DNA of 64,000 nucleotides, taken from a virus (lineage: Duplodnaviria > Caudoviricetes). The position numbers were made by a program, and so were the translations under genes. Positions within the stretch are counted from its first letter, which is position 1, and each line of letters starts with the position of its first letter. Below are positions 1 through 64,000 of the stretch, one piece after another. Where the stretch lies: positions 101,480-165,479 of the IMG/VR virus record IMGVR_UViG_3300031760_000003. The stretch is one strand, 5' to 3'. The notes beneath the pieces were generated by a model. It saw nothing but the letters and a program-made list of their open reading frames with translations. It did not search any database and had not been told where the DNA came from.

Positions 1-59
1 ACTCTGGTGCAGCCAACAACAACAACGCTTCCAATGCTAATGGGATAGCGCCCACGTGA
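1..59 (+). mobile_element. DGR template repeat (TR), 3' part; truncated by the window start
   Basis: tct ggt gca gcc aac aac aac aac gct tcc aat gct aat ggg ata gcg ccc reads SGAANNNNASNANGIAP. This AAC/AAT-rich run ending in GxxP, directly upstream of an RT, is typical of C-type-lectin DGR TRs. Confidence 0.85.
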
Positions 60-340
60 TTGTTATTATTAATTAAATATTTAAAATCTTAACTGAGCCT
101 TTTGAGTGAAAGGAGTAAGATATTTTTAATATAGATTTTATAAACTTTAATAAATAACAAGGAGTTTAAAATCCAGCTCTTAATAAAAATAAGACGAATC
201 TATATTTCTATTTTAAAGGGCGGACGCTTCTTGCATGGCATAATTTTATTAAGTTATTTATGTTTCATGTCCTTTAATAATATGACAGTGAATTAAACTT
301 AATATTTTATCTGCATAGAAATATTTTTAAAGAAGGTGTG
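60..340 (+). ncRNA. Structured DGR spacer RNA between TR and RT
   Basis: Inverted repeats ttgttatt(60-67)/aataacaa(153-160), atatttcta(202-210)/tagaaatat(316-324) and ttaaagggc/gtcctttaa. No ORF. Confidence 0.55.
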
Positions 341-344
341 ATTA

Positions 345-1517
345 ATGACTAGTTTAGAAAGAAAAGAATATAGATATCAAAGAAGAAAAGCTAAAAGGGA
401 GAAGAAAAAAGAAGAATTTTTAAAATCTTTACCTAATTATAATGAAATTTTTTCTTTTGAAAATTTATGGGATTCTTTTTGGCTATGTCGTAAAGAAGTA
501 AGTTGGAAACCTAGTTTACAAATATATCAACAAAATTTATCTTCTGAAATAGTTAAATTAAGAGAAATTTTATTTTCAGAAGAGGGATTTAAAACTGATG
601 GTTTTATTGAATTTAATATTTGTGAACGAGGTAAAATGAGACATATTAAATCAGTTAATATTAAAGAACGAGTAGTTCAAAAATGTTTTTGTGATTATTA
701 TTTAGTGCCTCTACTTACTCATAATTTAATTTATGATAATGGAGCTAGTTTAAAAAATAAAGGAATTGATTTTACTTTAAAAAGATTACAATTACATCTA
801 AAAAATTTTTATAAGAAATATAAAAATAATAAAGGATATATATTATTATATGATTTTTCTAACTTTTTTGGAAATATAAATCATAATATTTTATATAGAA
901 TGATAGACCCTTTAATACTTGATGATAGAAGTCGAAAGTTATTTCACCATTTAGTCGACGCATTTGGCGATGTTGGATTAGGATTAGGTAGCCAAATATC
1001 CCAAGTATCTGCAATAGCTTTTCCAAATAAAATAGACCATTATTTTGAAAATTGTCCTTATGTTGAAGATTATGCAAGATATATGGATGATGGATATATG
1101 ATTATTAAAGAAAAGAAAAATATTAATAATTGTTTAAAAATTTTATTTGAAAAAGCTAATGAATTAAAAATTATTATTAATTTTAAAAAGATTAAAATTT
1201 TAAAATTAAGCAAAGTATTTACTTTTCTTAAAAAGCATTTTTATTTGTCTAATTCAGGGCAACGTATTATTAAATTAAAAAGAAAAAGTATCTTTCAACA
1301 TAGAAAAAGAATTATTAAATTAATTCCTATGGTTAATAAAAAATTATTAAAATGGGAAGATTTAATTAATTCTCATAAATCTTGGTTAGGACAAATTAAA
1401 ATATATAAGAATTGGAAATCTATTAATAATATAGATTTACAGATAAGGAGGATATTAAAGGATGGATACAACAACACAGATATATCAAGCAATAAATGCT
1501 ATATCGCAACGAGTTAA
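345..1517 (+). CDS. DGR-type reverse transcriptase
   Basis: RT motifs KERVVQK, YDFSNFFGNI, GLGLGSQISQ (DGR-type SQ motif) and YARYMDD. Basic N-terminus. TR lies upstream. Confidence 0.92.
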   Translation: MTSLERKEYRYQRRKAKREKKKEEFLKSLPNYNEIFSFENLWDSFWLCRKEVSWKPSLQIYQQNLSSEIVKLREILFSEEGFKTDGFIEFNICERGKMRHIKSVNIKERVVQKCFCDYYLVPLLTHNLIYDNGASLKNKGIDFTLKRLQLHLKNFYKKYKNNKGYILLYDFSNFFGNINHNILYRMIDPLILDDRSRKLFHHLVDAFGDVGLGLGSQISQVSAIAFPNKIDHYFENCPYVEDYARYMDDGYMIIKEKKNINNCLKILFEKANELKIIINFKKIKILKLSKVFTFLKKHFYLSNSGQRIIKLKRKSIFQHRKRIIKLIPMVNKKLLKWEDLINSHKSWLGQIKIYKNWKSINNIDLQIRRILKDGYNNTDISSNKCYIATS

Positions 1518-1650
1518 TGAAGTTAATGCTAGATTAGATCAGGTAATGAGAGTTTTATCTGAAACTAATGCAGCTAATATAGATTATATTGCTATGATGA
1601 GTGATATTAATATACCTTCAGAGAAGGAGGATATTGAAAATGCACAGTAA
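1462..1650 (+). CDS. Small tail-fibre-associated coiled-coil protein
   Basis: RBS aggagg. ANIDYIAMMSDI motif typical of genes preceding xkdX-like ORFs. Overlaps the RT 3' end. Confidence 0.7.
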   Translation: MDTTTQIYQAINAISQRVNEVNARLDQVMRVLSETNAANIDYIAMMSDINIPSEKEDIENAQ

Positions 1651-1777
1651 AAATTTTGAAAAAGTAAAAAGTTATTACGATAAAGGTTTATGGAATGAAG
1701 AAATGGTTAGAAATGCTGTAGTTAAAGGATGGATAACTGAAGAAGAATACAGAGAAATCGTAGGAGAAGAATATTAA
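1640..1777 (+). CDS. XkdX-family small protein (45 aa; not in ORF track)
   Basis: MHSKNFEKVKSYYDKGLWNEEMVRNAVVKGWITEEEYREIVGEEY; RBS aggagg. Confidence 0.85.
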   Translation: MHSKNFEKVKSYYDKGLWNEEMVRNAVVKGWITEEEYREIVGEEY

Positions 1778-1969
1778 ACTTTTATTATTTTAAATTTTAA
1801 TCTAGTTAGGTAAGAAATATACTTGCCTACACAATTAACAAATATTGATTATTTCTATCAGATTTAAATAATAAAAGATTTGTATTAATGTATAACAATA
1901 TATAATAATCTTATTACAAAAATATTACAAATTTAATATTTTTATAATAAAATTTTAGACAATAGAAAT

Positions 1970-2001
1970 GGGCAAGTTTAGAAAAATATCTAAACTTGCC
2001 C
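1970..2001. terminator. Perfect 13-bp hairpin, probable terminator
   Basis: gggcaagtttaga-aaaata-tctaaacttgccc. Confidence 0.6.
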
Positions 2002-2070
2002 TATATACGAAACTTCCAGAAAGGAAGAGTATATCGTATTAAAAAAATATTTTTTATTTTTTACAATTTA

Positions 2071-2099
2071 ATCATACAAAAAATTTTATAAAAAGTCAA
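2071..2099 (-). promoter_or_regulatory. Leftward sigmaA-type promoter
   Basis: Minus strand reads TTGACT-17 nt-TATGAT. Confidence 0.55.
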
Positions 2100-2134
2100 A
2101 AATTTTAAAAGATTTTGATTCATCATCTTTTTCA

Positions 2135-2176
2135 TTGGACAAAAGAAACAAATAGTCATATTTTATTTTTTAAATA
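2135..2176 (+). promoter_or_regulatory. Putative phage-specific (late) promoter, class TTGGNC...+36 TAHATA
   Basis: ttggacaaaa at 2135 and taaata at 2171; the same spacing recurs at 8484, 19163, 28337 and 59358. Confidence 0.55.
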
Positions 2177-2214
2177 TATTATAATAGAAAAGAATAGAAG
2201 GAGGTTCTTTTGTA

Positions 2215-2877
2215 ATGGGAATAATTTATAAAAATGGTATCCCATATGGCGGAGGCGGTGATACTGAAGGTAGTGAAAGTTTCCTACTCGAAGACGTAGA
2301 ATTAAATTTTGTTAATAAAGTAGCTTCAATATCAGATAACAGAATCTCTGAAGAAACTTGTGTAACAGTTTATTATCAGGATGATAGTATAGAGGCGGCA
2401 AGAGCTGCTAATATAGAGGTAGAGACAACAGAAGGACATATTAATTTTTATGCTCAAACAAATCCTTACCAAACTATTATATGCAATATTCTTGCCGGAG
2501 CTTTTATTCAAAGTCCAGAGACATCTGCGGGAAACAGCGCTCTTCGTTCAGAAGGATTTGCCGTAGGAAAGCAAAATGGTGTTGAAGTAGATAGTGAATC
2601 TATTTACTATCACAACAATTCAAAATATTTTAAAGAACAAGCAGATTTATCTGCACAGAATGCAGAAAATAGTAAGAATGAGTCAGAGGCTTGGGCTGCT
2701 GGTACGATAAATGGTACAGATGTGCCGTCATCCGCAGACCAACATAATAATAATGCAAAATATTATTCAAAAGTGGCTCAAGGATGGGCGCAAACAGCTC
2801 TTGTAAATAAGGCATTAATTGCAGTAAACCCAGAAGATACATCAAATCTTAATATCTGGATTGAAGTTGATAATTAA
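2215..2877 (+). CDS. Tail fibre-associated structural protein
   Basis: Gly linker after a short N-terminal peptide; repeated SEAWA.G...Y.NNSKY motif seen in phage tail proteins; RBS aggagg. Confidence 0.6.
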   Translation: MGIIYKNGIPYGGGGDTEGSESFLLEDVELNFVNKVASISDNRISEETCVTVYYQDDSIEAARAANIEVETTEGHINFYAQTNPYQTIICNILAGAFIQSPETSAGNSALRSEGFAVGKQNGVEVDSESIYYHNNSKYFKEQADLSAQNAENSKNESEAWAAGTINGTDVPSSADQHNNNAKYYSKVAQGWAQTALVNKALIAVNPEDTSNLNIWIEVDN

Positions 2878-2892
2878 AAGGAGGTGTTATAA

Positions 2893-3729
2893 ATGTCTAC
2901 CTATTTAGTTATCAAAAATGGTACTGAAACTAAAAAATATAAGTGCGAATCAAGTGCTCCAAAACCTTATATACAAGTTTTAGATAAATGCTTACCTTTA
3001 ACGACTGTTACTAATACAGGTATGAATCTTAAAATAAAAGATAATAATAATAATATTTATATACCTACTGCTCAACAAACTATAACCACTAGTAGTGCTT
3101 ATATTAAATTAGATTTATTAAGTTATGACTCTGTCGCACTTACTTCTACTACCTATAATGGAACTTCAGCTAAAGGTGCATATACTTATTCATTTTCTGG
3201 CAGTACGGGAAATTCAGCTAATAGTATAAGTGCTTATGGAGAAAATTCTTATTTAAAAACTTTTACAAATATAAATAGCACATTATATGATGATTATGAG
3301 ATTTATTATACTAGCTACACAACTACAAATAATGGAACATTATCTAGTAGATCACATACTATATTTACAAGTGCTACTTCTTATTTATTTGCCTCAGTTG
3401 GCACTAGCTATACTAAAAATCATACACGCTATTCTTATAAGACTGGAACAATAAGTAATGCTATTTTAAAAAGAAGTGCTTATAAAACTCTTTCTAGTAA
3501 CCCGCTAAGAATTTATAGTACAGTAGAAGGATTATTATATACTACTAAAGGGAAAGGTTCTACAACTTCTTCGAGATCTACCACTTATTCTAGGACTTAT
3601 TGTACCAGCTGGTATATTATGACAGGTTGTTCAATTTGTCCGGCAACGTATAGCTATGCAACTTCTAGTGAGCAAAACTTTACTGCTGGATATTATGAAT
3701 CCTTAACTTATATGACTACATTAGAATAA
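2893..3729 (+). CDS. Ser/Thr/Tyr-rich putative tail fibre or virion protein
   Basis: Very high S/T/Y content; tail module context. Confidence 0.5.
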   Translation: MSTYLVIKNGTETKKYKCESSAPKPYIQVLDKCLPLTTVTNTGMNLKIKDNNNNIYIPTAQQTITTSSAYIKLDLLSYDSVALTSTTYNGTSAKGAYTYSFSGSTGNSANSISAYGENSYLKTFTNINSTLYDDYEIYYTSYTTTNNGTLSSRSHTIFTSATSYLFASVGTSYTKNHTRYSYKTGTISNAILKRSAYKTLSSNPLRIYSTVEGLLYTTKGKGSTTSSRSTTYSRTYCTSWYIMTGCSICPATYSYATSSEQNFTAGYYESLTYMTTLE

Positions 3730-3742
3730 AGGAAATAAACAA

Positions 3743-4984
3743 ATGGAGATAAAAGGAATTTCAGTTATATCTCCCATGTATGGAGATAGAAAAATAACAG
3801 ATAGAATGGTATTTTCAGTTATCCATCAATATATTAGTGAAGAAAATCCATTTAATATTCATCTTGTACTTGTAGATGATTACATTGAAGGGCGGCAAGG
3901 TGATGAAAGTTATTATAATTATTATTTATCGGATGAATTTAAAAAATTTTATAATACCGATAGAATTAAAATAGACATTATAAAAAACAAAGAGCATAAA
4001 TATCAAGGAGAAAGTAGGGAAATAGGTTTCCTTGCCGCAGATTATCCTTACTTTCTTCTTATTGATTGTGATGATATGCTTGCTCCCAATGCTTGCGATA
4101 GGTATTTGCATATCATAAATGAAGTTACAAGTGGAGAGAATCCTTCAAAACTTGCCTGTGTTTATGGTTTCGTTTATGGCTTTGACACAAAAGGGTATGA
4201 GCAAAAAATCATAGGCGAAAGTATTTGGGTACAAAGCAGATGTTTTAATAGAGATTTTATTAAAAAACATAGTATTCACTTCCCTACCGGTCTTAATTCA
4301 AAACAAGGAGAAGATTATCCTTTCATGCGGAAGTTCGATTACGCGCTTGCGCATGACAACGAATACTGTGCAGTAAAATTGCCGTATAATAATAATGAGG
4401 ATTGCCAATGTACAGCATATTGGTTTCCTAATGAGAAATCATTGTCAAGGATTGATCCCCATTATGGACAACATTTAAGCGGCTGGACTATGGCAAGTAG
4501 TAATGCGATTCTTGATTTCTTTGATGATTATAACAAAAAGCATGGATTCGAAGACCAAGAAGATGAATTTATGAAGCACGAATATCTCAATATGTGTATT
4601 TATGCTTTTTATAATTTACTCGACTTCTTAAAAGAGGTTTCAAGTACAGACTATAAACCTATTGAAGAAGATTGGTATGCCCTAAGAGATAATGTCAAAA
4701 AATTAAGACAAAGACTTAAAAATAAATATTGGAATGAGATAGTTTATTCCGATATTGAAGATATGCTTTACCAAGTTAAACATTTTTCTGATTGCAAATT
4801 TACAGAATGTTGGTTTGGTAATTTTTATGATTATATGAACACAAATTATTGTGAAACAATATTTAATTTTAATTATGAACAAATGATTAAATATTGTAAA
4901 ACATTAGAATTTGATGGTGCAGGTCATGAAGTTCATTCGCCTCAAGTAAAAGCTTGGGCGGAAAGGCACTCTGCCGCCATCTAA
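3743..4984 (+). CDS. Glycosyltransferase family 2 (GT-A fold)
   Basis: ISVISPMY, LVLVDD, SREIG, LLIDCDD (DxD) and GED motifs. Confidence 0.85.
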   Translation: MEIKGISVISPMYGDRKITDRMVFSVIHQYISEENPFNIHLVLVDDYIEGRQGDESYYNYYLSDEFKKFYNTDRIKIDIIKNKEHKYQGESREIGFLAADYPYFLLIDCDDMLAPNACDRYLHIINEVTSGENPSKLACVYGFVYGFDTKGYEQKIIGESIWVQSRCFNRDFIKKHSIHFPTGLNSKQGEDYPFMRKFDYALAHDNEYCAVKLPYNNNEDCQCTAYWFPNEKSLSRIDPHYGQHLSGWTMASSNAILDFFDDYNKKHGFEDQEDEFMKHEYLNMCIYAFYNLLDFLKEVSSTDYKPIEEDWYALRDNVKKLRQRLKNKYWNEIVYSDIEDMLYQVKHFSDCKFTECWFGNFYDYMNTNYCETIFNFNYEQMIKYCKTLEFDGAGHEVHSPQVKAWAERHSAAI

Positions 4985-5002
4985 AAGAAAGGAGCGGAAA
5001 AA

Positions 5003-7798
5003 GTGAGAGGTATAACTAATTTACATCCTTCAGATATTGAATGTAAATTATTTGAAGGAACTGAATCTACAGATTATACACCTTATCAAAAGAACTATAT
5101 CAATCCTGTTACGGAGATATATGGATGCTGTTCTAAAGAAAGTAACTATACGTTACCCGCAATAGATGATAATAGTTTAAAATGTGAAATTACAACTCAA
5201 AACATAGCAGAAGAACAGATCGCTTCATATGCGGGTTGTTGGCTTATTTCGGCAAGAAAAGATATGGACTTTACTGGTTCTGTAAGTAGTACCGCAAGTT
5301 CAACAACAACCATACAAAATAAATCTGCAACAATAACTCCAACATCTAGTTCAGGAACTTATTTAGATACAGATTTACCAAATTTAACTCATTTTAATAA
5401 GTATTATATTCTAATTGATTTATCAATAACTTCTGCAGGTTATGTATCATTTAGTGACTCGAAACCGGTTACTTTAAGTATTCAATATCCTAGCTCAGCA
5501 GAAGCAATACCTGTAGGAACATTTACAACATCTGCTTCTCTTGTTAAAAATCATCAAATAATTATTGAAGTTAATGATATTGAAACATATAAAAATTTAT
5601 TAAATAGTTTTACACTTAACTTCAGTTTTTATAGATCTACTTCAAGTTATAGTTATACTAGTTATATTCGCTATGAAATAAATCATTTAGAATTCTTTAG
5701 AACAGATAAAACTTCATTAGATTTAGAGGATGCTAATATTGTCATAGACTACGTTTTTGGCGGTGAAACAAAATTAACCTTTTATAGCTTATCACTTCCT
5801 AACTATGAATTAAATGGAATTAAGAACATATCAGAAAATGATGAATATAATTTATCAGATGGTATTAATAATTATCTCTGTGACGTATTAGATATCGATA
5901 AAAGCATTTTAATAAAATATATAGATCGTTTTACAAGAACTGTAACCAATGTTTTAACATACACTGTAAATATAGAAGATTCAGAGCCTAATTTAGATTT
6001 ATTAAGAACAAGAATCTATTTTGAAAATATGGATAGTATTCCATATAAAGTAGAAAGAGTATCTGAAAGTGAACTTATCATCACTTTTGAAGAGTCTTTC
6101 TCTGGAACTATAATTTTTACAGGCGCATTATTACAACCTTTAACTTTAGTTATTGATGCGGACGTAGCTGTTAGAAAAGTATCTGACTTCCTATCACCTG
6201 GTGCAACCTACAATATTAAATCTAATTTAGCATTAGAGTCAATAATTCCTAATACTATACAAGGTGATTTTAGTATAAGATCTTTTTACTCTGCCAGTAA
6301 GAACGTTAATGACATAAGAGGTGTTATTACTGGCGATTTTGCATTAGGAACAAAACAATCCTCTTATACAGATTTAGTAAATGAAACAAAAGAATTTGGT
6401 AAAAATTATGTTATTGTTAAAGATGCTCTCTATAATATATTACCAGAAAAAGGTAAAACAATTGAGAAATATAATGTAAATGATATTGTATCTTTAAATA
6501 ATTCTTTAGATGAATATATACAATTAAGAGGTATAGAAACATTTACAGATACTCTTTTAGAAAAATTATCAAAAATTAGCTTATATGGAAGTTTTGTAGT
6601 AAATAATGTAATGAATACAAGTTACTCACTTTCTTCAACAGATCATCATGATGGGGATATTATATTTAATGTAAACCCAGTGGTTAGATTAAAACTTTCA
6701 AAAGTATTAAACTCTTCTGACCTTTTGGTTTACTCAATAGTTAGTGAATTGTATGATAGTACCTGGAATACTGTAACTACACAAAAAATAGCTACAAACA
6801 CTGCTGCTATTGATTATTCACCAACAATAACTTATATGGGAGAAGGATTGTTTACCTATACAGTTGCAGGATATAATCATGATACTTATTATAGTACAGC
6901 AACAACTCTCAATACTTTAATAGTTAATCCAACAACTGCAGCTATTACTATTGGTACTGCTATTACAATAAAATCTGCTGATAATGCATCTGTTAATTAC
7001 ACTTATTGGACAGTACCGTCTATATATAATCCTTTCGCAGTGACCTATGTTTTTGAAAAAGATAACTACACTAATTGTGGTGATTATGGTTATCAACATA
7101 GTAGTACAGCATATACTTATCGTTCATTAATTTTTTATCCTTATTTAACTGCTATTTCCAATCTTCATTCTTCTGGAGATGGTAGTATCGGGACAACTTA
7201 TGAAACATACGTAAATAGTAGTGGAGACACTGTTTATAGTTATATAGGTAAAACATCTACTGACCTAGGGGCTTTTGGCTATATCGATTATGTATTTAAT
7301 AGTATTGAAAAAACTACAGGTGGATATAGACTTGTGGCTACAAATAGAGGTAATTCTATATTTCGATATGGTGCTATAACTTATTACGCACATACTTGGT
7401 CAAGTGGAACTATTGAAACTACATATGAAACAACTCGAAAAGGATATGTTATTACTAATTATTGTAATAACAAGAATGTCCCAGTTTCATTACAAATATA
7501 TGCAGGTTCTCAAGCTTCTGCAACGGCTGAGTGGATAACCACATTAGATATCCCATATACAGAATTATATGGAGATAACAAAAGATATGGTGTGCTATAT
7601 GCAGATGCAGGTCATATAGTTTTATTACCACGTAATACTACTACTAATTCTTATAATTTTAATGATATAACACAATTACTTACTTTAAAGGATGCTAAAA
7701 TTCTTCATTTTGATTTAACTGCTAAAAGATATCTTTTAGGTGTTTATACTGAGGATCAGTTGGCAGCAATAGGAAAGAAAATATTCCATTTAGAATAA
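5003..7798 (+). CDS. Large tail fibre / receptor-binding-like protein
   Basis: 931 aa, S/T-rich beta-type composition; followed by chaperone-like and XkdX-like genes. Confidence 0.55.
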   Translation: MRGITNLHPSDIECKLFEGTESTDYTPYQKNYINPVTEIYGCCSKESNYTLPAIDDNSLKCEITTQNIAEEQIASYAGCWLISARKDMDFTGSVSSTASSTTTIQNKSATITPTSSSGTYLDTDLPNLTHFNKYYILIDLSITSAGYVSFSDSKPVTLSIQYPSSAEAIPVGTFTTSASLVKNHQIIIEVNDIETYKNLLNSFTLNFSFYRSTSSYSYTSYIRYEINHLEFFRTDKTSLDLEDANIVIDYVFGGETKLTFYSLSLPNYELNGIKNISENDEYNLSDGINNYLCDVLDIDKSILIKYIDRFTRTVTNVLTYTVNIEDSEPNLDLLRTRIYFENMDSIPYKVERVSESELIITFEESFSGTIIFTGALLQPLTLVIDADVAVRKVSDFLSPGATYNIKSNLALESIIPNTIQGDFSIRSFYSASKNVNDIRGVITGDFALGTKQSSYTDLVNETKEFGKNYVIVKDALYNILPEKGKTIEKYNVNDIVSLNNSLDEYIQLRGIETFTDTLLEKLSKISLYGSFVVNNVMNTSYSLSSTDHHDGDIIFNVNPVVRLKLSKVLNSSDLLVYSIVSELYDSTWNTVTTQKIATNTAAIDYSPTITYMGEGLFTYTVAGYNHDTYYSTATTLNTLIVNPTTAAITIGTAITIKSADNASVNYTYWTVPSIYNPFAVTYVFEKDNYTNCGDYGYQHSSTAYTYRSLIFYPYLTAISNLHSSGDGSIGTTYETYVNSSGDTVYSYIGKTSTDLGAFGYIDYVFNSIEKTTGGYRLVATNRGNSIFRYGAITYYAHTWSSGTIETTYETTRKGYVITNYCNNKNVPVSLQIYAGSQASATAEWITTLDIPYTELYGDNKRYGVLYADAGHIVLLPRNTTTNSYNFNDITQLLTLKDAKILHFDLTAKRYLLGVYTEDQLAAIGKKIFHLE

Positions 7799-7812
7799 AA
7801 AAGGAGATAACA

Positions 7813-8217
7813 ATGCAATATATAATTTATGATAATGAAAGTGGTATTATTTGTTTCTTATCTGAAGAAATAGAAGAAATACCTGAAACAGTTTATTTTT
7901 TAGATAAAAGTAACAATATAAATTTTTCTCATAACGAATATTCTTATAAAGCAATGGATAAAATACCTCTTCATGTTTATCCTTATAATTACAAATATAA
8001 TAAAGATAAGGATATAATAGAGAGAATTATGTCTCCGCAAGAGATTATTAATGAAAGAAAAGCGATGCTCCATACAATGCATTATAAAGTAGACGCTCTT
8101 GAGAAAAATATTGGCTTAACAGAAGAAGCTATGGATGCTTTATGTGATTTATCTATCACTATGGAGGAAGTAGAAAATGCTCTGTGTGATTTATCAAAAG
8201 AAATAGAAGGAGAATAA
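7813..8217 (+). CDS. Tail fibre assembly/chaperone-like protein
   Basis: C-terminal coiled coil with ALCDLS repeat; sits right after a fibre gene. Confidence 0.55.
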   Translation: MQYIIYDNESGIICFLSEEIEEIPETVYFLDKSNNINFSHNEYSYKAMDKIPLHVYPYNYKYNKDKDIIERIMSPQEIINERKAMLHTMHYKVDALEKNIGLTEEAMDALCDLSITMEEVENALCDLSKEIEGE

Positions 8218-8221
8218 TATC

Positions 8222-8383
8222 ATGGCTAGACTTTGGAAAGATAGAATAATTGCGGGTGCTCGCACCTATGCGGAATGTCCATTGAGATATAAAGAAGCAG
8301 TTTTAGAACTTCTTCGTCTGGATGTAGAAAACAATAAAATTTCTAAAGAAAAGTTTGAAGAACTTACTAATATTCCTTATTAA
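8222..8383 (+). CDS. CD1375/XkdX-like small protein (53 aa; not in ORF track)
   Basis: MARLWKDRIIAGARTYAECPLRYKEAVLELLRLDVENNKISKEKFEELTNIPY; RBS aggag. Confidence 0.75.
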   Translation: MARLWKDRIIAGARTYAECPLRYKEAVLELLRLDVENNKISKEKFEELTNIPY

Positions 8384-8388
8384 TAAAA

Positions 8389-8420
8389 AAGGCAGATTTA
8401 GATTTTTCTAAATCTGCCTT
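8389..8420 (+). terminator. Hairpin terminator
   Basis: aaggcagatttaga-tttt-tctaaatctgcctt. Confidence 0.6.
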
Positions 8421-8446
8421 AAATTTTTCTTGACAAATTAAAAAAT

Positions 8447-8481
8447 GAGGGAGACTTTTATAGTCTCCCTCTTTTTTTTTT
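8447..8481 (+). terminator. Rho-independent terminator
   Basis: gagggagact-tttat-agtctccctc followed by a long T tract. Confidence 0.8.
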
Positions 8482-8558
8482 ATTTGGTCAAAAGTAAAGA
8501 AAAATGTTATAGCATTTTTTAAATTTATTATAAAAAGAAGAAAGGAATGTGATGTTTT

Positions 8559-9281
8559 ATGATATATTTCAGTCTTGGCGGCAGTGGCGGAGGCGGAAGT
8601 GGAAGCGATTTAATTACTAAGCTATTTACATATACAAATAACAGTATATCATCAACATTAATATTTAATAGTGCATTACCACTTAATGAAACTATAGCTT
8701 TATCAATGTTAGATTTTAAAAACTTACCGTCTAATATAAATTTAACTGAAATAACAAGAGAAACAAATAATAGTTTTAATATTTCATATACTATTACAAG
8801 CGGTACTTTCACGTTGCCAGAAACATTAGAAGCAACTATTTCAAAAAATCTTTTTGATAAAGATTACTTTAATCAAGATATTAATGAAAATAGTGCCTTT
8901 AATGATGTTAAAATTGAATTGGTAGTACCACAAGGAACTGCTTTAGGTCTAAGTAAAACAAAAGCAAATGACGAATGGGCTATTGGTGTATGGTGTGACA
9001 ATCTAAACGGTGGAAGTTTAGGTTATTATGGTCCAGTACTTATAGGATTAACACAAACTGCTGTTGATTATAACGATGGTTTTTATTTAACACAAGTTGA
9101 ATATGGAGGTGTTACTTACTATGCCAATAGTAATCGCTGGATTGGAGGAAGTAGCGCAAAACCAGAAGATTGTGAATTAGTTTATTCTACTTCAGATTTA
9201 TTTAATGATGGTAGGATAACTTCTGGATATGTCCTTGCAGATGTAGTAACAGCAGCATTAAACTATTATTTTGGATTTTAA
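8559..9281 (+). CDS. Putative tail/receptor-binding accessory protein
   Basis: MIYFSLGGSGGGGSG N-terminus; tail context. Confidence 0.5.
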   Translation: MIYFSLGGSGGGGSGSDLITKLFTYTNNSISSTLIFNSALPLNETIALSMLDFKNLPSNINLTEITRETNNSFNISYTITSGTFTLPETLEATISKNLFDKDYFNQDINENSAFNDVKIELVVPQGTALGLSKTKANDEWAIGVWCDNLNGGSLGYYGPVLIGLTQTAVDYNDGFYLTQVEYGGVTYYANSNRWIGGSSAKPEDCELVYSTSDLFNDGRITSGYVLADVVTAALNYYFGF

Positions 9282-9293
9282 AAGGAGGTAATA

Positions 9294-10736
9294 ATGTCAA
9301 ACTTTAAAGAGAATGTAAATATGTTTACTGTATCAGATAGTTTAAAAGCACCAATGATACATGGACATACTACTATAGAATTTAAGAATGTTAAAAATGG
9401 TAAAAGAGAAAGAATTGAAAGTGATAATACTTTCATGGCTACTAACTTAACAAAAGCAAATAAAATGTGCGGAAGTATAGGTCGTTCTTTAGTAGACCAT
9501 AGAATTACTTGGGGTACTTTAGATCCTATTATCGCTTATTGCGGAGGTATTTTTCTTTTTAAAGACCCTGTTCCCGCAGGTTCTCAATTTATGAACTCCA
9601 CTAATGAAATGGTTGCTAATGGATGCCATAATATTACTAATACCGGTAATCCTCTTGAACTTGGTAGCTGGAATGGTACTGAATCAGATTTAACGCAAGC
9701 TCATTCCGCAAAACTTGTATGGGATTGGGATACTTCTCATGGCAATGGTCAAATTAGTTCAGTATGCCTTACATCAAGAAGTGGAGGATATATAGGTTAC
9801 GGCAATCCTAGTGGAACAGCTCCTTCAAGCTCCATACCCTATGGTTTTGGAACTGATTCTCAAGCTATTGGTGGGTTTTATATAAATACATCTTATAGAC
9901 CTGGAGATTCAGCACATATTGGATATAAAACTTATATAGGAGATTATATATATTGGACTGAATGGGCTTCTCCAAATTTAACAGTAAAAAGAAGAAGAAT
10001 TATAAATGAAACAGGTTCTATCTTTTCCAATAGATATACTGAAGATGTAGATGTATTAAACTTATCTGAATTATTACCATCAATAAGCACTCCTAATACT
10101 ATACGTGTTGGCAATAGTGATGATAAAATGATATTAATATGTAATCAGCAGACTGTTGCGGCGGGAGGTAGCTTTTCTTATTTCTTATATAACTTTGAAA
10201 CAAAAGAAAAAACGGAAACTATTACAATAACAAATAATGGAACTAAATCATTTAGCACCGTGTATCACTTATTATATAGCATAGACGAAGAAGATAGAGA
10301 TAATGATCTCTTATTTTGTAGTTATGGACAAACTACGGCTCCAACGGTAACTGTAAATATTTTAAATGCTAAAACTGGGGCGCTAATTGATACAGTTGAT
10401 TCTACTAATGGTCCAACATGGAATATTAGTGTAACATATCCTTTCATAAAAGATTGTGCATTAATTCATAATGGTTTTGTTTTTAATGGTAAAAATAAAA
10501 CTTTATATCCGATAAATTGTGCTGATAGAGCTAGTGATACTCCACTTGATTTTTTTGAAAACGGAGCTTATTTTCTTAGTAGATATGGAGAAAATCCTGG
10601 AACTTTAGTTAGTGATTATGGACATAGCCATTTCCCGAATCCACTATTCCTTACTACTATAAACAATTTACAGTCATCTGTAACAAAAGATAACACGTTA
10701 ACAATGAAAGTAACATACACCTTAAATGAAGTTTAA
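9294..10736 (+). CDS. Tail fibre/baseplate-associated protein
   Basis: GHTTIEF..., WDWDTSHGNGQISSVCL and C-terminal TINNLQSSVTKDNTLTMKVTYTL resemble a common Firmicutes phage tail protein family. Confidence 0.65.
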   Translation: MSNFKENVNMFTVSDSLKAPMIHGHTTIEFKNVKNGKRERIESDNTFMATNLTKANKMCGSIGRSLVDHRITWGTLDPIIAYCGGIFLFKDPVPAGSQFMNSTNEMVANGCHNITNTGNPLELGSWNGTESDLTQAHSAKLVWDWDTSHGNGQISSVCLTSRSGGYIGYGNPSGTAPSSSIPYGFGTDSQAIGGFYINTSYRPGDSAHIGYKTYIGDYIYWTEWASPNLTVKRRRIINETGSIFSNRYTEDVDVLNLSELLPSISTPNTIRVGNSDDKMILICNQQTVAAGGSFSYFLYNFETKEKTETITITNNGTKSFSTVYHLLYSIDEEDRDNDLLFCSYGQTTAPTVTVNILNAKTGALIDTVDSTNGPTWNISVTYPFIKDCALIHNGFVFNGKNKTLYPINCADRASDTPLDFFENGAYFLSRYGENPGTLVSDYGHSHFPNPLFLTTINNLQSSVTKDNTLTMKVTYTLNEV

Positions 10737-10752
10737 AAAAGGAGGAAAAAAT

Positions 10753-10977
10753 ATGAATTATCCTGTATTACCCGATAAGGTTTATAACATCCTTAAATGG
10801 GTGTTAATTATTGTAATACCTGCAACAGAAGTGCTTTTAATTGCTTTAACAAAGGCATGGAATTGGAATATTCCTATTGATGCAATTACAATTACAATTA
10901 AAGCTATTCAGGTATTCTTAATTACTATTTTTGGTATTAGTACAATTACATACAATAAAAAGTTAAAGGAGAGCTAA
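10753..10977 (+). CDS. Holin (Dp-1-like family)
   Basis: LPDKVYNILKWVLIIVIPA, two hydrophobic helices and a basic C-terminus; directly before the endolysin. Start moved to the ATG after ggagg. Confidence 0.85.
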   Translation: MNYPVLPDKVYNILKWVLIIVIPATEVLLIALTKAWNWNIPIDAITITIKAIQVFLITIFGISTITYNKKLKES

Positions 10978-10978
10978 T

Positions 10979-11899
10979 ATGGCATACGCAATGACAAGTA
11001 AACAATACGTTGATACTCTTGTCCATATTGTAAGGGAATGTAAAACAGTTTATAAAAATAAATTCCCTTACAACTGCGGTTACTATGATGGTGCTACTGG
11101 TAAGTTTTCGTTTGACTGCTGGAATCTTGTTAAATCAGTTATTAACGGATGGAAAGATATAAGAGAAAACGGTTACTATGTAAAAGGTTTCCGTATTACA
11201 GGAGATATTAACGGACAGCAAATATTAAATAAATGTACTACAAAAGGAAAAGATTTTTCAAAGTTATCTATTCCTGGTACTTACCTTTACCTTCCTGGTC
11301 ATGCGGGAAGCTATGTTGGAGAAACTGTTATTAACGGTAAATATTATAACGTTATAGAGTGTACCGGTTCATGGACAAAGAATGTTTTATATTCATGGGT
11401 AGACGCGGACGGCACTAGAAGAAACTTTAAAGGTGGTCGTAAAAATGGTAAATGGACAGATTGGGGCTTAATGTGTTGGATTGACTATTCAGGTGCAACA
11501 CCTACTCCAACCCCTCAGCCTACACCATCGCCGCAACCAGCACCTACTCCTACTCCAAGTGGAAATGAAAGTGCAATAGTATTAGGTAAGTATTACTACA
11601 CAAGTCCTTTTGATAAAACAAAGGTTGATATGGGTTATGTCTTTAATGCCACATATTATGCTAATCATCAGCCAGATATTGCTAATATTAAGAAAGTATA
11701 TGGCACAAAAGATACAGATTTATTCAAACACTTTGTTGACTATGGTATGAAAGAAAGGCGTCAAGCTATAACTAACTTTAATGTGAATATCTATATGAAG
11801 AATTATCCTGAGTTAGTAAAGAATTATGGAAAGAATTATCCGGCTTACTACGAACACTATTGTAGGTTCGGATATAAAGAAGGTCGAAAGGGCATTTAA
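10979..11899 (+). CDS. Endolysin: NlpC/P60-CHAP-like catalytic domain, Pro/Thr linker, C-terminal YPxL...HY..G.KEGR repeats
   Basis: FDCWNLVK (Cys), GHAG (His), PTPTPQP linker; adjacent to the holin. Confidence 0.85.
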   Translation: MAYAMTSKQYVDTLVHIVRECKTVYKNKFPYNCGYYDGATGKFSFDCWNLVKSVINGWKDIRENGYYVKGFRITGDINGQQILNKCTTKGKDFSKLSIPGTYLYLPGHAGSYVGETVINGKYYNVIECTGSWTKNVLYSWVDADGTRRNFKGGRKNGKWTDWGLMCWIDYSGATPTPTPQPTPSPQPAPTPTPSGNESAIVLGKYYYTSPFDKTKVDMGYVFNATYYANHQPDIANIKKVYGTKDTDLFKHFVDYGMKERRQAITNFNVNIYMKNYPELVKNYGKNYPAYYEHYCRFGYKEGRKGI

Positions 11900-11940
11900 A
11901 AATGACCTCGGATATAATATTTAATGTCCCTCAAAATTAT

Positions 11941-11978
11941 AAGTTACCGCAGATTAATTTCTGCGGTAGCTTTATTTT
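11941..11978 (+). terminator. Rho-independent terminator
   Basis: aagttaccgcag-attaattt-ctgcggtagctt followed by a T-rich tail. Confidence 0.7.
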
Positions 11979-11990
11979 TATGATAGGGGG

Positions 11991-12455
11991 TTGATATATA
12001 TGGCTAATATTAGAGTGTGGCATACTGTTAATGATGTCGTAATAAGAGCGGCTTGGGATGGTACTTTCACATTAATAGATAATGCTAACTCTTTTGATGT
12101 TAGAAATACACTTCCGTTTGCTTCAGTTACGGATAATATGGACTTGGTAATTAAATTACCACTTCTTATAAATTGTACAGATACTTCTGACGACTTTGTA
12201 TTACCAGATCAAACTGTTCCTTATGTTAGTGATGTTACAGATGAAGTTACTGTCGTTACTAAAGAACCTCTGTTATTTAACTTCATTGAAGATGGTATTA
12301 CTTTCGATGTAACAAATGCGTTACCATTCGATGCAGTTCAAGAAACACTTGGATTCTTGATACCTCAAGAGGTTACTGATAGAGTTTTAGAGGGTTCTGA
12401 TGAAATTAGAGCAACAGAAGAAGGCGATACAAGACAAACTGAAATAGAATTATAA
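11991..12455 (+). CDS. Hypothetical virion protein (ATG start probably 12000)
   Basis: Acidic, with internal repeat FDV.N.LPF..V; tail context. Confidence 0.5.
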   Translation: MIYMANIRVWHTVNDVVIRAAWDGTFTLIDNANSFDVRNTLPFASVTDNMDLVIKLPLLINCTDTSDDFVLPDQTVPYVSDVTDEVTVVTKEPLLFNFIEDGITFDVTNALPFDAVQETLGFLIPQEVTDRVLEGSDEIRATEEGDTRQTEIEL

Positions 12456-12466
12456 AGGAGTGAATA

Positions 12467-13087
12467 ATGGCAACAAAAGCAATAAGCGAATTAACTTCCG
12501 CACCGGCGGTCTCTACTACAGATTTGTTTGAGACATCTTGTGAGAATCAATCTTCATCATCAGGATATTCAAGTCATAAACAATCACTTGGAGACATATC
12601 TGATGCTATTGGTGAAGAATTTACTCACAATTCACTCAATACTACTAGTAAAAATTTAGTTGGTGCGATTAATGAAGTCGCAAATGATAAAAACCTTTCT
12701 GATACATATGATCCAACGGCTACTTACGCCGTTGGTGATTATTGTATCTACAATACAACTTTATATAAATGTGTAACTGCGGTTGAAACCGCAGAAAATT
12801 TTGATAGTAATAAGTGGGAAAGATGCTTAATTACTAACGAGATGGGCGGCAAGGGGTCTTCCGCCATAGAACTTGCGGGAAGGCTTACCGCAGGACAAAC
12901 TTCTATAACATTAACAAATTCCGCAATAAGTGATTTAGATAACTGTTTAGTTGATTTATATACCTCTGCTTACGGAGTTAATCCTAAAACAGTTACAAGT
13001 GAAACAAATTCAATTGTTATGACTTTTGATGCTCTATCTGAAGATTTATATGTTGCGGTAAGAATCACAGAATTTAATCCGGAATAA
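12467..13087 (+). CDS. Tail fibre-associated protein with CBM5/12-like module and C-terminal adaptor-like domain
   Basis: LNTTSKNLVGAINEV fibre motif; YDPTATYAVGDYCIYNTTLYKC carbohydrate-binding-like motif. Confidence 0.6.
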   Translation: MATKAISELTSAPAVSTTDLFETSCENQSSSSGYSSHKQSLGDISDAIGEEFTHNSLNTTSKNLVGAINEVANDKNLSDTYDPTATYAVGDYCIYNTTLYKCVTAVETAENFDSNKWERCLITNEMGGKGSSAIELAGRLTAGQTSITLTNSAISDLDNCLVDLYTSAYGVNPKTVTSETNSIVMTFDALSEDLYVAVRITEFNPE

Positions 13088-13101
13088 AAGGAGGAAAAAG
13101 G

Positions 13102-13686
13102 ATGTTATTTTTTAGAGTTACTCCAACCGGAGGGAATGGAGACGGCGACAATTACCTGGACATCACAGGTACTCTTGCCGCAGGAGAAACAGAAATAACT
13201 TTAACAGATTCACATATAGAAACTGATGGAATTTATGATTTTTATACAAGTAAATATGGTGTAGTACCCACAGACGTAGAAATTGCGGCGGGTAGTGTTA
13301 CACTTACTTTTGATGCTCAATCTGAAAATATTACCGTTATGGTAAGAAAATGGGGAGAGAGTGGCGGTGGAGATTCATCCTCTTGGGACTATTCAACTAC
13401 TGAAACCGATACGGGTCAGAAGTGGATTGATGGTAAAACGATATATTGCAAGGTGTTAGACTTCTCCGATAGTCCCGTAGCTTTACCCTCAAATAACCAA
13501 CGAGACTTTCCTAATGCTATGGAAACAAATGAAAGAATTGTCGACGGGCATGTTATATATGGCTCAGATATTTTTAAAGGAATGTGTCCCGCATTTATGA
13601 CAACTGATAATCAAGGTACACTTGGTGTCAACTCATTTCATGCCGTAAATGCTTATCAGATAATTGTAAAATATATAAAATTATAA
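13102..13686 (+). CDS. Tail fibre-associated protein
   Basis: N-terminal domain paralogous to the C-terminus of 12467; YSTTETDTGQKWIDGKTIY motif common in fibre proteins. Confidence 0.6.
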   Translation: MLFFRVTPTGGNGDGDNYLDITGTLAAGETEITLTDSHIETDGIYDFYTSKYGVVPTDVEIAAGSVTLTFDAQSENITVMVRKWGESGGGDSSSWDYSTTETDTGQKWIDGKTIYCKVLDFSDSPVALPSNNQRDFPNAMETNERIVDGHVIYGSDIFKGMCPAFMTTDNQGTLGVNSFHAVNAYQIIVKYIKL

Positions 13687-13704
13687 ACAGGAGGATGATA
13701 GAAA

Positions 13705-16700
13705 ATGGCTTTATTTAGATGTTTAAATCCTGCAACTTTATCCTCTGTTGATGGAGCTAAGGTTTTAACGGGTGAACTTGAACCTACTTCTACTATTGGT
13801 ACTAATGGTGATATTTATTTACAAACAGGTAATGAAGGAGCTTTATTACACTTTGATGAAGACTTTACCGATGAGGGTGAACATATCTGGACTGTTGCTG
13901 CAGGTACTGGAGAAGTATCAGATGAACAGAGTAAATTTGGCGGCAAGAGCTTAAAACTTACCGCAGGTATTCTTCAGTCTGAAGATGATGATGAAGTATT
14001 TATACCTGGTAAAGAAGATTTTACTATATCTTTATGGGTATATCCAACAGTAACATCAAGAATTGCCTTATTCGCTACACAAGGTACTGGTATTGCAATG
14101 GACCTTCATTATAATGGTGATGCTAACTTATGGGCATCTTCTACCGGTTCTGGTTGGAATGTAATTCAATCTGATAGTGCTAGTGCTGCTAATGCTGGTA
14201 ATGGTACTATTACAGTAAATACAAATGAATGGACTCATATTGCTTATGTTAGAAAAGGCGGAAAGTGTATGAGTTTCGTTAATGGTGTTCTTAGTAAAGA
14301 AGTATCTATTTCAAAAACAGCTGATTTAAAAGGTAGCGGACAATTTAATCTTGGTGGATGGGATAATCTTAGTCAGTATCGGTATACAGGTTATATTGAT
14401 GACTTTATGTATCTTAAGGGTGCTGCTTTATGGGAAGATGCTTTTACACCACCAACAGAACCAATGACATTACCTGTTATTTGCAAAAAGGTCTTCCGCA
14501 AAATAGATAATGTATGGGTAGAGGTAGAAGGAACTGGCATAGATGAATTAGGTTCTTTTGAAAACCCCTATGCCGCAAATCTTAAAGTTTTAAATGGTAC
14601 TGCTACGCCTTCTAACGATTTAGGTAATGATGGTGATATTTATCTTCAAAGTAGTAGGACTGGTATTAAAAATACTTATGGACAGGGTATTAATACTGGT
14701 TATCATGGTAATAATAATAGTGAATATCATATTGAATTTATGATAACTTCAGCTCAAACTGTCAGTGACTATCCTACCCCTTTTGGAGCTAGAGATAATA
14801 CAGCAGCTGTAAGTAATACTTCTTATGTCTGCTTCGTGAATAATGGTGGTGGTAATACATCACTAGTTGCATGGGGAAATCAGCAAGATAATGCTTATGC
14901 TTTTGGTGCAAATCAATTAATTAATAAACCTGTTACAATAGATTTAAAAGCTGGTTATTGCAATATTAATTATGATAATAATGATAATGTATATACTTTT
15001 ACTCACGATACTATTACTGATACAACTTCAATTGGTATTTTTAGTGTATATATAAATGATGTTTATCAAAGTTGGGCTGGGATGAATAATATGATTTTAT
15101 ATAAATTTGAAATAAAAGAAAATAATCAAGTTATTCATAGATATATACCAGCTAAAGATGCTAACGATGTTGTCTGTGTTTATGATGAAATTGATAAAGA
15201 GTATAAATATGTTAATACCGGAACATTAACATGGATTGAACCTGGAATTATTCAACAAACTTATCAAAAGGTAAATGGAGCATGGCAATCACTTATTGAT
15301 TCTCCTATTAACGAGAAAACAATAGTAGAACCTATGAGTGTGTATAGCGGCAATGATGCTCCCACAAGTATACTCGGTAAAAATAATGATTTATACTTAC
15401 GAAATTTAACTACACCTATAACTTTTGATGATTGGACAAGTCAGAATGAAGCAGGAATGACTGTTACTACAACAGCCAATGATATACAAATAATTTATGA
15501 TTCAGGTGCTTATATTGGTGCTTATGCTTGTAAGAAAATTGATTTTACCAATATAAAAAGTATAACCTTTAAATTAAAATCTGGTTCTCATAGCTATAAT
15601 AATTATGGTACTAAAAGATTTTGTCCATTCTTATATCTTTCTGATACAGCTAGATATGCTGTTGATACAGATGCCGATACTCCTTTAGGATTGGCGTCAA
15701 GGATAACAGCAGATAATACTGAGATAACTGATACGTTTGATACAAGTGATATCTATGGAGAGAAATATTTAATATTTAATAGTAGTGGTTGTACATCGAC
15801 ATTAGAATCGATTACATTTACTTATTTCCTCATGCCGCAAATAAAAATAAACGGTAGTTGGCAAGATTTAGCTACTACAAATATAGAAGATATCTTCTTT
15901 GCAAAGCCCATCCCCGCAGGTATATATGGCTATACGCAACTTAGTTATATCAAGAGTGACGGTAGTTCTTATATTAATTCTAATTTAAAATTTACTACTG
16001 ATACTGAATTTGAGATTGGTGGTAGATGGAATGATATTTCATCAACAGCACAAGTTTTCTTTGGTATTTGGATAAGCGGTGGTGAATCTTTATACGGAGC
16101 TTTACAAGGAAAACATTGGGCGCAAATAGGCGGTACAGGAACATCTAATGCAGTAGCATTAGACTCTTCATATCATGTCTTTTCAGCTAATGCAAATGGC
16201 ATTTATATTGATGAAAATTCAGTTGGTACACCTACTTGGAGTAATGTTCCAACAGGATATGATATTCCTATTTTAGCAAGACAAGATGGCGGCAGTGGAA
16301 TAAATTGTCAGGCAACAAATTTTGAGTTTGGCTATTGTAAGATATGGCAAGGCGGAAACCTTATAAGAGATTTCGTTCCATGTAAACGTAATTATGATAA
16401 TGCTATTGGTCTTTATGATAAAGTTAATGATAAATTTTATCAGAATAATGGCACTGGTGAAATTATAGCTGGTCCAGTTGTTACAGGAGGAGTAATAACT
16501 TATAAAAATTATATTCACTTCACAGATGGCATAGGTTTTACATTACCTTTCACAATTAATGCAGATTATAAAATAACAGTAGTATTTAATGATACAGTTT
16601 ATAAGTTAGGTAATGCCATTATTGAAAATACCGCAACTTCTACATATTTAAGATTTGGTGGTTACCAAACTAGTGCTAATAATGGTTATTATTCATCAAG

Positions 16701-17052
16701 AGGAAGCCAAATAGATTTTTGGGGTACTTGGAGTAATGGAACTCATACTTTTATATGTAATAATGGAAATAACCGTAATGTATTTGATGGCGTTGAAGTA
16801 GCAGCCTATACTCCTACGACAATAGCAAATGCCAGTATACATCTTGGTGGCGGAGATGTTCACGGCGAAGCACAACGGACTAGTCCTGGTACATATATCT
16901 CAAGATTTAAAATCGAAAGTCTTTCAACAGGAGATGTTATATGTGATTTAAGACCAGCAATACAAGGTCAATCTACACATTGCATGTATGATATTGTAAA
17001 TGATATCGCTTATACTTCAAGTGGTTTAGAGGCAGTAGATGACGTAGTTTAA
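13705..17052 (+). CDS. Multi-module receptor-binding protein with LamG/concanavalin-like domains
   Basis: SKFGGKSL...DFTISLWVY...WTHIAYVR...YTGYIDDF (LamG-like); three G..P....G..GD.YL connector repeats; repeated PCKR...GLYDKV-type modules. Confidence 0.75.
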   Translation: MALFRCLNPATLSSVDGAKVLTGELEPTSTIGTNGDIYLQTGNEGALLHFDEDFTDEGEHIWTVAAGTGEVSDEQSKFGGKSLKLTAGILQSEDDDEVFIPGKEDFTISLWVYPTVTSRIALFATQGTGIAMDLHYNGDANLWASSTGSGWNVIQSDSASAANAGNGTITVNTNEWTHIAYVRKGGKCMSFVNGVLSKEVSISKTADLKGSGQFNLGGWDNLSQYRYTGYIDDFMYLKGAALWEDAFTPPTEPMTLPVICKKVFRKIDNVWVEVEGTGIDELGSFENPYAANLKVLNGTATPSNDLGNDGDIYLQSSRTGIKNTYGQGINTGYHGNNNSEYHIEFMITSAQTVSDYPTPFGARDNTAAVSNTSYVCFVNNGGGNTSLVAWGNQQDNAYAFGANQLINKPVTIDLKAGYCNINYDNNDNVYTFTHDTITDTTSIGIFSVYINDVYQSWAGMNNMILYKFEIKENNQVIHRYIPAKDANDVVCVYDEIDKEYKYVNTGTLTWIEPGIIQQTYQKVNGAWQSLIDSPINEKTIVEPMSVYSGNDAPTSILGKNNDLYLRNLTTPITFDDWTSQNEAGMTVTTTANDIQIIYDSGAYIGAYACKKIDFTNIKSITFKLKSGSHSYNNYGTKRFCPFLYLSDTARYAVDTDADTPLGLASRITADNTEITDTFDTSDIYGEKYLIFNSSGCTSTLESITFTYFLMPQIKINGSWQDLATTNIEDIFFAKPIPAGIYGYTQLSYIKSDGSSYINSNLKFTTDTEFEIGGRWNDISSTAQVFFGIWISGGESLYGALQGKHWAQIGGTGTSNAVALDSSYHVFSANANGIYIDENSVGTPTWSNVPTGYDIPILARQDGGSGINCQATNFEFGYCKIWQGGNLIRDFVPCKRNYDNAIGLYDKVNDKFYQNNGTGEIIAGPVVTGGVITYKNYIHFTDGIGFTLPFTINADYKITVVFNDTVYKLGNAIIENTATSTYLRFGGYQTSANNGYYSSRGSQIDFWGTWSNGTHTFICNNGNNRNVFDGVEVAAYTPTTIANASIHLGGGDVHGEAQRTSPGTYISRFKIESLSTGDVICDLRPAIQGQSTHCMYDIVNDIAYTSSGLEAVDDVV

Positions 17053-17060
17053 GTTAAAAA

Positions 17061-17112
17061 ATGCGGCGGCGTTAGACCTTTAAATAGGTTTGGTGCTGTC
17101 GCATTATTTTTT
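17061..17112 (+). terminator. Terminator hairpin ending the tail operon
   Basis: atgcggcggc...gctgtcgcat followed by a T tract. Confidence 0.6.
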
Positions 17113-17139
17113 GATTTTTTATAAAAATTTTGTTATAAT
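17111..17139 (+). promoter_or_regulatory. SigmaA-type early promoter (one of ~20 similar copies)
   Basis: TTGATT-17-TATAAT with extended TG. Confidence 0.75.
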
Positions 17140-17168
17140 AATATTATAAAAATAAAGGAGATTTAAAA

Positions 17169-17312
17169 ATGGATAATTTAATGTTAGCAACTTTAATTCT
17201 TGATATTATTATGTTTAATGCTATTGATAAAAAAGAAAAATGGGGTAAAATTGCAAGTATAACTCTTTCTATTGCTATTATATGTGCCGGAATTAGTTTA
17301 TATCTATCCTAA
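17169..17312 (+). CDS. Small membrane protein (47 aa; not in ORF track)
   Basis: RBS aaggag; two hydrophobic stretches. Confidence 0.6.
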   Translation: MDNLMLATLILDIIMFNAIDKKEKWGKIASITLSIAIICAGISLYLS

Positions 17313-17323
17313 ATAAAATTTTA

Positions 17324-17352
17324 TTGACAAATTAAAAAAATTTTGTTATAAT
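17324..17352 (+). promoter_or_regulatory. Consensus sigmaA promoter driving the tRNA/ncRNA cluster
   Basis: TTGACA-17-TATAAT. Confidence 0.85.
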
Positions 17353-17373
17353 TATTATAGAAAGGATAAAAAA

Positions 17374-17571
17374 ATGATTAAGTTACACGATAATGACAGA
17401 CCCATTTGGGTTTCAGTTAATAACATAATTTCTTTATCTCCTATGGATGACCGTCCGGATGCTCCTACTGAGATAACACTTCCTTATGGAATGCGTTTTC
17501 TGGCAAGAGAGAATATTGAAGAAATTTTCAAAATGATGGCGGAAGATGCGGCAGCCGGTATAGATTCATAA
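17374..17571 (+). CDS. Small hypothetical protein (FlbD-like pattern)
   Basis: MIKLH...PIWVSVNNIISL...TEITL...RENIEEI; RBS aaagga. Confidence 0.55.
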   Translation: MIKLHDNDRPIWVSVNNIISLSPMDDRPDAPTEITLPYGMRFLARENIEEIFKMMAEDAAAGIDS

Positions 17572-17589
17572 CTATCGTTAAAAACGATT

Positions 17590-17663
17590 CGGGATGTAGC
17601 GTAGTTTGGTAACGCGCTTGGTTTGGGTCCAAGAGATCGTGGGTTCGAATCCCACCATTCCGT
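17590..17663 (+). tRNA. tRNA-Pro(TGG), no encoded CCA
   Basis: Cloverleaf; anticodon arm cttgg-tttgggt-ccaag; T arm gtggg-ttcgaat-cccac. Confidence 0.92.
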
Positions 17664-17700
17664 TTTCTATATGAAAAAGATGGTTACTTTAGTAATGTAG

Positions 17701-17802
17701 ATACTATTATATAGTGTAATGGTGGCACACTGGCTCCAGAGCCCATCTAATCAATGGGAAATCAGAGCCGGAGGATAAGGTTCGATTCCTTATTGATGGT
17801 AT
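17701..17802 (+). ncRNA. tRNA-like RNA with enlarged anticodon arm (possibly tRNA-Trp-derived)
   Basis: D arm gtgt-aatggtg-gcac; T arm ataagg-ttcgatt-ccttat; 9-bp acceptor; ctggctc/gagccgg stem enclosing an extra cccat/atggg hairpin. Confidence 0.7.
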
Positions 17803-17812
17803 TAAAAAAATA

Positions 17813-18298
17813 ATACAAAGTGCTGTGAATATAGGCGGAGTAAAAGATATAAGTAATCTCTATCAAATTAATAGAGACCCAAAATCTTCGTTAGGGATTA
17901 AACATGAGAGCTGCTCCTATGGCTGAAGGCTCTTACTTTGTATCTTATTTGTCGAGGAGTGATTACCCTGCTAAAGATGAAATGATATACTCTTTAGCCG
18001 TGCTAATACGTATTAGACGATAGATAAGGGTTATGTATCCTACCTGTACCATAAACAGGGGAACGTATGATAGTGGATACTTTAGCATTTACACTTTTAG
18101 TAGGAAAAATAAGAAATAGTGTTCGGTACTCATACTAATTCCGCATACTATGGAATATTTTTATAAAATCTTAAATTTACAAAGGTTTAGAAAATTGAGG
18201 AGATTTACAATTAGGATGTGGTGTGGCTACGCAAACCACTTTAATAATGTTTCGGCGTAGAGTAGATAAGTATAAATACTTATAAGTTTAAGATTTTA
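17813..18298 (+). ncRNA. Tandem structured non-coding RNA units between tRNAs
   Basis: Three self-closing domains (17813-17943, 17943-18114, 18164-18298) plus a hairpin at 18116-18150; no credible ORF. Confidence 0.6.
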
Positions 18299-18304
18299 AT
18301 TTTT

Positions 18305-18377
18305 GTCCGTGTGGTGTAACGGTTTAGCATAACTGCCCTCCAAGCAGTTGATACGAGTTCGATTCTCGTTACGGGCT
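18305..18377 (+). tRNA. tRNA-Gly(TCC), C33 variant, no CCA
   Basis: actgc-cctccaa-gcagt; acgag-ttcgatt-ctcgt; acceptor gtccgtg/tacgggc. Confidence 0.8.
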
Positions 18378-18378
18378 C

Positions 18379-18449
18379 TGAGTATTCTTTCAATGGTAGG
18401 AAATTTGCCTGATACGCAAGTAACGGTGGTTCGATTCCATCATACTCAA
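18379..18449 (+). tRNA. tRNA-Ile(GAT), no CCA
   Basis: Acceptor tgagtat/atactca; tttgc-ctgatac-gcaag; ggtgg-ttcgatt-ccatc. Confidence 0.8.
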
Positions 18450-18467
18450 TAATAACAAAAAATTTTC

Positions 18468-18496
18468 TTGACAATTTAAAAAATTTTTGTTATAAT
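18468..18496 (+). promoter_or_regulatory. Consensus sigmaA promoter
   Basis: TTGACA-17-TATAAT. Confidence 0.85.
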
Positions 18497-18519
18497 ATAA
18501 GTATAGATAAGAAAAATAA

Positions 18520-18590
18520 CGCGAGTTAGAGGAGCGGCTCCTTGATTGGTTCATACCCAATAGACGCAAGTTCAAATCTTGCACTCGCTA
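18520..18590 (+). tRNA. tRNA-Met(CAT), initiator-like, no CCA
   Basis: C1:U72 mismatch; attgg-ttcatac-ccaat; gcaag-ttcaaat-cttgc. Confidence 0.8.
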
Positions 18591-18681
18591 TTTAGGGCTA
18601 AACCCACCAAGATATTTTACGAATTTTCACTTGTAAAAAGAAAACTAGTGCCGTATATACTAAAAATTTTTAGAAAACTTA

Positions 18682-18710
18682 TTGACATTCTAAAAAATTT
18701 TTGTTATAAT
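18682..18710 (+). promoter_or_regulatory. Consensus sigmaA promoter
   Basis: TTGACA-17-TATAAT. Confidence 0.85.
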
Positions 18711-18755
18711 ATTAGTATAGAAAATAAAAAAACATTTTTTAAAGGAGAAAACAGA

Positions 18756-19106
18756 ATGGATAAGGAACTTTTAATTAGAGTAATTGGTTACGCTTCACAG
18801 GCAGGCGCAGTTGAGGATGTTACAGAACTTACAAACATTCTTAATGGAATTATCAATCCCGTAGTTGAGAAGAAGAAGAGAGCAGCTAACAACACATCAG
18901 GTTACGTTCAGGTAGATGCTGAGACAGGTAAGGAAATCGCAAGATTTGCTACTGTTAAGGAAGCAAACATCGCTCTTGGTAAGAAAGAGACAGCTTCTAA
19001 CGTATCTGATGCTTGCCGCAACTATCAGACAGGTCATTCCAACAAAGCATGGGGATTCGCATGGTACTACGGTTCAGATTTCGATGCTCTTAAGAAGAAT
19101 AAGTAA
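18756..19106 (+). CDS. NUMOD1-like DNA-binding domain protein without a nuclease domain
   Basis: VQVDAETGKEIARFATVKEANIALG...NVSDACR...KAWGFAWYY; start corrected to the ATG after aaggag. Confidence 0.65.
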   Translation: MDKELLIRVIGYASQAGAVEDVTELTNILNGIINPVVEKKKRAANNTSGYVQVDAETGKEIARFATVKEANIALGKKETASNVSDACRNYQTGHSNKAWGFAWYYGSDFDALKKNK

Positions 19107-19225
19107 TTTAACCAGCGGCAAATCAACTATTAAAGCACTTCTAATATAGAAGTGCTTTTTATTTGGTCTATTCTAATTAAAACTTATACTTATCTTTTTA
19201 CATAATTAAAAGGAGGTATTGTTTT

Positions 19226-19426
19226 ATGAGTTATAGATTAACACAGCAAGGTGATGATGTAACATATAACGTAAGAAGTTGCGTAGTAAATAGCGAATCT
19301 GATATTGCTACTTTGCCCACTGATTGGGAATCTGGAAGTAGTGCATTAGTAATTGAAACTTCTACTGTCTTTATGTTATCAGTACCGGACGATATCACTG
19401 GTGAAAAACATTGGGTTGAAATTTAA
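19226..19426 (+). CDS. Small virion-associated hypothetical protein
   Basis: DIATLPT...GSSALVIETSTVFML...WVEI motif common in phage structural regions; RBS aggagg. Confidence 0.6.
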   Translation: MSYRLTQQGDDVTYNVRSCVVNSESDIATLPTDWESGSSALVIETSTVFMLSVPDDITGEKHWVEI

Positions 19427-19518
19427 GCAGCTTTATTTAATCTCTTATGTACAAAAGTTAAATTATTGTAGAAGATAAAATCCTTAAAATAGTTTAAATA
19501 ATATAGGAGGAAAGGTCC

Positions 19519-19848
19519 ATGGAGAAACTAATGTCTATAGTTACATATCTTGGTATCTTTGGTATACCCACAATATTTTCTATGGCAAGCTGGTGTCTCG
19601 CAAGAACCTTTAAATTTGCGGGACAGTTAAAAATTTTAATGAAAGCCCAACAGGCTCAAATGCGTGGTGAGTTGCTTAAAGATTATTACCGTTTTATGGA
19701 TAAAGGTAATGTTACTGACCTTGAGTTAGACGATTGGGAGAATAGATATTCAGCCTATCATCAGTTAGGTGCTAACGGAGTTCTGGATAGAAGAAGAGAT
19801 CAAATACTGAATCTTCCTTGCATATCATCACAACTTGACAATCATTAA
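19519..19848 (+). CDS. Holin-like membrane protein (YxxLGxNG family)
   Basis: N-terminal TM helix; RYSAYHQLGANG motif. Confidence 0.6.
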   Translation: MEKLMSIVTYLGIFGIPTIFSMASWCLARTFKFAGQLKILMKAQQAQMRGELLKDYYRFMDKGNVTDLELDDWENRYSAYHQLGANGVLDRRRDQILNLPCISSQLDNH

Positions 19849-19927
19849 AATTTTTGTTATAATAAAGGGGTAAAAAGAAATTTTTACCCCCTTATTTTTT
19901 TTGAGACAAAAGGAGTAAAGCAGAAAT

Positions 19928-20194
19928 ATGATAGAAAAAATAAATTTTGATGATTTCTTGACAGAAGAAGAAAAGAATATGTCTAATAAAGAATTTGAAA
20001 AATATATGGAATTAGAAGATAAAAAGATGGAGCAAAAGAGAGAAGACCATAGACAAGAAATGATTAAAATGATTGAAAATGATCAACAAGAATATGATAA
20101 TTTTTATCATACAAAAGTGAAAAAGATAGAAATGCATCGGGAATATATTTATCGTAAAGAACATAATTTATTAGATGTAAAAGGAGAAGAATAA
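19928..20194 (+). CDS. Hypothetical charged protein
   Basis: RBS aaggag; own sigmaA promoter at 19835-19863. Confidence 0.6.
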   Translation: MIEKINFDDFLTEEEKNMSNKEFEKYMELEDKKMEQKREDHRQEMIKMIENDQQEYDNFYHTKVKKIEMHREYIYRKEHNLLDVKGEE

Positions 20195-21336
20195 TGAAAG
20201 ATAATGAAAAAATTGTAACTGTAGGCATTCCCGCTTTTCATGCGGAAGACCATATCTGCGATGCATTGTCGTCAATAGCTATACAGACAGTTATAGATAA
20301 CATATCTGTTATTATAGCAAGTGATTCACCTAATGATAATTATGATTTTGTAAAAACTAGATTTCCTAATCTGGATATTACAATTTTACCATGTGAAGTT
20401 AATGGCGGACCTGGACTGGCGCGGCAACGAGCTTTAGATGCTTGTAAAACACCCTGGATAACTTTTATTGATGCTGATGACGTTTTTATATCACCATTAT
20501 CAATAGAAAGTCTTATAACAAAAGTTCAACCAAATGTTATTGAGGTTCAAGGAACTTTTTTCCAAGAGATTAAGGAACCAAATCCTCAAAATTTGCGGAT
20601 GATGCCTCGGAATGATCCTGGTCATCCATGGGTATTCGGTAGATTATATAACGTTAAATTTCTTAACGATAATGGTATAAAATTTAGTCGACTCAGAGCC
20701 ATGGAAGATGGTGAGCTTAACTGGAAGATACGAATGATAATAGAAGGCTCTCCATTAATGATAAATATTACTAATGACCCCGTTTATTTCTGGCGGACAG
20801 GTAGTGAACATAGTATTACTCGTATTGGAATCGAAGAGAATGACGGTATACCGCTTTACAATTTCGATTTGTGCCAAGTCGGAGCCACTGCCGCAGCTAT
20901 TAATGCGATTAAGTTCTGCCGCAAGAAGAATCCTTTCAATGGTAGTATTACTAGATTTACTGTTGAAATGATGATAGGTCATTATTTTACATATATAGAA
21001 AGTCTTGGTAAAAAGCCTTTATTTGCCGAGCAGAATTTATTTAATGCTAAAAGATTTTATCACTCTTGTTATAAAGAGATAGAACATCAAATTGATGATA
21101 AAATACTTAGTGATATGTACACTATGCAACTTGCGGGCAAGAGTACAGACTTAATCGGTATCATACCTGAAATAACTTTTTTTGATTTTATGGAAAAAAT
21201 TAAAGAAAGTGAATATAGCGGCAAGGCAGAATTCGATAAGATACGAGAAAATTTACCCGAATGGGTAGTCACTTTAGATAAAAAATCTGGAGTTTTAGGA
21301 GAAGAAGGATATATTCATACTATTGATGAACAGTAG
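20194..21336 (+). CDS. Glycosyltransferase family 2 (GT-A fold)
   Basis: VTVGIPAF, NGGPGLARQRALD, ITFIDADD, WVFGRLY and MEDG motifs. Confidence 0.9.
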   Translation: MKDNEKIVTVGIPAFHAEDHICDALSSIAIQTVIDNISVIIASDSPNDNYDFVKTRFPNLDITILPCEVNGGPGLARQRALDACKTPWITFIDADDVFISPLSIESLITKVQPNVIEVQGTFFQEIKEPNPQNLRMMPRNDPGHPWVFGRLYNVKFLNDNGIKFSRLRAMEDGELNWKIRMIIEGSPLMINITNDPVYFWRTGSEHSITRIGIEENDGIPLYNFDLCQVGATAAAINAIKFCRKKNPFNGSITRFTVEMMIGHYFTYIESLGKKPLFAEQNLFNAKRFYHSCYKEIEHQIDDKILSDMYTMQLAGKSTDLIGIIPEITFFDFMEKIKESEYSGKAEFDKIRENLPEWVVTLDKKSGVLGEEGYIHTIDEQ

Positions 21337-21394
21337 TATTAAGTGGCGATATTTATTATCGCCACTATTTTTATTTTAAGAAGGAGGTGTTAAA

Positions 21395-23980
21395 ATGTCT
21401 TCATATAGTATTTTTAATACGACATTAAGCTCTATTGGTAGAGCATTAAGATATAGATTAAATGAAAACAACTATTATCATCCGAGTGAAATGCCAGATG
21501 CTATAAATAGGATTCCATTAAAACTGCAAGACCCTTACCCTCTTAATCAAAATGTTGCTTTTGTTAATATTTACTCTTTTAATGAATCTTGGAATTATTA
21601 TATTGTAGATAATGCTAATGTGCCAAATGCATATGGTAATATAACACGTATATCTGCCGGATATGGCATTCCAATATATGCAAAGACATATCATGGTAAT
21701 TGTTATTTATTTACCAATGAAGGTTATACTTTTCCAGAGCATCTTTACGGTTATGGAGGTTCTTATTATGGCGCTATGAATTGGATAATTAATCGTAAAA
21801 TATTAACTAATTATGTATCATATTTCTCATTTATAGAAAATTTTACATTAGAAAATATTCTTTCATATAATTTTAGTAATCTTAAATATCTCGATTCTAG
21901 TTATATTTTAGGTAGCACAAATAATTTATCTTTCTTAAACAACTACAATATAAAATATTTAGGTGGTATTACTCCTTTAGATACTTGTTATATGGAAGAA
22001 CCTTGGATCGGCAATCAAGTAGAGGCATTACGAAGCACCTATTCTTCACAAAATTTTATTTTTAACTGTCAAAGAATAAAATGTCCTCAAAGTGTAAAAT
22101 ATATGAGTTTAAGTTTTTCCTCAACAATGGGACGACCTACAGAAGCAGAAATTCCAGAAGGGCTGATTGTAGGTTATGGTGCATTTCAATTTAGTAATAA
22201 AATACAACATTATTATTGCAATGGCGCAAATAGCTTAACAAATTTAAAATATGCTCAATATATGTTTGCAAGAGACAATGGACCCATAGATGTCACAATA
22301 GAGAATAGAATAAATTTTCATTTTAATTTTAATACTCCCTATATTATGAATTATCAAATGATTTTTAGAGATACTCCATATTATGGACCGGTATTAAAAA
22401 AACCTATCACTTATGTTTTAACAAATGAGGGTCTTATGTGGCTTTATTCTTCCGGTTTAGTGCAGTCAACAAATATTTTAAACTCCCAACAAGTAATTTT
22501 AAATAATATAGACAGAGATCTACCTAAACATGGTTATGAATTTTCGGATATATGTTTCCCTTATACCAGTGGAACTTTAGAATTTATTGTTGCTAATGTA
22601 GATGATTTTGGACAGTTTAATAATTCTTATTTTAAATTTGGCAATATTACAATGTTAAATAATAACGGCACACTTAATTTCAGAGATTTTCTTTATCCAT
22701 GGTCAATAAATGAGTATACTTTAAATCGATATCCTTTTATAACTCAAACAAATGTAAAAACTATAGGAGATTTTGGAGATATTTATTCTGCGGGTAATAT
22801 TTATGCTTATTATATTGATTGGCAATCAAAAGGAAGACGTAATACGAATTTCTTCCCGCATTTAACTTGCGGTGGAATAAATGTTGGTAATATAATCTGT
22901 GAAAAAAATTTTGAACAAATTATAGGGTTTCAAACGAACTTTGCCCCTACAGCATATGCTCCAAATATGACTTCAATAGGCAGTTATAAAAATATAATTT
23001 CATATAATGGAGATATTGATACAGGAGATATGCAAGGGACTCCTTTTGTCTTATCCAATAAAGAAGCTCCTCCTAATTATAGGTGTAATTACCTTACAAT
23101 AGGTAATATAATAGCATATAATGGAGATATTAATTTAAACATGATGCTTTACAAAAAAGCTTTAGGCGGTTGTACTGAAGGATTTCAATGCCATGATATT
23201 ATTGGACAAAATATTAATTTATCCTACCTATGTTATATTCAGAGTGGGGCTGATCAAGGATATAATACTATTAACCATTATTTAATAAATGCTCCTAAAA
23301 TACATGATATTATAGCAACACATAATATAAACTGTGGATATGGTCTTTTCCCTACTGGTGGTAATTTTCCATATCTTAGAAATGGAATATCTATAAATCT
23401 TTTAAAAGCAGATAATATTTATTTATATGATGCATTTTACAGAGGCGGTATTATTGGACAGCATTATAGTATAGAAAATTTAAAAAATTTAGGCTCTATT
23501 AACTTAATTGAATGTAATAATTTAAATGGATCTTCATGCTTTGAAGGATATAGTGGTGGGGATCCTTCGTTACAAACTAATATAGACCAATTTGAAATGA
23601 ATATTAAATGTTCTAACAATTTATATTGGGGTTATTCTTTAAAGTATAGTTTTTATAATAATGCTATTTTTAGATTTTATTATAACCAAAATTCTGCATC
23701 TATAAATCCCTCGATAGATATTAGATTTGTAGATTGGATTGCCTATGCTAGAGCAGCATTATATCATAAAATTACAGTTTATGTTGAAAAAGGTTCCCCC
23801 TATGACTTACAATTGTATAATGGAGGTCAAATAAATAACCAGTTTATTAATTGTTATTGGGATACTAATGAAACTACTGGGCAACCTGAACTTATCTCTA
23901 ATTACAATATGATTTGGACAGTGATTCCAAATGGATATTGTAATAGCAAATCAAATATCTATATTTACAATAATTTATAA
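21395..23980 (+). CDS. Large tail fibre / receptor-binding-like protein
   Basis: TTLSSIGRALRY...PSEMPDAINRI fibre N-terminal motif; Asn/Tyr-rich repeats. Confidence 0.6.
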   Translation: MSSYSIFNTTLSSIGRALRYRLNENNYYHPSEMPDAINRIPLKLQDPYPLNQNVAFVNIYSFNESWNYYIVDNANVPNAYGNITRISAGYGIPIYAKTYHGNCYLFTNEGYTFPEHLYGYGGSYYGAMNWIINRKILTNYVSYFSFIENFTLENILSYNFSNLKYLDSSYILGSTNNLSFLNNYNIKYLGGITPLDTCYMEEPWIGNQVEALRSTYSSQNFIFNCQRIKCPQSVKYMSLSFSSTMGRPTEAEIPEGLIVGYGAFQFSNKIQHYYCNGANSLTNLKYAQYMFARDNGPIDVTIENRINFHFNFNTPYIMNYQMIFRDTPYYGPVLKKPITYVLTNEGLMWLYSSGLVQSTNILNSQQVILNNIDRDLPKHGYEFSDICFPYTSGTLEFIVANVDDFGQFNNSYFKFGNITMLNNNGTLNFRDFLYPWSINEYTLNRYPFITQTNVKTIGDFGDIYSAGNIYAYYIDWQSKGRRNTNFFPHLTCGGINVGNIICEKNFEQIIGFQTNFAPTAYAPNMTSIGSYKNIISYNGDIDTGDMQGTPFVLSNKEAPPNYRCNYLTIGNIIAYNGDINLNMMLYKKALGGCTEGFQCHDIIGQNINLSYLCYIQSGADQGYNTINHYLINAPKIHDIIATHNINCGYGLFPTGGNFPYLRNGISINLLKADNIYLYDAFYRGGIIGQHYSIENLKNLGSINLIECNNLNGSSCFEGYSGGDPSLQTNIDQFEMNIKCSNNLYWGYSLKYSFYNNAIFRFYYNQNSASINPSIDIRFVDWIAYARAALYHKITVYVEKGSPYDLQLYNGGQINNQFINCYWDTNETTGQPELISNYNMIWTVIPNGYCNSKSNIYIYNNL

Positions 23981-23995
23981 AAAGGAGGAAGTAAA

Positions 23996-24889
23996 ATGCC
24001 AGATACCTATCAAGAAATTTACAAAATTACAGATACAGAATTGAAAAAAATAGAAGATGCAATTCGTTTTAAAAAAAACTATCCTTCTTCTTATCTAATA
24101 CCCACTGCATCTACAGATTATTTTATAAATACATTGGTTACAAATCAAGATATTGCTAGTTATATAAACACTTTTCCATATCCCGTTTTAAAACCACACT
24201 CTGTTTTTTATTATGGTGTTGACAGTTTACCTATTATGAATAATCCTTTTCATAATTATAATACTGTATTAGGAGATTCTTTAATAAGTGGTCAAATTCA
24301 TTTATTAAACTCTTATTTACAATGTTACAATCTGGAATATAATCATGCTTTTTATTTTGAAGCAAATGAAATTGGAACTCCTTTAATTAAAGGATATTTT
24401 TGGAATGGAAATACTTACCTTTATAATACCTCACCTAACCCAATAGTGGTTTATAATAATTGGCAGTATAACAATATTGTAGTAGAAGATAGGAGCTCTT
24501 TTATTTTAAATTATTTTACTCCTATCTCCAATTTAAATCTGCCGAATACTCAAACTATGGGAGTATATTTTGGAATTGTAAATACTAAAGGTCGTCGTAG
24601 AAATAGCCAATATACAAGAGATTATGGATACTTTTTTGAGCCTAATTATTTTTTAGAAAGATATTATGATACTATTCCTGCGGCAAGTAGGGTCAATAAT
24701 ACTACGTTATGGCAATATTTTTACAGCAAACAATTCACTGAACGAGCTGGACAATATATGTATGCTTTTAATGTAATGAATTACCGAAATAAATATAGTG
24801 ACTTAAATGCTGCTTTTGGTTATACTTGGGGATATTATTATGGACACTATGTAGTTAGTGGTTATAATGAGGGAAGAAGAGCCCCTTAA
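23996..24889 (+). CDS. Fibre-like protein with C-terminal endolysin-type YxDL...HY..G..EGR repeats
   Basis: TELKKIEDAIRFK N-terminal motif; FNVMNYRNKYSDLNAAFG...YYGHYVVSGYNEGRR. Confidence 0.6.
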   Translation: MPDTYQEIYKITDTELKKIEDAIRFKKNYPSSYLIPTASTDYFINTLVTNQDIASYINTFPYPVLKPHSVFYYGVDSLPIMNNPFHNYNTVLGDSLISGQIHLLNSYLQCYNLEYNHAFYFEANEIGTPLIKGYFWNGNTYLYNTSPNPIVVYNNWQYNNIVVEDRSSFILNYFTPISNLNLPNTQTMGVYFGIVNTKGRRRNSQYTRDYGYFFEPNYFLERYYDTIPAASRVNNTTLWQYFYSKQFTERAGQYMYAFNVMNYRNKYSDLNAAFGYTWGYYYGHYVVSGYNEGRRAP

Positions 24890-24897
24890 AAATAAAA

Positions 24898-25256
24898 TTG
24901 ACATTTTAAAAAATTTTTGTTATAATAAATATATAATAAAAAAGAAAATAATTTGCACCAAAAAAGGAAAACCTTGAAAATTATTTTCACTGTGAATATT
25001 ATTAACGGAATATTTACTTTACTCCGGTACTTAATAACAAAGCGGTCTTTAATCTTAAAAATATTTTTAACATTCATTTTACTCCACCGTTAATGGAGAA
25101 ATGGACACACCGCTATATTAAAATGAATGTTAAAAATAAAAATTTTTCTTGACAACTTAAAAAATTTTTGTTATAATAAATATATAAGATAACAAAATAA
25201 AAATTTTTTTAAAAGAAATAAAAATTCTTGACAAATTAAAAAATTTTTGTTATAAT
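24898..25256 (+). repeat. Three near-identical sigmaA promoter repeats
   Basis: TTGACA-17-TATAAT-aaatat at 24898, 25149 and 25228. Confidence 0.85.
24944..25138 (+). ncRNA. Putative structured small RNA with complementary (kissing) loops
   Basis: Hairpin loops attaacgg (25001-08) and ccgttaa(t) (25087-94) are exact complements; 19-bp closing stem 25062-80/25120-38. Confidence 0.65.
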
Positions 25257-25272
25257 AAATATGTAAGATAAA

Positions 25273-25884
25273 AAATATGAACTTTGACAATTTTTATGTT
25301 AAACCCATTGATAAACAGTAATTACTTATTACTGGTGGGGTATCTCGGAAATCGGAGATGATATTGAGAAGGATACTTTTCTATATTGTCTTTCTTAATA
25401 GGAGTAATTCTATTAAACAAGGCTAGGAACCAAGCGGTAAGAGATAGCATATACTATATCGCTTTATAGTGCAGGGTAAGTGTCGGCAGAGGAATAAAAA
25501 GTTAATCGAAAGATTAGCCTCTCTAGAACACTAATACAGGTGGTGCTGATTAGGACGTTCTAGAAAAACCAACAATCTGCTTCGGTGTGAACTGAAGAAA
25601 TTCAGGTATAAGACATTTATAGACGACTCTGAGTAGCTCAATGTGACGCCGTAGTCCATTCTAATTGGAAAATGTAAGTCAAATCAAGTAATGATTTAAT
25701 TTTTTGCTGAAAAAGCTGGGTGAAAGGTACGAGTAAACAATCTCGTTATGGCTTAGAAAGGGATAGAGAAGCAATTGGGTAGCTCCCATTTGCTCAGCCT
25801 CTGTTCTCCATATCGCATAATAATAAAGAAGGTATAGTATATAGTGCGAAGGCACTTCCATAAAAATTATCAAAGTTCATATTT
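25273..25884 (+). ncRNA. Large ornate ncRNA, ROOL-like (~610 nt)
   Basis: 25/26-bp terminal stem; many internal helices and a GAAA tetraloop; GC richer than flanks; no ORF with an RBS; starts just after consensus promoters. Confidence 0.65.
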
Positions 25885-25901
25885 AACACAAGAGGTAAGA
25901 T

Positions 25902-26045
25902 ATGTTTATATTAGATAAGATTAGGGAATTTCTTTTTAACAGAAAATGTCCTAGTCCAAAAATTCGTTGTTCGGTTTGCCCTTACTTTTATACTGATGAT
26001 AATAAAAATCGTAGATGCAAACTAATCGAAAAATATAAAATTTGA
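25902..26045 (+). CDS. Small Cys-rich protein (47 aa; not in ORF track)
   Basis: MFILDKIREFLFNRKCPSPKIRCSVCPYFYTDDNKNRRCKLIEKYKI; RBS gaggt. Confidence 0.55.
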   Translation: MFILDKIREFLFNRKCPSPKIRCSVCPYFYTDDNKNRRCKLIEKYKI

Positions 26046-26078
26046 TTTTTTCTATATTACTGCCTTTCTTTATATATA

Positions 26079-26116
26079 GCCCTTAATATCTTTTGATATT
26101 AAGGGCATTTTTTTTT
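26079..26116 (+). terminator. Rho-independent terminator fused to the next promoter
   Basis: gcccttaatatc-tttt-gatattaagggc plus a T tract running into TTGATT-17-TATAAT. Confidence 0.75.
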
Positions 26117-26181
26117 GATTTTTTATAAAAATAATGTTATAATTATAATATAAAATGATGAAAAAAAAGGAGTTAATATTT

Positions 26182-26481
26182 ATGCAAGACAGTCAGTTTT
26201 TTTGTACTCGATGCGGGAGGCTCGGGATACCTATTCAGAGAAGAAATGGTAGAAAAAGAGAGGCTGGACATTTAAAAAAATTATGGTGTTTAAATTGTAA
26301 AGATGAGGTTAATCACGTCGAGGTTAAAATGGGAACTCATTATAGTAAAGAAGATTTCGATTTAGAGTTTACCTATGGCAACTTCGATAAAGATGGTAAC
26401 AGGATATATCCCTATGGTATCTTTAAAACAAAAGTACACAATGGCGAAATAACATTAAAAGGAGATGATACTAATGAATAA
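26182..26481 (+). CDS. Zinc-ribbon protein (bL33-like pattern)
   Basis: CTRC...HLKKLWCLNCK..VNHVE; start moved to the ATG after aggag. Confidence 0.55.
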   Translation: MQDSQFFCTRCGRLGIPIQRRNGRKREAGHLKKLWCLNCKDEVNHVEVKMGTHYSKEDFDLEFTYGNFDKDGNRIYPYGIFKTKVHNGEITLKGDDTNE

Positions 26482-26977
26482 TAAAGAATTATATATTATG
26501 GTTGGATGTCCTGGTTCTGGTAAAGACTATTGGATAGAACATCATAAGCACGGTTTTGAAGGAAATGTTGGTATTATCAGTAGAGATAAAATCAGATACT
26601 CTAAGTTAAAAGAGGGAGAAGATTATTTCTCTCACGAGCCTGAAGTGTTTAGAGATTTTTGCTCTCAGATAAATGAAAGTTTAATAAAAAATGATGTAAC
26701 AATAGTAAATGCTACACACTTAAACAGACCTTCAAGATACAAACTTTTCAAAAATATAAAGTGTCCTGCGGGCACGAGAAGAATCGCTATGGTCATTAAC
26801 ACCCCGTTAAAGACCTGTCTTGAACAGAATGCCCGCCGCGAAGGACTTGCTAAAGTTCCCGAGGATCAGTTAAAGAATATGTTTGAAAATTTAACTATTC
26901 CTTCTCTTGAAGAGGGATTTGATACTGTATATATTTATTCAATAAACGGTGAAAGAGAAGTATATAAAATAATTTAA
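26474..26977 (+). CDS. AAA_33 / polynucleotide kinase-like P-loop kinase
   Basis: MVGCPGSGK Walker A, ISRDKIR, NATHL, CLEQNARR. Confidence 0.85.
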   Translation: MNNKELYIMVGCPGSGKDYWIEHHKHGFEGNVGIISRDKIRYSKLKEGEDYFSHEPEVFRDFCSQINESLIKNDVTIVNATHLNRPSRYKLFKNIKCPAGTRRIAMVINTPLKTCLEQNARREGLAKVPEDQLKNMFENLTIPSLEEGFDTVYIYSINGEREVYKII

Positions 26978-26991
26978 AGGAGTATAAAACT

Positions 26992-27747
26992 ATGCCAGTA
27001 CATGATGAGTTAGGAAAAAGAATGAAAGGATATGAAGCAGTACCTAAAACCGTATTAATGAAACGGACACCCGTTGCGATTAGAATCGACGGAAAAGCCT
27101 TTCATACCTTCACTAGAGGATTTAAAAAGCCTTTCGATAATATATTAGTAAAGTCAATGCAGGAGACAATGATATACCTTTGTGAGAATATACAGGGGTG
27201 TGTTTTTGGATACTGTCAGTCAGATGAAATCACTTTAATCTTAACTGACTATAAAACTTTTGATACCGCCGCATGGTTTGATTATGAAGTTCAGAAACTT
27301 TGTTCAATATCTGCGTCAATGGCAACTATGACTTTCAACAAGTTCTTTGCTAAGAATGTATATACAACTCCGTATATATCAGATTATTATGAGATATATA
27401 CCAAAGCAATAGAAAAAGGAGCCATGTTTGATTCAAGATGCTTCAACATTTCAAAAGAAGAGGTATGCAATCTTGTATACTGGCGGCAGCTTGACGCCAC
27501 CAGAAACGCTATACAGATGGTAGGACAGGCTTATTTCTCTCATAAACAGCTTCAGAATAAATCCTGTGCAATAATACAGGAAATGCTTTTCCAGGAAAAG
27601 GGTATCAATTTCAATAATTATCCCGTATATTTAAAGAGAGGAACTGCTTGTTATAATACTGAAAATGGTTGGTTATTAGACCTTAATATGCCAATTCTTA
27701 AAGGTGAAGATAGAAATTATGTAGATAAATTGATTAATTTTGAGTAA
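26992..27747 (+). CDS. thg1: tRNA(His) guanylyltransferase Thg1-like protein
   Basis: RIDGKAFHTFT, QSDEITL, FDSRCF and WRQLDATRN motifs. Confidence 0.92.
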   Translation: MPVHDELGKRMKGYEAVPKTVLMKRTPVAIRIDGKAFHTFTRGFKKPFDNILVKSMQETMIYLCENIQGCVFGYCQSDEITLILTDYKTFDTAAWFDYEVQKLCSISASMATMTFNKFFAKNVYTTPYISDYYEIYTKAIEKGAMFDSRCFNISKEEVCNLVYWRQLDATRNAIQMVGQAYFSHKQLQNKSCAIIQEMLFQEKGINFNNYPVYLKRGTACYNTENGWLLDLNMPILKGEDRNYVDKLINFE

Positions 27748-27767
27748 AAGGAGGAATTATAACAAAA

Positions 27768-28313
27768 ATGAGTAATATTTGGGTAAGTTCAGATTGTCAT
27801 TTTTGTCACGATAAAGAGTTTATTTTTAAACCTCGCGGTTTTGATAACGTCTATGACATGAATGAAACTATTATTAAAAATTGGAATAGTCTTGTAAACT
27901 ATGATGATACAGTTTATCTCCTTGGAGATGTTATGCTTAACGATAATTTTGAAGGTATAAACTATCTCCGTAGACTTAATGGTAACATCAAAATCATCCT
28001 CGGTAACCACGATACCGACACCCGCAAAGATTTATATAAAGAACTTTATAACGTGGAAGTTTTAGGATACGCAACACTTATTAAAGCAAATGGTTATATT
28101 TTTTATCTTAGTCATTATCCTACTTTAACAAGTAACCACGACACGGATAAGCCGCTAAAAAGACAGGTTATTAACCTATGTGGTCATTCGCACATCAGCG
28201 ATCCTTTTGCTGACTTTGATAAAGGATTAATTTACCATTGTGAGTTAGATGCTCACGGTAATTCTCCTGTATCAATAGAGCAGATTATTACCGATATCAA
28301 TAAGAGGGTATGA
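27768..28313 (+). CDS. Calcineurin-like metallophosphoesterase
   Basis: SDCHFCH, LGD, GNHD, SHYP, GHSH. Confidence 0.9.
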   Translation: MSNIWVSSDCHFCHDKEFIFKPRGFDNVYDMNETIIKNWNSLVNYDDTVYLLGDVMLNDNFEGINYLRRLNGNIKIILGNHDTDTRKDLYKELYNVEVLGYATLIKANGYIFYLSHYPTLTSNHDTDKPLKRQVINLCGHSHISDPFADFDKGLIYHCELDAHGNSPVSIEQIITDINKRV

Positions 28314-28431
28314 TTATTCATACCTTCTTTTATTATTTGGGCAAAAGAAGATAAAAATTAATAAAGATTTTTTATATACAATATGTAAGATTTATCTTAT
28401 AAATAAAAATCAAGAAAGCGAGTGTGTTTTA

Positions 28432-29655
28432 ATGGCATATTTCTATGATACTTGTGCATTACTTAATAAACAGGAAGCTCTCTTTGATGGAGAAGTATTC
28501 TATTTATCAATCATCTCGTTACAAGAGTTAGAGAATATCAAAACCTCTTTCTCCAAAGACGAAGAAACTAAATGGAAGGCGAGGAAGTTATTAAGATTAC
28601 TTGATAGTAACGAAGGAAAATACCAAGTAGTCTTATACGATAATAGTTGGGATGATGAAATCTTAAAAGATAAACTCCAGGTTATTAACGATACCAGAAT
28701 TATTTATACCGCATATAAGACACATCCTGAAGCTATTTTTGTTACTAATGACTTATCATGTAAATTTTTATCTAAAAAATACAATTTAAAAACTGAATTT
28801 TATAAAGATAAAGAAGATAACTACACTGGCTATAAAGTGATTAACTTTACAGAGAATGAGTTAGCTACTTTTTACAATACTACTTTTGCGAATAATAATA
28901 ATGTTTACAAATTATTAAATAATCAGTATTTAATAATTAAACTAAATAATAAAGTAGTAGATAAATATAAATGGCTTGATAATAAATATATTGCAGTCCC
29001 TAACAATAGAATAGACTCTAAATTCTTCGGAAAAATAACTCCACAAGATGAATACCAGCAATTAGCTATTGATAGTTTAATATTTAATAAGATTACTGTA
29101 CTGCGCGGCAAGGCGGGCTCCGGTAAGTCTTATATCGGTCTTGGTTATCTGGTAACTGAACTCGAAAGAGGTCATATCGACAAGATAATAATTTTCTGTA
29201 ACACTGTAGCTACTAGAGATAGTTGTAAACTTGGTTTTTACCCTGGCAGTAAAGATGAGAAGCTACTCGATTCGCAAATCGGTAATTTCCTTATTAGTAA
29301 ATTAGGTGACATTACTATGGTTGAAAAATTCATTAGTGATGGTCGTTTAGTACTAGTACCGGTATCAGACTGCCGCGGAATGGATACAACAGGAATGAAT
29401 GCTGGTATATATGTAACAGAAGCACAAAATACTACAATAGATATGATGAAACTTATTGTACAACGTATTGGTGAAGATAGTATTTGTGTAATTGAAGGTG
29501 ATGATAAAGCTCAAGTTGATATGATTACATACGGCGGTAATAACAATGGTCTTAGAAGATTATCAGAAGTCTTCAGAGGTCAAAATTATTACGGTGAAGT
29601 TACTTTACAAAAATGTCATCGATCTGCTATTGCAGAACACGCTGATTTAATGTAG
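28432..29655 (+). CDS. phoH: PIN domain-PhoH ATPase fusion
   Basis: N-terminal YDTCALL...ELENIK...NDTRII...TND (PIN); GKAGSGKS, LGFYPG, EAQN, GDDKAQVD (PhoH). Confidence 0.88.
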   Translation: MAYFYDTCALLNKQEALFDGEVFYLSIISLQELENIKTSFSKDEETKWKARKLLRLLDSNEGKYQVVLYDNSWDDEILKDKLQVINDTRIIYTAYKTHPEAIFVTNDLSCKFLSKKYNLKTEFYKDKEDNYTGYKVINFTENELATFYNTTFANNNNVYKLLNNQYLIIKLNNKVVDKYKWLDNKYIAVPNNRIDSKFFGKITPQDEYQQLAIDSLIFNKITVLRGKAGSGKSYIGLGYLVTELERGHIDKIIIFCNTVATRDSCKLGFYPGSKDEKLLDSQIGNFLISKLGDITMVEKFISDGRLVLVPVSDCRGMDTTGMNAGIYVTEAQNTTIDMMKLIVQRIGEDSICVIEGDDKAQVDMITYGGNNNGLRRLSEVFRGQNYYGEVTLQKCHRSAIAEHADLM

Positions 29656-29669
29656 ATAGGAGGTATAAA

Positions 29670-29993
29670 ATGGCAACTTATAATAGGAAGAAAAAAACCT
29701 ATGTTACTAATGATAAAGTGATAATTAACCCTAGAAAATTTATTTATAATGGTATAAATTTCGCCCCTGTTTTTGATCCACAGTTCTATGCTGATAAGTA
29801 TCCGGAAATTGCGAAGTTATACAAAACTGACAATCTTTTATTTAATCACTTTATTAACAAAGGTATTGCGGAAGGATACGTAGGCACCGCCGCATTCGAT
29901 ATAAACGCTTATAAGGAAGTATATAAGTATAAAAATAAAAAAGAGTTAGATAACGATATTGATTACTATATTGCTTATCTCACTTCTAAGTAA
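29670..29993 (+). CDS. Stand-alone endolysin-type repeat domain protein
   Basis: VFDPQFYADKYPEI...LFNHFINKGIAEG, similar to the endolysin C-terminus. Confidence 0.65.
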   Translation: MATYNRKKKTYVTNDKVIINPRKFIYNGINFAPVFDPQFYADKYPEIAKLYKTDNLLFNHFINKGIAEGYVGTAAFDINAYKEVYKYKNKKELDNDIDYYIAYLTSK

Positions 29994-30105
29994 ACTCTAT
30001 GGGAGAATCATTATGATTCTCCCATTTTTTTGTTTTTAATTGATTTTTTATAAAAAATATTATATAATATAAATATAAGAATAAAATATGAAAGGTGTTT
30101 TAATA

Positions 30106-30600
30106 ATGGTTAAATATATATATACAGATGGTGCTTGTAGTACCAATGGAGATTGGAGTGGCGGCTATGGTGTAGTTGTTACTAATGAAGATTCATCAAT
30201 AATCTATTACGCTGCCGCAAAGTATACTGACAAAACAACCAACAATAGAGAGGAACTTAAGGCTATGATACACGCTCTTGATATCGTTAACGATGATGAT
30301 GAGTATATTATAGCAAGTGACTCCGCCTATGTAGTAAATACTTGTAATGATTGGATTTGGCGGTGGTCTAAAAACGGGTGGATGAATAGTAAAAAGGTCA
30401 CGGTAGAGAATATTGATTTAATCAAAATTCTATATAATTATCTTACCACAAAATTTTCTAAATGTCAAATCGTGAAGGTTTCTGGGCATAACGATGTTGT
30501 TGGAAATGAAATTGCTGATAGTTTAGCTACTAATAATATGAAGAAATTTAATGATATCATTGAAAAAAATGGTATTAAAATAACAAATAAGGAGAGTTAA
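30106..30600 (+). CDS. rnhA: Ribonuclease HI
   Basis: YTDGAC, TNNREEL, SDSAYVVN, KVSGH...GNEIADSLA. Confidence 0.92.
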   Translation: MVKYIYTDGACSTNGDWSGGYGVVVTNEDSSIIYYAAAKYTDKTTNNREELKAMIHALDIVNDDDEYIIASDSAYVVNTCNDWIWRWSKNGWMNSKKVTVENIDLIKILYNYLTTKFSKCQIVKVSGHNDVVGNEIADSLATNNMKKFNDIIEKNGIKITNKES

Positions 30601-30601
30601 T

Positions 30602-30979
30602 ATGAAGATTTTTATATTACTAATAATGTTGTTTTGTCATATCGTTGATGATTATTACTTACAGGGATTACTTGCAAAACTTAAACAAAAGTCATGGTGG
30701 GAAACTAATGCCCCTGATAAACTGTATAAATACGATTATATAATAGCGTTATTAGAACATGCTTTTAGCTGGACTTTTATGATAATGTTAGCTCCAATAG
30801 TGTTAGCAGTAATAAATAATACTGTTAATATTATAGTTTTCTCTATAATATTTTTAACTAATTGGGCTATTCATACTATTGTCGATGACGCAAAAGCTAA
30901 TAGACATGAAATAAATTTAATAACGGATCAGTTAATACATATAGCACAGATTATAATAACTTGGATAATTTTAGTATAA
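30602..30979 (+). CDS. DUF3307-like membrane protein
   Basis: HIVDDYYLQ, H.IVDD.K, DQLIH. Confidence 0.75.
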   Translation: MKIFILLIMLFCHIVDDYYLQGLLAKLKQKSWWETNAPDKLYKYDYIIALLEHAFSWTFMIMLAPIVLAVINNTVNIIVFSIIFLTNWAIHTIVDDAKANRHEINLITDQLIHIAQIIITWIILV

Positions 30980-30998
30980 TAACAAAAGGAGAATTAAA

Positions 30999-31838
30999 AT
31001 GAAAAAAGTAAAGGAACTTATTTTAAAAGAGATACCCACAGTAGAAGAAATAACATTTTCAAAAATTGCTAAAAATAACGGAGTAGTATATCCCGCATGC
31101 ACAATTAAAGATAGTGCTAATAACACTTTTATCTCTAAAATCGTCTATTATGATGAAAATAAATCAGATGAAGAAATTGCGGCAAGCATTATAAAGACAT
31201 ATCTTAACGATAAGGAACCAAATATTGACATGGATTATATTAACAAGATTTTTAGTGATGAAGATTTATTCCTATCAAAAGTAAAACCAATGTTAGTTAA
31301 CCCAGAAAGAAATTCTAAACTATTTGAAACTATTTTTCATAGACAAAAACATAGATATGATTTAGATTTAGATGTTATTTATTATATTGACCTTGGTTAT
31401 GGTAACATTAAAGTTACTAAATCTCATCTTGATAAATTTCCGTATTTATCATGTAAAGACCTTCATAAAAATGCTATTAAAAATATCGAATATACAATAC
31501 AGTCAATAACTGATGTATTAAGCGGAATTCCTTTGCCTGGTAGTTCGATACCAATATATGTAGTATCAAATAAGAACCACCTTTATGGTGCAAGTTCAAT
31601 GCTTAGTTTCTCTTGTATGAATAAGGTAAAAAAGATGCTTAATACAGATGCATTATTTATTCTTCCAAGTAGTATCCATGAAGTTTTGTGCATTCCCGCA
31701 GAAGGTCATACCGATGTAGAAGATATCCAGAATTTCAAGCAGATGATTGAAAGTATTAACAGAGAAGTTCTTTCAGAAGATGAGTTTCTTTCTAATCATC
31801 TTTACTACTACAAAGATTATAGTTTAAGAAAAATTTGA
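30999..31838 (+). CDS. DUF5688-like hypothetical protein
   Basis: KNNGV, YGAS, FILPSSIHEVL, LSNHLYYY. Confidence 0.7.
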   Translation: MKKVKELILKEIPTVEEITFSKIAKNNGVVYPACTIKDSANNTFISKIVYYDENKSDEEIAASIIKTYLNDKEPNIDMDYINKIFSDEDLFLSKVKPMLVNPERNSKLFETIFHRQKHRYDLDLDVIYYIDLGYGNIKVTKSHLDKFPYLSCKDLHKNAIKNIEYTIQSITDVLSGIPLPGSSIPIYVVSNKNHLYGASSMLSFSCMNKVKKMLNTDALFILPSSIHEVLCIPAEGHTDVEDIQNFKQMIESINREVLSEDEFLSNHLYYYKDYSLRKI

Positions 31839-31912
31839 CAAAATAAAAAATTTTTTGTATAATAGAATTATTGTAATAAATAATTTATTTTAATTAACTA
31901 AAAGGAGATAAT

Positions 31913-33805
31913 ATGGGAAAATTATACGATGATAATAGTATTGAATCGCTTTCTCCGAGAGAGTTTACCAGACTTAGACCAGGTGTCTATTGTGGTAGTA
32001 CCGAATACAGTACCCAGTTACTAATTGAAATTGTCTCTAATGCTATTGATGAATATGCTGCTGGTCACGGTAATGTCATTAATGTTGATTATAAGGATGA
32101 CGGAAGTTGTAGGGTTGAAGATTTTGCTCAGGGTTTTCCTGTAAACGTAAAGAGGGATGATGGAGAAACTGTTCTTCAGGCTTCTTTTGATATCCTTAAT
32201 ACTTCAGGTAAATTCTCTGATGATGGTGTGTATGAAGGTACCGCATTAGGATTAAATGGTATCGGTAGTAAGTTAACTAACTTTTTATCAAAAAGGTTAG
32301 TGGTAAATACTTATAGAGATGGACAGACTGAGAGAATTTGTTTTGAAGATGGTATTTTCCACAGGAGAGATTTAGGTAAACAGGGAGATGCTCATACTGG
32401 TACTATTGTAGATTGGACACCAGACCCTCAGTTTTTTGTACATCCCGGAATAGATGTAGATAGAATTAAAAAACTTTTTAATGTTTTAACTTGTTTATGT
32501 AGAGGGTTAACAATTAACCTTACTCATAACGGAAAAGATTTAATTTCATACTCTTCAAAAAATGGTTTAAACGATTTAGTTGACGATATTGTTAAAGATA
32601 GCGAGATTATTAACAATAGACTTAACATAAATTATGAAGAAGGTAAAAATAAAATAGATTTTGTATTAACATATACTTCGAACTATTCTATGAATATGAT
32701 AAGTTATGTTAATACAGGAGAGACTGATAGCGGTCCACATATCACACAGATAAAGACTACAATAACAAGAGAATTTAACAAATTTTTTAAGGATAAAGGA
32801 TGGTTAAAGGAAAAAGATAGCAACCTTGAAGGTGGAGATATTCAAGAGGGTATGGTTATAGCATTTAATATAACCGCGCCTGGAATTAGCTATGATGCTC
32901 AGACTAAGAGTAGAATAGTTAAAATTGATATGACTCCTTTTACTTCTGTTATTGCGGAAAGTATACAGACTTGGCTTGCTGCAAACGAGAAAGATATAAA
33001 GGCAATATTTGATAAATCTATCAACGCACGTAAGGCAAGAGAGGCGGCTAAGAAAGCAAGGGACGCCGCAAGAAATATTAAGCCAAAAGAAAAAGGCTTA
33101 AAGGCTAAGATGGCGTTAAGTAATAAATTTATCGACTGCGTAAATAAGGAACCTAAAAATAGAAACTTACTATTGGTAGAGGGATTATCCGCAGGTAGCT
33201 CAGCTATTGAGGCTAGAAATGAAAAAACTGACTGTATTTATATGTTAAGAGGTAAAATTGTTTCTCCTCTTAAGACTACTGTTGATAAGATTCTCGCAAA
33301 CCAGGAAATGTCTGATATTGTAAAAGTAATTGGCGGCGGTTTTGGTCAGGATTTTAATGTTAACAAAATGAATTTTGATAAAATTGTTATCACTACAGAT
33401 GCGGATTCCGATGGTGCCGATATCGAATTACTTTTAATAACTTTCTTCTTTACATATATGAGACCTCTTGTCGAAGCCGGTAAACTTTATAGAGCGGTTA
33501 CACCGTTATATATTGTTAGAACAGGTAAAGAGGAATTATATTTCTATACAGAAGAAGAAATGAGTGCATTTAAAACAAGTCATTCAGATGGTAGTTATGA
33601 TATTCTGAGAGCGAAGGGATTAGGAGAACTTAATGCGGTAGATTTGCATAAGGTATGCTTTGAAAACCAGAGATTTAAGAAAATCACTATTTCAGATGCA
33701 AAAGAAACTCAGAAGTTATTAGAGATACTACAGGGGCAGGCAGTAGGTCCTCGTAAACAGTTTATTTATGATAATGCAGAGCAGTTAGGTTTTAACTTCG
33801 ATTAA
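31913..33805 (+). CDS. gyrB: Type IIA topoisomerase B subunit (GyrB-like)
   Basis: EIVSNAIDE, GLNGIG, VEGLSAG, LRGK, TDADSDG, KGLGE. Confidence 0.93.
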   Translation: MGKLYDDNSIESLSPREFTRLRPGVYCGSTEYSTQLLIEIVSNAIDEYAAGHGNVINVDYKDDGSCRVEDFAQGFPVNVKRDDGETVLQASFDILNTSGKFSDDGVYEGTALGLNGIGSKLTNFLSKRLVVNTYRDGQTERICFEDGIFHRRDLGKQGDAHTGTIVDWTPDPQFFVHPGIDVDRIKKLFNVLTCLCRGLTINLTHNGKDLISYSSKNGLNDLVDDIVKDSEIINNRLNINYEEGKNKIDFVLTYTSNYSMNMISYVNTGETDSGPHITQIKTTITREFNKFFKDKGWLKEKDSNLEGGDIQEGMVIAFNITAPGISYDAQTKSRIVKIDMTPFTSVIAESIQTWLAANEKDIKAIFDKSINARKAREAAKKARDAARNIKPKEKGLKAKMALSNKFIDCVNKEPKNRNLLLVEGLSAGSSAIEARNEKTDCIYMLRGKIVSPLKTTVDKILANQEMSDIVKVIGGGFGQDFNVNKMNFDKIVITTDADSDGADIELLLITFFFTYMRPLVEAGKLYRAVTPLYIVRTGKEELYFYTEEEMSAFKTSHSDGSYDILRAKGLGELNAVDLHKVCFENQRFKKITISDAKETQKLLEILQGQAVGPRKQFIYDNAEQLGFNFD

Positions 33806-33905
33806 CAATAAGTGAAGTCATCTTAACTGATGACTTCACATTTATTTGATTTTATTTAAAATTTTTATTATAATATTATTAGGATAAAAAAGAAAGGAAA
33901 AATTA

Positions 33906-36287
33906 ATGGATAACTTTATAACTGAAGTAGATATAATTGATGAGAGTAGAGAATCCTTTCTAACCTATAGTGCGGAAGTCTTAACCGACAGAGCTATACC
34001 CGCCGCAGAGGATGGACTGTTGTCTGCACAGAGAAAGATAATCTGGACAATGGAAGATTTTCTTAAAATGGACAACAAGAGTAAGACTAAAAAGTGTAAT
34101 GCTATTGTTGGTAGTACACTTTCAACGAGTTATTTCCACGGCGATATAAGTTGTTATGGTGTACTTTGCAAAATGTCTCAGGAATATTTAATGAGATATC
34201 CGCTCATTACAGGTCAGGGTTCTCTTGGTACACAGGAAAATAATGACATGGTTGCAAGTTCGAGATATACAGAGGCAAAGCCTTCAAAGTTTGCGGACTT
34301 GATGATGAATGATTTTAAGAAGAAAGTTGTTCCATTAAAGGAGACTTACAATGGTGAATATATGGAGCCGGTAGTTTTACCTTCATTATTCCCAAATGCA
34401 ATATGTAATGGCAGACAGGCTATTGGTATCTCTATGAGTCATAACTCTTTACCTCATAACTTAACCGAGGTATGTAATGGAATTATTGCTTATATTAAGA
34501 ATAATAATCTTACTATTGATGAATTAATGGAATATATTAAAGGTCCAGACTTTCCTCTGGAAAATATAATCATTAATGGTAAAGATATTAAGTCTGCTTT
34601 TATGACAGGTCATTCCGCAGTTTCTCTTAAAGTTAGAGGAAAGTATGAAATTGATAAGCAGACAATTACTTTCACAACTATTCCTTATAGAACTTATAGA
34701 AATAAGATTAAGGAACAAATTGAAAAGAATATAGATGTTTTTGATGATTTACTTGTAGATTTTAATGATGAATCAAGTTTAGGTAAAAATAAACTTGTGT
34801 TTACTGTTAAGCCTGGAGTTGAGCCTGAAAAGGTAGTTACTGAACTTTTTGCATTAACAGATTTACAGTCATCAGTATCTTACAATATGAATTATATTGT
34901 TAATGGTACACCGAAAATGTGTTCTATGCTTGATTTAATTAAAGCATACGTTAATCATCAGATTAATGTATTGATAGCCGCAACAGAGTATGATAAAGAC
35001 AAGGCGGAAAAAAGAGCACATATTTTGGAAGGTCTCCTTATCGTTCTTGAGGATATTGACAAGGCAATTAAGTTAATTAGAGAGTCTCTTGATTCGGCAG
35101 AAGCAAAAGTAAAGTTAATTGATGCTTTTAATCTGACAGAAGTACAGGCTAAAGCAGTTCTTGACATGAAGTTAAGCAGATTAACTAAACTTGATAGAGA
35201 TGATATCTTAAAAGAACTTAAAGATAAAAAGGCTATTATCGAAGAATGTAACAAGATTATCAATGATGAGCAGTATCGTAATGTTAAACTCATTGATAAA
35301 ATTGAAGGGCTAAAGAAAGTTTACGGTGATGAAAGAAGAACAACTATTCTTGATATGGAACTCCCGAAAGCTTCTTCAAAGAAAAGCGTACCGCCGGTAA
35401 AGAAAGACCCTGTAGATGTAGTAGTAGTTACTAGTCATAGTGGTTTAATTAAAAAGATTCCGGTATCATCTTTCAAACCTCAGTCAAGAGGAGGAGTTGG
35501 AGTTAAAACACTTGATAGCGCAATTATGTCTGCAATAAAGACCAACACCGAAGATATAGTAATGTTCTTCACAAATGGCGGCAAGGTGTGCAAACTGATT
35601 GCCGATAAGATTCCGGATGGAACAAATGTGGCAAAGGGTACTCCAGTTAGTTCTCTTATCAATCTTGATAAAGGAGATAATGTAATAGCAGTCACATCTT
35701 TACACAATAAGTCAATACCTAAATATATCATTTTCGTAACAAAAGAGGGAATGATAAAGAAATCTCTCTTATCAGATTATATGACAGGTAGCAGAGGTGG
35801 TAATCTAATTGCTATTAAACTTAAAGAAAATGATGTTGTTAAGCAGGTAATCTTCCAGGATGAAGAAGATATCATCATTGCAACAAAGAATGGTATGGGT
35901 CTTAGAGTTGCAACTAATGACATTACACCTGTTGGTAGAGTTGCTATGGGTATTAAAGGTATCAAGTTAGGAGATGGTGATGAGGTAGTTTCAGCATTAC
36001 CTGTTCATAAAGAAACTGATGACCTTGGTATCTTCTATATAAATGGATGTGGCTATAAGAGAAAAATATCTGATATAACAGTTAGGACTAGAAATACAAA
36101 AGGTATGACGATAGGTTCTTCTGATATAGTTGGAATTGCAATGATATCAGATGAAGATAATTTGATTATCTCCGGTGATACAAATACTATATGTATTTCG
36201 GCAAAAGACGTACCTATATATACATCGGCGGCAGCAGGTGTTATACTGATAAAGAATAATAAAATTAAGTCTATAACAAAGATATAA
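33906..36287 (+). CDS. gyrA: Type IIA topoisomerase A subunit (GyrA-like)
   Basis: DGL..QR, HGD, SRYTEA catalytic Tyr, GyrA-box-like QSRGGVG, C-terminal pinwheel repeats. Confidence 0.93.
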   Translation: MDNFITEVDIIDESRESFLTYSAEVLTDRAIPAAEDGLLSAQRKIIWTMEDFLKMDNKSKTKKCNAIVGSTLSTSYFHGDISCYGVLCKMSQEYLMRYPLITGQGSLGTQENNDMVASSRYTEAKPSKFADLMMNDFKKKVVPLKETYNGEYMEPVVLPSLFPNAICNGRQAIGISMSHNSLPHNLTEVCNGIIAYIKNNNLTIDELMEYIKGPDFPLENIIINGKDIKSAFMTGHSAVSLKVRGKYEIDKQTITFTTIPYRTYRNKIKEQIEKNIDVFDDLLVDFNDESSLGKNKLVFTVKPGVEPEKVVTELFALTDLQSSVSYNMNYIVNGTPKMCSMLDLIKAYVNHQINVLIAATEYDKDKAEKRAHILEGLLIVLEDIDKAIKLIRESLDSAEAKVKLIDAFNLTEVQAKAVLDMKLSRLTKLDRDDILKELKDKKAIIEECNKIINDEQYRNVKLIDKIEGLKKVYGDERRTTILDMELPKASSKKSVPPVKKDPVDVVVVTSHSGLIKKIPVSSFKPQSRGGVGVKTLDSAIMSAIKTNTEDIVMFFTNGGKVCKLIADKIPDGTNVAKGTPVSSLINLDKGDNVIAVTSLHNKSIPKYIIFVTKEGMIKKSLLSDYMTGSRGGNLIAIKLKENDVVKQVIFQDEEDIIIATKNGMGLRVATNDITPVGRVAMGIKGIKLGDGDEVVSALPVHKETDDLGIFYINGCGYKRKISDITVRTRNTKGMTIGSSDIVGIAMISDEDNLIISGDTNTICISAKDVPIYTSAAAGVILIKNNKIKSITKI

Positions 36288-36292
36288 TGTGT

Positions 36293-36328
36293 AGATGGCG
36301 GGGATACCTCTTCCCGCCATCTTTTTTT
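36293..36328 (+). terminator. Rho-independent terminator
   Basis: agatggcggg...cccgccatct followed by a T tract. Confidence 0.8.
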
Positions 36329-36386
36329 GACTTTTTTTAAAATTTATGATATAATTATATTATACAATTTGTAAAAAGGAGATATT

Positions 36387-37049
36387 ATGAAAAATACAAC
36401 ATCATATTATTATATTTTTATTGCACTATTGTCTGGATTTTGTTTAGGTGTTTTTGCTAATTATGATATTGCAAATCAGGCTCAACAGAAATTGTTAGAT
36501 TCTCAAAAAGAACAGGTGAAAGAAGTAATTTATCTTGAGATACCTTGCTTTATTCAAGAAGATAGTGAAGAAGAGGCTCTTCAGAAAGAAGAAGAACTTT
36601 TTATGGCTTATTTTGATTTAAAGACAGAAGAAAATAGAGAATATTGGTGGCAGGGATATCAAATAATGGAGGAAACTCTTACAGTTAAGCCTTTACAGAT
36701 AGAAGATGTTTTTTCTGAGGAAGATTTGGAATATCTCTATCGGTGCGTTGAAACAGAAACTTATGGTGCAGACTTTAATTCTAAAGTAAATGTAGCCAAT
36801 GTAATTCTGAATAGATTATATGATGAAAAATTTGGAGATACATTAAAAGGCGTTATTACAGCACCTAATCAGTTTGCATATAGCAGAACTGCAATTAGTC
36901 TTTCAACAATCCAAGCTTGTGCTTATGCTTTTGAGATAGAAGATACTACTGATGGAGCTTTATTCTTCCATTCTGGCGCTTATACTGAAACCTTTAATGG
37001 AGCATCTTATATCTTCACCGATTCAGTAGGACATCATTTTTATAAATAA
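36387..37049 (+). CDS. Membrane-anchored SleB-like cell wall hydrolase (Hydrolase_2)
   Basis: N-terminal TM; VETET...VANVILNR...NQF...GALFF...GHHFY. Confidence 0.85.
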   Translation: MKNTTSYYYIFIALLSGFCLGVFANYDIANQAQQKLLDSQKEQVKEVIYLEIPCFIQEDSEEEALQKEEELFMAYFDLKTEENREYWWQGYQIMEETLTVKPLQIEDVFSEEDLEYLYRCVETETYGADFNSKVNVANVILNRLYDEKFGDTLKGVITAPNQFAYSRTAISLSTIQACAYAFEIEDTTDGALFFHSGAYTETFNGASYIFTDSVGHHFYK

Positions 37050-37114
37050 AAAATATTTGATTTTTATAAAAAATTATTATATAATATTTATATAATAAAA
37101 AAAGGAAATGAATT

Positions 37115-39082
37115 ATGCAGAAGATAAAAGAACTTATAACAGAGTTAAATAATGCGAGTATGCTTTATTATAATGGTGAGGAGTCACCGCTATCTGATAG
37201 AGAATACGATTCAAAATTGGACGAATTAAAGAAACTTGAGAAAGAAACTGGGTTTATTTATAGTAATTCACCTACTGTTAATGTCGGAGCAGCTCCAATT
37301 CTGAAAGGTATTGATACAATAGAAATTACAGATAAGCCAATGCTTAGTCTTGATAAAGTCCATGCCGCAGATGAAATAGTTAAATTTTCTGATGGTTATG
37401 ATTTAATCGCCTCTATTAAGTGTGATGGACTTTCAGTTCGTATAATTTATAAGGATGGTAAACTCGTTTCCGCCAATACAAGAGGAAATGGTATAGTTGG
37501 TTCTGATATTACTAATCATATTAAACATTTCTTAAATGTGCCTAATCAGATAAATAAAAAAGGCACTTATATTATAGACGGAGAAGCTATAATTTATGAT
37601 GATGATTTTAAAAAGATAAATATTGATAATGAGTTTAAAAACAATAGAAATACAGCAAGTGGTTCGTTAGCATTGTTAGATATGTCTATTGTAGAGTCAA
37701 GACGTCTTAGTTTTATCGCTTGGGATGTTATTAAGGGCGGCAAGGCAGACTTTTATCATTATAATCTTGAAGAGGCGGCAGACCTTGGTTTCACAGTGGT
37801 TCCCGCACTTGCTCTTGACTGTACTAAAGTTGAAGAGATAGAAGTTGACGAGATAAATAAAATTCTTCTTCAGGAGGCTGAAGAAAAAGGTATACCATGT
37901 GATGGAGTGGTATGGAAAATTAACGATATTAAAGCGGGAGAGGCAAAGGGCAGAACAGCTCATCATTGGTGTAATGCTATTGCTTGGAAACCTGGAAGAG
38001 AAGAGTATCCTACTACTCTTGTTGATATTGATTATGATATATCTCGTAATGGTATCTTAACACCTGTGGCAATATTTACGCCGGTTGAAATAGATGGTTC
38101 TACTGTTAGTCGTGCGAGTCTTCATAACTTATCAGTTATGGAAAATGTATTAGGAAACTCTCCTAAAAAGGGACAGGTGGTATATGTTTACAAGAGTAAC
38201 ATGATTATACCTCAGATATCTTATTCGGATGATATGGAATCTGGTGAAGATATTGAAAATGCTATTCCTAAGATATGTCCAGTATGCGGCAAGGAGCTTG
38301 AAATATCTATATCAGATACTGGTGTTAAGGTGTTAAAATGTGTTAATGAATTATGTACTTGTAGAGTCATAAATAAAATTGACCATTTTGTATCTAAAAA
38401 AGCACTCGATATAAAGGGATTATCAAGAGCTACTCTTGAAAAGTTCGAATCTGCTGGTTTTATATCTAAATTAGAAGATATTTTCACTCTTAAAGATAAT
38501 GAAAAAGGTTTAATTAACTTGCCTGGTTTCGGAGAGAGATCTGTAGGTAAAATTCTTGATGCTATTGAAACGAGTAAGAATACAACCTTAGATAGAGTGT
38601 TATGCGGCATAGGCATTCCGCTAATCGGAGCAACCGCCGCAACAACAATTTCAAAGAAATTTAATGGTGATTATAATAAATTTAGAGAGTTTGTAAAAGA
38701 TTCTAATTCCACCTTTGAAACTATTGAAGGTTTTGGTTATGAAATGAATTATAGTTTAAAACATTTTAACTATGATGAATTGGATACTATTGTTAATAAA
38801 TATCTTAATTTGGATATAACAGATGATAAAAATAATGAAGATAATGGTGATAGTGTTAAAGGTATTACTTTTGTAATTACCGGTAAATTATCTCAATCTC
38901 GGGATAAGATAAAATCACTCATTGAAAAAAATGGCGGCAAGGTAACTGGCTCAGTATCGTCTAAAACGAATTATTTAGTATGTAATACGCCTGAAGATAC
39001 TACAAAATATAAAACCGCTATGAGCCTTAACATTCCAATTATAAATGAAGAAAAATTATTTGAAATGTTAAAAAATTTTTGA
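37115..39082 (+). CDS. ligA: NAD-dependent DNA ligase
   Basis: MLSLDK, KCDGLS, TRGNG, Zn finger CPVC, C-terminal BRCT. Confidence 0.95.
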   Translation: MQKIKELITELNNASMLYYNGEESPLSDREYDSKLDELKKLEKETGFIYSNSPTVNVGAAPILKGIDTIEITDKPMLSLDKVHAADEIVKFSDGYDLIASIKCDGLSVRIIYKDGKLVSANTRGNGIVGSDITNHIKHFLNVPNQINKKGTYIIDGEAIIYDDDFKKINIDNEFKNNRNTASGSLALLDMSIVESRRLSFIAWDVIKGGKADFYHYNLEEAADLGFTVVPALALDCTKVEEIEVDEINKILLQEAEEKGIPCDGVVWKINDIKAGEAKGRTAHHWCNAIAWKPGREEYPTTLVDIDYDISRNGILTPVAIFTPVEIDGSTVSRASLHNLSVMENVLGNSPKKGQVVYVYKSNMIIPQISYSDDMESGEDIENAIPKICPVCGKELEISISDTGVKVLKCVNELCTCRVINKIDHFVSKKALDIKGLSRATLEKFESAGFISKLEDIFTLKDNEKGLINLPGFGERSVGKILDAIETSKNTTLDRVLCGIGIPLIGATAATTISKKFNGDYNKFREFVKDSNSTFETIEGFGYEMNYSLKHFNYDELDTIVNKYLNLDITDDKNNEDNGDSVKGITFVITGKLSQSRDKIKSLIEKNGGKVTGSVSSKTNYLVCNTPEDTTKYKTAMSLNIPIINEEKLFEMLKNF

Positions 39083-39192
39083 TATAATAAATATATAAAA
39101 GAGAATTATTTAAAATAAAAAAATGATTAATAATTCTTTTAAATATAGTTTATATAAATAAATAATTAAAAAATTCTTAAAGGAGAAAAAAA

Positions 39193-39522
39193 ATGGCAAA
39201 GAAAGCATTAACAGAAAAGTCACTCAAGGTACTTGAGTTCTTAAAGGAGCATGATGGAGAGAACCTTACAGCAGCAGATATCGCTATCGGTATGGGTTTT
39301 GCAGATAAGGATGACGAGGCTTCAATGAAAGCTGGTACACAGTCTATTAACGGTACAGTTACAGGTGGACTTCAGAAGAAAGGTTACACACGTAGAGTTC
39401 CTGCAACAGCTACACTTGAAGATGGTACAACTAAGCCAGTTAAGATTATCGAGCTTACTGACGAGGGAAGAGCTTATGATCATCAGGCAGCAGTTGCTGA
39501 GGATGCAGCATCCGCTGAATAA
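39193..39522 (+). CDS. Winged-helix DNA-binding protein
   Basis: LTAADIA...GLQKKGY...LTDEG pattern. Confidence 0.6.
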   Translation: MAKKALTEKSLKVLEFLKEHDGENLTAADIAIGMGFADKDDEASMKAGTQSINGTVTGGLQKKGYTRRVPATATLEDGTTKPVKIIELTDEGRAYDHQAAVAEDAASAE

Positions 39523-39606
39523 TATTAAGTAGGTTTTAGGTTATTTCTAAAAAGTTTAAAGGGCTAGAGTAATAACATCTAGCCCTTTCTTTTTAAGAGG
39601 ACTATA

Positions 39607-40563
39607 ATGGTAGTTTTAGTTTTAACCCTCGTAATTATCGTATTGATAATATTACTGGTTCACAATAATTACCGCAAGGTAAAAATTGAAACAGTAAATA
39701 ATGAAATAATACAAAAGAATGAAGAACTTTATAGCCATTTTGAAAAATTAAATCAAGAGAAAAATGGCGTTATACAAGATATAAATAAATTAAAGAGTGA
39801 AGAAAATGAAATCCTTACTCATATTGACAGTTTAAGTCAATCCGCAACGAAAATTTATGAAGATAAAGTGGCTGCGGCAGAACAAGCTTTTTCTAATTAT
39901 AAGGATAATCTCCAGAATAAATATGATTCTGTTAAGGATGAATATGAAAACTTGGAGTTATTATTAAAAAATGCTTATGATAATAAGCAAATGGACTTAA
40001 TAAAAGAAAAAGAAGGTATCGAAAAAGATATACAGAAAATAAAATCAAGTAGGGAAGCGTTTATAAAATCTCAGTTAAGAGAAAAAGAGATTAGGGAGAA
40101 ACAAGATTTTTACTGTTTACAGGTATCTGATGAAGATAAATCTGATATCGCAAAACTTGAAAATCTGAAGAAATCTTTTAACAAACCTCGTGTAATAAGT
40201 ATGTTAATTTGGCAAACTTATTTTCAGAAAAACTTAAAGGCAAAGGCGGCAAATATACTTGGTCCCAAAACGGTAACAGGTATTTATAAAATAACAAATA
40301 TAGATACCGGAGAATGCTATATCGGGCAAGCTGTCGATGTAGCCACTCGCTGGTCCGAGCATGCCAAGTGCGGTTTAGGTATCGATACGCCCGCCGCAAA
40401 TAAGTTATATAAAGCTATGCAAGAATATGGCTTAACTTCTTTCTCTTGGGAATTGTTAGAGGAATGCCCGCAACCGCAATTAAATGAGAAAGAAAAATAT
40501 TATATTTCTCTTTATGATTCTTGTAACTTTGGTTACAATACATCAAAAGGAATAGGAAAATAA
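39607..40563 (+). CDS. Membrane-anchored coiled-coil protein with C-terminal GIY-YIG nuclease domain
   Basis: N-terminal TM; coiled coil; GIYKITN...CYIGQA...RWSEH...EKYYI...GYN. Confidence 0.8.
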   Translation: MVVLVLTLVIIVLIILLVHNNYRKVKIETVNNEIIQKNEELYSHFEKLNQEKNGVIQDINKLKSEENEILTHIDSLSQSATKIYEDKVAAAEQAFSNYKDNLQNKYDSVKDEYENLELLLKNAYDNKQMDLIKEKEGIEKDIQKIKSSREAFIKSQLREKEIREKQDFYCLQVSDEDKSDIAKLENLKKSFNKPRVISMLIWQTYFQKNLKAKAANILGPKTVTGIYKITNIDTGECYIGQAVDVATRWSEHAKCGLGIDTPAANKLYKAMQEYGLTSFSWELLEECPQPQLNEKEKYYISLYDSCNFGYNTSKGIGK

Positions 40564-40597
40564 AAATAAGAATAAATAAAAGGAGCTTTTATATAAG

Positions 40598-41212
40598 ATG
40601 GATTATAGAGAAATAATGAAAAATTTTGAAAATGAATGTTTTAAAACGGAAAACACTTTTACTGCTATTGTAGACTTTAAGAGTAGTGCAAGAAGAAATA
40701 TCTATGTGGACGACATCGAAGAGGGTACCGGAGAAGGTGTTGAAGCTATGATAAGGTTTTACAATATAGAGGATGATGAAGCTGGCATTCCTATTGAAGA
40801 TAGAGACCCGATTAAGGTTTATATTAACTCTAATGGAGGTCTTTTATCTGAAACTTTCATAATGATAGATGCTATTAATATGTCAAAAACTCCTGTTTAT
40901 ACCATTTGTACGGGCACTGCATATTCTGGAGGATTCTTTACTTTTATTTGCGGACATAAGCGATTTGCATATCCTCATTCATCATTCCTTTTTCATGAGG
41001 GGTCAACTTCAACAGGTGGAACCGCAGGACAGTTTGCTAACTATGCTTCTTTTTATAAGCAGGAGTTAGGAAAGTTAAAGGATTTGGTAATTGAGAAAAC
41101 CGGAATCGATGAAGCTAAATACAATGAGATTCAGAAAGATGATTTCTGGATGGATGCGAAATTGGCAAAAGAACTTAATGTAGTTGACGTTATTACACAG
41201 GAGTTTATTTAA
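40598..41212 (+). CDS. clpP: ClpP-like serine protease
   Basis: YINSNGG, AYSGG (Ser), FLFHE (His), DFWMDA. Confidence 0.85.
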   Translation: MDYREIMKNFENECFKTENTFTAIVDFKSSARRNIYVDDIEEGTGEGVEAMIRFYNIEDDEAGIPIEDRDPIKVYINSNGGLLSETFIMIDAINMSKTPVYTICTGTAYSGGFFTFICGHKRFAYPHSSFLFHEGSTSTGGTAGQFANYASFYKQELGKLKDLVIEKTGIDEAKYNEIQKDDFWMDAKLAKELNVVDVITQEFI

Positions 41213-41213
41213 A

Positions 41214-41891
41214 ATGAGATTTGAAAATACTGCGGTTTGGGGTTTTGAGCATGCCATTAGAGGTATGCGGAACCCTAAAGAAAGCTGGAATAAAATAGAT
41301 AGCGATTTTAACAATAATGTTATTGGACCTAATGACTTGAAACTTATGCAGACTCTTGTTAAAGCAGGACCTGAACATCGTAAGTTTATGCGTCAAATTT
41401 TCGTTTCTGTTGATATAACAGCACCGTTATATTGGTGGAAAGAATTTGATACCTATAAAGTAGGTACAGTAGCGAACAGTACCAGTACGATGCATAAATT
41501 AACTTCAAAGCCTATTACTTTAGATTGCTTTGAAACGGATGATTATAATGGCGATTTAATTGCGTATAACAGAGAACCTTATGATATTGACATGTCGGTA
41601 GATGAGTGTGTTAAAGATGAAATTATTGAGTTTTGTGAAACACTTAGGCAGAGATACCTTAAAACCAATGATAAAAGATATTGGAAAGAACTTGTAAGGT
41701 GGCTGCCGCAGGGGTGGTTACAGACTCGTACTGTAACTATGAATTATGAAAACTTACTTGCGATATGTTCAAAAGGACAGAGAAGATTTCATAAACTGAC
41801 AGAATGGTCTATAGCTTTTATAAACTGGGCAAGGACGCTCCCTTATGCACAGGAACTCATTTTTATTGATGAATTGAGTGAAAAAGAATAA
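41214..41891 (+). CDS. ThyX-like (flavin-dependent thymidylate synthase-related) protein
   Basis: HRKFMRQI, APLYWWKEFDTY, S.STMH, LPQGW, R.HKL.EW; the canonical RHR motif is absent; start corrected to ATG 41214. Confidence 0.6.
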   Translation: MRFENTAVWGFEHAIRGMRNPKESWNKIDSDFNNNVIGPNDLKLMQTLVKAGPEHRKFMRQIFVSVDITAPLYWWKEFDTYKVGTVANSTSTMHKLTSKPITLDCFETDDYNGDLIAYNREPYDIDMSVDECVKDEIIEFCETLRQRYLKTNDKRYWKELVRWLPQGWLQTRTVTMNYENLLAICSKGQRRFHKLTEWSIAFINWARTLPYAQELIFIDELSEKE

Positions 41892-41963
41892 ATTGATTTT
41901 TTATAAAAATAATGTTATAATAATTATATAAAATAAAATTAAATTAAAAAAAAGGAGTAAAAA

Positions 41964-42323
41964 ATGAGTAAAGAAAAGTTTATTAATGAAATTGAGGATT
42001 TTATTAAGCAGGGTTATGAGTTCTCGGCAGATGCTATAGAGTATTTCGAGGCAATTAAGAGTGATAAGTTTGATGCTCCAGCCGAAAAGAAAGGGCTTAC
42101 ACCAAAGAGCCGTGATTTGCTTATTGCTATGAGAGACAATCTGGAGCAGTTTGATAATATTTTCGCCACTAAGAAAATTAGTGAGGTTACAGGAATCCCG
42201 TCAAGATCCATTTCTGGTTCGATGCGTTCTCTTGTAACAAAAGGATATGTTGAAAAAGTTTCCGCAGAGCCTGTACTGTATGCACTTACAGAGAAGGGTA
42301 AGACTGAAACTGTGGAAGAGTAA
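41964..42323 (+). CDS. Winged-helix DNA-binding protein
   Basis: KISEVTGIPSRSISGSMRSLVTKGYVEK...YALTEKG. Confidence 0.7.
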   Translation: MSKEKFINEIEDFIKQGYEFSADAIEYFEAIKSDKFDAPAEKKGLTPKSRDLLIAMRDNLEQFDNIFATKKISEVTGIPSRSISGSMRSLVTKGYVEKVSAEPVLYALTEKGKTETVEE

Positions 42324-42401
42324 AAATTTGACATTCTAAGAAAATTTTGATATAATTATATTATAGTGAAAAAATAAAATAAATAAGGAGAAATATTTAT
42401 T

Positions 42402-43358
42402 ATGAGAAAAACAGTTAATAAAGAAACAGTTAGCGGTAGAGTTTATGAACATAAGCTTGTTGTTAAGCAGGTAAAGAACCAGAGTTCAGAGAATTTTGGC
42501 AAAGATTTTATTAGTGGTACTATTGATGTTGCTACTGATGAAGATTGTCTTAACATCGTAACAGTTCATTTCACTTATGTTACACCTACAACTAAATCAG
42601 GTTCTGCAAATACTACATTCGCAGCACTTAAGAAAATTATTGATTCAGGTAAGACTGTTGTAGCTGATGGTAAAGATGAAGCAACAATGGTTACAATTAA
42701 TACAGCTCTTGATCTTAATGATTTTTATACAGATAGAGATGGCAATGAGACACTTGTATCTGCAAAGAGAAATGAAGGCGGTTTTGTTACAATCGTTAAT
42801 AAGCTTGATGCTGATGAAACAAAGAGAAATACTTTCGAGTTTGACTTCCTTGTAAATGGTACTCGTCTTGTTGAGGCTGATGGTGAGAATGTTAAGGAAG
42901 ATTACCTTGTAGTTAAGGGTGGTATTTTTAACTTTAGAAATGCTATTCTTCCTGTTGAGCTTATCGTTAAGAGTGCCGGTGGTATCAAGTATTTCGAATC
43001 TCTTGAAGTTAGTCCTAAGAATCTTGTATTTACAAAGGTTTGGGGTAATATTAACTCTGAAACTATCGTAAGAACAGTTGAAGAGGAAACAGCTTTCGGT
43101 GAGCCTAGTGTAAAAGAGTATTCTCGTTCTATTAAGGAATGGGTTATCACTAAGGCAGCTAAGGAGCCTTATGAGATTGGTGACGAGGAAAACGGAATCA
43201 CAACAGAGGAAATCGAGAAAGCTCTTAGTGATAGAGAAGTTGCACTTGCAGAGACTAAGAAAAAGCAGGATGAGTGGAAGGCAGCACAGGCAGTAACTAA
43301 TCCTACAACAGCTCCCACAGGAGCAACTACAGCTGCGGCAGGTGGCTTCAACTTCTAA
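42402..43358 (+). CDS. Putative single-stranded DNA-binding protein
   Basis: Beta-rich, with a flexible tail ending GGFNF; precedes the Sak4-like ATPase. Confidence 0.5.
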   Translation: MRKTVNKETVSGRVYEHKLVVKQVKNQSSENFGKDFISGTIDVATDEDCLNIVTVHFTYVTPTTKSGSANTTFAALKKIIDSGKTVVADGKDEATMVTINTALDLNDFYTDRDGNETLVSAKRNEGGFVTIVNKLDADETKRNTFEFDFLVNGTRLVEADGENVKEDYLVVKGGIFNFRNAILPVELIVKSAGGIKYFESLEVSPKNLVFTKVWGNINSETIVRTVEEETAFGEPSVKEYSRSIKEWVITKAAKEPYEIGDEENGITTEEIEKALSDREVALAETKKKQDEWKAAQAVTNPTTAPTGATTAAAGGFNF

Positions 43359-43498
43359 TTAAAACATAAAAAATCTTTCATACCGATAAAGATATAGGGG
43401 AAACTGATGTTTTCCCTTATATTTTTCTTCGGGGTGTGTTCAATAGAAAAATGAAATTGAAAATGGGTTTTGAAAAATTTTGAAAGGATTTTTTGAAT

Positions 43499-44521
43499 AT
43501 GGCAAATTTTGATATTGATGATTTATTAAACCTGGAACCCTCTACAATTAGTAGAGATTTATCTGGATATATTACATATATATATGGACCGCCTAAGGTT
43601 GGTAAAACCACATTAGCAAGAGATATGAAATCACTTATTATTGCTTGTGAGGATGGTACTAGAGCATTAACAGGAGCTTATGTACAAAAGGCAAAGAGTT
43701 GGGCGGATATCCGCAACCTTATGAGATTTTGTAAGGATGAAAGAGTTAAAGAGAAGTTTAAAAGTTTTGCGATTGATACTGTAGACGTTGCCGCATCTTA
43801 TTGTGAGAAGTATGTGTGCAATCAGCTTGGTATTTCTACTCTCGGTGAAGGCGGATGGGCTAAGAATGGTTGGGCTACTTTTAAGAAAGAGTTTGAAGAA
43901 GTATTCCGTACTATAACAATGGAAGGCTATGCGGTTCTATTTATTAGCCATGATAAGACAGAAGAAGTAACAAGACCTGATGGTTCTAAGTATACTAGAA
44001 TTGTTGCTACTGCTAGTTCGTCAGTAAATAACATCATTAAGAATATGAGTGATATCATTACATATGGATACTTTGATCCTATCACTCAGGAAAGATATAT
44101 GATGCTTCGTTCATTAGACGGTATGGCGGATGTTGGTTGTCGTTTCCAGTATATTGAGCCTAAGATTCTTTTCGGCTATGATAACCTTGTAAAAGCACTT
44201 AATGATGCTATCGACAAGGAAGCAAGCATTAATTCTGGCAGTGTTGTTGATAAGAAAATTGAAAAGGTTAATAAGGAACTCGATTTTGACGAACTGATGA
44301 AAGAATTTAGTGATATTATCGCTAATATTCCAGGTTCTACAGATCCTAACCAGACAACTGAAGATGGTAAAAAGTTTGTATCTTATTGGCAGCCAAGAAT
44401 CGTTGAAATTACAACGAAGTATCTGGGTGCAGAAAAGAAGGTATCTCAGTGTACTAGAAACCAGGTTGAGCAGTTAAGCTTGATAGTGGATGAGTTAAAA
44501 GAGATAACAAAGATAAAATAA
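43499..44521 (+). CDS. AAA_24 / Sak4-like recombination ATPase
   Basis: YGPPKVGKTT, AIDTVD, FISH. Confidence 0.8.
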   Translation: MANFDIDDLLNLEPSTISRDLSGYITYIYGPPKVGKTTLARDMKSLIIACEDGTRALTGAYVQKAKSWADIRNLMRFCKDERVKEKFKSFAIDTVDVAASYCEKYVCNQLGISTLGEGGWAKNGWATFKKEFEEVFRTITMEGYAVLFISHDKTEEVTRPDGSKYTRIVATASSSVNNIIKNMSDIITYGYFDPITQERYMMLRSLDGMADVGCRFQYIEPKILFGYDNLVKALNDAIDKEASINSGSVVDKKIEKVNKELDFDELMKEFSDIIANIPGSTDPNQTTEDGKKFVSYWQPRIVEITTKYLGAEKKVSQCTRNQVEQLSLIVDELKEITKIK

Positions 44522-44622
44522 TAAAGTATAAAAAAGAATAGGGAGACAATAGTCTCCCTTATTTTTTGATTTTTTATAAAAAATATGTTATAATTATATT
44601 ATAAAATAAAGGAGTGTAATTT

Positions 44623-45174
44623 ATGGCTAAACATATAATTAAATGTGCCGTTTGTGGTGAATCGTTTGACACAAATGAAATTCAAGCGGTACGTTATGGC
44701 GTTCGCCGTTATGCTCACTATGACTGTTATCCGCAGGGTGAATTAGTACCAATAATAGAGAGTAAAAGAAGTAAAAAAGAAGAGACTAAAGAAACAAAAG
44801 AAAAAGATCCAGATTTAAAAGCTCTTATGGATTATATTAACCAATTATTTGGCGATAAATGTAATTGGGCAATGACTCAGAAATATATTAAAAAGTTTAA
44901 GGAAGAGGATAATTATAGTTACTCGGGAATCCTTAAATCTTTAATATATTTTTATGAGGTTAAACACAACCCGATAGATAAGGCAAAAGGGTCAATAGGA
45001 ATTGTACCTTTTGTTTACCAGGATGCTTATAATTATTATTATTCTGTTTACATGGCTCAACAGAATATGCAAAATGGAACTGTTAATAAAGATAATGTAG
45101 TTGAAAAAACTATAAAGATACCTAAATCTAAAGGTATTTTTAAAAGATTATTTAAAATAGGAGTAGATGAATAA
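44623..45174 (+). CDS. Zn-binding replication protein (possible helicase loader/initiator)
   Basis: CAVC...HYDC; GIVPFVY; directly upstream of the helicase. Confidence 0.5.
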   Translation: MAKHIIKCAVCGESFDTNEIQAVRYGVRRYAHYDCYPQGELVPIIESKRSKKEETKETKEKDPDLKALMDYINQLFGDKCNWAMTQKYIKKFKEEDNYSYSGILKSLIYFYEVKHNPIDKAKGSIGIVPFVYQDAYNYYYSVYMAQQNMQNGTVNKDNVVEKTIKIPKSKGIFKRLFKIGVDE

Positions 45175-46711
45175 TATGAAATCATCAAAATATATAGATA
45201 CGGCGGCGGTAGCTCAGATTATTGGCTGCATTTATAAAAATCCTAAATTACTTGATTTAACAGACAAATATCATTTTTTAGAGCAGGACTTTCCTAATAG
45301 TTTCCTTAGAAATATATTTGGTACTATTTCAAATATATATCAGTTAGGAGCTTCACAGATAACATTAAATGCTATTGAAGATTATTTAGCACAAAGACCG
45401 AAGGCAGAAGCCGAGTATAAGGTAAATAAAGGTGCTGAATATATTTTAAATTGTGCGGAAAATGCGAACCCTAACACTTTTAATTATTATTATAATAGAT
45501 TAAAGAAAATGACTTTATTTAGGGGATATGAAAGTTTAGGAATGAATCTAGACTGGTTATATGACCCTGATAATATTTTAGACAGTAAAAAGAAACAACA
45601 GCAAGAAGATTTTATAGATAACACTTCTCTGGCGGAAATAGCTAATCGAATTAACGATAAGATAGAAGCTATAAAAATGCAGTATGTAGAAGAGTTAGAA
45701 GATAATGGTTGTCAGATTGGTGATGGCGTAGAAGATTTGCTTGAAAGATTAAAGCAAACTCCATCGTTAGGATATCCGCTTTATGGCGATTATATCAATA
45801 CTGTAACTAGAGGAGCCCGCTTCGGTAAGTTTTTCTTAAGGTCTGCCGCAACAGGTATTGGAAAATCTCGTAGTATGATAGGAGATGCTTGTTTCATTGG
45901 TTGTTCTCAGATGTATGATTTGGAGCATAATAAGTGGATAACGATAGGCGCAGGTCAGCCAACACTTTATATTGCTACAGAGCAGGACCTTGAGGAATGT
46001 CAGACAATGTGTATTGCATTTATATCTGGTGTTGATGAAGAACATATCCTTAAAGGCGAATATTATGCGGGAGAGTGGGAGAGAGTTCAGAAAGCATCTC
46101 AGTTATTAAGACAGAGTAAGATATACTTTGAGTGTATCCCAGAATTTGACTTAAAAACTATTAAGACTATAATCCTTAAGCATATAAGAGAACATCAAAC
46201 ACAGTATGTTTTCTTTGATTACATTCATTCTTCTGCTTCTATCTTAATGGAAGTAGATGGTAAATCTGGAGTTAGTGGATTAAAAGAACATAACGTATTG
46301 TTCTTACTTTCATCCGCCTTAAAAGATATTGCTGTTCAGAATGATATATTTATTCTCTCTTCTACACAGTTAAATGCTCAGTATACAGAAACTGAAACTC
46401 CTGACCAGAACTTACTTAGAGGTTCTAAGGCTATTGCCGATAGAATTGACGTAGGTATGATATTAATGGAAGTAACTAAAGAAGATAAAGAGAAATTGGC
46501 TCCATTTATTAAAAAGAATAATTTTACAATGCCCAATATAAAATTAAGTATCTATAAAAACAGACAGGGTAGATATAAGGGAATATATTTATGGATGAAT
46601 GCGGATAGGAGTATCTGTAGATTTAATCCAATATTTGCTACAGATTGGAATTATGGTATTGTAGAAATGGAGAATTTAAAAATTAAAGTTGAGGAAGAGG
46701 GGGCATTTTAA
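45167..46711 (+). CDS. dnaB: DnaB-like replicative helicase
   Basis: AATGIGKS, FFDYIH, STQLN, LRGSKAIADRID, KNRQG. Confidence 0.88.
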   Translation: MNNMKSSKYIDTAAVAQIIGCIYKNPKLLDLTDKYHFLEQDFPNSFLRNIFGTISNIYQLGASQITLNAIEDYLAQRPKAEAEYKVNKGAEYILNCAENANPNTFNYYYNRLKKMTLFRGYESLGMNLDWLYDPDNILDSKKKQQQEDFIDNTSLAEIANRINDKIEAIKMQYVEELEDNGCQIGDGVEDLLERLKQTPSLGYPLYGDYINTVTRGARFGKFFLRSAATGIGKSRSMIGDACFIGCSQMYDLEHNKWITIGAGQPTLYIATEQDLEECQTMCIAFISGVDEEHILKGEYYAGEWERVQKASQLLRQSKIYFECIPEFDLKTIKTIILKHIREHQTQYVFFDYIHSSASILMEVDGKSGVSGLKEHNVLFLLSSALKDIAVQNDIFILSSTQLNAQYTETETPDQNLLRGSKAIADRIDVGMILMEVTKEDKEKLAPFIKKNNFTMPNIKLSIYKNRQGRYKGIYLWMNADRSICRFNPIFATDWNYGIVEMENLKIKVEEEGAF

Positions 46712-46716
46712 TAAAT

Positions 46717-46851
46717 ATGGATAAAGAAACCTGTATTGAATATCTTCGAATTCTCCAAGGTATGATAGAATGGGATTATAGTATGGATTTCTGTGTAGCA
46801 CTTGATTACGCAATAGACTATTTAACTAAGGAGAAAACTGATGAAAATTGA
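46717..46851 (+). CDS. Small hypothetical protein (44 aa)
   Basis: ORF read manually; overlaps the next small ORF. Confidence 0.45.
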   Translation: MDKETCIEYLRILQGMIEWDYSMDFCVALDYAIDYLTKEKTDEN

Positions 46852-47011
46852 ATTAACGTTACCCGATTCCTTAATTCACTCTTTTAACTATGATAAGTTT
46901 GATGATTTAATGACAACTTTAGAGCAAGATGCATTTCTTGCGGATGATAGTTATGAAAGTATAATGATAAGACAGTTAAAAGATAGTTTTCAAAAGGCGG
47001 TTATATTATAA
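46841..47011 (+). CDS. Small hypothetical protein (56 aa)
   Basis: RBS aaggag; ORF read manually. Confidence 0.55.
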   Translation: MKIELTLPDSLIHSFNYDKFDDLMTTLEQDAFLADDSYESIMIRQLKDSFQKAVIL

Positions 47012-47028
47012 AGAAAGGAAAAATATAA

Positions 47029-47256
47029 ATGGATAGAGATTGTGCAGTAGAAAGACTTAAATGTCTTAAAAAAAATAATCAGCTTTTTTCTGATATATGT
47101 AATTTTGCAATAAAAAATATTGTATCTTGGGAAAATTTTCAAGAGACAATAAAGATAATGCTTTCTCAATGTGAAAGAGATTCCGCAGAATATAAAACAT
47201 ATAGTACAGTTTTAGAAGTTATAGATTATTTTATGGAAGAAATGGATAATATTTAA
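47029..47256 (+). CDS. Hypothetical protein
   Basis: RBS aaagga; coupled to the primase start. Confidence 0.55.
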   Translation: MDRDCAVERLKCLKKNNQLFSDICNFAIKNIVSWENFQETIKIMLSQCERDSAEYKTYSTVLEVIDYFMEEMDNI

Positions 47257-48365
47257 TGGGTTATCAATATGATAAAGATAAAATTAAACAAGAGTTAACA
47301 ATAAATCAAGTAGCGGATTTTGTTGCGGAGTTAGGCGGAGAGCCGATAGAGAGAAATGGTATGTTAGTTTGCAAAACTATCTGTCATTGCGGGCAGCACC
47401 ATAAACTTTATTACTACCCTAATACAAACTTGTTTAAATGTTATACCGAGTGCGGCGATACCTTTGATATCTATGACTTGGTAAAAAGAGTTAAAAGTAG
47501 AGATGACGCTAAATATAGTACGGCTAAATCTATTCATTATGTAGCCCAGTATTTTGGCTATAGTCCAGATGTAGCCTTTGAAGATGATGAAACTGATGAA
47601 GAATTAAATAAATATTGGGCGGTATTTAATTCATATGATAGAATTAAAGACATTAACAAAGAAACTCAGCAGGTAGAGTTGAAATTTTACAATGATAATG
47701 TAATAAAGAATCTTCCCAGACCGAGATTATTAAACTGGGAATCAGAGGGAATAACAAAAGAAATTTGTGATTATCACAATATTTGTTATGACCCTAAGAA
47801 TTGCGGTATAGTTATACCACATTATGATGAAAATAATAATCTTATTGGTATAAGGGAAAGAACTCTTATAACTGAAAATGCAGAGCGATACGGTAAGTAT
47901 TTACCCGCCCGCATTAATAATGTGATGTATAATCATCCTTTGTCTTTTGCTCTATATAACTTAAATTGGAGTAAAGATAATATTAAAAAGATTAAAAAGG
48001 CTATTGTTTTCGAATCCGAGAAGAGTTGTTTACAATATGCATCTATGTTTGGAAGAGAAAATGATATATCAGTAGCCTGCTGCGGAAGCTCGTTAATTGG
48101 TTATCAAGTGGAGTTATTAAAAAATAAAGGTGTTAACGAAATCATTGTAGGTTTTGACCATGACTTTACTGATTTAACAGAAAAGACTGCAAAGAATATT
48201 ATAAAAAAATATAAAAGTATTTACTTAAAATATGGTAACTATATAACAATTAGTTTTATATGGGATAAGAATAATCTTACTCCATATAAAGCTTCACCTA
48301 CAGATTGCGGGAAGGAGATATTTTTGACATTGTTCAAAGAAAGAGTTAATTTATATGAAAATTAG
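47256..48365 (+). CDS. dnaG: DNA primase
   Basis: Zn finger TICH...KCYTEC, IPHYD...GIRER, TOPRIM FESEKS...GFDHD. Confidence 0.85.
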   Translation: MGYQYDKDKIKQELTINQVADFVAELGGEPIERNGMLVCKTICHCGQHHKLYYYPNTNLFKCYTECGDTFDIYDLVKRVKSRDDAKYSTAKSIHYVAQYFGYSPDVAFEDDETDEELNKYWAVFNSYDRIKDINKETQQVELKFYNDNVIKNLPRPRLLNWESEGITKEICDYHNICYDPKNCGIVIPHYDENNNLIGIRERTLITENAERYGKYLPARINNVMYNHPLSFALYNLNWSKDNIKKIKKAIVFESEKSCLQYASMFGRENDISVACCGSSLIGYQVELLKNKGVNEIIVGFDHDFTDLTEKTAKNIIKKYKSIYLKYGNYITISFIWDKNNLTPYKASPTDCGKEIFLTLFKERVNLYEN

Positions 48366-50136
48366 ATGTTTAACAAAAGAAGTAAAAAGAAATCCAAAAG
48401 AACAAATATTGATTAATAGGGGAATAACTGATACCAGTTATTTAGAAAATACAGATAGCCATATCAACCCATGCACTGCTTTCAATGAAGATTTACTTAA
48501 AGCGGGAGCCAAGATGCTTTTATCACATATCGCCGCAGAGGATAAAGCTTTTATTATAGTTGATAGTGACTGTGATGGATTTACAAGTTCAGCCATTTTA
48601 ATAAATTATCTATATGAAGTTGTACCCGCATGGGTTCACTGCTTTCTTAAATGGGGTATGCATGAGGGAAAACAGCATGGTTTGAATGATTTTATTGACA
48701 GATTAGAAAATAGCGATTATAAGTTAATAATCTGTCCGGACTCAGCAACGAATGATATTGAAGCAATAGAAAGACTTCATAATAAAGGTATAGATGTTTT
48801 AATACTAGACCATCACTTGTCAGATGTTCCTATGAGTCCTTATGCAGTAACTATAAATTCTCAATATGATTATCCTAATGTATTCTTATCTGGTGCGGGA
48901 GTTGTTTACCAGTTTTGTAAATATTTGGATAAGATAAGCACTCAAAATATAGCAGATATGTTCCTTGACCTTACCGCACTTGGTAATATGGGCGATATGA
49001 TGAGTATGACTTCTCTTGAAACAAAAGAGTTAATTTTAAAAGGTTTTAAGGAATGTAATATTAGAAACCCATTTATTGAAGGGATGAGTAGAAAACAAGA
49101 ATTTTCACTTAGTAAGTCTGATTATAAGCCTTCTAACAATAATGATTTATTATTTACACCATTTGGTGCTGCTTTCTTTATCGTTCCTTTTGTCAACGCT
49201 ATAAACAGAAGTGGAACAATGGAAGAGAAAGAATTGATTTTTAACTCTATGTTAACTATGAAAGCATTTGAGTTAATTCCTTCTAACAAGAGAGGACATA
49301 AATTAGGTGAGACCGAAAGAGTTTTAGACCAGGCGTTAAGAACTTGTACTAATGTTAAGAATAGGCAGACAAGAATACAAGATGCGGGAATGGAGCTTTT
49401 GGAGCAATATATTCAAAAGGATGATATGCTAAAACATAAAGTTCTTGTTTTTAAACTTGCGGAAGGCGAGATAGACCGTAACGTAGCCGGTTTATGTGCC
49501 AATAAGATTATGGCGACATATCAAAGACCCGTATGTGTAGTCACTAAGACTAATGATGAGTATGTTGGGTCTATGCGAGGATATAATAAAACTGGACTTG
49601 CAAGTTTTAAAGAGATTGCGGAGACCTCTTCCGCATGCAATTGGAGCAGAGGTCATGAGAATGCCGCAGGTATAAGTATTAATAATCCAGATGCTTTTGT
49701 TAAAGATATGGATGAAAAATTGGCTAATATTGAAACTGACATTGTTTATTATGTTGACTATTGTTGGGAACAGAATGAAGTTAATGGAGATATAATATTA
49801 GCGTTATCAGAAATGAATGATTATATTGGTACTGACTTTGATAGACCTCTTGTTTTCATCTCAAATATACAGGTTAATGATAGTAATTTAAAAGTAATGA
49901 AAGGAAATACTTTAAAGATTACTTTACCTAATGGTATTGATATTATTAAATTTGGCGGTACTGATGAAGAAATTGAACAATGGAGCAATGGTACTACGTT
50001 AAATATGGTATGTAAATGCAATAGAAATGAATGGAATTGGCAAGTAAATCCTCAACTTGAATGTGTTGATTATGAGATTTATGAGCCTTCAAATCAAAAT
50101 AATGTTAATGATGTATTAAAATTATGGAATTTTTAA
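48355..50136 (+). CDS. recJ: RecJ-like ssDNA exonuclease (DHH)
   Basis: DSDCDG, ILDHH, SGAGV, GSMRG, GHENAAG. Confidence 0.9.
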   Translation: MKIRCLTKEVKRNPKEQILINRGITDTSYLENTDSHINPCTAFNEDLLKAGAKMLLSHIAAEDKAFIIVDSDCDGFTSSAILINYLYEVVPAWVHCFLKWGMHEGKQHGLNDFIDRLENSDYKLIICPDSATNDIEAIERLHNKGIDVLILDHHLSDVPMSPYAVTINSQYDYPNVFLSGAGVVYQFCKYLDKISTQNIADMFLDLTALGNMGDMMSMTSLETKELILKGFKECNIRNPFIEGMSRKQEFSLSKSDYKPSNNNDLLFTPFGAAFFIVPFVNAINRSGTMEEKELIFNSMLTMKAFELIPSNKRGHKLGETERVLDQALRTCTNVKNRQTRIQDAGMELLEQYIQKDDMLKHKVLVFKLAEGEIDRNVAGLCANKIMATYQRPVCVVTKTNDEYVGSMRGYNKTGLASFKEIAETSSACNWSRGHENAAGISINNPDAFVKDMDEKLANIETDIVYYVDYCWEQNEVNGDIILALSEMNDYIGTDFDRPLVFISNIQVNDSNLKVMKGNTLKITLPNGIDIIKFGGTDEEIEQWSNGTTLNMVCKCNRNEWNWQVNPQLECVDYEIYEPSNQNNVNDVLKLWNF

Positions 50137-50149
50137 AAGGAGAAAGAAA

Positions 50150-50947
50150 ATGGCATTAATAGGAGCTATATTAGGAGATATTAGTGGTTCGCAATATGAG
50201 TTTACACGTTTAAGACCTAAAGATTTGGATTGGCAGCATGTTCCACTTTTTACAGATAAATGCAGATTTACAGATGATAGTCTTTTAAGTATTGCCACTA
50301 AAGATGCAATTTTAAAGAATCCTGATAAGCCAGATTTTCAAATTGCTTATTATGAGTTTGGTAATAAATATTGTAAGTGTGGTTTTGGCGGTAAGTTTAG
50401 AGAATGGCTTCAGTCATCAAATCCGCAACCTTACGGATCATTTGGTAATGGTTCTGCTATGAGATGCTCTTTTATCGGAGAGTATTATGACGATATAAAT
50501 GAGGTTACTGAAAAAGCAAAAATGTCTGCAGAAGTAACTCACAATAGTCCAGAAGGTATAAAGGGAGCATGTGTTACTGCTGTTTGTGTATGGGCGGCAA
50601 AACATGGAAAAACTAAAGCTGAGATTTTCGATTATGTTAAACGATTTTATCAAGATTCGCAGAAATATAAGTATCCCATTACTCACACATTAAAGACAAT
50701 ACGTCCTGTGTATAGATGGGATGTTACCTGTCAAGGTTCAGTACCTCCTGCAGTAAGATGCTTTCTTGAGGCAGATAATTGGGAAGGATTTATGAGAAAC
50801 GTAATGTCTCTTCCTTGTGATATGGATACTCTTGGAGCAATCGGCGGCGGGATGGCAGAAGAATTCTTTAAAGGTACCGGTCAAGATAATTTAGTGATTC
50901 TCGAAAGGTACTTGCCGCAAGAGTTATTAGATATTGTTTTAAAATAA
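50150..50947 (+). CDS. ADP-ribosylglycohydrolase (DraG/ARH family)
   Basis: GAILGDISG, FTDDS, GNGSAMR, THNSPEG, DMDTLGAIGG. Confidence 0.92.
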   Translation: MALIGAILGDISGSQYEFTRLRPKDLDWQHVPLFTDKCRFTDDSLLSIATKDAILKNPDKPDFQIAYYEFGNKYCKCGFGGKFREWLQSSNPQPYGSFGNGSAMRCSFIGEYYDDINEVTEKAKMSAEVTHNSPEGIKGACVTAVCVWAAKHGKTKAEIFDYVKRFYQDSQKYKYPITHTLKTIRPVYRWDVTCQGSVPPAVRCFLEADNWEGFMRNVMSLPCDMDTLGAIGGGMAEEFFKGTGQDNLVILERYLPQELLDIVLK

Positions 50948-51011
50948 AATTTTTGATTTTTATAAAAATTTATGCTATAATTTTTATATAAAATAAAAAG
51001 GTAGAATAAAA

Positions 51012-52190
51012 ATGGAATTAACAAATAAACAGGAAGCCGGTTTGGCGGAAGTATTAAGAAAATATAATAATCACGATAAGTATGCGGTTATCTCAGGGTA
51101 TGCCGGTACTGGCAAATCGACACTTGTAAAGTTTATTATAGAAGCGTTAGATGTTGAACAGGATAAAGTTGCATATGCTACTTTTACAGGTAAAGCTGCA
51201 GAGGTACTCCGCAAAAAGGGTAATCCTAATGCTATGACTTTATGTAAGCTGTTATATGAAAGTATCCCCAAAAGGGGCGGTGGTTTTTTCAGAATTCCTA
51301 GAAACCAGCTTGAGTATACTGTGATAGTAGTGGACGAGGTGTCCATGGTACCCAAGACAATGATAGATATGCTACTTAAACATAGAGTATTTTGTATTTT
51401 CCTGGGAGACCCCTGCCAGTTGCCGCAGATAGATAAAAAGGAATCTCACACACTTTTGGATAAACCGGATATATTTTTGGATGAAATTATGAGACAAGCA
51501 CAAGAGTCAGAGATCATCCGATTAACAATGGATATTAGAGAGGGTAAATCTATATCTTATCAAAAAGGTAATGAAGTAATGGTAATACCTAAATCTGAAT
51601 TAGTAACAGGACATTTAACATGGGCTGATGCTATATTATGTGCAACTAATGCAACTAGACATAGTTTAAATATTCAGATGCGGCAATTGCTTGGTTTTCA
51701 AGGTGTTCTTAATAATGGCGAAAAGGTCATAGTAAAAAGAAATTATTGGGAAGATTGCAATGAAGACGGAGACTCTTTAGTAAATGGTACTGTCGGTACT
51801 ATTCATAATATTTTTGATAGTTTTGTACAGATTCCCACTTATATTAAAAATGATAGGCATACCATCCCTATTATTATAGGAGACTTCATTCCCGAAAGTG
51901 GTAAGCCTTTTAATCATATAGATATGGATAAAGACTTCTTGTTAAAAGAAGAACCCTGTGTAGATTGGAGAGTATCTTATCAGATAGGTAAATTAAAACA
52001 AAAAATTGGAGATATTTTACCTAAACAGTTAACTTATGGTTACGCTCTTACGACTCATGCAGCACAAGGTAGTGAATGGGATAAAGTTCTCGTTATAGAA
52101 GAATCTTTCCCGTTTGATAAAGAAGAACATAAGCGATGGCTTTATACAGCTGCGACTCGTGCTTCTTCACGTCTTGTACTAGTTCGATAA
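51012..52190 (+). CDS. RecD/Dda-like SF1B helicase
   Basis: GYAGTGKS, VDEVSMV, GDPCQL, YGYALTTHAAQGSEW, LYTAATRA. Confidence 0.9.
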   Translation: MELTNKQEAGLAEVLRKYNNHDKYAVISGYAGTGKSTLVKFIIEALDVEQDKVAYATFTGKAAEVLRKKGNPNAMTLCKLLYESIPKRGGGFFRIPRNQLEYTVIVVDEVSMVPKTMIDMLLKHRVFCIFLGDPCQLPQIDKKESHTLLDKPDIFLDEIMRQAQESEIIRLTMDIREGKSISYQKGNEVMVIPKSELVTGHLTWADAILCATNATRHSLNIQMRQLLGFQGVLNNGEKVIVKRNYWEDCNEDGDSLVNGTVGTIHNIFDSFVQIPTYIKNDRHTIPIIIGDFIPESGKPFNHIDMDKDFLLKEEPCVDWRVSYQIGKLKQKIGDILPKQLTYGYALTTHAAQGSEWDKVLVIEESFPFDKEEHKRWLYTAATRASSRLVLVR

Positions 52191-52560
52191 TCTATTTGGA
52201 TAAAACTTTTTAATTGTTCTAGCATAGAAATAAAATATAGTACAAGAATAAGGAGGAAATGAATAATGATAAAAAATATTGCTTATGTATTATATACAGA
52301 AGATAAGAATGAATGGAAAGAAATTTACAATAATAGATTTAGAATTGTAATAGCTAAATATAATCCTAAAACAACTTCAATGTTTTTAGGTCAAAGATTC
52401 CATATAATTTATTGTGATGCAGCTTTTACACAGTCTAACTGGGGACAAAAAATAATTAATGAGTGTATTAAACCTTGCGCTAGCTTAGGAGAAGCAGAAT
52501 TTTATTTAATATAACACAGCTGCGACGAGGACAGCAAAGAAACTAATATTAGTGAGGTAA
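52146..52560 (+). mobile_element. Moron-like insertion that replaced the helicase 3' end
   Basis: 11-nt repeat acagctgcgac at 52146 and 52516; the orphan copy encodes TAATRTAKKLILVR* versus the in-gene TAATRASSRLVLVR*. Confidence 0.7.
52266..52514 (+). CDS. Hypothetical cargo protein of the insertion
   Basis: RBS aaggagg; own upstream promoter-like motif. Confidence 0.65.
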   Translation: MIKNIAYVLYTEDKNEWKEIYNNRFRIVIAKYNPKTTSMFLGQRFHIIYCDAAFTQSNWGQKIINECIKPCASLGEAEFYLI

Positions 52561-52565
52561 TACTC

Positions 52566-52715
52566 ATGGCATTTGAAGAAGAATGTAAAATAATTAAACA
52601 ACAAGTATTAGATGGAAATTTTCATAATATTGCTTTTGATGGGGCTTTAAGCATCATCATTCAAGCTATTGCAGATGGATATATTTTAACAAAAGAGGAT
52701 AATAAAAATGAATGA
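52566..52715 (+). CDS. Small hypothetical protein (49 aa)
   Basis: RBS gaggt lies inside the relic helicase end; ORF read manually. Confidence 0.5.
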   Translation: MAFEEECKIIKQQVLDGNFHNIAFDGALSIIIQAIADGYILTKEDNKNE

Positions 52716-52742
52716 ATGTGAAACAATAGGAGAGCATGACTA

Positions 52743-53150
52743 ATGACAGAGGTAAAAAGAATTGAAAGAGGATGGGCAGGACATTACATTTGTAGCGCAG
52801 ACTGCTCCTTCCGCAGAAATACTTTACTAGAATATGGTGATAAGAAATGGATAATTTCTACTGTTGGATGTCAAGTTGCAAGGCATGAATGTTTACCATA
52901 TTATAGAGAAGGTGATATTATCGAAGTAGGATACCAGAGATGGTATGAAACTATGGCATTTGAAGCTAAAAATATTGATGGTTATTTAGATGCGGATGTA
53001 ACAAAGCCAATTCAATTCACTAATGACTGGGGTATTTGGGGAGAAAAATGGTCAAATGTATTAGAGAAATACAATAATCTTCCCGATTTAGCAGCTAATG
53101 ATATGCATGAAAAGGTTGTTGAAGAATTAATGGAGAAAATTAAAGAATGA
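52743..53150 (+). CDS. Hypothetical protein
   Basis: ERGWAGHYIC...FRRNTLL...YETMAF. Confidence 0.65.
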   Translation: MTEVKRIERGWAGHYICSADCSFRRNTLLEYGDKKWIISTVGCQVARHECLPYYREGDIIEVGYQRWYETMAFEAKNIDGYLDADVTKPIQFTNDWGIWGEKWSNVLEKYNNLPDLAANDMHEKVVEELMEKIKE

Positions 53151-53875
53151 TAAAGACATTATACCCACAATTTCAAAGATGGTCTGAAAAAGGTTCAGTT
53201 TACATAGTATCAGATACGCACTTTGACGATGCAGATTGTAAATATATGAATCCAAATTGGATCACTCCGCAAGAGCATATTCAAAAACTTAAAAAAGAAA
53301 TACATAAAGGTGACACGTTAATTCACCTTGGTGATGTAGGTAATGCCTCATATCTTGACGAGTTAAAATGTTATAAGGTATTAATTACAGGTAACCATGA
53401 TATATTAAGTAAAGTAGCTAGTCATTTTGATGAAATCTACAATGGACCACTCTTTATAGCGGATAGAATTATCCTTAGCCATGAACCGATTCACGGATTA
53501 GAGAGTTTTGCTCTTAATATACATGGTCATGTACACAATGGATATACTATAGCTTTTACTGATATAGAAGGTGGCAAACATAGAACATCTCATATAAATC
53601 TCGCATCTGATATAGCACAGTGGGAACCAACCAACCTAAAAACTTTAATAGCGTCAGGTTTTTTGGCAGACATACCTAATTACCATAGAATAACAATAGA
53701 TAAGGCGGCAGAAAAAAAAGCAGACAGTAATCCTATTTTACATATTATTGAAAGCGTCTCCTTAGACAATTATGTAAGTATACCTGACCCTTGTAAAAAT
53801 TGTGGTAATCATCCGTCGAATGGCGGCAGTGGCTTTTGTAATTGTACTTTAGGTGGACCAACTATAACTTGTTAA
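53147..53875 (+). CDS. Calcineurin-like metallophosphoesterase with C-terminal Cys cluster
   Basis: SDTHF, LGDVG, GNHD, SHEP, HGHVH; C-terminal CKNCGNHPSNGGSGFCNC. Confidence 0.85.
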   Translation: MIKTLYPQFQRWSEKGSVYIVSDTHFDDADCKYMNPNWITPQEHIQKLKKEIHKGDTLIHLGDVGNASYLDELKCYKVLITGNHDILSKVASHFDEIYNGPLFIADRIILSHEPIHGLESFALNIHGHVHNGYTIAFTDIEGGKHRTSHINLASDIAQWEPTNLKTLIASGFLADIPNYHRITIDKAAEKKADSNPILHIIESVSLDNYVSIPDPCKNCGNHPSNGGSGFCNCTLGGPTITC

Positions 53876-53896
53876 TTTTATAAAAGGAGTAATATA

Positions 53897-54115
53897 ATGA
53901 GAGACCCTAATAGAATAAATTTATTTTGTAATGATTTAGCACTATATTGGAGAAAATACTTCCCTGATATGCGTTTCGGTCAGCTAATGTGCAACTTTTT
54001 TGGTTGGGTAGCCTCTGAAACCGGTAAGTGTAGAGATCCATTCTACCCCGAAGAAGAAAAAATGATAGAATACTTTAAAGAATATTGTGAAATGATGACT
54101 AGAAAGCCAGAATAA
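53897..54115 (+). CDS. Hypothetical protein (MRDPNRI...PDMRFGQL family)
   Basis: RBS aaggag; common phage motif. Confidence 0.65.
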   Translation: MRDPNRINLFCNDLALYWRKYFPDMRFGQLMCNFFGWVASETGKCRDPFYPEEEKMIEYFKEYCEMMTRKPE

Positions 54116-54117
54116 CT

Positions 54118-54546
54118 ATGGATATTAAAATATGTACGAGTTATTTTTATATGATACGTAACTTTACGCCCAATATTATTCCCGTATCCACAGCTTTATC
54201 TGACCCGGTATGGTACAGACCGCCGCAAGGAAAAGAATATTATATTGACAAAAGAGGAGTAATATGCGGGCTGAGGTATGAGCCACTTATAGTCCAGCGA
54301 CAAGCAACTATGATGTGCCCTTGCGAGAACCGAATGCAGGCTCCCGCATGTCCTACTATGATAGAATATGAGCAATTACTTTATTCTCTTGTCGATAAAG
54401 AGAGAACTTTAAAAGCGTTTGAATATTGCTGCAATAAGTTTAATGCGGATACTATTGCTTTAATAGTCTATGAAGCACCCGCAAACTTATGTAGCGAAAG
54501 ATTTGCTCTTCAAAAATTTTTTAATTGTAAAGAGTTAATATTATAA
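54118..54546 (+). CDS. DUF488-like protein
   Basis: ICTSYF N-terminus; LIVYE.P..LCSER. Confidence 0.5.
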   Translation: MDIKICTSYFYMIRNFTPNIIPVSTALSDPVWYRPPQGKEYYIDKRGVICGLRYEPLIVQRQATMMCPCENRMQAPACPTMIEYEQLLYSLVDKERTLKAFEYCCNKFNADTIALIVYEAPANLCSERFALQKFFNCKELIL

Positions 54547-54641
54547 GCAAGGAATATAAAAATTTCTTGCTTGATTTTATTTAAAAATTATGATATAATA
54601 ATTATAGAATGAAATAAAAAGAGAAAGGTAAAAAATATATT

Positions 54642-57600
54642 ATGAGCAGAATGGAATGTCATAGCCATACGATGTACAGTAATATTCGATTACTGGATGC
54701 TACTAACAAGCCTAAAGAGTTAATTGATAAGGCTATTGAGTTAGGGTTATCAGGCATAGCAATTACCGACCATGAATGTTTATCATGTCATGTTGAAGTA
54801 AATATGTATAGCCAGAAGTTAAAGGAGAAATTTCCAGATTTTAAAGTAGCTCTTGGAAATGAAATTTATTTAACTGACAATAGAGAGAGTAACCAGAAAT
54901 ATTATCATTTCATACTTGTGGCTAAGGATAAGGAAGGACATAAGCAGCTTAGAAAATTGTCAAGCGTAGCTTGGATGAACTCATATTATGATAGAGGTAT
55001 GGAGAGAGTTCCAACCTTAAAAAGTGAGTTATCAGAAGTAGTTAAAGCAAATCCTGGTCATCTCATTGCTACTACTGCTTGTATTGGTGGTGAATTAGGT
55101 AGTAATATTTTAAATCTTGAAGTCGCAAGAAAAGTTGGAGATAAGCAAACTGAGTCAGTTTGTAAACAAAATATTATTGATTTTATTCTTTTCTGCAAAG
55201 ATTTATTTGGTGATGATTTTTATTTTGAGGTAGCTCCTGCCGCAAATAAAGAACAGATTATCGTTAATAAGAAAATAGCTGAGTTATCAGTTGTTTTTGG
55301 AGTTAAAATGATAATTGGTTCAGATGCACATTATCTCACAAAAGAAGATAGATATGTCCATGAGGCTTTTCTTAACTCAAAAGGTGGAGAAAGAGAAGTC
55401 GCACAGTTTTACGAGTATGCCTATCTTCAGGCAGAGGAAGAGATAAAAGAAAATTTGGCTCCTTCTATTGCAGATTTGTATGAGCAAATGTGTAAAAATA
55501 GTATGGAGATTTATAATAAAATTGAAGATTATAGTCTTTTACATAGTCAGCAGATTCCTAAAGTTGCAGTAAAAGATTATCCTAAAGAAACAGTAGATTT
55601 AGGACACCCAATTTTAGCAGACATGTATAAATCTGACGATATATATGAAAGATATTGGGTTAATGAATGTGTAAATAAGTTAAAAGAATTAGGCAAAGAT
55701 AATGAAGAATATCTTGATAGACTTGAAGAAGAGGCAGATATCAAGAAGACAATAGGTAAAGCACTTGACACAAATATGTTCTCATATCCCATAACACTTC
55801 AGCATTATGTAGATTTGTTTTGGAAGTGCGGCAGTATGGTTGGTGCGGGAAGAGGTTCTTCTTGTTCTGGTCTTAACCATTATCTTTTAGGAGTTACACA
55901 GCTCGATCCTATAGAGTGGAATCTCCCATTCTGGAGATATCTGAATAAGGAAAGATATGAGTTAGGTGATATCGACCTCGATTTATGTCCATCTAAGAGA
56001 CCTATGATTCTTAATGAGATTAAAAAGGAAAGAGGCAAAAACTTCTTACCAGAGATAGATGATTTAACAAGACAGAATTGTGGTTGTACATTAATAGCAA
56101 CTTTTGGTACTGAAACAACTAAGTCTGCAATTCAGACGTCTTGTAGAGGTTATAGAAGTGATGAGTTCCCAGAGGGTATTGATGTAGATACAGCTCAGTA
56201 TTTATCTTCTCTTGTTCCTCAAGAAAGAGGATTCTTATGGGATCTTCACACTGTAGTTTATGGTGATACATCTAAGGGTAGAAAGCCGGTAACAGCTTTC
56301 ATCAATGAGGTTAATAGGTATCCTGGTCTGTTAAATATTATGTTCGGTATTGAAGGACTGATATCTCGAAGAGGTTCTCATGCTTCTGGAGTTATTATGT
56401 TTGATGAAGACCCCTATGAGTTTGGATGTTTTATGAAAACTCCTAGCGGAGATATTATAACTCAGTATGACCTCCATATGGCAGAAGCCGCAGGTATGAC
56501 AAAATATGACTTCTTGGTAACGCAGGTGCAGGATAAGTTAGTACAGGCGATAAAGTTTTTACAGGAAGATGGACAAATTGAAAGTGATTTATCATTAAGA
56601 GAGGTATATGATAAATATTTTCATCCTAGTGTTCTTCCAATAGAAGATAAGGCTATTTGGAAAAATATTCAGGATGTAAAGATACTTGACTTGTTCCAGT
56701 TTGATAGTACGGTTGGTAGTCAGAGTGCGAAAAAAATTAAACCTACAAATATTTTGGAATTAGCAGATGCTAATGGTTTGATGCGATTAATGACTAGTGA
56801 AGATGGCGGAGAGCAGCCTATAGATAAATATGTTCGTTTCAAGAATAACATTGAGTTATGGTATGATGAAATGAGGAGATATGGTTTAACTGATGAGGAA
56901 ATGGAAACTCTTAAACCGCATTTCTTAAAGTCGCATGGTGTACCGCCCTCACAGGAGCAGTTAATGACAATGTTAATGGATCCTAAGATTTGTCACTTTA
57001 GTCTTAAAGATGCAAACGCTGCTCGTAAAATTGTTGGTAAGAAGCAGATGGATAAGATTCCTGGTCTGCATAAGCAGGTTTTAGAGCAGGCGGCAAGACC
57101 TGAACTTGGTAAATATATTTGGGAATGTGGTATCGGACCTCAGATGGGTTATAGCTTCTCAGTTATCCATGCATTAGCATATAGTTTTATTGGATATCAA
57201 ACAGCTTATATTGCAACCAAGTGGAGTTCTATATATTGGGATGCCGCATGTCTTGTAGTTAACAGTGGCTCTCTTGGAGGAGAAGAAGAAAGCGAATCAG
57301 ATGTAGACACAGAAGAGGATAAGAAAAAAGAAAAAGGTACCGATTATGCAAAGATAGCTCGCGCGATAGGAGCGATTAAGACAAAAGGTATAGATGTATC
57401 ATTGGTAAATATCAATACTTCTGATTATAGTTTTAAGCCTGATGTTAAAAATAATCGTATCCTTTATGGTTTAAAAGCATTAAGTAATATTAGTGATGAG
57501 ACCGTAGCCAAGATTAAGGCGGGAAGACCTTATTCTAATATTAAGGATTTTATGCGGAGATGCCCTTTGACAACTCAGCCTATGATAAGTCTTATTAAAG

Positions 57601-58574
57601 GTGGAGCTTTCGATGAGGTCGATGAAGATTTAGACCATGATAGAAGAAAAATAATGACATTTTATTTAATGAATAGTTGTGATGCAAAGAAAAGGATTAC
57701 ACTACAAAATTTTAAAATGCTCATTGAGAAGAATCTTGTTCCAGATTATTTAACAGACCAGATAAGAATATTTAATCTTAATGCTTATTTAAAAAAGAAT
57801 AAGAATAAAGAATATTATAATCTTGATGACTCTGTATTAACTTGCTTTAATAATCATTATAATAGTTGTAATGAAATGGTTAAAATTATAGATGGAAAAT
57901 CTTTAATTCTGCAAACAGATTGGGATAAATTCTATAAGATTAACATGGAACCGGCAAGAGAATGGACAAAGGAAAAGCAGGATGAAGTATTATATCTTCT
58001 TAATAAAGCATTATTTATGGATGCTTGGGAGAAATATGCTACAGGCAATACTTCGCACTGGGAAATGTCAGCACTTTGCTTCTATCATGGTAAACATGAA
58101 TTAGCAGATGTGCAGAAAACTAAATATGGTATAAAAGATTTCGTTGATTTACCTACGGAGCCTGAAGTTGATTATTATTTCAAACGTGCGGGAAGACAAA
58201 TTCCTATTTATAAGTTAACTCGTATAATTGGTACAGTTATTATGAAAAATGATAGTCGTTCATCTGTAACAATATTAACAACAACCGGTGTTGTTGATGT
58301 TAAGTTTACTCGGGATTATTATGCCATGTTTAAAAAACAGATTAGTGCGATAGGGGAAGATGGTAAAAAGCACGTTATTGAAAAATCTTGGTTTACCAGA
58401 GGTAGTAAGATAATGGTAACAGGATTTAGACGAGATAATCAATTTGTTGGTAAAACTTATGCGAATACAGAGGGGCATCAGTTATATAAGATAACAGATG
58501 TTATTGGTGACGGTATTAAGTTACAGCATGAGAGATTTAGCGGAATCGAAGAAGATAACGAATATGATGAGTAG
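54642..58574 (+). CDS. dnaE: DNA polymerase III alpha subunit (family C)
   Basis: PHP domain HSHT..S...AITDH; GRGS, DIDLD, HASGV, KYDFL, YSFSVIHA; C-terminal OB fold. Confidence 0.95.
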   Translation: MSRMECHSHTMYSNIRLLDATNKPKELIDKAIELGLSGIAITDHECLSCHVEVNMYSQKLKEKFPDFKVALGNEIYLTDNRESNQKYYHFILVAKDKEGHKQLRKLSSVAWMNSYYDRGMERVPTLKSELSEVVKANPGHLIATTACIGGELGSNILNLEVARKVGDKQTESVCKQNIIDFILFCKDLFGDDFYFEVAPAANKEQIIVNKKIAELSVVFGVKMIIGSDAHYLTKEDRYVHEAFLNSKGGEREVAQFYEYAYLQAEEEIKENLAPSIADLYEQMCKNSMEIYNKIEDYSLLHSQQIPKVAVKDYPKETVDLGHPILADMYKSDDIYERYWVNECVNKLKELGKDNEEYLDRLEEEADIKKTIGKALDTNMFSYPITLQHYVDLFWKCGSMVGAGRGSSCSGLNHYLLGVTQLDPIEWNLPFWRYLNKERYELGDIDLDLCPSKRPMILNEIKKERGKNFLPEIDDLTRQNCGCTLIATFGTETTKSAIQTSCRGYRSDEFPEGIDVDTAQYLSSLVPQERGFLWDLHTVVYGDTSKGRKPVTAFINEVNRYPGLLNIMFGIEGLISRRGSHASGVIMFDEDPYEFGCFMKTPSGDIITQYDLHMAEAAGMTKYDFLVTQVQDKLVQAIKFLQEDGQIESDLSLREVYDKYFHPSVLPIEDKAIWKNIQDVKILDLFQFDSTVGSQSAKKIKPTNILELADANGLMRLMTSEDGGEQPIDKYVRFKNNIELWYDEMRRYGLTDEEMETLKPHFLKSHGVPPSQEQLMTMLMDPKICHFSLKDANAARKIVGKKQMDKIPGLHKQVLEQAARPELGKYIWECGIGPQMGYSFSVIHALAYSFIGYQTAYIATKWSSIYWDAACLVVNSGSLGGEEESESDVDTEEDKKKEKGTDYAKIARAIGAIKTKGIDVSLVNINTSDYSFKPDVKNNRILYGLKALSNISDETVAKIKAGRPYSNIKDFMRRCPLTTQPMISLIKGGAFDEVDEDLDHDRRKIMTFYLMNSCDAKKRITLQNFKMLIEKNLVPDYLTDQIRIFNLNAYLKKNKNKEYYNLDDSVLTCFNNHYNSCNEMVKIIDGKSLILQTDWDKFYKINMEPAREWTKEKQDEVLYLLNKALFMDAWEKYATGNTSHWEMSALCFYHGKHELADVQKTKYGIKDFVDLPTEPEVDYYFKRAGRQIPIYKLTRIIGTVIMKNDSRSSVTILTTTGVVDVKFTRDYYAMFKKQISAIGEDGKKHVIEKSWFTRGSKIMVTGFRRDNQFVGKTYANTEGHQLYKITDVIGDGIKLQHERFSGIEEDNEYDE

Positions 58575-58655
58575 GGCGGCAACCATACAAGATATTGTAT
58601 GAAAATTAAAAAAGTAATACAATATCTTGTGCCTCCCGCCGCAAGGAGAAATAAA

Positions 58656-59093
58656 ATGGAAGATAATAAATGTTTTGCTTGGGCAGATAAAGATACTTTT
58701 ATGGAAATTCCATCATTAGATAATTTATGCAAAGCACTTAAATATAAATTTACAAAACAAGATGAAATTATAGAAAATTTAAAAAAGGAAAATCAAGAAT
58801 TAAAAGAAGAGGTTTGGAAAGATAAAAAGCTTCAAGAAATGGAAAAAAGACTTAAAAGAATGGAAGAAGAATATCTTTTAGGTTTCCCCATTTCTAAAGA
58901 AGACTATGAAAAAGCACAAAATTGGATAACTCAACATGAGAAAGAAAAGCATAGTTTATTCAACAAGGGCTATTCCCGCGGAGGTTGCATTGGAGGCTCT
59001 TACACTTGGGAATTTACTCCAACTGGTATAGGAACTTTTGGTACTGTTAAATGTACTTGCGGAGATAGTTTTGATTTTCAAAAAGAATATTAA
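58656..59093 (+). CDS. Hypothetical coiled-coil protein
   Basis: Start after aaggag; GCIGGSYTWEFTPTGIG...KCTCG. Confidence 0.6.
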   Translation: MEDNKCFAWADKDTFMEIPSLDNLCKALKYKFTKQDEIIENLKKENQELKEEVWKDKKLQEMEKRLKRMEEEYLLGFPISKEDYEKAQNWITQHEKEKHSLFNKGYSRGGCIGGSYTWEFTPTGIGTFGTVKCTCGDSFDFQKEY

Positions 59094-59106
59094 AAAGGAG
59101 ATAAAA

Positions 59107-59343
59107 ATGGAAAATAATAATGTTAACCATCCTAAGCATTACGTTAGAGAAGGCGGTATGGAGTGTATCGATGAAATGTTACTCATTTTCGGAGTCGAAG
59201 CGGTTAAAAACTTTTGTGTATTAAACGCATGGAAATACCGTTATCGCTCTAGTGCTAAGAATGGCGAAGAAGATATTAAGAAAAGTGATTGGTATATTAA
59301 CAAATACCATGAAATACTTGCTCTTGAACACAAGGTAGAGTAG
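59107..59343 (+). CDS. DUF3310 (T7 gp1.7-like nucleotide kinase domain) protein
   Basis: VNHPKHY...ECID...NAWKYRYR...KNGEEDIKKSDWY. Confidence 0.85.
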   Translation: MENNNVNHPKHYVREGGMECIDEMLLIFGVEAVKNFCVLNAWKYRYRSSAKNGEEDIKKSDWYINKYHEILALEHKVE

Positions 59344-59445
59344 CGATACAATACCTAGTGGACTAATAAACATAATTTCACAGAAAAGATTTTTATATAT
59401 AGTTATAAGCCCTAAAAATAATTTAAATAAATAGGAGGAAAACAT

Positions 59446-61755
59446 ATGAAAATCCAAAAACGAGATGGTACTTATCAAGAGTTTGATAGGAATAAAATTA
59501 TCGACGCTATCTTAGCTGCTTTTGAAGAAGTAGACGGAGATGTAGATGACTATGCCATTATTAAGGCTGGAAATATTGCTGATTATATTGGCGATTTAGC
59601 CGAAACTAAAACTCTCGGAATCGAAGAAATCCAAGATTTAGTTGAACATGGATTATCAAGCACTAAACGAAAGGACGTAGCAAAGGCTTATATCCTTTAT
59701 CGAGATAAAAGAACAAGAGAAAGAAATAGAAACAATGAATTAACCAAAGAAGTTGGTGACGCATTATTCGCAAAGAATGTTGAAAATTCTAATGCTAATA
59801 TGGATGAATATAGTTTTGGCGGCAAGTGGGGCGCCGCATCTTCAGTTATGACTAAAGATTATGCTCTAAACTATATGTTATCTGACAAGGCTAGAAAAAA
59901 TCATTTACAGAATAGAATTTATATTCACGATTTAGACCACTATGCTCTTGGTGATCATAACTGTTTAACCATTCCCTTTGATGATTTACTAGCTAAGGGA
60001 TTTAATACAAGACAGACTGATGTTAGACCTGCAAACAGTATAAATACGGCATTTCAATTATTAGCAGTTATATTTCAGTTACAGAGCCTCAACCAGTTCG
60101 GTGGAGTTTCGGCTTCACACTTAGACTGGACTATGGTTCCATACGTAAGAAAAAGTTTCTTTAAACACTATCTATTAGAGTATTTAAAGGACAGAGATGA
60201 TTTCTATGAGCTGGACTTAGAAGAAATGACCGAAGAAGAATTAGATGAATGGGTTGCAAAAAATAAAGCATATTATTTATCAAAATTCAATCTTAAAGAA
60301 GAAGATTTTTATATCGGAACAGATGCGCCTCTTGATAGAAGATATCATAAAAGAGCTTTATTTGAAACTAGGAGAGAATTAAAACAGGCGGTTGAGGGTA
60401 TGTTTCATAACTTAAACACACTGCAATCGCGTTCGGGTTGTCAGTTACCATTTACTTCAATAAACTATGGTACATGCACACTTCCTGAAGGACGTATGGT
60501 AATAAAAGCATTATTAAATGGAACTTTAAATGGTGTTGGTGGGTTCCATAAGACAAGTGTTTTCCCTTGTTGTATTTTCCAATATATGAAGGGCGTTAAT
60601 GATAGAGAAGGTACTCCTAACTATGATTTATTTAAACTTGCCGTTAAAGCAACCGCACAGAGACTGTATCCAAATTACGCCAACGTAGATTGGTCAGGTA
60701 ATGCTGGATATGACCTCAATGATCCTCGTACCTACTTCAGTACGATGGGATGCAGAACCGCTAACGGCTGGGATATAAATGGATTTGGACAGCTAAAGGA
60801 TGGTAGAGGTAACATTTGTCCTGTAACCATTATCCTTCCAACTTTAGCAATGGAAGCAAAAGAACTTGCTAATGAAAGAGGAATAGATATCGTAACCTTC
60901 CCTGAGCGATTACAACGTTGTTTTATGGAGTTACTTGATAAAGCTATTTCAGATGCAAAAGATATGCTTATTGAGCGTTTTGACTATATCTGTAGCCAAG
61001 ATGCATCTTCCGCAAAATTTATGTATGAAAATGGTACTATGGCTGGTTACGTACCCGAAGAAGGTATACGATCAGCACTTAAGCATGGTACTTTAGCAGT
61101 GGGACAATTAGGATTAGCCGAATGTCTACAAGCCTTAATTGGTTGTGACCAAACTGAAGAGCGTGGAATGGTATTAGCAAAAGAAATCGAGCAGTTATTT
61201 AAAACTCGCTGTGCCGAGTTTAAAGAAAAGTATAAGTTAAACTTTGGCGTTTATTATACTCCTGCCGAAAATTTATGCTATACTGCAATGAAGAAATTTA
61301 AAGCTACCTATGGAGAAATTCCTAATGTCAGTGATAGAGAATATTTCACTAACAGTATCCACGTACCGGTATGGAAAGAAATTTCACCAATAGAGAAAAT
61401 CAATATTGAGAGTCAGTTAACTGGATATAGTTCTGCGGGATGCATTACTTATGTAGAACTTGAAGGTAGTGCTAAACATAATTTAGACGCACTTGAATCA
61501 ATTATTAAGTATGCTATGGATAAAGATGTTCCATATTTTGCCATTAACGTACCTAATGACCTGTGCTTAGATTGCGGTTATTCAGATGAGATGAATGACG
61601 TCTGTCCGCAGTGTGGTAGTGATAATATTCAGCGTCTCCGCAGGGTAACAGGTTATTTAACAGGTGACTACCGTACGGCGTTTAACCCAGGTAAAATAGC
61701 CGAAACAGAACAGCGTTTTAAACATAGCAAGATGATTCCAGGTTGGAAATCTTAA
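59446..61755 (+). CDS. nrdD: Anaerobic ribonucleoside-triphosphate reductase with ATP cone
   Basis: IQKRDG ATP cone, HNCL, MGCRT, TPAENL, CPQCG, RRVTGYL glycyl-radical motif. Confidence 0.95.
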   Translation: MKIQKRDGTYQEFDRNKIIDAILAAFEEVDGDVDDYAIIKAGNIADYIGDLAETKTLGIEEIQDLVEHGLSSTKRKDVAKAYILYRDKRTRERNRNNELTKEVGDALFAKNVENSNANMDEYSFGGKWGAASSVMTKDYALNYMLSDKARKNHLQNRIYIHDLDHYALGDHNCLTIPFDDLLAKGFNTRQTDVRPANSINTAFQLLAVIFQLQSLNQFGGVSASHLDWTMVPYVRKSFFKHYLLEYLKDRDDFYELDLEEMTEEELDEWVAKNKAYYLSKFNLKEEDFYIGTDAPLDRRYHKRALFETRRELKQAVEGMFHNLNTLQSRSGCQLPFTSINYGTCTLPEGRMVIKALLNGTLNGVGGFHKTSVFPCCIFQYMKGVNDREGTPNYDLFKLAVKATAQRLYPNYANVDWSGNAGYDLNDPRTYFSTMGCRTANGWDINGFGQLKDGRGNICPVTIILPTLAMEAKELANERGIDIVTFPERLQRCFMELLDKAISDAKDMLIERFDYICSQDASSAKFMYENGTMAGYVPEEGIRSALKHGTLAVGQLGLAECLQALIGCDQTEERGMVLAKEIEQLFKTRCAEFKEKYKLNFGVYYTPAENLCYTAMKKFKATYGEIPNVSDREYFTNSIHVPVWKEISPIEKINIESQLTGYSSAGCITYVELEGSAKHNLDALESIIKYAMDKDVPYFAINVPNDLCLDCGYSDEMNDVCPQCGSDNIQRLRRVTGYLTGDYRTAFNPGKIAETEQRFKHSKMIPGWKS

Positions 61756-61800
61756 AAAAATTATGTTATAATTTTTATATAAATAAAAGGAGTTTTTAAA

Positions 61801-62184
61801 ATGAGTGAAGAAGGAATATCTAAATATGACTACATGAAAGCATGTATGAAACAGATAGAGACTCCACTTGATCCTATCACTGTTATGACTAATCTTGATG
61901 AAATTGCAAATAAAGTAATTAACTTTGCTGATTATTATATGTTACTTTGTAAAGAAAGAAGTGACTATACTGTAATTCATTTAACTCATAAAGCTCCCGC
62001 TGAAGAAGAAAAGAAATCATTTAAGAACCTCCTCTTAGACTGTTTTCAGTCAAGAGGAGCAATTATAGATATGCGGGATGGGGTAGAAGATAACTCATGG
62101 GAGATATGGTTAAGAGATACTATTACTAATGAAGATGTAATGTATATATTATTTAATTATAGTTTTGGAGTTGAAGAAATATAG
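61801..62184 (+). CDS. Hypothetical protein
   Basis: RBS aaggag; YYMLLCKERSDYT...EIW. Confidence 0.65.
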   Translation: MSEEGISKYDYMKACMKQIETPLDPITVMTNLDEIANKVINFADYYMLLCKERSDYTVIHLTHKAPAEEEKKSFKNLLLDCFQSRGAIIDMRDGVEDNSWEIWLRDTITNEDVMYILFNYSFGVEEI

Positions 62185-62195
62185 GAGGTATTAAG

Positions 62196-62480
62196 ATGTC
62201 GGCAGATGTTAATATGGTAATATTTTTTGCCCCTTTCTGTATGAAACAAACTATAACATTTTTCATAGGCGATAAACAAATTTCAACTTATTCAGTTGGA
62301 TTAAATGAAATAGAGTCTATTTTTAAACTCGCCAAAAGCCAGTATAATGTAAAAACAATTACATATTCAAATGAAAAAATGTTTAAAGCTCGTTTTGAAA
62401 GAATGGCGGCTTCTTATTTCCCAGATGCTATTCAAGGTAAAACCCATAAATATAATAAAAATAAAAAGAAGGAGAACTAA
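62196..62480 (+). CDS. Hypothetical protein
   Basis: RBS aggagg. Confidence 0.55.
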   Translation: MSADVNMVIFFAPFCMKQTITFFIGDKQISTYSVGLNEIESIFKLAKSQYNVKTITYSNEKMFKARFERMAASYFPDAIQGKTHKYNKNKKKEN

Positions 62481-62483
62481 TAA

Positions 62484-62786
62484 ATGAAATTTTTAACAAA
62501 AGTAACAGAAGTTTACAGAGTAGGTTCAGAAAATGAGGCAGCCGCACTTATTGCAGATGCTAAGAAAGATGGTCGTTTTACACTCTCTAAATCATCAACA
62601 GAGTATAAAACAGTAAAGCAGAAGGGTGAAATTATTGACGAGTATTGGTTAACTACACTTGTAAAACAGTTTACCGATGCAAAAGATCCAGATTGTACTG
62701 TAGATGTACAGTATATTTATGACCAAGGAGTTTTTCCGGAGGTAAATGACAATAGTGATAATGATACGGAAGAGGATGAAGAGTAA
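62484..62786 (+). CDS. Hypothetical protein
   Basis: RBS aaggag; acidic tail. Confidence 0.6.
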   Translation: MKFLTKVTEVYRVGSENEAAALIADAKKDGRFTLSKSSTEYKTVKQKGEIIDEYWLTTLVKQFTDAKDPDCTVDVQYIYDQGVFPEVNDNSDNDTEEDEE

Positions 62787-62787
62787 T

Positions 62788-63249
62788 ATGGGAGAATGTT
62801 GTTCAAATAAAGTTTATCTCGCAGAAGTAAAGAAACTGCGGGAAGACGCGATACTACCAGTTTTAGGTAGTAACTTTTCAGCGGGATATGATTTATCCGC
62901 AGCTATAGATGATGACGTTGTTATTCATCCTGGTACTTGCGAGAAAATTAATACCGGTTTAGCAATAACCCCTCCAGAAGGATATTTTGGAGCAATCTTT
63001 GCTAGAAGTGGTATGGCTACAAAACGAGGATTAAGACCTAGTAACTGTGTTGGTGTTTGTGATGCTGATTATACGGGACCTTATATCGTAGCTCTTTACA
63101 ATGATAGCGATGAACCGCAAATAATCCATAATGGTGATAGAATTGCTCAGTTGGTATTTTTACCTTACATTCATCCAGTTTTTATGGAAGTTGATGAGTT
63201 AAATCCTACCGATAGAGGCGATGGCGGTTTCGGTCATACAGGAATTTAA
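62788..63249 (+). CDS. dut: Trimeric dUTPase
   Basis: AGYDL, ARSG, GVCDADYTG, RIAQL, RGDGGFGHTG. Confidence 0.93.
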   Translation: MGECCSNKVYLAEVKKLREDAILPVLGSNFSAGYDLSAAIDDDVVIHPGTCEKINTGLAITPPEGYFGAIFARSGMATKRGLRPSNCVGVCDADYTGPYIVALYNDSDEPQIIHNGDRIAQLVFLPYIHPVFMEVDELNPTDRGDGGFGHTGI

Positions 63250-63308
63250 TAATCGGTCAAAAATACTCAATATTTTCTTTTCAAAATTGAAATATATAAA
63301 GAAATATA

Positions 63309-63341
63309 AAAGTCTCCTTTTATAAGGAGACTTTTTTCTTT
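63309..63341 (+). terminator. Hairpin/terminator
   Basis: aaagtctcctt-ttat-aaggagacttt followed by Ts. Confidence 0.6.
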
Positions 63342-63370
63342 TATATAATTTTTGGAGGAAAGGAGATAAA

Positions 63371-64000
63371 ATGGCTAATCAAGTAGTTGAACATTTAGAA
63401 ATTGAAGGAAGTGGCATATATGATATCCATGACCCTTCCGCAGCAGGTCATAGCGACATTGATTCTTTAACTACTGAAGTTACTACTATCAATAATAAGA
63501 TAGGTAATACAGATATAGGAGTTGGTAAAACTATCACATCTGCAATTAAAGAATTACAAGATAATGATAGTTCAAGAGTTACTTCTGTTGATGGTCAAAC
63601 TGGCGACGTTGATTTAAGCAGTGTATATGCTCCAACTAGTCATACCTCCGTTAGAGCAACAGATGTAACCTTAGGTCATGTTACTTTAACTGATACTATA
63701 GATAATAATGAAACCGCATCTGCGGGAAAGGCTGTAACACCGAATGCCGTTAAAACCAAAATTGATGCATTAACGACATTAATTAATCAAGTGGATGGAA
63801 GAATACCATCTTTAACAGGGTATGTACAAAATGTAAACGGTCAGGTTCCAGACCCCTCTGCCGCAAATGGTAGAGTAGATATTAGAGCGCAGCATATTCC
63901 ATATAGTGGTACAACTAGTGGTATGACGGCAACCAATATTCAAGATGCTATTGATGAATTAAAAGCAACTACCGATAACTTCTCGGAAATAGAAGCTAAT
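63371..64000 (+). CDS. Tail fibre-like protein, truncated by the window end (not in ORF track)
   Basis: MANQVVEHLEIEG...VTSVDGQTGDVDL...LGHVTL...AVTPNAVK...TNIQDAIDEL; frame open to the end. Confidence 0.75.
   Translation, partial: MANQVVEHLEIEGSGIYDIHDPSAAGHSDIDSLTTEVTTINNKIGNTDIGVGKTITSAIKELQDNDSSRVTSVDGQTGDVDLSSVYAPTSHTSVRATDVTLGHVTLTDTIDNNETASAGKAVTPNAVKTKIDALTTLINQVDGRIPSLTGYVQNVNGQVPDPSAANGRVDIRAQHIPYSGTTSGMTATNIQDAIDELKATTDNFSEIEAN

What the first reader, a model, noticed from the sequence alone, without database searches (positions are those of the whole stretch)
24944..25138. Unrecognised ~195-nt RNA with exactly complementary hairpin loops, upstream of the ROOL-like RNA
Seen: it has its own consensus promoter (24898). 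Stem 1 is gaaaataattt/aaattattttc. Hairpin gtgaatatt-ATTAACGG-aatatttac (24992-25017) follows. A 19-bp stem (25062-80/25120-38) encloses ctcca-CCGTTAA-tggag. The two loops are reverse complements over 7-8 nt, and a second long-range pair, agcggt (25041-46)/accgct (25109-14), is possible. Known: loop-loop pairing builds phi29 pRNA rings and ornate-RNA multimers. Inference: a new self-assembling or doubly pseudoknotted phage RNA, perhaps a partner of the large ncRNA next door. This is my best candidate for an undescribed element.
Basis: partly seen in the sequence, partly recalled or inferred. Interest (0 to 1): 0.75.

Follow-up and report, generated by a model that had tools for sequence, protein, structure and literature searches.

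The report
New folded phage RNA beside ROOL
The flagged stretch is a real, conserved, non-coding folded RNA of about 200 bases that a small group of rumen/gut phages carries, with its own strong promoter, just before their ROOL "nanocage" RNA; its hairpins are supported by compensating mutations, but the pairing between its two complementary loops is conserved and not yet proven.

Summary
I found five further versions of the element (92-97% identical) in rumen/gut metagenome contigs. Each keeps the order promoter, element, promoter(s), ROOL.

- **Boundary:** homology between the phages begins at the -35 box of the first promoter; the genes upstream are unrelated to one another.
- **Non-coding:** both small ORFs in the element are frameshifted in relatives.
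- **Structure:** across the six versions every substitution in hairpins H2, H3 and H4 keeps pairing. H4 has two compensatory pair positions. H3 has a compensating base-pair insertion. Nine cells are G.U, which would be C.A mismatches on the other strand. So this is a plus-strand RNA.
- **Alternative fold:** RNAalifold's version, with loop 1 paired to the linker, breaks in several variants.
- **Loops:** UUAACGG and CCGUUAA are conserved, with one G-C to G.U change. There is no covariation, so the kissing contact is plausible but unproven. Such loop matches are common by chance in this AT-rich window.
- **Relatives:** nothing matches in Rfam 15, and two covariance models find no copy outside this clade.

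Not shown: transcription, RNA ends, multimer formation, or any link to ROOL beyond adjacency. The scan had not noted this RNA on other DNA. Verdict: an undescribed, clade-restricted phage RNA of moderate interest.

The parts
24898..24926 (+). Promoter P1: TTGACA, 17-nt spacer with TG, TATAAT. The predicted transcript start is near 24933.
   Evidence: 12/12 consensus match. Invariant in all six variants, and homology between the phages starts at its -35 box. It belongs to a 14-copy promoter class of this window, several copies of which lie just upstream of tRNA genes and ROOL.
24944..24988 (+). Domain H1: an 11-bp stem (24944-54 with 24978-88) carrying an apical 4-bp hairpin (24964-67 with 24972-75).
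   Evidence: Present in the MFE and consensus folds. Stems invariant in six variants; the only change is one loop C-to-U in L299. This means strong conservation but no covariation.
24992..25017 (+). Hairpin H2: 7-9 bp, with loop L1 at 25001-08 and conserved core UUAACGG at 25002-08.
   Evidence: Two one-sided changes keep pairing: G.U to A-U at 24994, and A-U to G.U at 24996. The L1 core is invariant in six variants. H2 is the MFE fold in L204 and L207, and lies within 1.7-2.3 kcal/mol of the MFE in the window and L294.
25018..25040 (+). Hypervariable, probably unpaired linker.
   Evidence: Pairwise identity 14-16 of 21 positions over 25020-40, well below the roughly 93% of neighbouring regions. 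The alternative helix pairing it with L1 holds only 80.6% and 91.7% of cells.
25041..25046 (+). AGCGGU, proposed 5' strand of a second long-range helix (PK2) with 25109-14.
   Evidence: Perfect 6-nt complement. Invariant. Its partner shows one C-to-U change in L309, which gives G.U. Unproven.
25062..25138 (+). Domain H3: a 20-bp stem (25062-81 with 25119-38) enclosing H4 and a 20-nt 3' bulge (25099-25118). The bulge may form a 4-bp hairpin and contains ACCGCU at 25109-14.
   Evidence: L309 carries an extra U in the 5' arm and an extra A in the 3' arm, which is a compensating base-pair insertion. It also has a tandem U.G/G.U from A25069G and A25132G.
25082..25098 (+). Hairpin H4: 5 bp (25082-86 with 25094-98), with 7-nt loop L2, CCGUUAA, at 25087-93.
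   Evidence: Six of its ten stem columns vary and all cells stay paired. C84-G96 becomes U-A in three variants, C85-G95 becomes U-A in L294, and there are three U.G intermediates. The loop is conserved apart from C25087U in L207.
25149..25256 (+). Tandem promoters P2 (25149-77) and P3 (25228-56) in front of ROOL, separated by a variable A/T spacer.
   Evidence: Both are 12/12 matches. L309 has only one of the two, and the spacer varies in length.
25280..25875 (+). ROOL RNA. It is the neighbour, not part of the element.
   Evidence: RF03087, 261.6 bits, model positions 1-574 of 574.

Best explanation
The element is an undescribed non-coding RNA of about 200 nt (about 24933 to about 25140, plus strand). 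It opens a conserved phage RNA module laid out as P1, this RNA, P2 (and P3), ROOL, a 47-aa Cys-rich ORF, a terminator, and then an RNA-repair operon.

It folds into three hairpin domains:
- H1, a bipartite hairpin.
- H2, which presents loop L1 (UUAACGG).
- H3, a 20-bp stem carrying H4, whose 7-nt loop L2 (CCGUUAA) sits at the tip, and a 20-nt bulge.

Inferred mechanism:
- L1 and L2 form a 7-bp loop-loop (kissing) helix within one molecule. A 6-bp contact between AGCGGU (25041-46) and ACCGCU in the H3 bulge may assist. Together these would pull the RNA into a compact, sequence-constrained shape.
- No terminator follows H3. RNA started at P1 therefore probably reads on into ROOL, and the small RNA would be released by processing, perhaps at the 20-bp duplex, or would stay as a 5' extension of some ROOL transcripts.

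Shown: conservation, non-coding status, strand, and helices H2, H3 and H4.
Inferred: transcription from P1, the RNA ends, the two tertiary contacts, and intramolecular rather than intermolecular pairing.
The biological role is unknown. From its fixed position I guess that it works with the ROOL and RNA-repair module.

The confidence of 0.6 is for the statement as a whole. That it is a real plus-strand structured non-coding RNA element I put at about 0.85, and the L1-L2 contact alone at about 0.5.
For: - **Promoter:** P1 is a perfect extended -10 promoter of the class that in this window sits before tRNA genes and ROOL.
- **Variants:** six distinct versions come from independent metagenome contigs and all keep the element. 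The genes upstream of it are unrelated in size (297, 197, 496 and 178 aa), and sequence identity there falls to about 35%.
- **Selection:** H1 and both H3 arms are invariant between the window and three variants, while ROOL and the neighbouring genes differ by 2-8%.
- **Non-coding:** the ORFs on both strands are frameshifted or truncated among variants, and neither is in a collection of about 15 billion predicted proteins.
356 of 356 cells are standard pairs, against 41-51% when partners are slid by 1-3 columns.
- **Compensation:** H4 has two compensatory pair positions, and H3 has a compensating U/A insertion.
- **One-sided changes:** all nine one-sided states keep the pair. Under a rough model in which half of transitions would do so, this has probability 0.002.
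- **Strand:** nine G.U cells would be C.A mismatches on the minus strand.
- **Energetics:** the L1-L2 duplex is worth -6.0 to -8.6 kcal/mol. That is more than the 1.7-2.3 kcal/mol by which a competing local fold wins in two variants.
- **Conservation of tertiary columns:** 2 of 26 vary, against 22 of 80 other unpaired columns (p = 0.056).
Against: - The six variants are close relatives at 92-97% identity.
- The shuffle control for covariation is only marginal, with 30 of 500 shuffles reaching the observed score.
- H1 never varies, so nothing tests it.
- Neither tertiary helix shows a two-sided change. Each shows one C-to-U change, which about half of all transitions would tolerate.
- Seven-nucleotide loop complementarity between neighbouring hairpins is common by chance in this AT-rich DNA.
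- Other unpaired parts, such as the H1 loop and the H3 bulge, are just as conserved as L1 and L2. Loop conservation therefore does not single out the kissing contact.
- No expression data could be obtained, and no 3' end signal was found.
- No homologue exists outside the clade.
Confidence: 0.6

Rival explanations
1. The element is a leader or processing element rather than an RNA with a job of its own. It would be the 5' leader of the longest ROOL transcript. The perfect 20-bp H3 duplex would serve as an RNase III-type processing site or a transcript-stabilising hairpin. Alternatively the leader could modify RNA polymerase, as put-type antitermination RNAs do. On this reading the loop complementarity is incidental.
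For: - No intrinsic terminator lies between P1 and ROOL. The only terminator-like site in 23500-27000 is at 26079-26106.
- The U-run after H3 is shortened in L309.
- In all six variants the element sits at a fixed position directly before the ROOL promoters.
- Related phages also string promoter-driven RNA units together without terminators.
Against: - P2 and P3 lie downstream of the element, so most ROOL transcripts would lack it.
- Conservation extends over H1, L1, L2 and the bulge, which is far more than a cleavage site needs.
- ROOL in eight related phages has no such leader.
Confidence: 0.2
2. The complementary loops pair between molecules, L1 of one copy with L2 of the next. This would give dimers or closed rings as in phi29 pRNA, or would dock the RNA onto another RNA such as ROOL.
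For: - The loops complement each other rather than themselves, which allows head-to-tail assembly.
- Both loops are conserved.
- ROOL, the neighbour, is known to form cages held partly by kissing loops (PMC12286853).
Against: - Nothing distinguishes intermolecular from intramolecular pairing.
- By my own geometric estimate, the 44-nt connection between H2 and H3 is long enough for an intramolecular contact. Such a contact would be kinetically favoured.
- Complementarity to ROOL is at chance level: 25 shared 7-mers against 18.8 expected, and 5 shared 8-mers against 5.2 expected.
Confidence: 0.12
3. The element acts at the DNA level. TTAACGG and CCGTTAA would be two inverted copies of a protein-binding site about 85 bp apart, forming an operator or looping site that controls the promoter cluster. 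Alternatively the AT-rich hairpin region could be an origin or packaging site.
For: - In double-stranded DNA the two motifs are the same site in opposite orientation.
- The region lies among three strong promoters.
- H1 and H3 are invariant at the sequence level.
Against: - The stem flanking one motif (H4) changes freely but always keeps RNA-type pairing. This includes G.U states that mean nothing in duplex DNA.
- A matched U/A insertion preserves H3.
- The motif's other eight occurrences in the window include three inside one coding region, where it reads Ile-Asn-Gly. I did not examine the rest.
Confidence: 0.04
4. The stretch encodes a small hydrophobic protein. The candidates are a 39-46 aa plus-strand frame with an AAGGA box before a TTG, and a 63-aa minus-strand frame with GGTGGAG before its ATG. 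This could be the toxin of a type I toxin-antitoxin pair.
For: - Both frames are open in the window.
- Both have Shine-Dalgarno-like boxes (read).
Against: - One-base and two-base indels shift or truncate both frames in L204, L207 and L294.
- There are no Pfam hits.
- Neither product is in the protein collection.
Confidence: 0.02

Closest known systems
ROOL RNA (Rfam RF03087) and other ornate phage RNAs such as GOLLD
   Same: Phage-borne and non-coding, driven by strong promoters in a tRNA and RNA-repair neighbourhood. Conserved complementary loops could make kissing contacts, which are documented in ROOL and GOLLD structures (PMC12286853).
   Different: The element is about 200 nt rather than about 600 nt. 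It lies wholly outside the ROOL match, which covers the full model at 25280-25875. It has no sequence or model similarity to ROOL. ROOL in eight related phages lacks it. No multimer has been shown.
The description is from my own knowledge.
   Same: A small phage RNA with two loops complementary to each other, which could in principle link copies head to tail.
   Different: No Rfam family, pRNA included, reached E <= 10 on this stretch in a way that suggests relatedness. The pRNA loops pair over 4 nt, whereas here it is 7 nt. The genomic setting differs: this is an RNA module, not a genome end beside packaging genes. Ring formation is untested.
ColE1 RNA I / RNA II and related antisense kissing complexes, in which 7-nt loops pair fully. 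From my own knowledge.
   Same: A 7-nt hairpin loop on a short stem can pair with its partner loop over all seven bases.
   Different: Those loops sit on two antisense transcripts of one locus and control replication. Here both loops are on one strand of one transcript, and no antisense promoter is evident.
Promoter-driven unknown RNA units in tRNA/ROOL islands of related phages (for example L090, about positions 1020-1500)
   Same: The same promoter type and layout recur: promoter, short unannotated RNA, promoter, ROOL.
   Different: No detectable homology. Covariance models R1 and R2 do not match them.

Membership tests
ROOL RNA (RF03087) | Match to the ROOL covariance model covering the stretch | tested here: not met
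   The ROOL match is complete (model 1-574) at 25280-25875 and does not include 24944-25138. No ROOL hit falls in 24800-25279 in the E <= 10 scan of 24800-25300.
Any Rfam 15 family (including phage pRNA, T-box, 6S, tRNA) | Score at or near a family's gathering threshold | tested here: not met
   The best hit is Phe_leader at 27.6 bits against a gathering score of 55, E = 0.016, on the AU-rich H3 stem only. All other hits have E > 0.2.
Intrinsic (Rho-independent) terminator | G+C-rich hairpin directly followed by a U-run | tested here: not met
   The terminator scan reports nothing at H3. H3 has 2 G-C pairs in 20, five A residues separate it from the U-run, and that run is cut to AUUCUU in L309.
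Small protein gene or type I toxin | Open reading frame conserved among relatives | tested here: not met
   Both frames are shifted or truncated in L204, L207 and L294.
Structured non-coding RNA (generic) | Helices kept through compensatory and wobble changes on one strand | tested here: met
   H4 has 2 compensatory pair positions, H3 has a compensating pair insertion, and H2 has 2 wobble changes. All 356 cells are paired, and there are 9 G.U cells specific to the plus strand. Only six close variants are available, so support is modest.
Kissing-loop (loop-loop) tertiary contact | Covariation between the two loops | tested here: inconclusive
   L1 is invariant. L2 has one C-to-U change, which turns G-C into G.U. 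No two-sided change is available.
Self-assembling RNA multimer (pRNA-like or ornate-RNA-like) | Oligomer observed, or intermolecular contacts required by the geometry | not testable with these tools
   Needs native PAGE, SEC-MALS or cryo-EM of the transcript.
Anticodon-arm mimic (H4 plus L2) | 5-bp stem, 7-nt loop, U at loop position 2, purine at loop position 6 | tested here: not met
   Stem and loop sizes fit, and position 6 is A. Position 2 is C in all six variants, whereas U33 is near-universal in tRNAs (my own knowledge).

The most novel reading that the evidence does not exclude
The two conserved complementary loops act in trans. Copies of this 200-nt RNA would then link head to tail into dimers or rings, or the RNA would be a dedicated accessory or cargo of the adjacent ROOL nanocage. 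That would give the first small-RNA partner for an ornate phage RNA.
Probability: 0.12. Interest if true: 0.85.

Novelty: new variant of a known kind. Interest (0 to 1): 0.5.

Why it matters
ROOL and GOLLD RNAs form large RNA-only cages whose function and partners are unknown (PMC12286853). Here a conserved structured small RNA is fixed to the 5' side of ROOL, within a module that continues into RNA-repair genes (a PNK-like kinase, a Thg1-like enzyme and a phosphoesterase). That makes it a concrete candidate to test alongside ROOL, for example by co-expression, co-purification or deletion in a phage-host pair. It also adds an uncatalogued RNA family with a simple, testable tertiary-contact hypothesis. 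Its narrow distribution (one clade, six variants) and the lack of expression data limit its reach for now.

Tried and rejected
**Searches that found no relative**
1. blastn against 50,697 phage records: no match.
2. Second copy in the phage's own 165-kb genome: only itself.
3. nhmmer of the element against 80 loci of related phages: nothing.
4. Exact or gapped DNA patterns in viral contigs and genome contigs: nothing. The loose loop-only pattern gave 112 chance hits, none with both motifs in hairpin loops.
5. Covariance models R1 and R2 found only the clade itself. They were run against 37 whole genomes of related phages, about 140 loci, 12 bacterial genomes or MAGs, and 151 genomes of the family of a Lacrimispora genome.
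6. The upstream 297-aa protein and the 47-aa ORF have no relatives beyond their own 90% clusters. A 70%-identical Zn-ribbon relative (L298) has neither ROOL nor the element upstream (R1 scan).

**Readings tested and set aside**
7. RNAalifold's alternative fold, with L1 paired to the linker, looked supported by one compensatory pair among three sequences. It breaks in L294, L299 and L309, so I rejected it.
8. Pairing of the element with ROOL is at chance level. A whole-length duplexfold gave an uninterpretable result.
9. Both ORFs are rejected by frameshifts.
10. The cluster of TTAACGG at 11142-11337 is coding, reading Ile-Asn-Gly.
11. A resemblance of UGGACACACCGC in the H3 bulge to the T-box consensus has no Rfam T-box hit, so I dropped it.
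12. The 16-nt palindrome at 25055-70 is not conserved, because position 25061 varies.

**Not available**

Full report
**Setting**

- The window is the last 64 kb of a 165,479-bp IMG/VR virus record rated 100% complete.
- Rfam places a full-length ROOL RNA at 25280-25875 (261.6 bits) and four tRNAs at 17.6-18.6 kb.
- Downstream of ROOL lie a 47-aa ORF, a strong terminator at 26079-26106, and an operon. The operon encodes a Zn-ribbon protein, an AAA_33/PNK-like kinase, a Thg1-like enzyme, a metallophosphoesterase and a PhoH/PIN protein (gene tables).
- Thg1 relatives in bacterial assemblies are mostly Lachnospiraceae and other Clostridia, which suggests the host group.

**Checking the observation**

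- P1 is a perfect TTGACA-17-TATAAT promoter with a TG extension. Two more perfect copies sit at 25149 and 25228.
- The spacer-plus-(-10) motif of this promoter occurs 14 times in the window against 0.16 expected. Several of the plus-strand copies lie just upstream of the tRNA genes and ROOL.
- The plus strand of 24936-25150 folds at -43.1 kcal/mol, z = -5.5.
- Loop complementarity alone is weak evidence. With loose hairpin criteria, 7-nt loop-loop matches between neighbouring hairpins occur dozens of times in this AT-rich window and about 18 times in shuffles.

**Finding relatives**

- Direct DNA searches failed.
- Phages related through Thg1, at 59-68% identity in the 80 loci kept, carry ROOL in only 8 of the 50 genomes searched. 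There it sits inside tRNA arrays and without this element.
- Close relatives came from exact-protein look-ups of the neighbouring genes.
- This gave six distinct versions: the window, L204, L207, L294, L299 and L309. They come from JGI and ENA metagenome contigs.
- All keep the order P1, element, P2 (and P3), ROOL. L309 has one promoter fewer.
- The genes upstream are different in each (297, 197, 496 and 178 aa). Identity drops to about 35% immediately 5' of the -35 box. P1 is therefore the left edge of a conserved module.

**Coding or not**

- The plus-strand frame (39-46 aa) and the minus-strand frame (63 aa) are broken by 1-nt and 2-nt indels in the relatives.
- Neither has a Pfam hit, and neither was ever called as a protein.
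- The stretch is non-coding.

**Secondary structure**

The model comprises H1, H2, H3 and H4, the loop-loop helix, and the AGCGGU/ACCGCU helix. Slid controls give only 41-51%.

| Helix | Evidence from the variants |
|---|---|
| H4 (5 bp) | Six of ten stem columns vary. C84-G96 becomes U-A in L207, L299 and L309, with U.G in L204. C85-G95 becomes U-A in L294, with U.G in L207. U83-A97 becomes U.G in L204. |
| H3 (20 bp) | Invariant in five variants. L309 has an extra U in the 5' arm matched by an extra A in the 3' arm, plus a tandem U.G/G.U. |
| H2 (7-9 bp) | Two wobble-type changes, both keeping the pair. |
| H1 (11 + 4 bp) | Never varies, so it is untested. |

- Nine G.U cells would be C.A mismatches on the minus strand, so the RNA is read from the plus strand.
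- The caveat is that the variants are close kin. The shuffle control is marginal, at 30 of 500.
- RNAalifold's alternative, in which L1 pairs with the downstream linker, looked attractive with three sequences. It holds only 80.6% and 91.7% of cells with six.
- That linker is the most variable part of the element.
- H2 is the minimum-energy fold in two variants and lies within 1.7-2.3 kcal/mol of it in two others.

**Tertiary contacts**

- L1 (UUAACGG) is invariant.
- L2 (CCGUUAA) has a single C-to-U change in L207, which turns the terminal G-C into G.U.
- ACCGCU has a single C-to-U change in L309, again giving G.U.
- These changes are compatible with pairing but do not test it.
- The 26 candidate tertiary columns vary less than other unpaired columns: 2 of 26 against 22 of 80, p = 0.056. 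The H1 loop and the rest of the H3 bulge are equally conserved.
- The L1-L2 duplex is worth -6.0 to -8.6 kcal/mol.
- By my own estimate, the linkers are long enough for both contacts to form within one molecule: 23 nt from H2 to AGCGGU, and 15 nt from there to H3.
- I rate the loop-loop contact about even odds, an intramolecular contact as likelier than an intermolecular one, and a ROOL partnership as unsupported beyond adjacency.

**What it is**

- It is a real, uncatalogued, plus-strand structured RNA element restricted to one small phage clade.
- No terminator separates it from ROOL, and the U-run after H3 is not conserved. P1 transcripts therefore probably continue into ROOL.
- Whether a separate RNA of about 200 nt is released, for instance by cleavage in the 20-bp H3 duplex, is unknown.
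- Expression data could not be obtained.

**Comparison with known systems**

- It is not part of ROOL, not a pRNA, not a T-box, not a terminator and not a small-protein gene (see the membership table).
- It resembles other unannotated promoter-driven RNA units in the tRNA/ROOL islands of related phages in layout only.
- The published ROOL and GOLLD structures show kissing loops as a building principle of phage RNAs. In the passages I searched, the paper names no small-RNA partner (PMC12286853).

**Verdict**

This is a new RNA family of a known general kind, of moderate interest.

Noticed in passing
window 25902-26045 (+): The 47-aa ORF right after ROOL is intact in all six variants, with a few amino-acid changes and four conserved cysteines (C16, C23, C26, C39). 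It has no Pfam hit and no relatives outside its own 90% cluster. It is probably a real mini zinc-finger-like protein that is always linked to this ROOL.
   Followed up: partly
window 25149-25256; L309 about 1050-1130: The two ROOL promoters P2 and P3 are a tandem duplication. L309 has only one, and the A/T spacer between them varies in length. Logan contigs break at the first of these repeated promoters.
   Followed up: partly
window 17122-19863, 24909-25256 and others: A promoter class containing AAAAATTTTTGTTATAAT occurs 14 times in the window (0.16 expected). Several copies lie just upstream of the tRNA genes and ROOL. The copies at 18693 and 19846 may drive further unannotated RNAs.
   Followed up: no
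window 213-277 (+): Partial Rfam match to RT-2 RNA (RF03077): 46.9 bits against a gathering score of 40, covering model positions 95-157 of 222. This hints at a reverse-transcriptase-associated RNA elsewhere in the phage.
   Followed up: no
L090 about 1020-1500; L089 and L091 upstream of ROOL: Related phages carry other short, promoter-driven, unannotated RNA units between tRNAs and ROOL. One has a tRNA-like T-arm sequence. They are not homologous to the element studied here.
   Followed up: partly
window 23996-24889 compared with L204 1419-2012, L207 505-1995 and L299 178-714: The gene just upstream of P1 is replaced by unrelated genes of 197, 496 or 178 aa in otherwise near-identical phages.
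   Followed up: partly
L300-L302, L304 (Thg1 gene): The Thg1-like gene is called as 267-272 aa in some variants and 251 aa in the window, so its C-terminus is variable.
   Followed up: no

Follow-up and report, generated by a model that had tools for sequence, protein, structure and literature searches.

The DNA analyzed here, called the window, is a stretch of 64,000 nucleotides corresponding to bases 101480-165479 of a 165,479-bp IMG/VR record rated 100% complete. It belongs to the genome of an uncultured phage with a GC content of 33% and 18 tRNA genes distributed in five clusters; the proteins encoded next to the locus match phage families, and the host is probably a low-GC anaerobe. As presented in Table 1, we observed on the plus strand a structured companion RNA, a tandem pair of promoters, a large RNA closed by a long terminal helix, a small ORF, an intrinsic terminator and a cluster of genes related to RNA metabolism. 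The GC content was 0.34-0.39 over the large RNA, compared to about 0.25-0.30 in the surrounding DNA.

Table 1. Features of the ROOL locus and parts of the RNA (window positions).
Feature	Position	Strand	Remarks
Promoter A, TTGACA-17-TATAAT	24898..24926	+	12/12; faces the companion RNA
Companion RNA, about 195 nt	24944-25138	+	separate, structured; behind promoter A
Promoter B, distal of the tandem pair	25149..25177	+	12/12; inside direct repeat
Promoter C, ROOL-proximal	25228..25256	+	12/12; TG-extended -10
ROOL RNA with extended P1	25273..25884	+	Rfam match proper 25280-25875
P1, 5' arm	25273..25298	+	pairs with 25859-25884; 26 bp, one mismatch; consensus P1 16 bp
Helix CAGUAAU/AUUACUG	25317-25336	+	matches ROOL consensus helix
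P3 three-hairpin domain	25341..25446	+	P3a 14/15, P3b 9/11, P3c 2/5 pairs
P3a	25356-25391	+	conserved GGAUAC loop
P3b	25393-25418	+	9/11 consensus pairs
Apical hairpin GUUAAUC-GAAA-GAUUAGC	25501..25518	+	7 bp, GNRA loop, no bulge
P8/P9 hairpin and joining strand	25522..25571	+	loop GUGGUG 25540-25545; ACCA 25568-25571
Helix UCUAGAAC/GUUCUAGA	25523-25565	+	matches ROOL consensus helix
Variable linker	25642..25715	+	enclosed by P12 (25630-25641 / 25716-25726)
Hairpin CGAG-UAAACAAU-CUCG	25730..25745	+	family-conserved GUAAnCAAU loop
Long 3' arm	25748..25811	+	apex GGG-UAGCU-CCC 25777-25787; AGCU self-complementary
Hairpin GUGC-GAAG-GCAC	25844..25855	+	last before P1 closes; 4/4 pairs
47-codon ORF	25902..26045	+	Shine-Dalgarno AAGAGG 25889-25894; 17 nt past P1
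First intrinsic terminator after ROOL	26079..26106	+	12-bp stem, then T9 run
RNA-metabolism cluster	26155..29655	+	own promoter-like site at 26115

The original prediction had proposed that the large RNA is ROOL-like. We compared the whole window with all 4227 Rfam families using cmscan and observed a match to RF03087 (ROOL) at 25280-25875 on the plus strand, with 261.6 bits (E 1.3e-58) against a gathering score of 99.1 bits. The alignment spans model positions 1-574 of 574 and is not truncated; the family guess was correct. The RNA measures 596 nt by the Rfam model and 612 nt counting the extended closing helix, and this size, the phage genome and the strong promoter fit ROOL as had been proposed. 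The motifs ggaacca, ctgaaga and agtagctcaa, which the prediction had named, were likewise all found in the sequence. Among 27 full-length ROOLs scored (range 207-351 bits), the window copy, the only one in its genome, lies at the low end.

Regarding the fold, a repeat scan recovered a terminal inverted repeat of 26 nt with 25/26 complementary positions (96%), and the terminal helix claimed beforehand is thus real, with one mismatch. The internal helices described with it are also all present, and each falls on a helix of the Rfam ROOL consensus. For 25263-25890 we obtained a minimum free energy of -187.4 kcal/mol, compared to -134.7 +/- 6.2 kcal/mol in dinucleotide shuffles (z = -8.46), and the single-sequence fold recovered most of the ROOL consensus helices. 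When the Rfam structure was projected onto the window, 151 of the 159 consensus pairs were retained. The cmscan alignment is shifted by one base in P1, the CGAG/CUCG hairpin and the 3' arm, and for this reason we recounted the pairs allowing a one-base slip; 138 of the retained pairs (91%) were then canonical, compared to 122 in the cmscan register. Of the eight deleted pairs, P3c accounts for three, the outer end of P5 for two and the hairpin at model positions 448-460 for three.

We also aligned the window copy with 27 other ROOLs with exact Rfam boundaries using MAFFT, which gave an alignment of 28 sequences independent of Rfam. RNAalifold predicted 89 pairs, 85 of them with changes on both sides, and these pairs include the helices first noticed in the sequence; the window sequence fits them. 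The CGAG/CUCG hairpin (columns 551-554/564-567) and the GUGC-GAAG-GCAC hairpin (columns 727-738) both covary. P1 is absent from this prediction, the ends being poorly aligned among the 28 ROOLs. The loops and junctions GGAUAC, AGUAGC, GUAUAA, GUGAAAG, GUAAnCAAU and GAAG are all present in the window copy, aligned to the consensus, and correspond to invariant or near-invariant columns of the 28-sequence alignment.

A blastn comparison with named phages returned a 46-nt core only, in Enterococcus phages. One of them, the cultured phage EFDG1 (NC_029009.1, our locus L217), carries at 4530-5116 a full-length ROOL of 260.6 bits that is unannotated in RefSeq. Its score nearly equals that of the window copy, and both carriers are large phages, the EFDG1 type measuring about 150 kb; unlike the window copy, the EFDG1 ROOL fills the gap between tRNA-Ser and tRNA-Met within a tRNA array. 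The same short blastn match occurs in 20 other Enterococcus phage records, where it is unannotated in 19 and called 'hypothetical protein' in one. Taken together, the model match, the retained helices, the covariation among 28 sequences and the near-equal score of EFDG1 make the family membership secure: judged from its sequence, 25273-25884 is a genuine, full-length ROOL copy. The family, its cage structure and its association with phages are already known, and the window copy is a moderately divergent new ROOL.

Several parts of the RNA differ from the ROOL consensus. The closing helix has 26 bp compared to about 16, the small side hairpin of the 3' arm (model 448-460) is deleted, and P3c, which has lost three pairs, is cut down to 2 bp inside the motif CAAGGCUAGGNACCAAG. 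In its exact form this motif is common to the window and one relative only (L205), with close variants in two others (L201 and L215), and a search of viral contigs with it returned no further ROOL. The apical hairpin at 25501-25518 is the equivalent of P7 in the Kretsch numbering and the most variable hairpin of the 28-sequence alignment. In the window it is free of bulges; in the env-120 structure, by contrast, a bulged base at this place takes part in one bridge. The linker enclosed by P12 aligned with low posterior probability and a 16-nt insertion in cmscan, and could not be aligned across the 28 ROOLs; the corresponding linker in the solved cages is disordered and faces the interior (PMC12286853). 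Sequence elements that may form two of the cage contacts are present. One is the self-complementary AGCU loop at the apex of the 3' arm. The other is a contact of kissing-loop type, UGGU in the P8/P9 loop being complementary to the ACCA downstream; in other ROOLs this loop/junction complementarity covaries, as UAGCUU/AAGCUA, UAGCA/UGCUA and GGC/GCC. Following the text of PMC12286853, UGGU/ACCA would correspond to an inter-subunit bridge; contacts were mapped onto the published bridges from text descriptions (PMC12286853, PMC12990946).

The nearest ROOLs were found on uncultured phage contigs, at the loci L205/L213 (IMGVR_UViG_3300032038_000044), L215 and L201/L214. A three-way alignment of the window copy with L200 and L201 gave a mean column identity of 68%. 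The group formed by L205, L215 and L201 resembles the window in its promoter, TTGAC-17-TGTTATAAT at an equal distance from P1, and in a similar CAAGGCUAGGNACCAAG-type motif replacing P3c; the AGCU apex loop is found in L205 and L201 as well. By contrast, the ROOLs of these relatives lie 65-80 nt after a tRNA in arrays of 23-25 tRNAs, with one promoter and not two, and with neither the companion RNA nor the neighbouring genes of the window. We searched for closer relatives with the clade motif and with loop/junction patterns, and also scanned metagenomes with a pattern combining promoter and P1; all patterns together returned only the L205/L215 type and two distant ROOLs.

The original prediction also placed two tandem consensus promoters immediately upstream of the RNA. 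This pair was found, although the total is three perfect sigma-70 promoters, not two; those at 24898, 25149 and 25228 all score 12/12 with a TG-extended -10. Promoters B and C are in tandem because of a direct duplication of 78-79 nt (25119-25196 vs 25198-25275, 82% identical). The three belong to a class of 29-nt promoters, TTGACA-N3-TAAAAAATTTTTGTTATAAT, in which the A/T-rich spacer is conserved; the 165-kb genome has 23 copies, 20 of which are on the plus strand. Five copies are exact: the three that stand before the companion RNA and ROOL, and two in a block of tRNAs and structured RNAs (window 18468 and 18682). All five exact copies precede non-coding RNA genes. In the window, the sites of this class are at 17324, 18468, 18682, 19835, 24898, 25149, 25228, 31835, 39060 and 42328, and the remaining 13 are upstream of it. 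The nearest relatives L205, L215 and L201 carry a single promoter copy, the unit of the window being a tandem duplication.

The same promoter with the same spacing was observed in L205, L214 and L052, where the -10 ends 23-29 nt before model position 1. Since the promoter lies at an equal distance from P1 in the nearest relatives, we infer that the 5' end of ROOL is the end of the primary transcript, with a start near 25263, about 10 nt ahead of the closing helix. Judging from the promoters, the host RNA polymerase would transcribe the locus very actively, starting at about 25263 and about 25184, and the RNA product, with the 26-bp helix closing it, would measure about 620 nt. A terminator scan returned none between ROOL and the 47-codon ORF. 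Because the first terminator ends only at 26106, the primary transcript would probably have a 3' tail of about 220 nt that includes the ORF, unless it is trimmed; ROOL and the ORF thus probably share one primary transcript.

The ORF encodes an orphan peptide with four Cys, which had no Pfam or PHROG match and whose sole database match was itself. Further downstream, the cluster encodes, in this order, a Zn-ribbon protein, a P-loop kinase (AAA_33), a Thg1-like protein, a metallophosphoesterase and a PIN+PhoH protein. The Thg1-like protein is nearest to proteins of Fusobacterium and Bacillus phages, with less than 50% identity. This gene set suggests a putative function in the repair of cleaved tRNA or RNA ends, by analogy with T4 Pnkp/Rnl and with Thg1-like proteins, which are 3'-5' nucleotidyltransferases. 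The PhoH gene itself (28432-29655, plus strand) is a PIN+PhoH fusion (PIN_4, E 9.5e-8; PhoH, E 3e-27), a domain pair that characterises RNA helicase/RNase proteins of the PhoH2 type, unlike the plain PhoH common in phages.

We then considered these neighbours in other genomes. Among 50 phage records with Thg1-like homologues (68% identity or less), eight carry a ROOL and none has it adjacent, the distance from ROOL to the Thg1 gene always being at least 14 kb in these eight; a conserved adjacency of ROOL and RNA repair was rejected. One further locus (L025) has a similar operon of Zn, kinase, esterase and PhoH genes, with a ROOL motif on the opposite strand about 6.5 kb away; this is insufficient for linkage. 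A link between ROOL and PhoH was also rejected as a rule: PhoH lies about 1.5 kb downstream in one close group only (L020, L014, L081), and EFDG1 carries an unrelated AAA ATPase at the corresponding place. None of the proteins neighbouring the window copy was found at the four nearest ROOL loci. An nhmmer search with 24930-25145 returned no companion RNA elsewhere in 206 loci, nor in the extended regions around the four nearest ROOLs. A pairing of the linker with the companion RNA or with the tRNA block was discarded, 98/200 and 91/200 shuffles respectively being equally good, and for the duplex energy of the whole companion RNA with the whole ROOL 9/100 shuffles were equally good.

The nearness to tRNAs that is common in the family fits only loosely here. 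The closest tRNA is 6,690 nt upstream of ROOL, past a glycosyltransferase and two fibre-like genes, and this is the largest distance in the set, compared to a median of about 155 nt (range 14-4249) at the 26 other loci. Same-strand tRNAs are present upstream, downstream or on both sides at 25 of these 26 loci. Compared to the family, the window copy thus lies outside a tRNA array, has its own duplicated promoter and is followed by a small ORF instead of a tRNA. What is unusual is this context, namely the detachment from tRNAs, the duplicated perfect promoter, the companion RNA, the 3' tail with its ORF and the adjoining RNA-repair genes; we regard it as a lead and not as a finding, because none of it is conserved in the relatives reached. 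Tethering to tRNAs does not seem obligatory for ROOL, and the window copy offers a natural detached case.

According to cryo-EM studies, ROOLs from a rumen metagenome, Enterococcus faecalis and Ligilactobacillus salivarius fold into flat monomers that assemble, at nanomolar concentration and free of protein, into hollow cages of 8 or 6 copies held by kissing loops, A-minor contacts and symmetric loop-loop pairing (PMC12286853, PMC12990946). The solved structures are an octamer for env-120 (9MDS), an octamer for E. faecalis (9J3T) and a hexamer for L. salivarius (9J6Y) (PMC12990946). The window copy resembles these ROOLs in the order of its helices, its long-range pairings, its conserved loops and junctions, the place of its linker, its length and its phage carrier. 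By homology, its RNA would fold into a flat multi-junction monomer and assemble without protein into a hollow dihedral cage of 6 or 8 copies. Kissing loops and A-minor contacts would keep this cage together, and the variable linker of about 75 nt would face inward. We consider it very probable that the stretch is an expressed, functional ROOL gene, and its RNA probably forms such a multimeric cage, with somewhat less certainty. A review ascribes the difference between hexamer and octamer to the length of the apical stem (PMC12990946); the bulge-free GAAA hairpin, the lost side hairpin and the reduced P3c might alter the subunit number. With its altered apical hairpin and the loss of the side hairpin, the window copy is a useful natural variant for asking what sets this number.

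The authors of the cage structures speculate that the particles enclose tRNAs, ribosomes or other molecules (PMC12286853, PMC12990946). A role in tRNA maintenance or translation is proposed here on account of the near-universal placement of the family in tRNA arrays and of the adjoining RNA-repair genes of the window. An abundant RNA particle might sequester or distract a host factor acting on tRNA or ribosomes. The suggestion that the phage uses the cage in a programme that maintains its tRNAs and translation is speculative and drawn from genomic association, and we give it a rather low probability. A larger proposal, which we hold to be improbable, joins the companion RNA, the ROOL cage, the Cys-rich peptide and the kinase, Thg1-like, phosphoesterase and PIN-PhoH proteins in one RNA module that would restore or protect the tRNA pool. 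Such a module might counter host defences that cleave tRNA, the cage acting as a decoy or as a holding compartment. If this were true, these genes would be the first functional partners of ROOL.

A different explanation is that the RNA works mainly in cis and not as a free-standing particle; as a giant 5' leader it would control or stabilise the 47-codon ORF, perhaps with read-through into the RNA-repair operon. The good Shine-Dalgarno site of the ORF is in line with this, as is the terminator-free course from the end of P1 (25884) through the ORF up to the terminator at 26079-26106. However, no other ROOL locus has a homologue of this orphan ORF, the 26 other loci are flanked by tRNAs and not by a conserved ORF, and the ROOL family self-assembles in vitro (PMC12286853). 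A commentary on Ling et al. (PMC12515178) reports that the cage tolerates RNA appended 3' of ROOL, displaying it on the outside, and that such RNA does not block assembly, so co-transcription with the ORF is no argument against a particle. Overall, a cis-acting leader appears very unlikely, and the self-assembling ROOL remains the preferred reading. It is also favoured over the still less probable view that the copy is a decaying, non-functional remnant, drifting since its displacement from the tRNA arrays. The distance of 6.7 kb to the nearest tRNA, the greatest in the set, the loss of one consensus hairpin with the reduction of P3c, and a score at the low end of the range for 27 ROOLs would agree with decay. 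Against it stand the 91% of retained pairs that are canonical, the intact 26-bp P1, the z-score of -8.46, the intact conserved loops and the duplicated perfect promoter in front. The ROOL of EFDG1, moreover, scores alike, and P3c is similarly altered in L205, L215 and L201, which suggests a feature of the clade and not decay.

Shared size and ornate structure would also suit another class of large RNA (GOLLD, OLE, a group I/II intron or a ribozyme), and a protein-coding region was considered as well. The cmscan run proposed as a check matched ROOL but not the GOLLD, OLE and group I/II intron models: none of these, and no ribozyme model, reached the gathering threshold in the window, and a permissive scan of 24850-26200 at E <= 1 likewise returned no match to any of them. 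Regarding coding potential, no plus-strand ORF of at least 40 aa lies in 25273-25884; the three ORFs found there, of 42-64 aa, are on the minus strand, and all genes of the surrounding block are on the plus strand. Another RNA class or a coding region has a negligible probability in our estimate and is refuted within the limits of sequence models. GOLLD does resemble ROOL as a large ornate phage RNA usually found near tRNAs, which forms an RNA-only cage with a variable linker in the interior (PMC12286853). In contrast with the window ROOL, it has an unrelated sequence and fold, is typically at least 800 nt long and forms 10- to 14-mers.

The ROOL cage has been solved by three groups, and what the window copy contributes to the family itself is little. 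For expression and pull-down work, however, its locus is a compact and self-contained construct.

Other RNA elements were noticed during the analysis. In one close phage group, ROOL is preceded at a distance of about 2-5 kb by 'drum' RNAs (RF02958, 55-57 bits) that lie beside a tRNA, at L016 4600-4727, L109 3966-4093, L028 393-520, L014 7122-7249, L074 3885-4012 and L048 4168-4295; like ROOL, 'drum' is an orphan RNA family accompanying tRNA arrays. A jumbo phage of 402 kb (G046, IMGVR_UViG_3300032167_000002) carries two full-length ROOLs about 200 kb apart, at 6246-6837 (312.6 bits) and 209967-210580 (327.8 bits). Finally, at the start of the window (213-277, plus strand), we observed a partial match to the Rfam RT-2 RNA, which covers model positions 95-157 of 222 and scores 46.9 bits (cut-off 40). 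Directly downstream of it, a plus-strand ORF of 390 aa (345-1517) matches RVT_1 (E 1.1e-10). Together they may represent a phage retroelement, for example a diversity-generating one, with fibre genes nearby.
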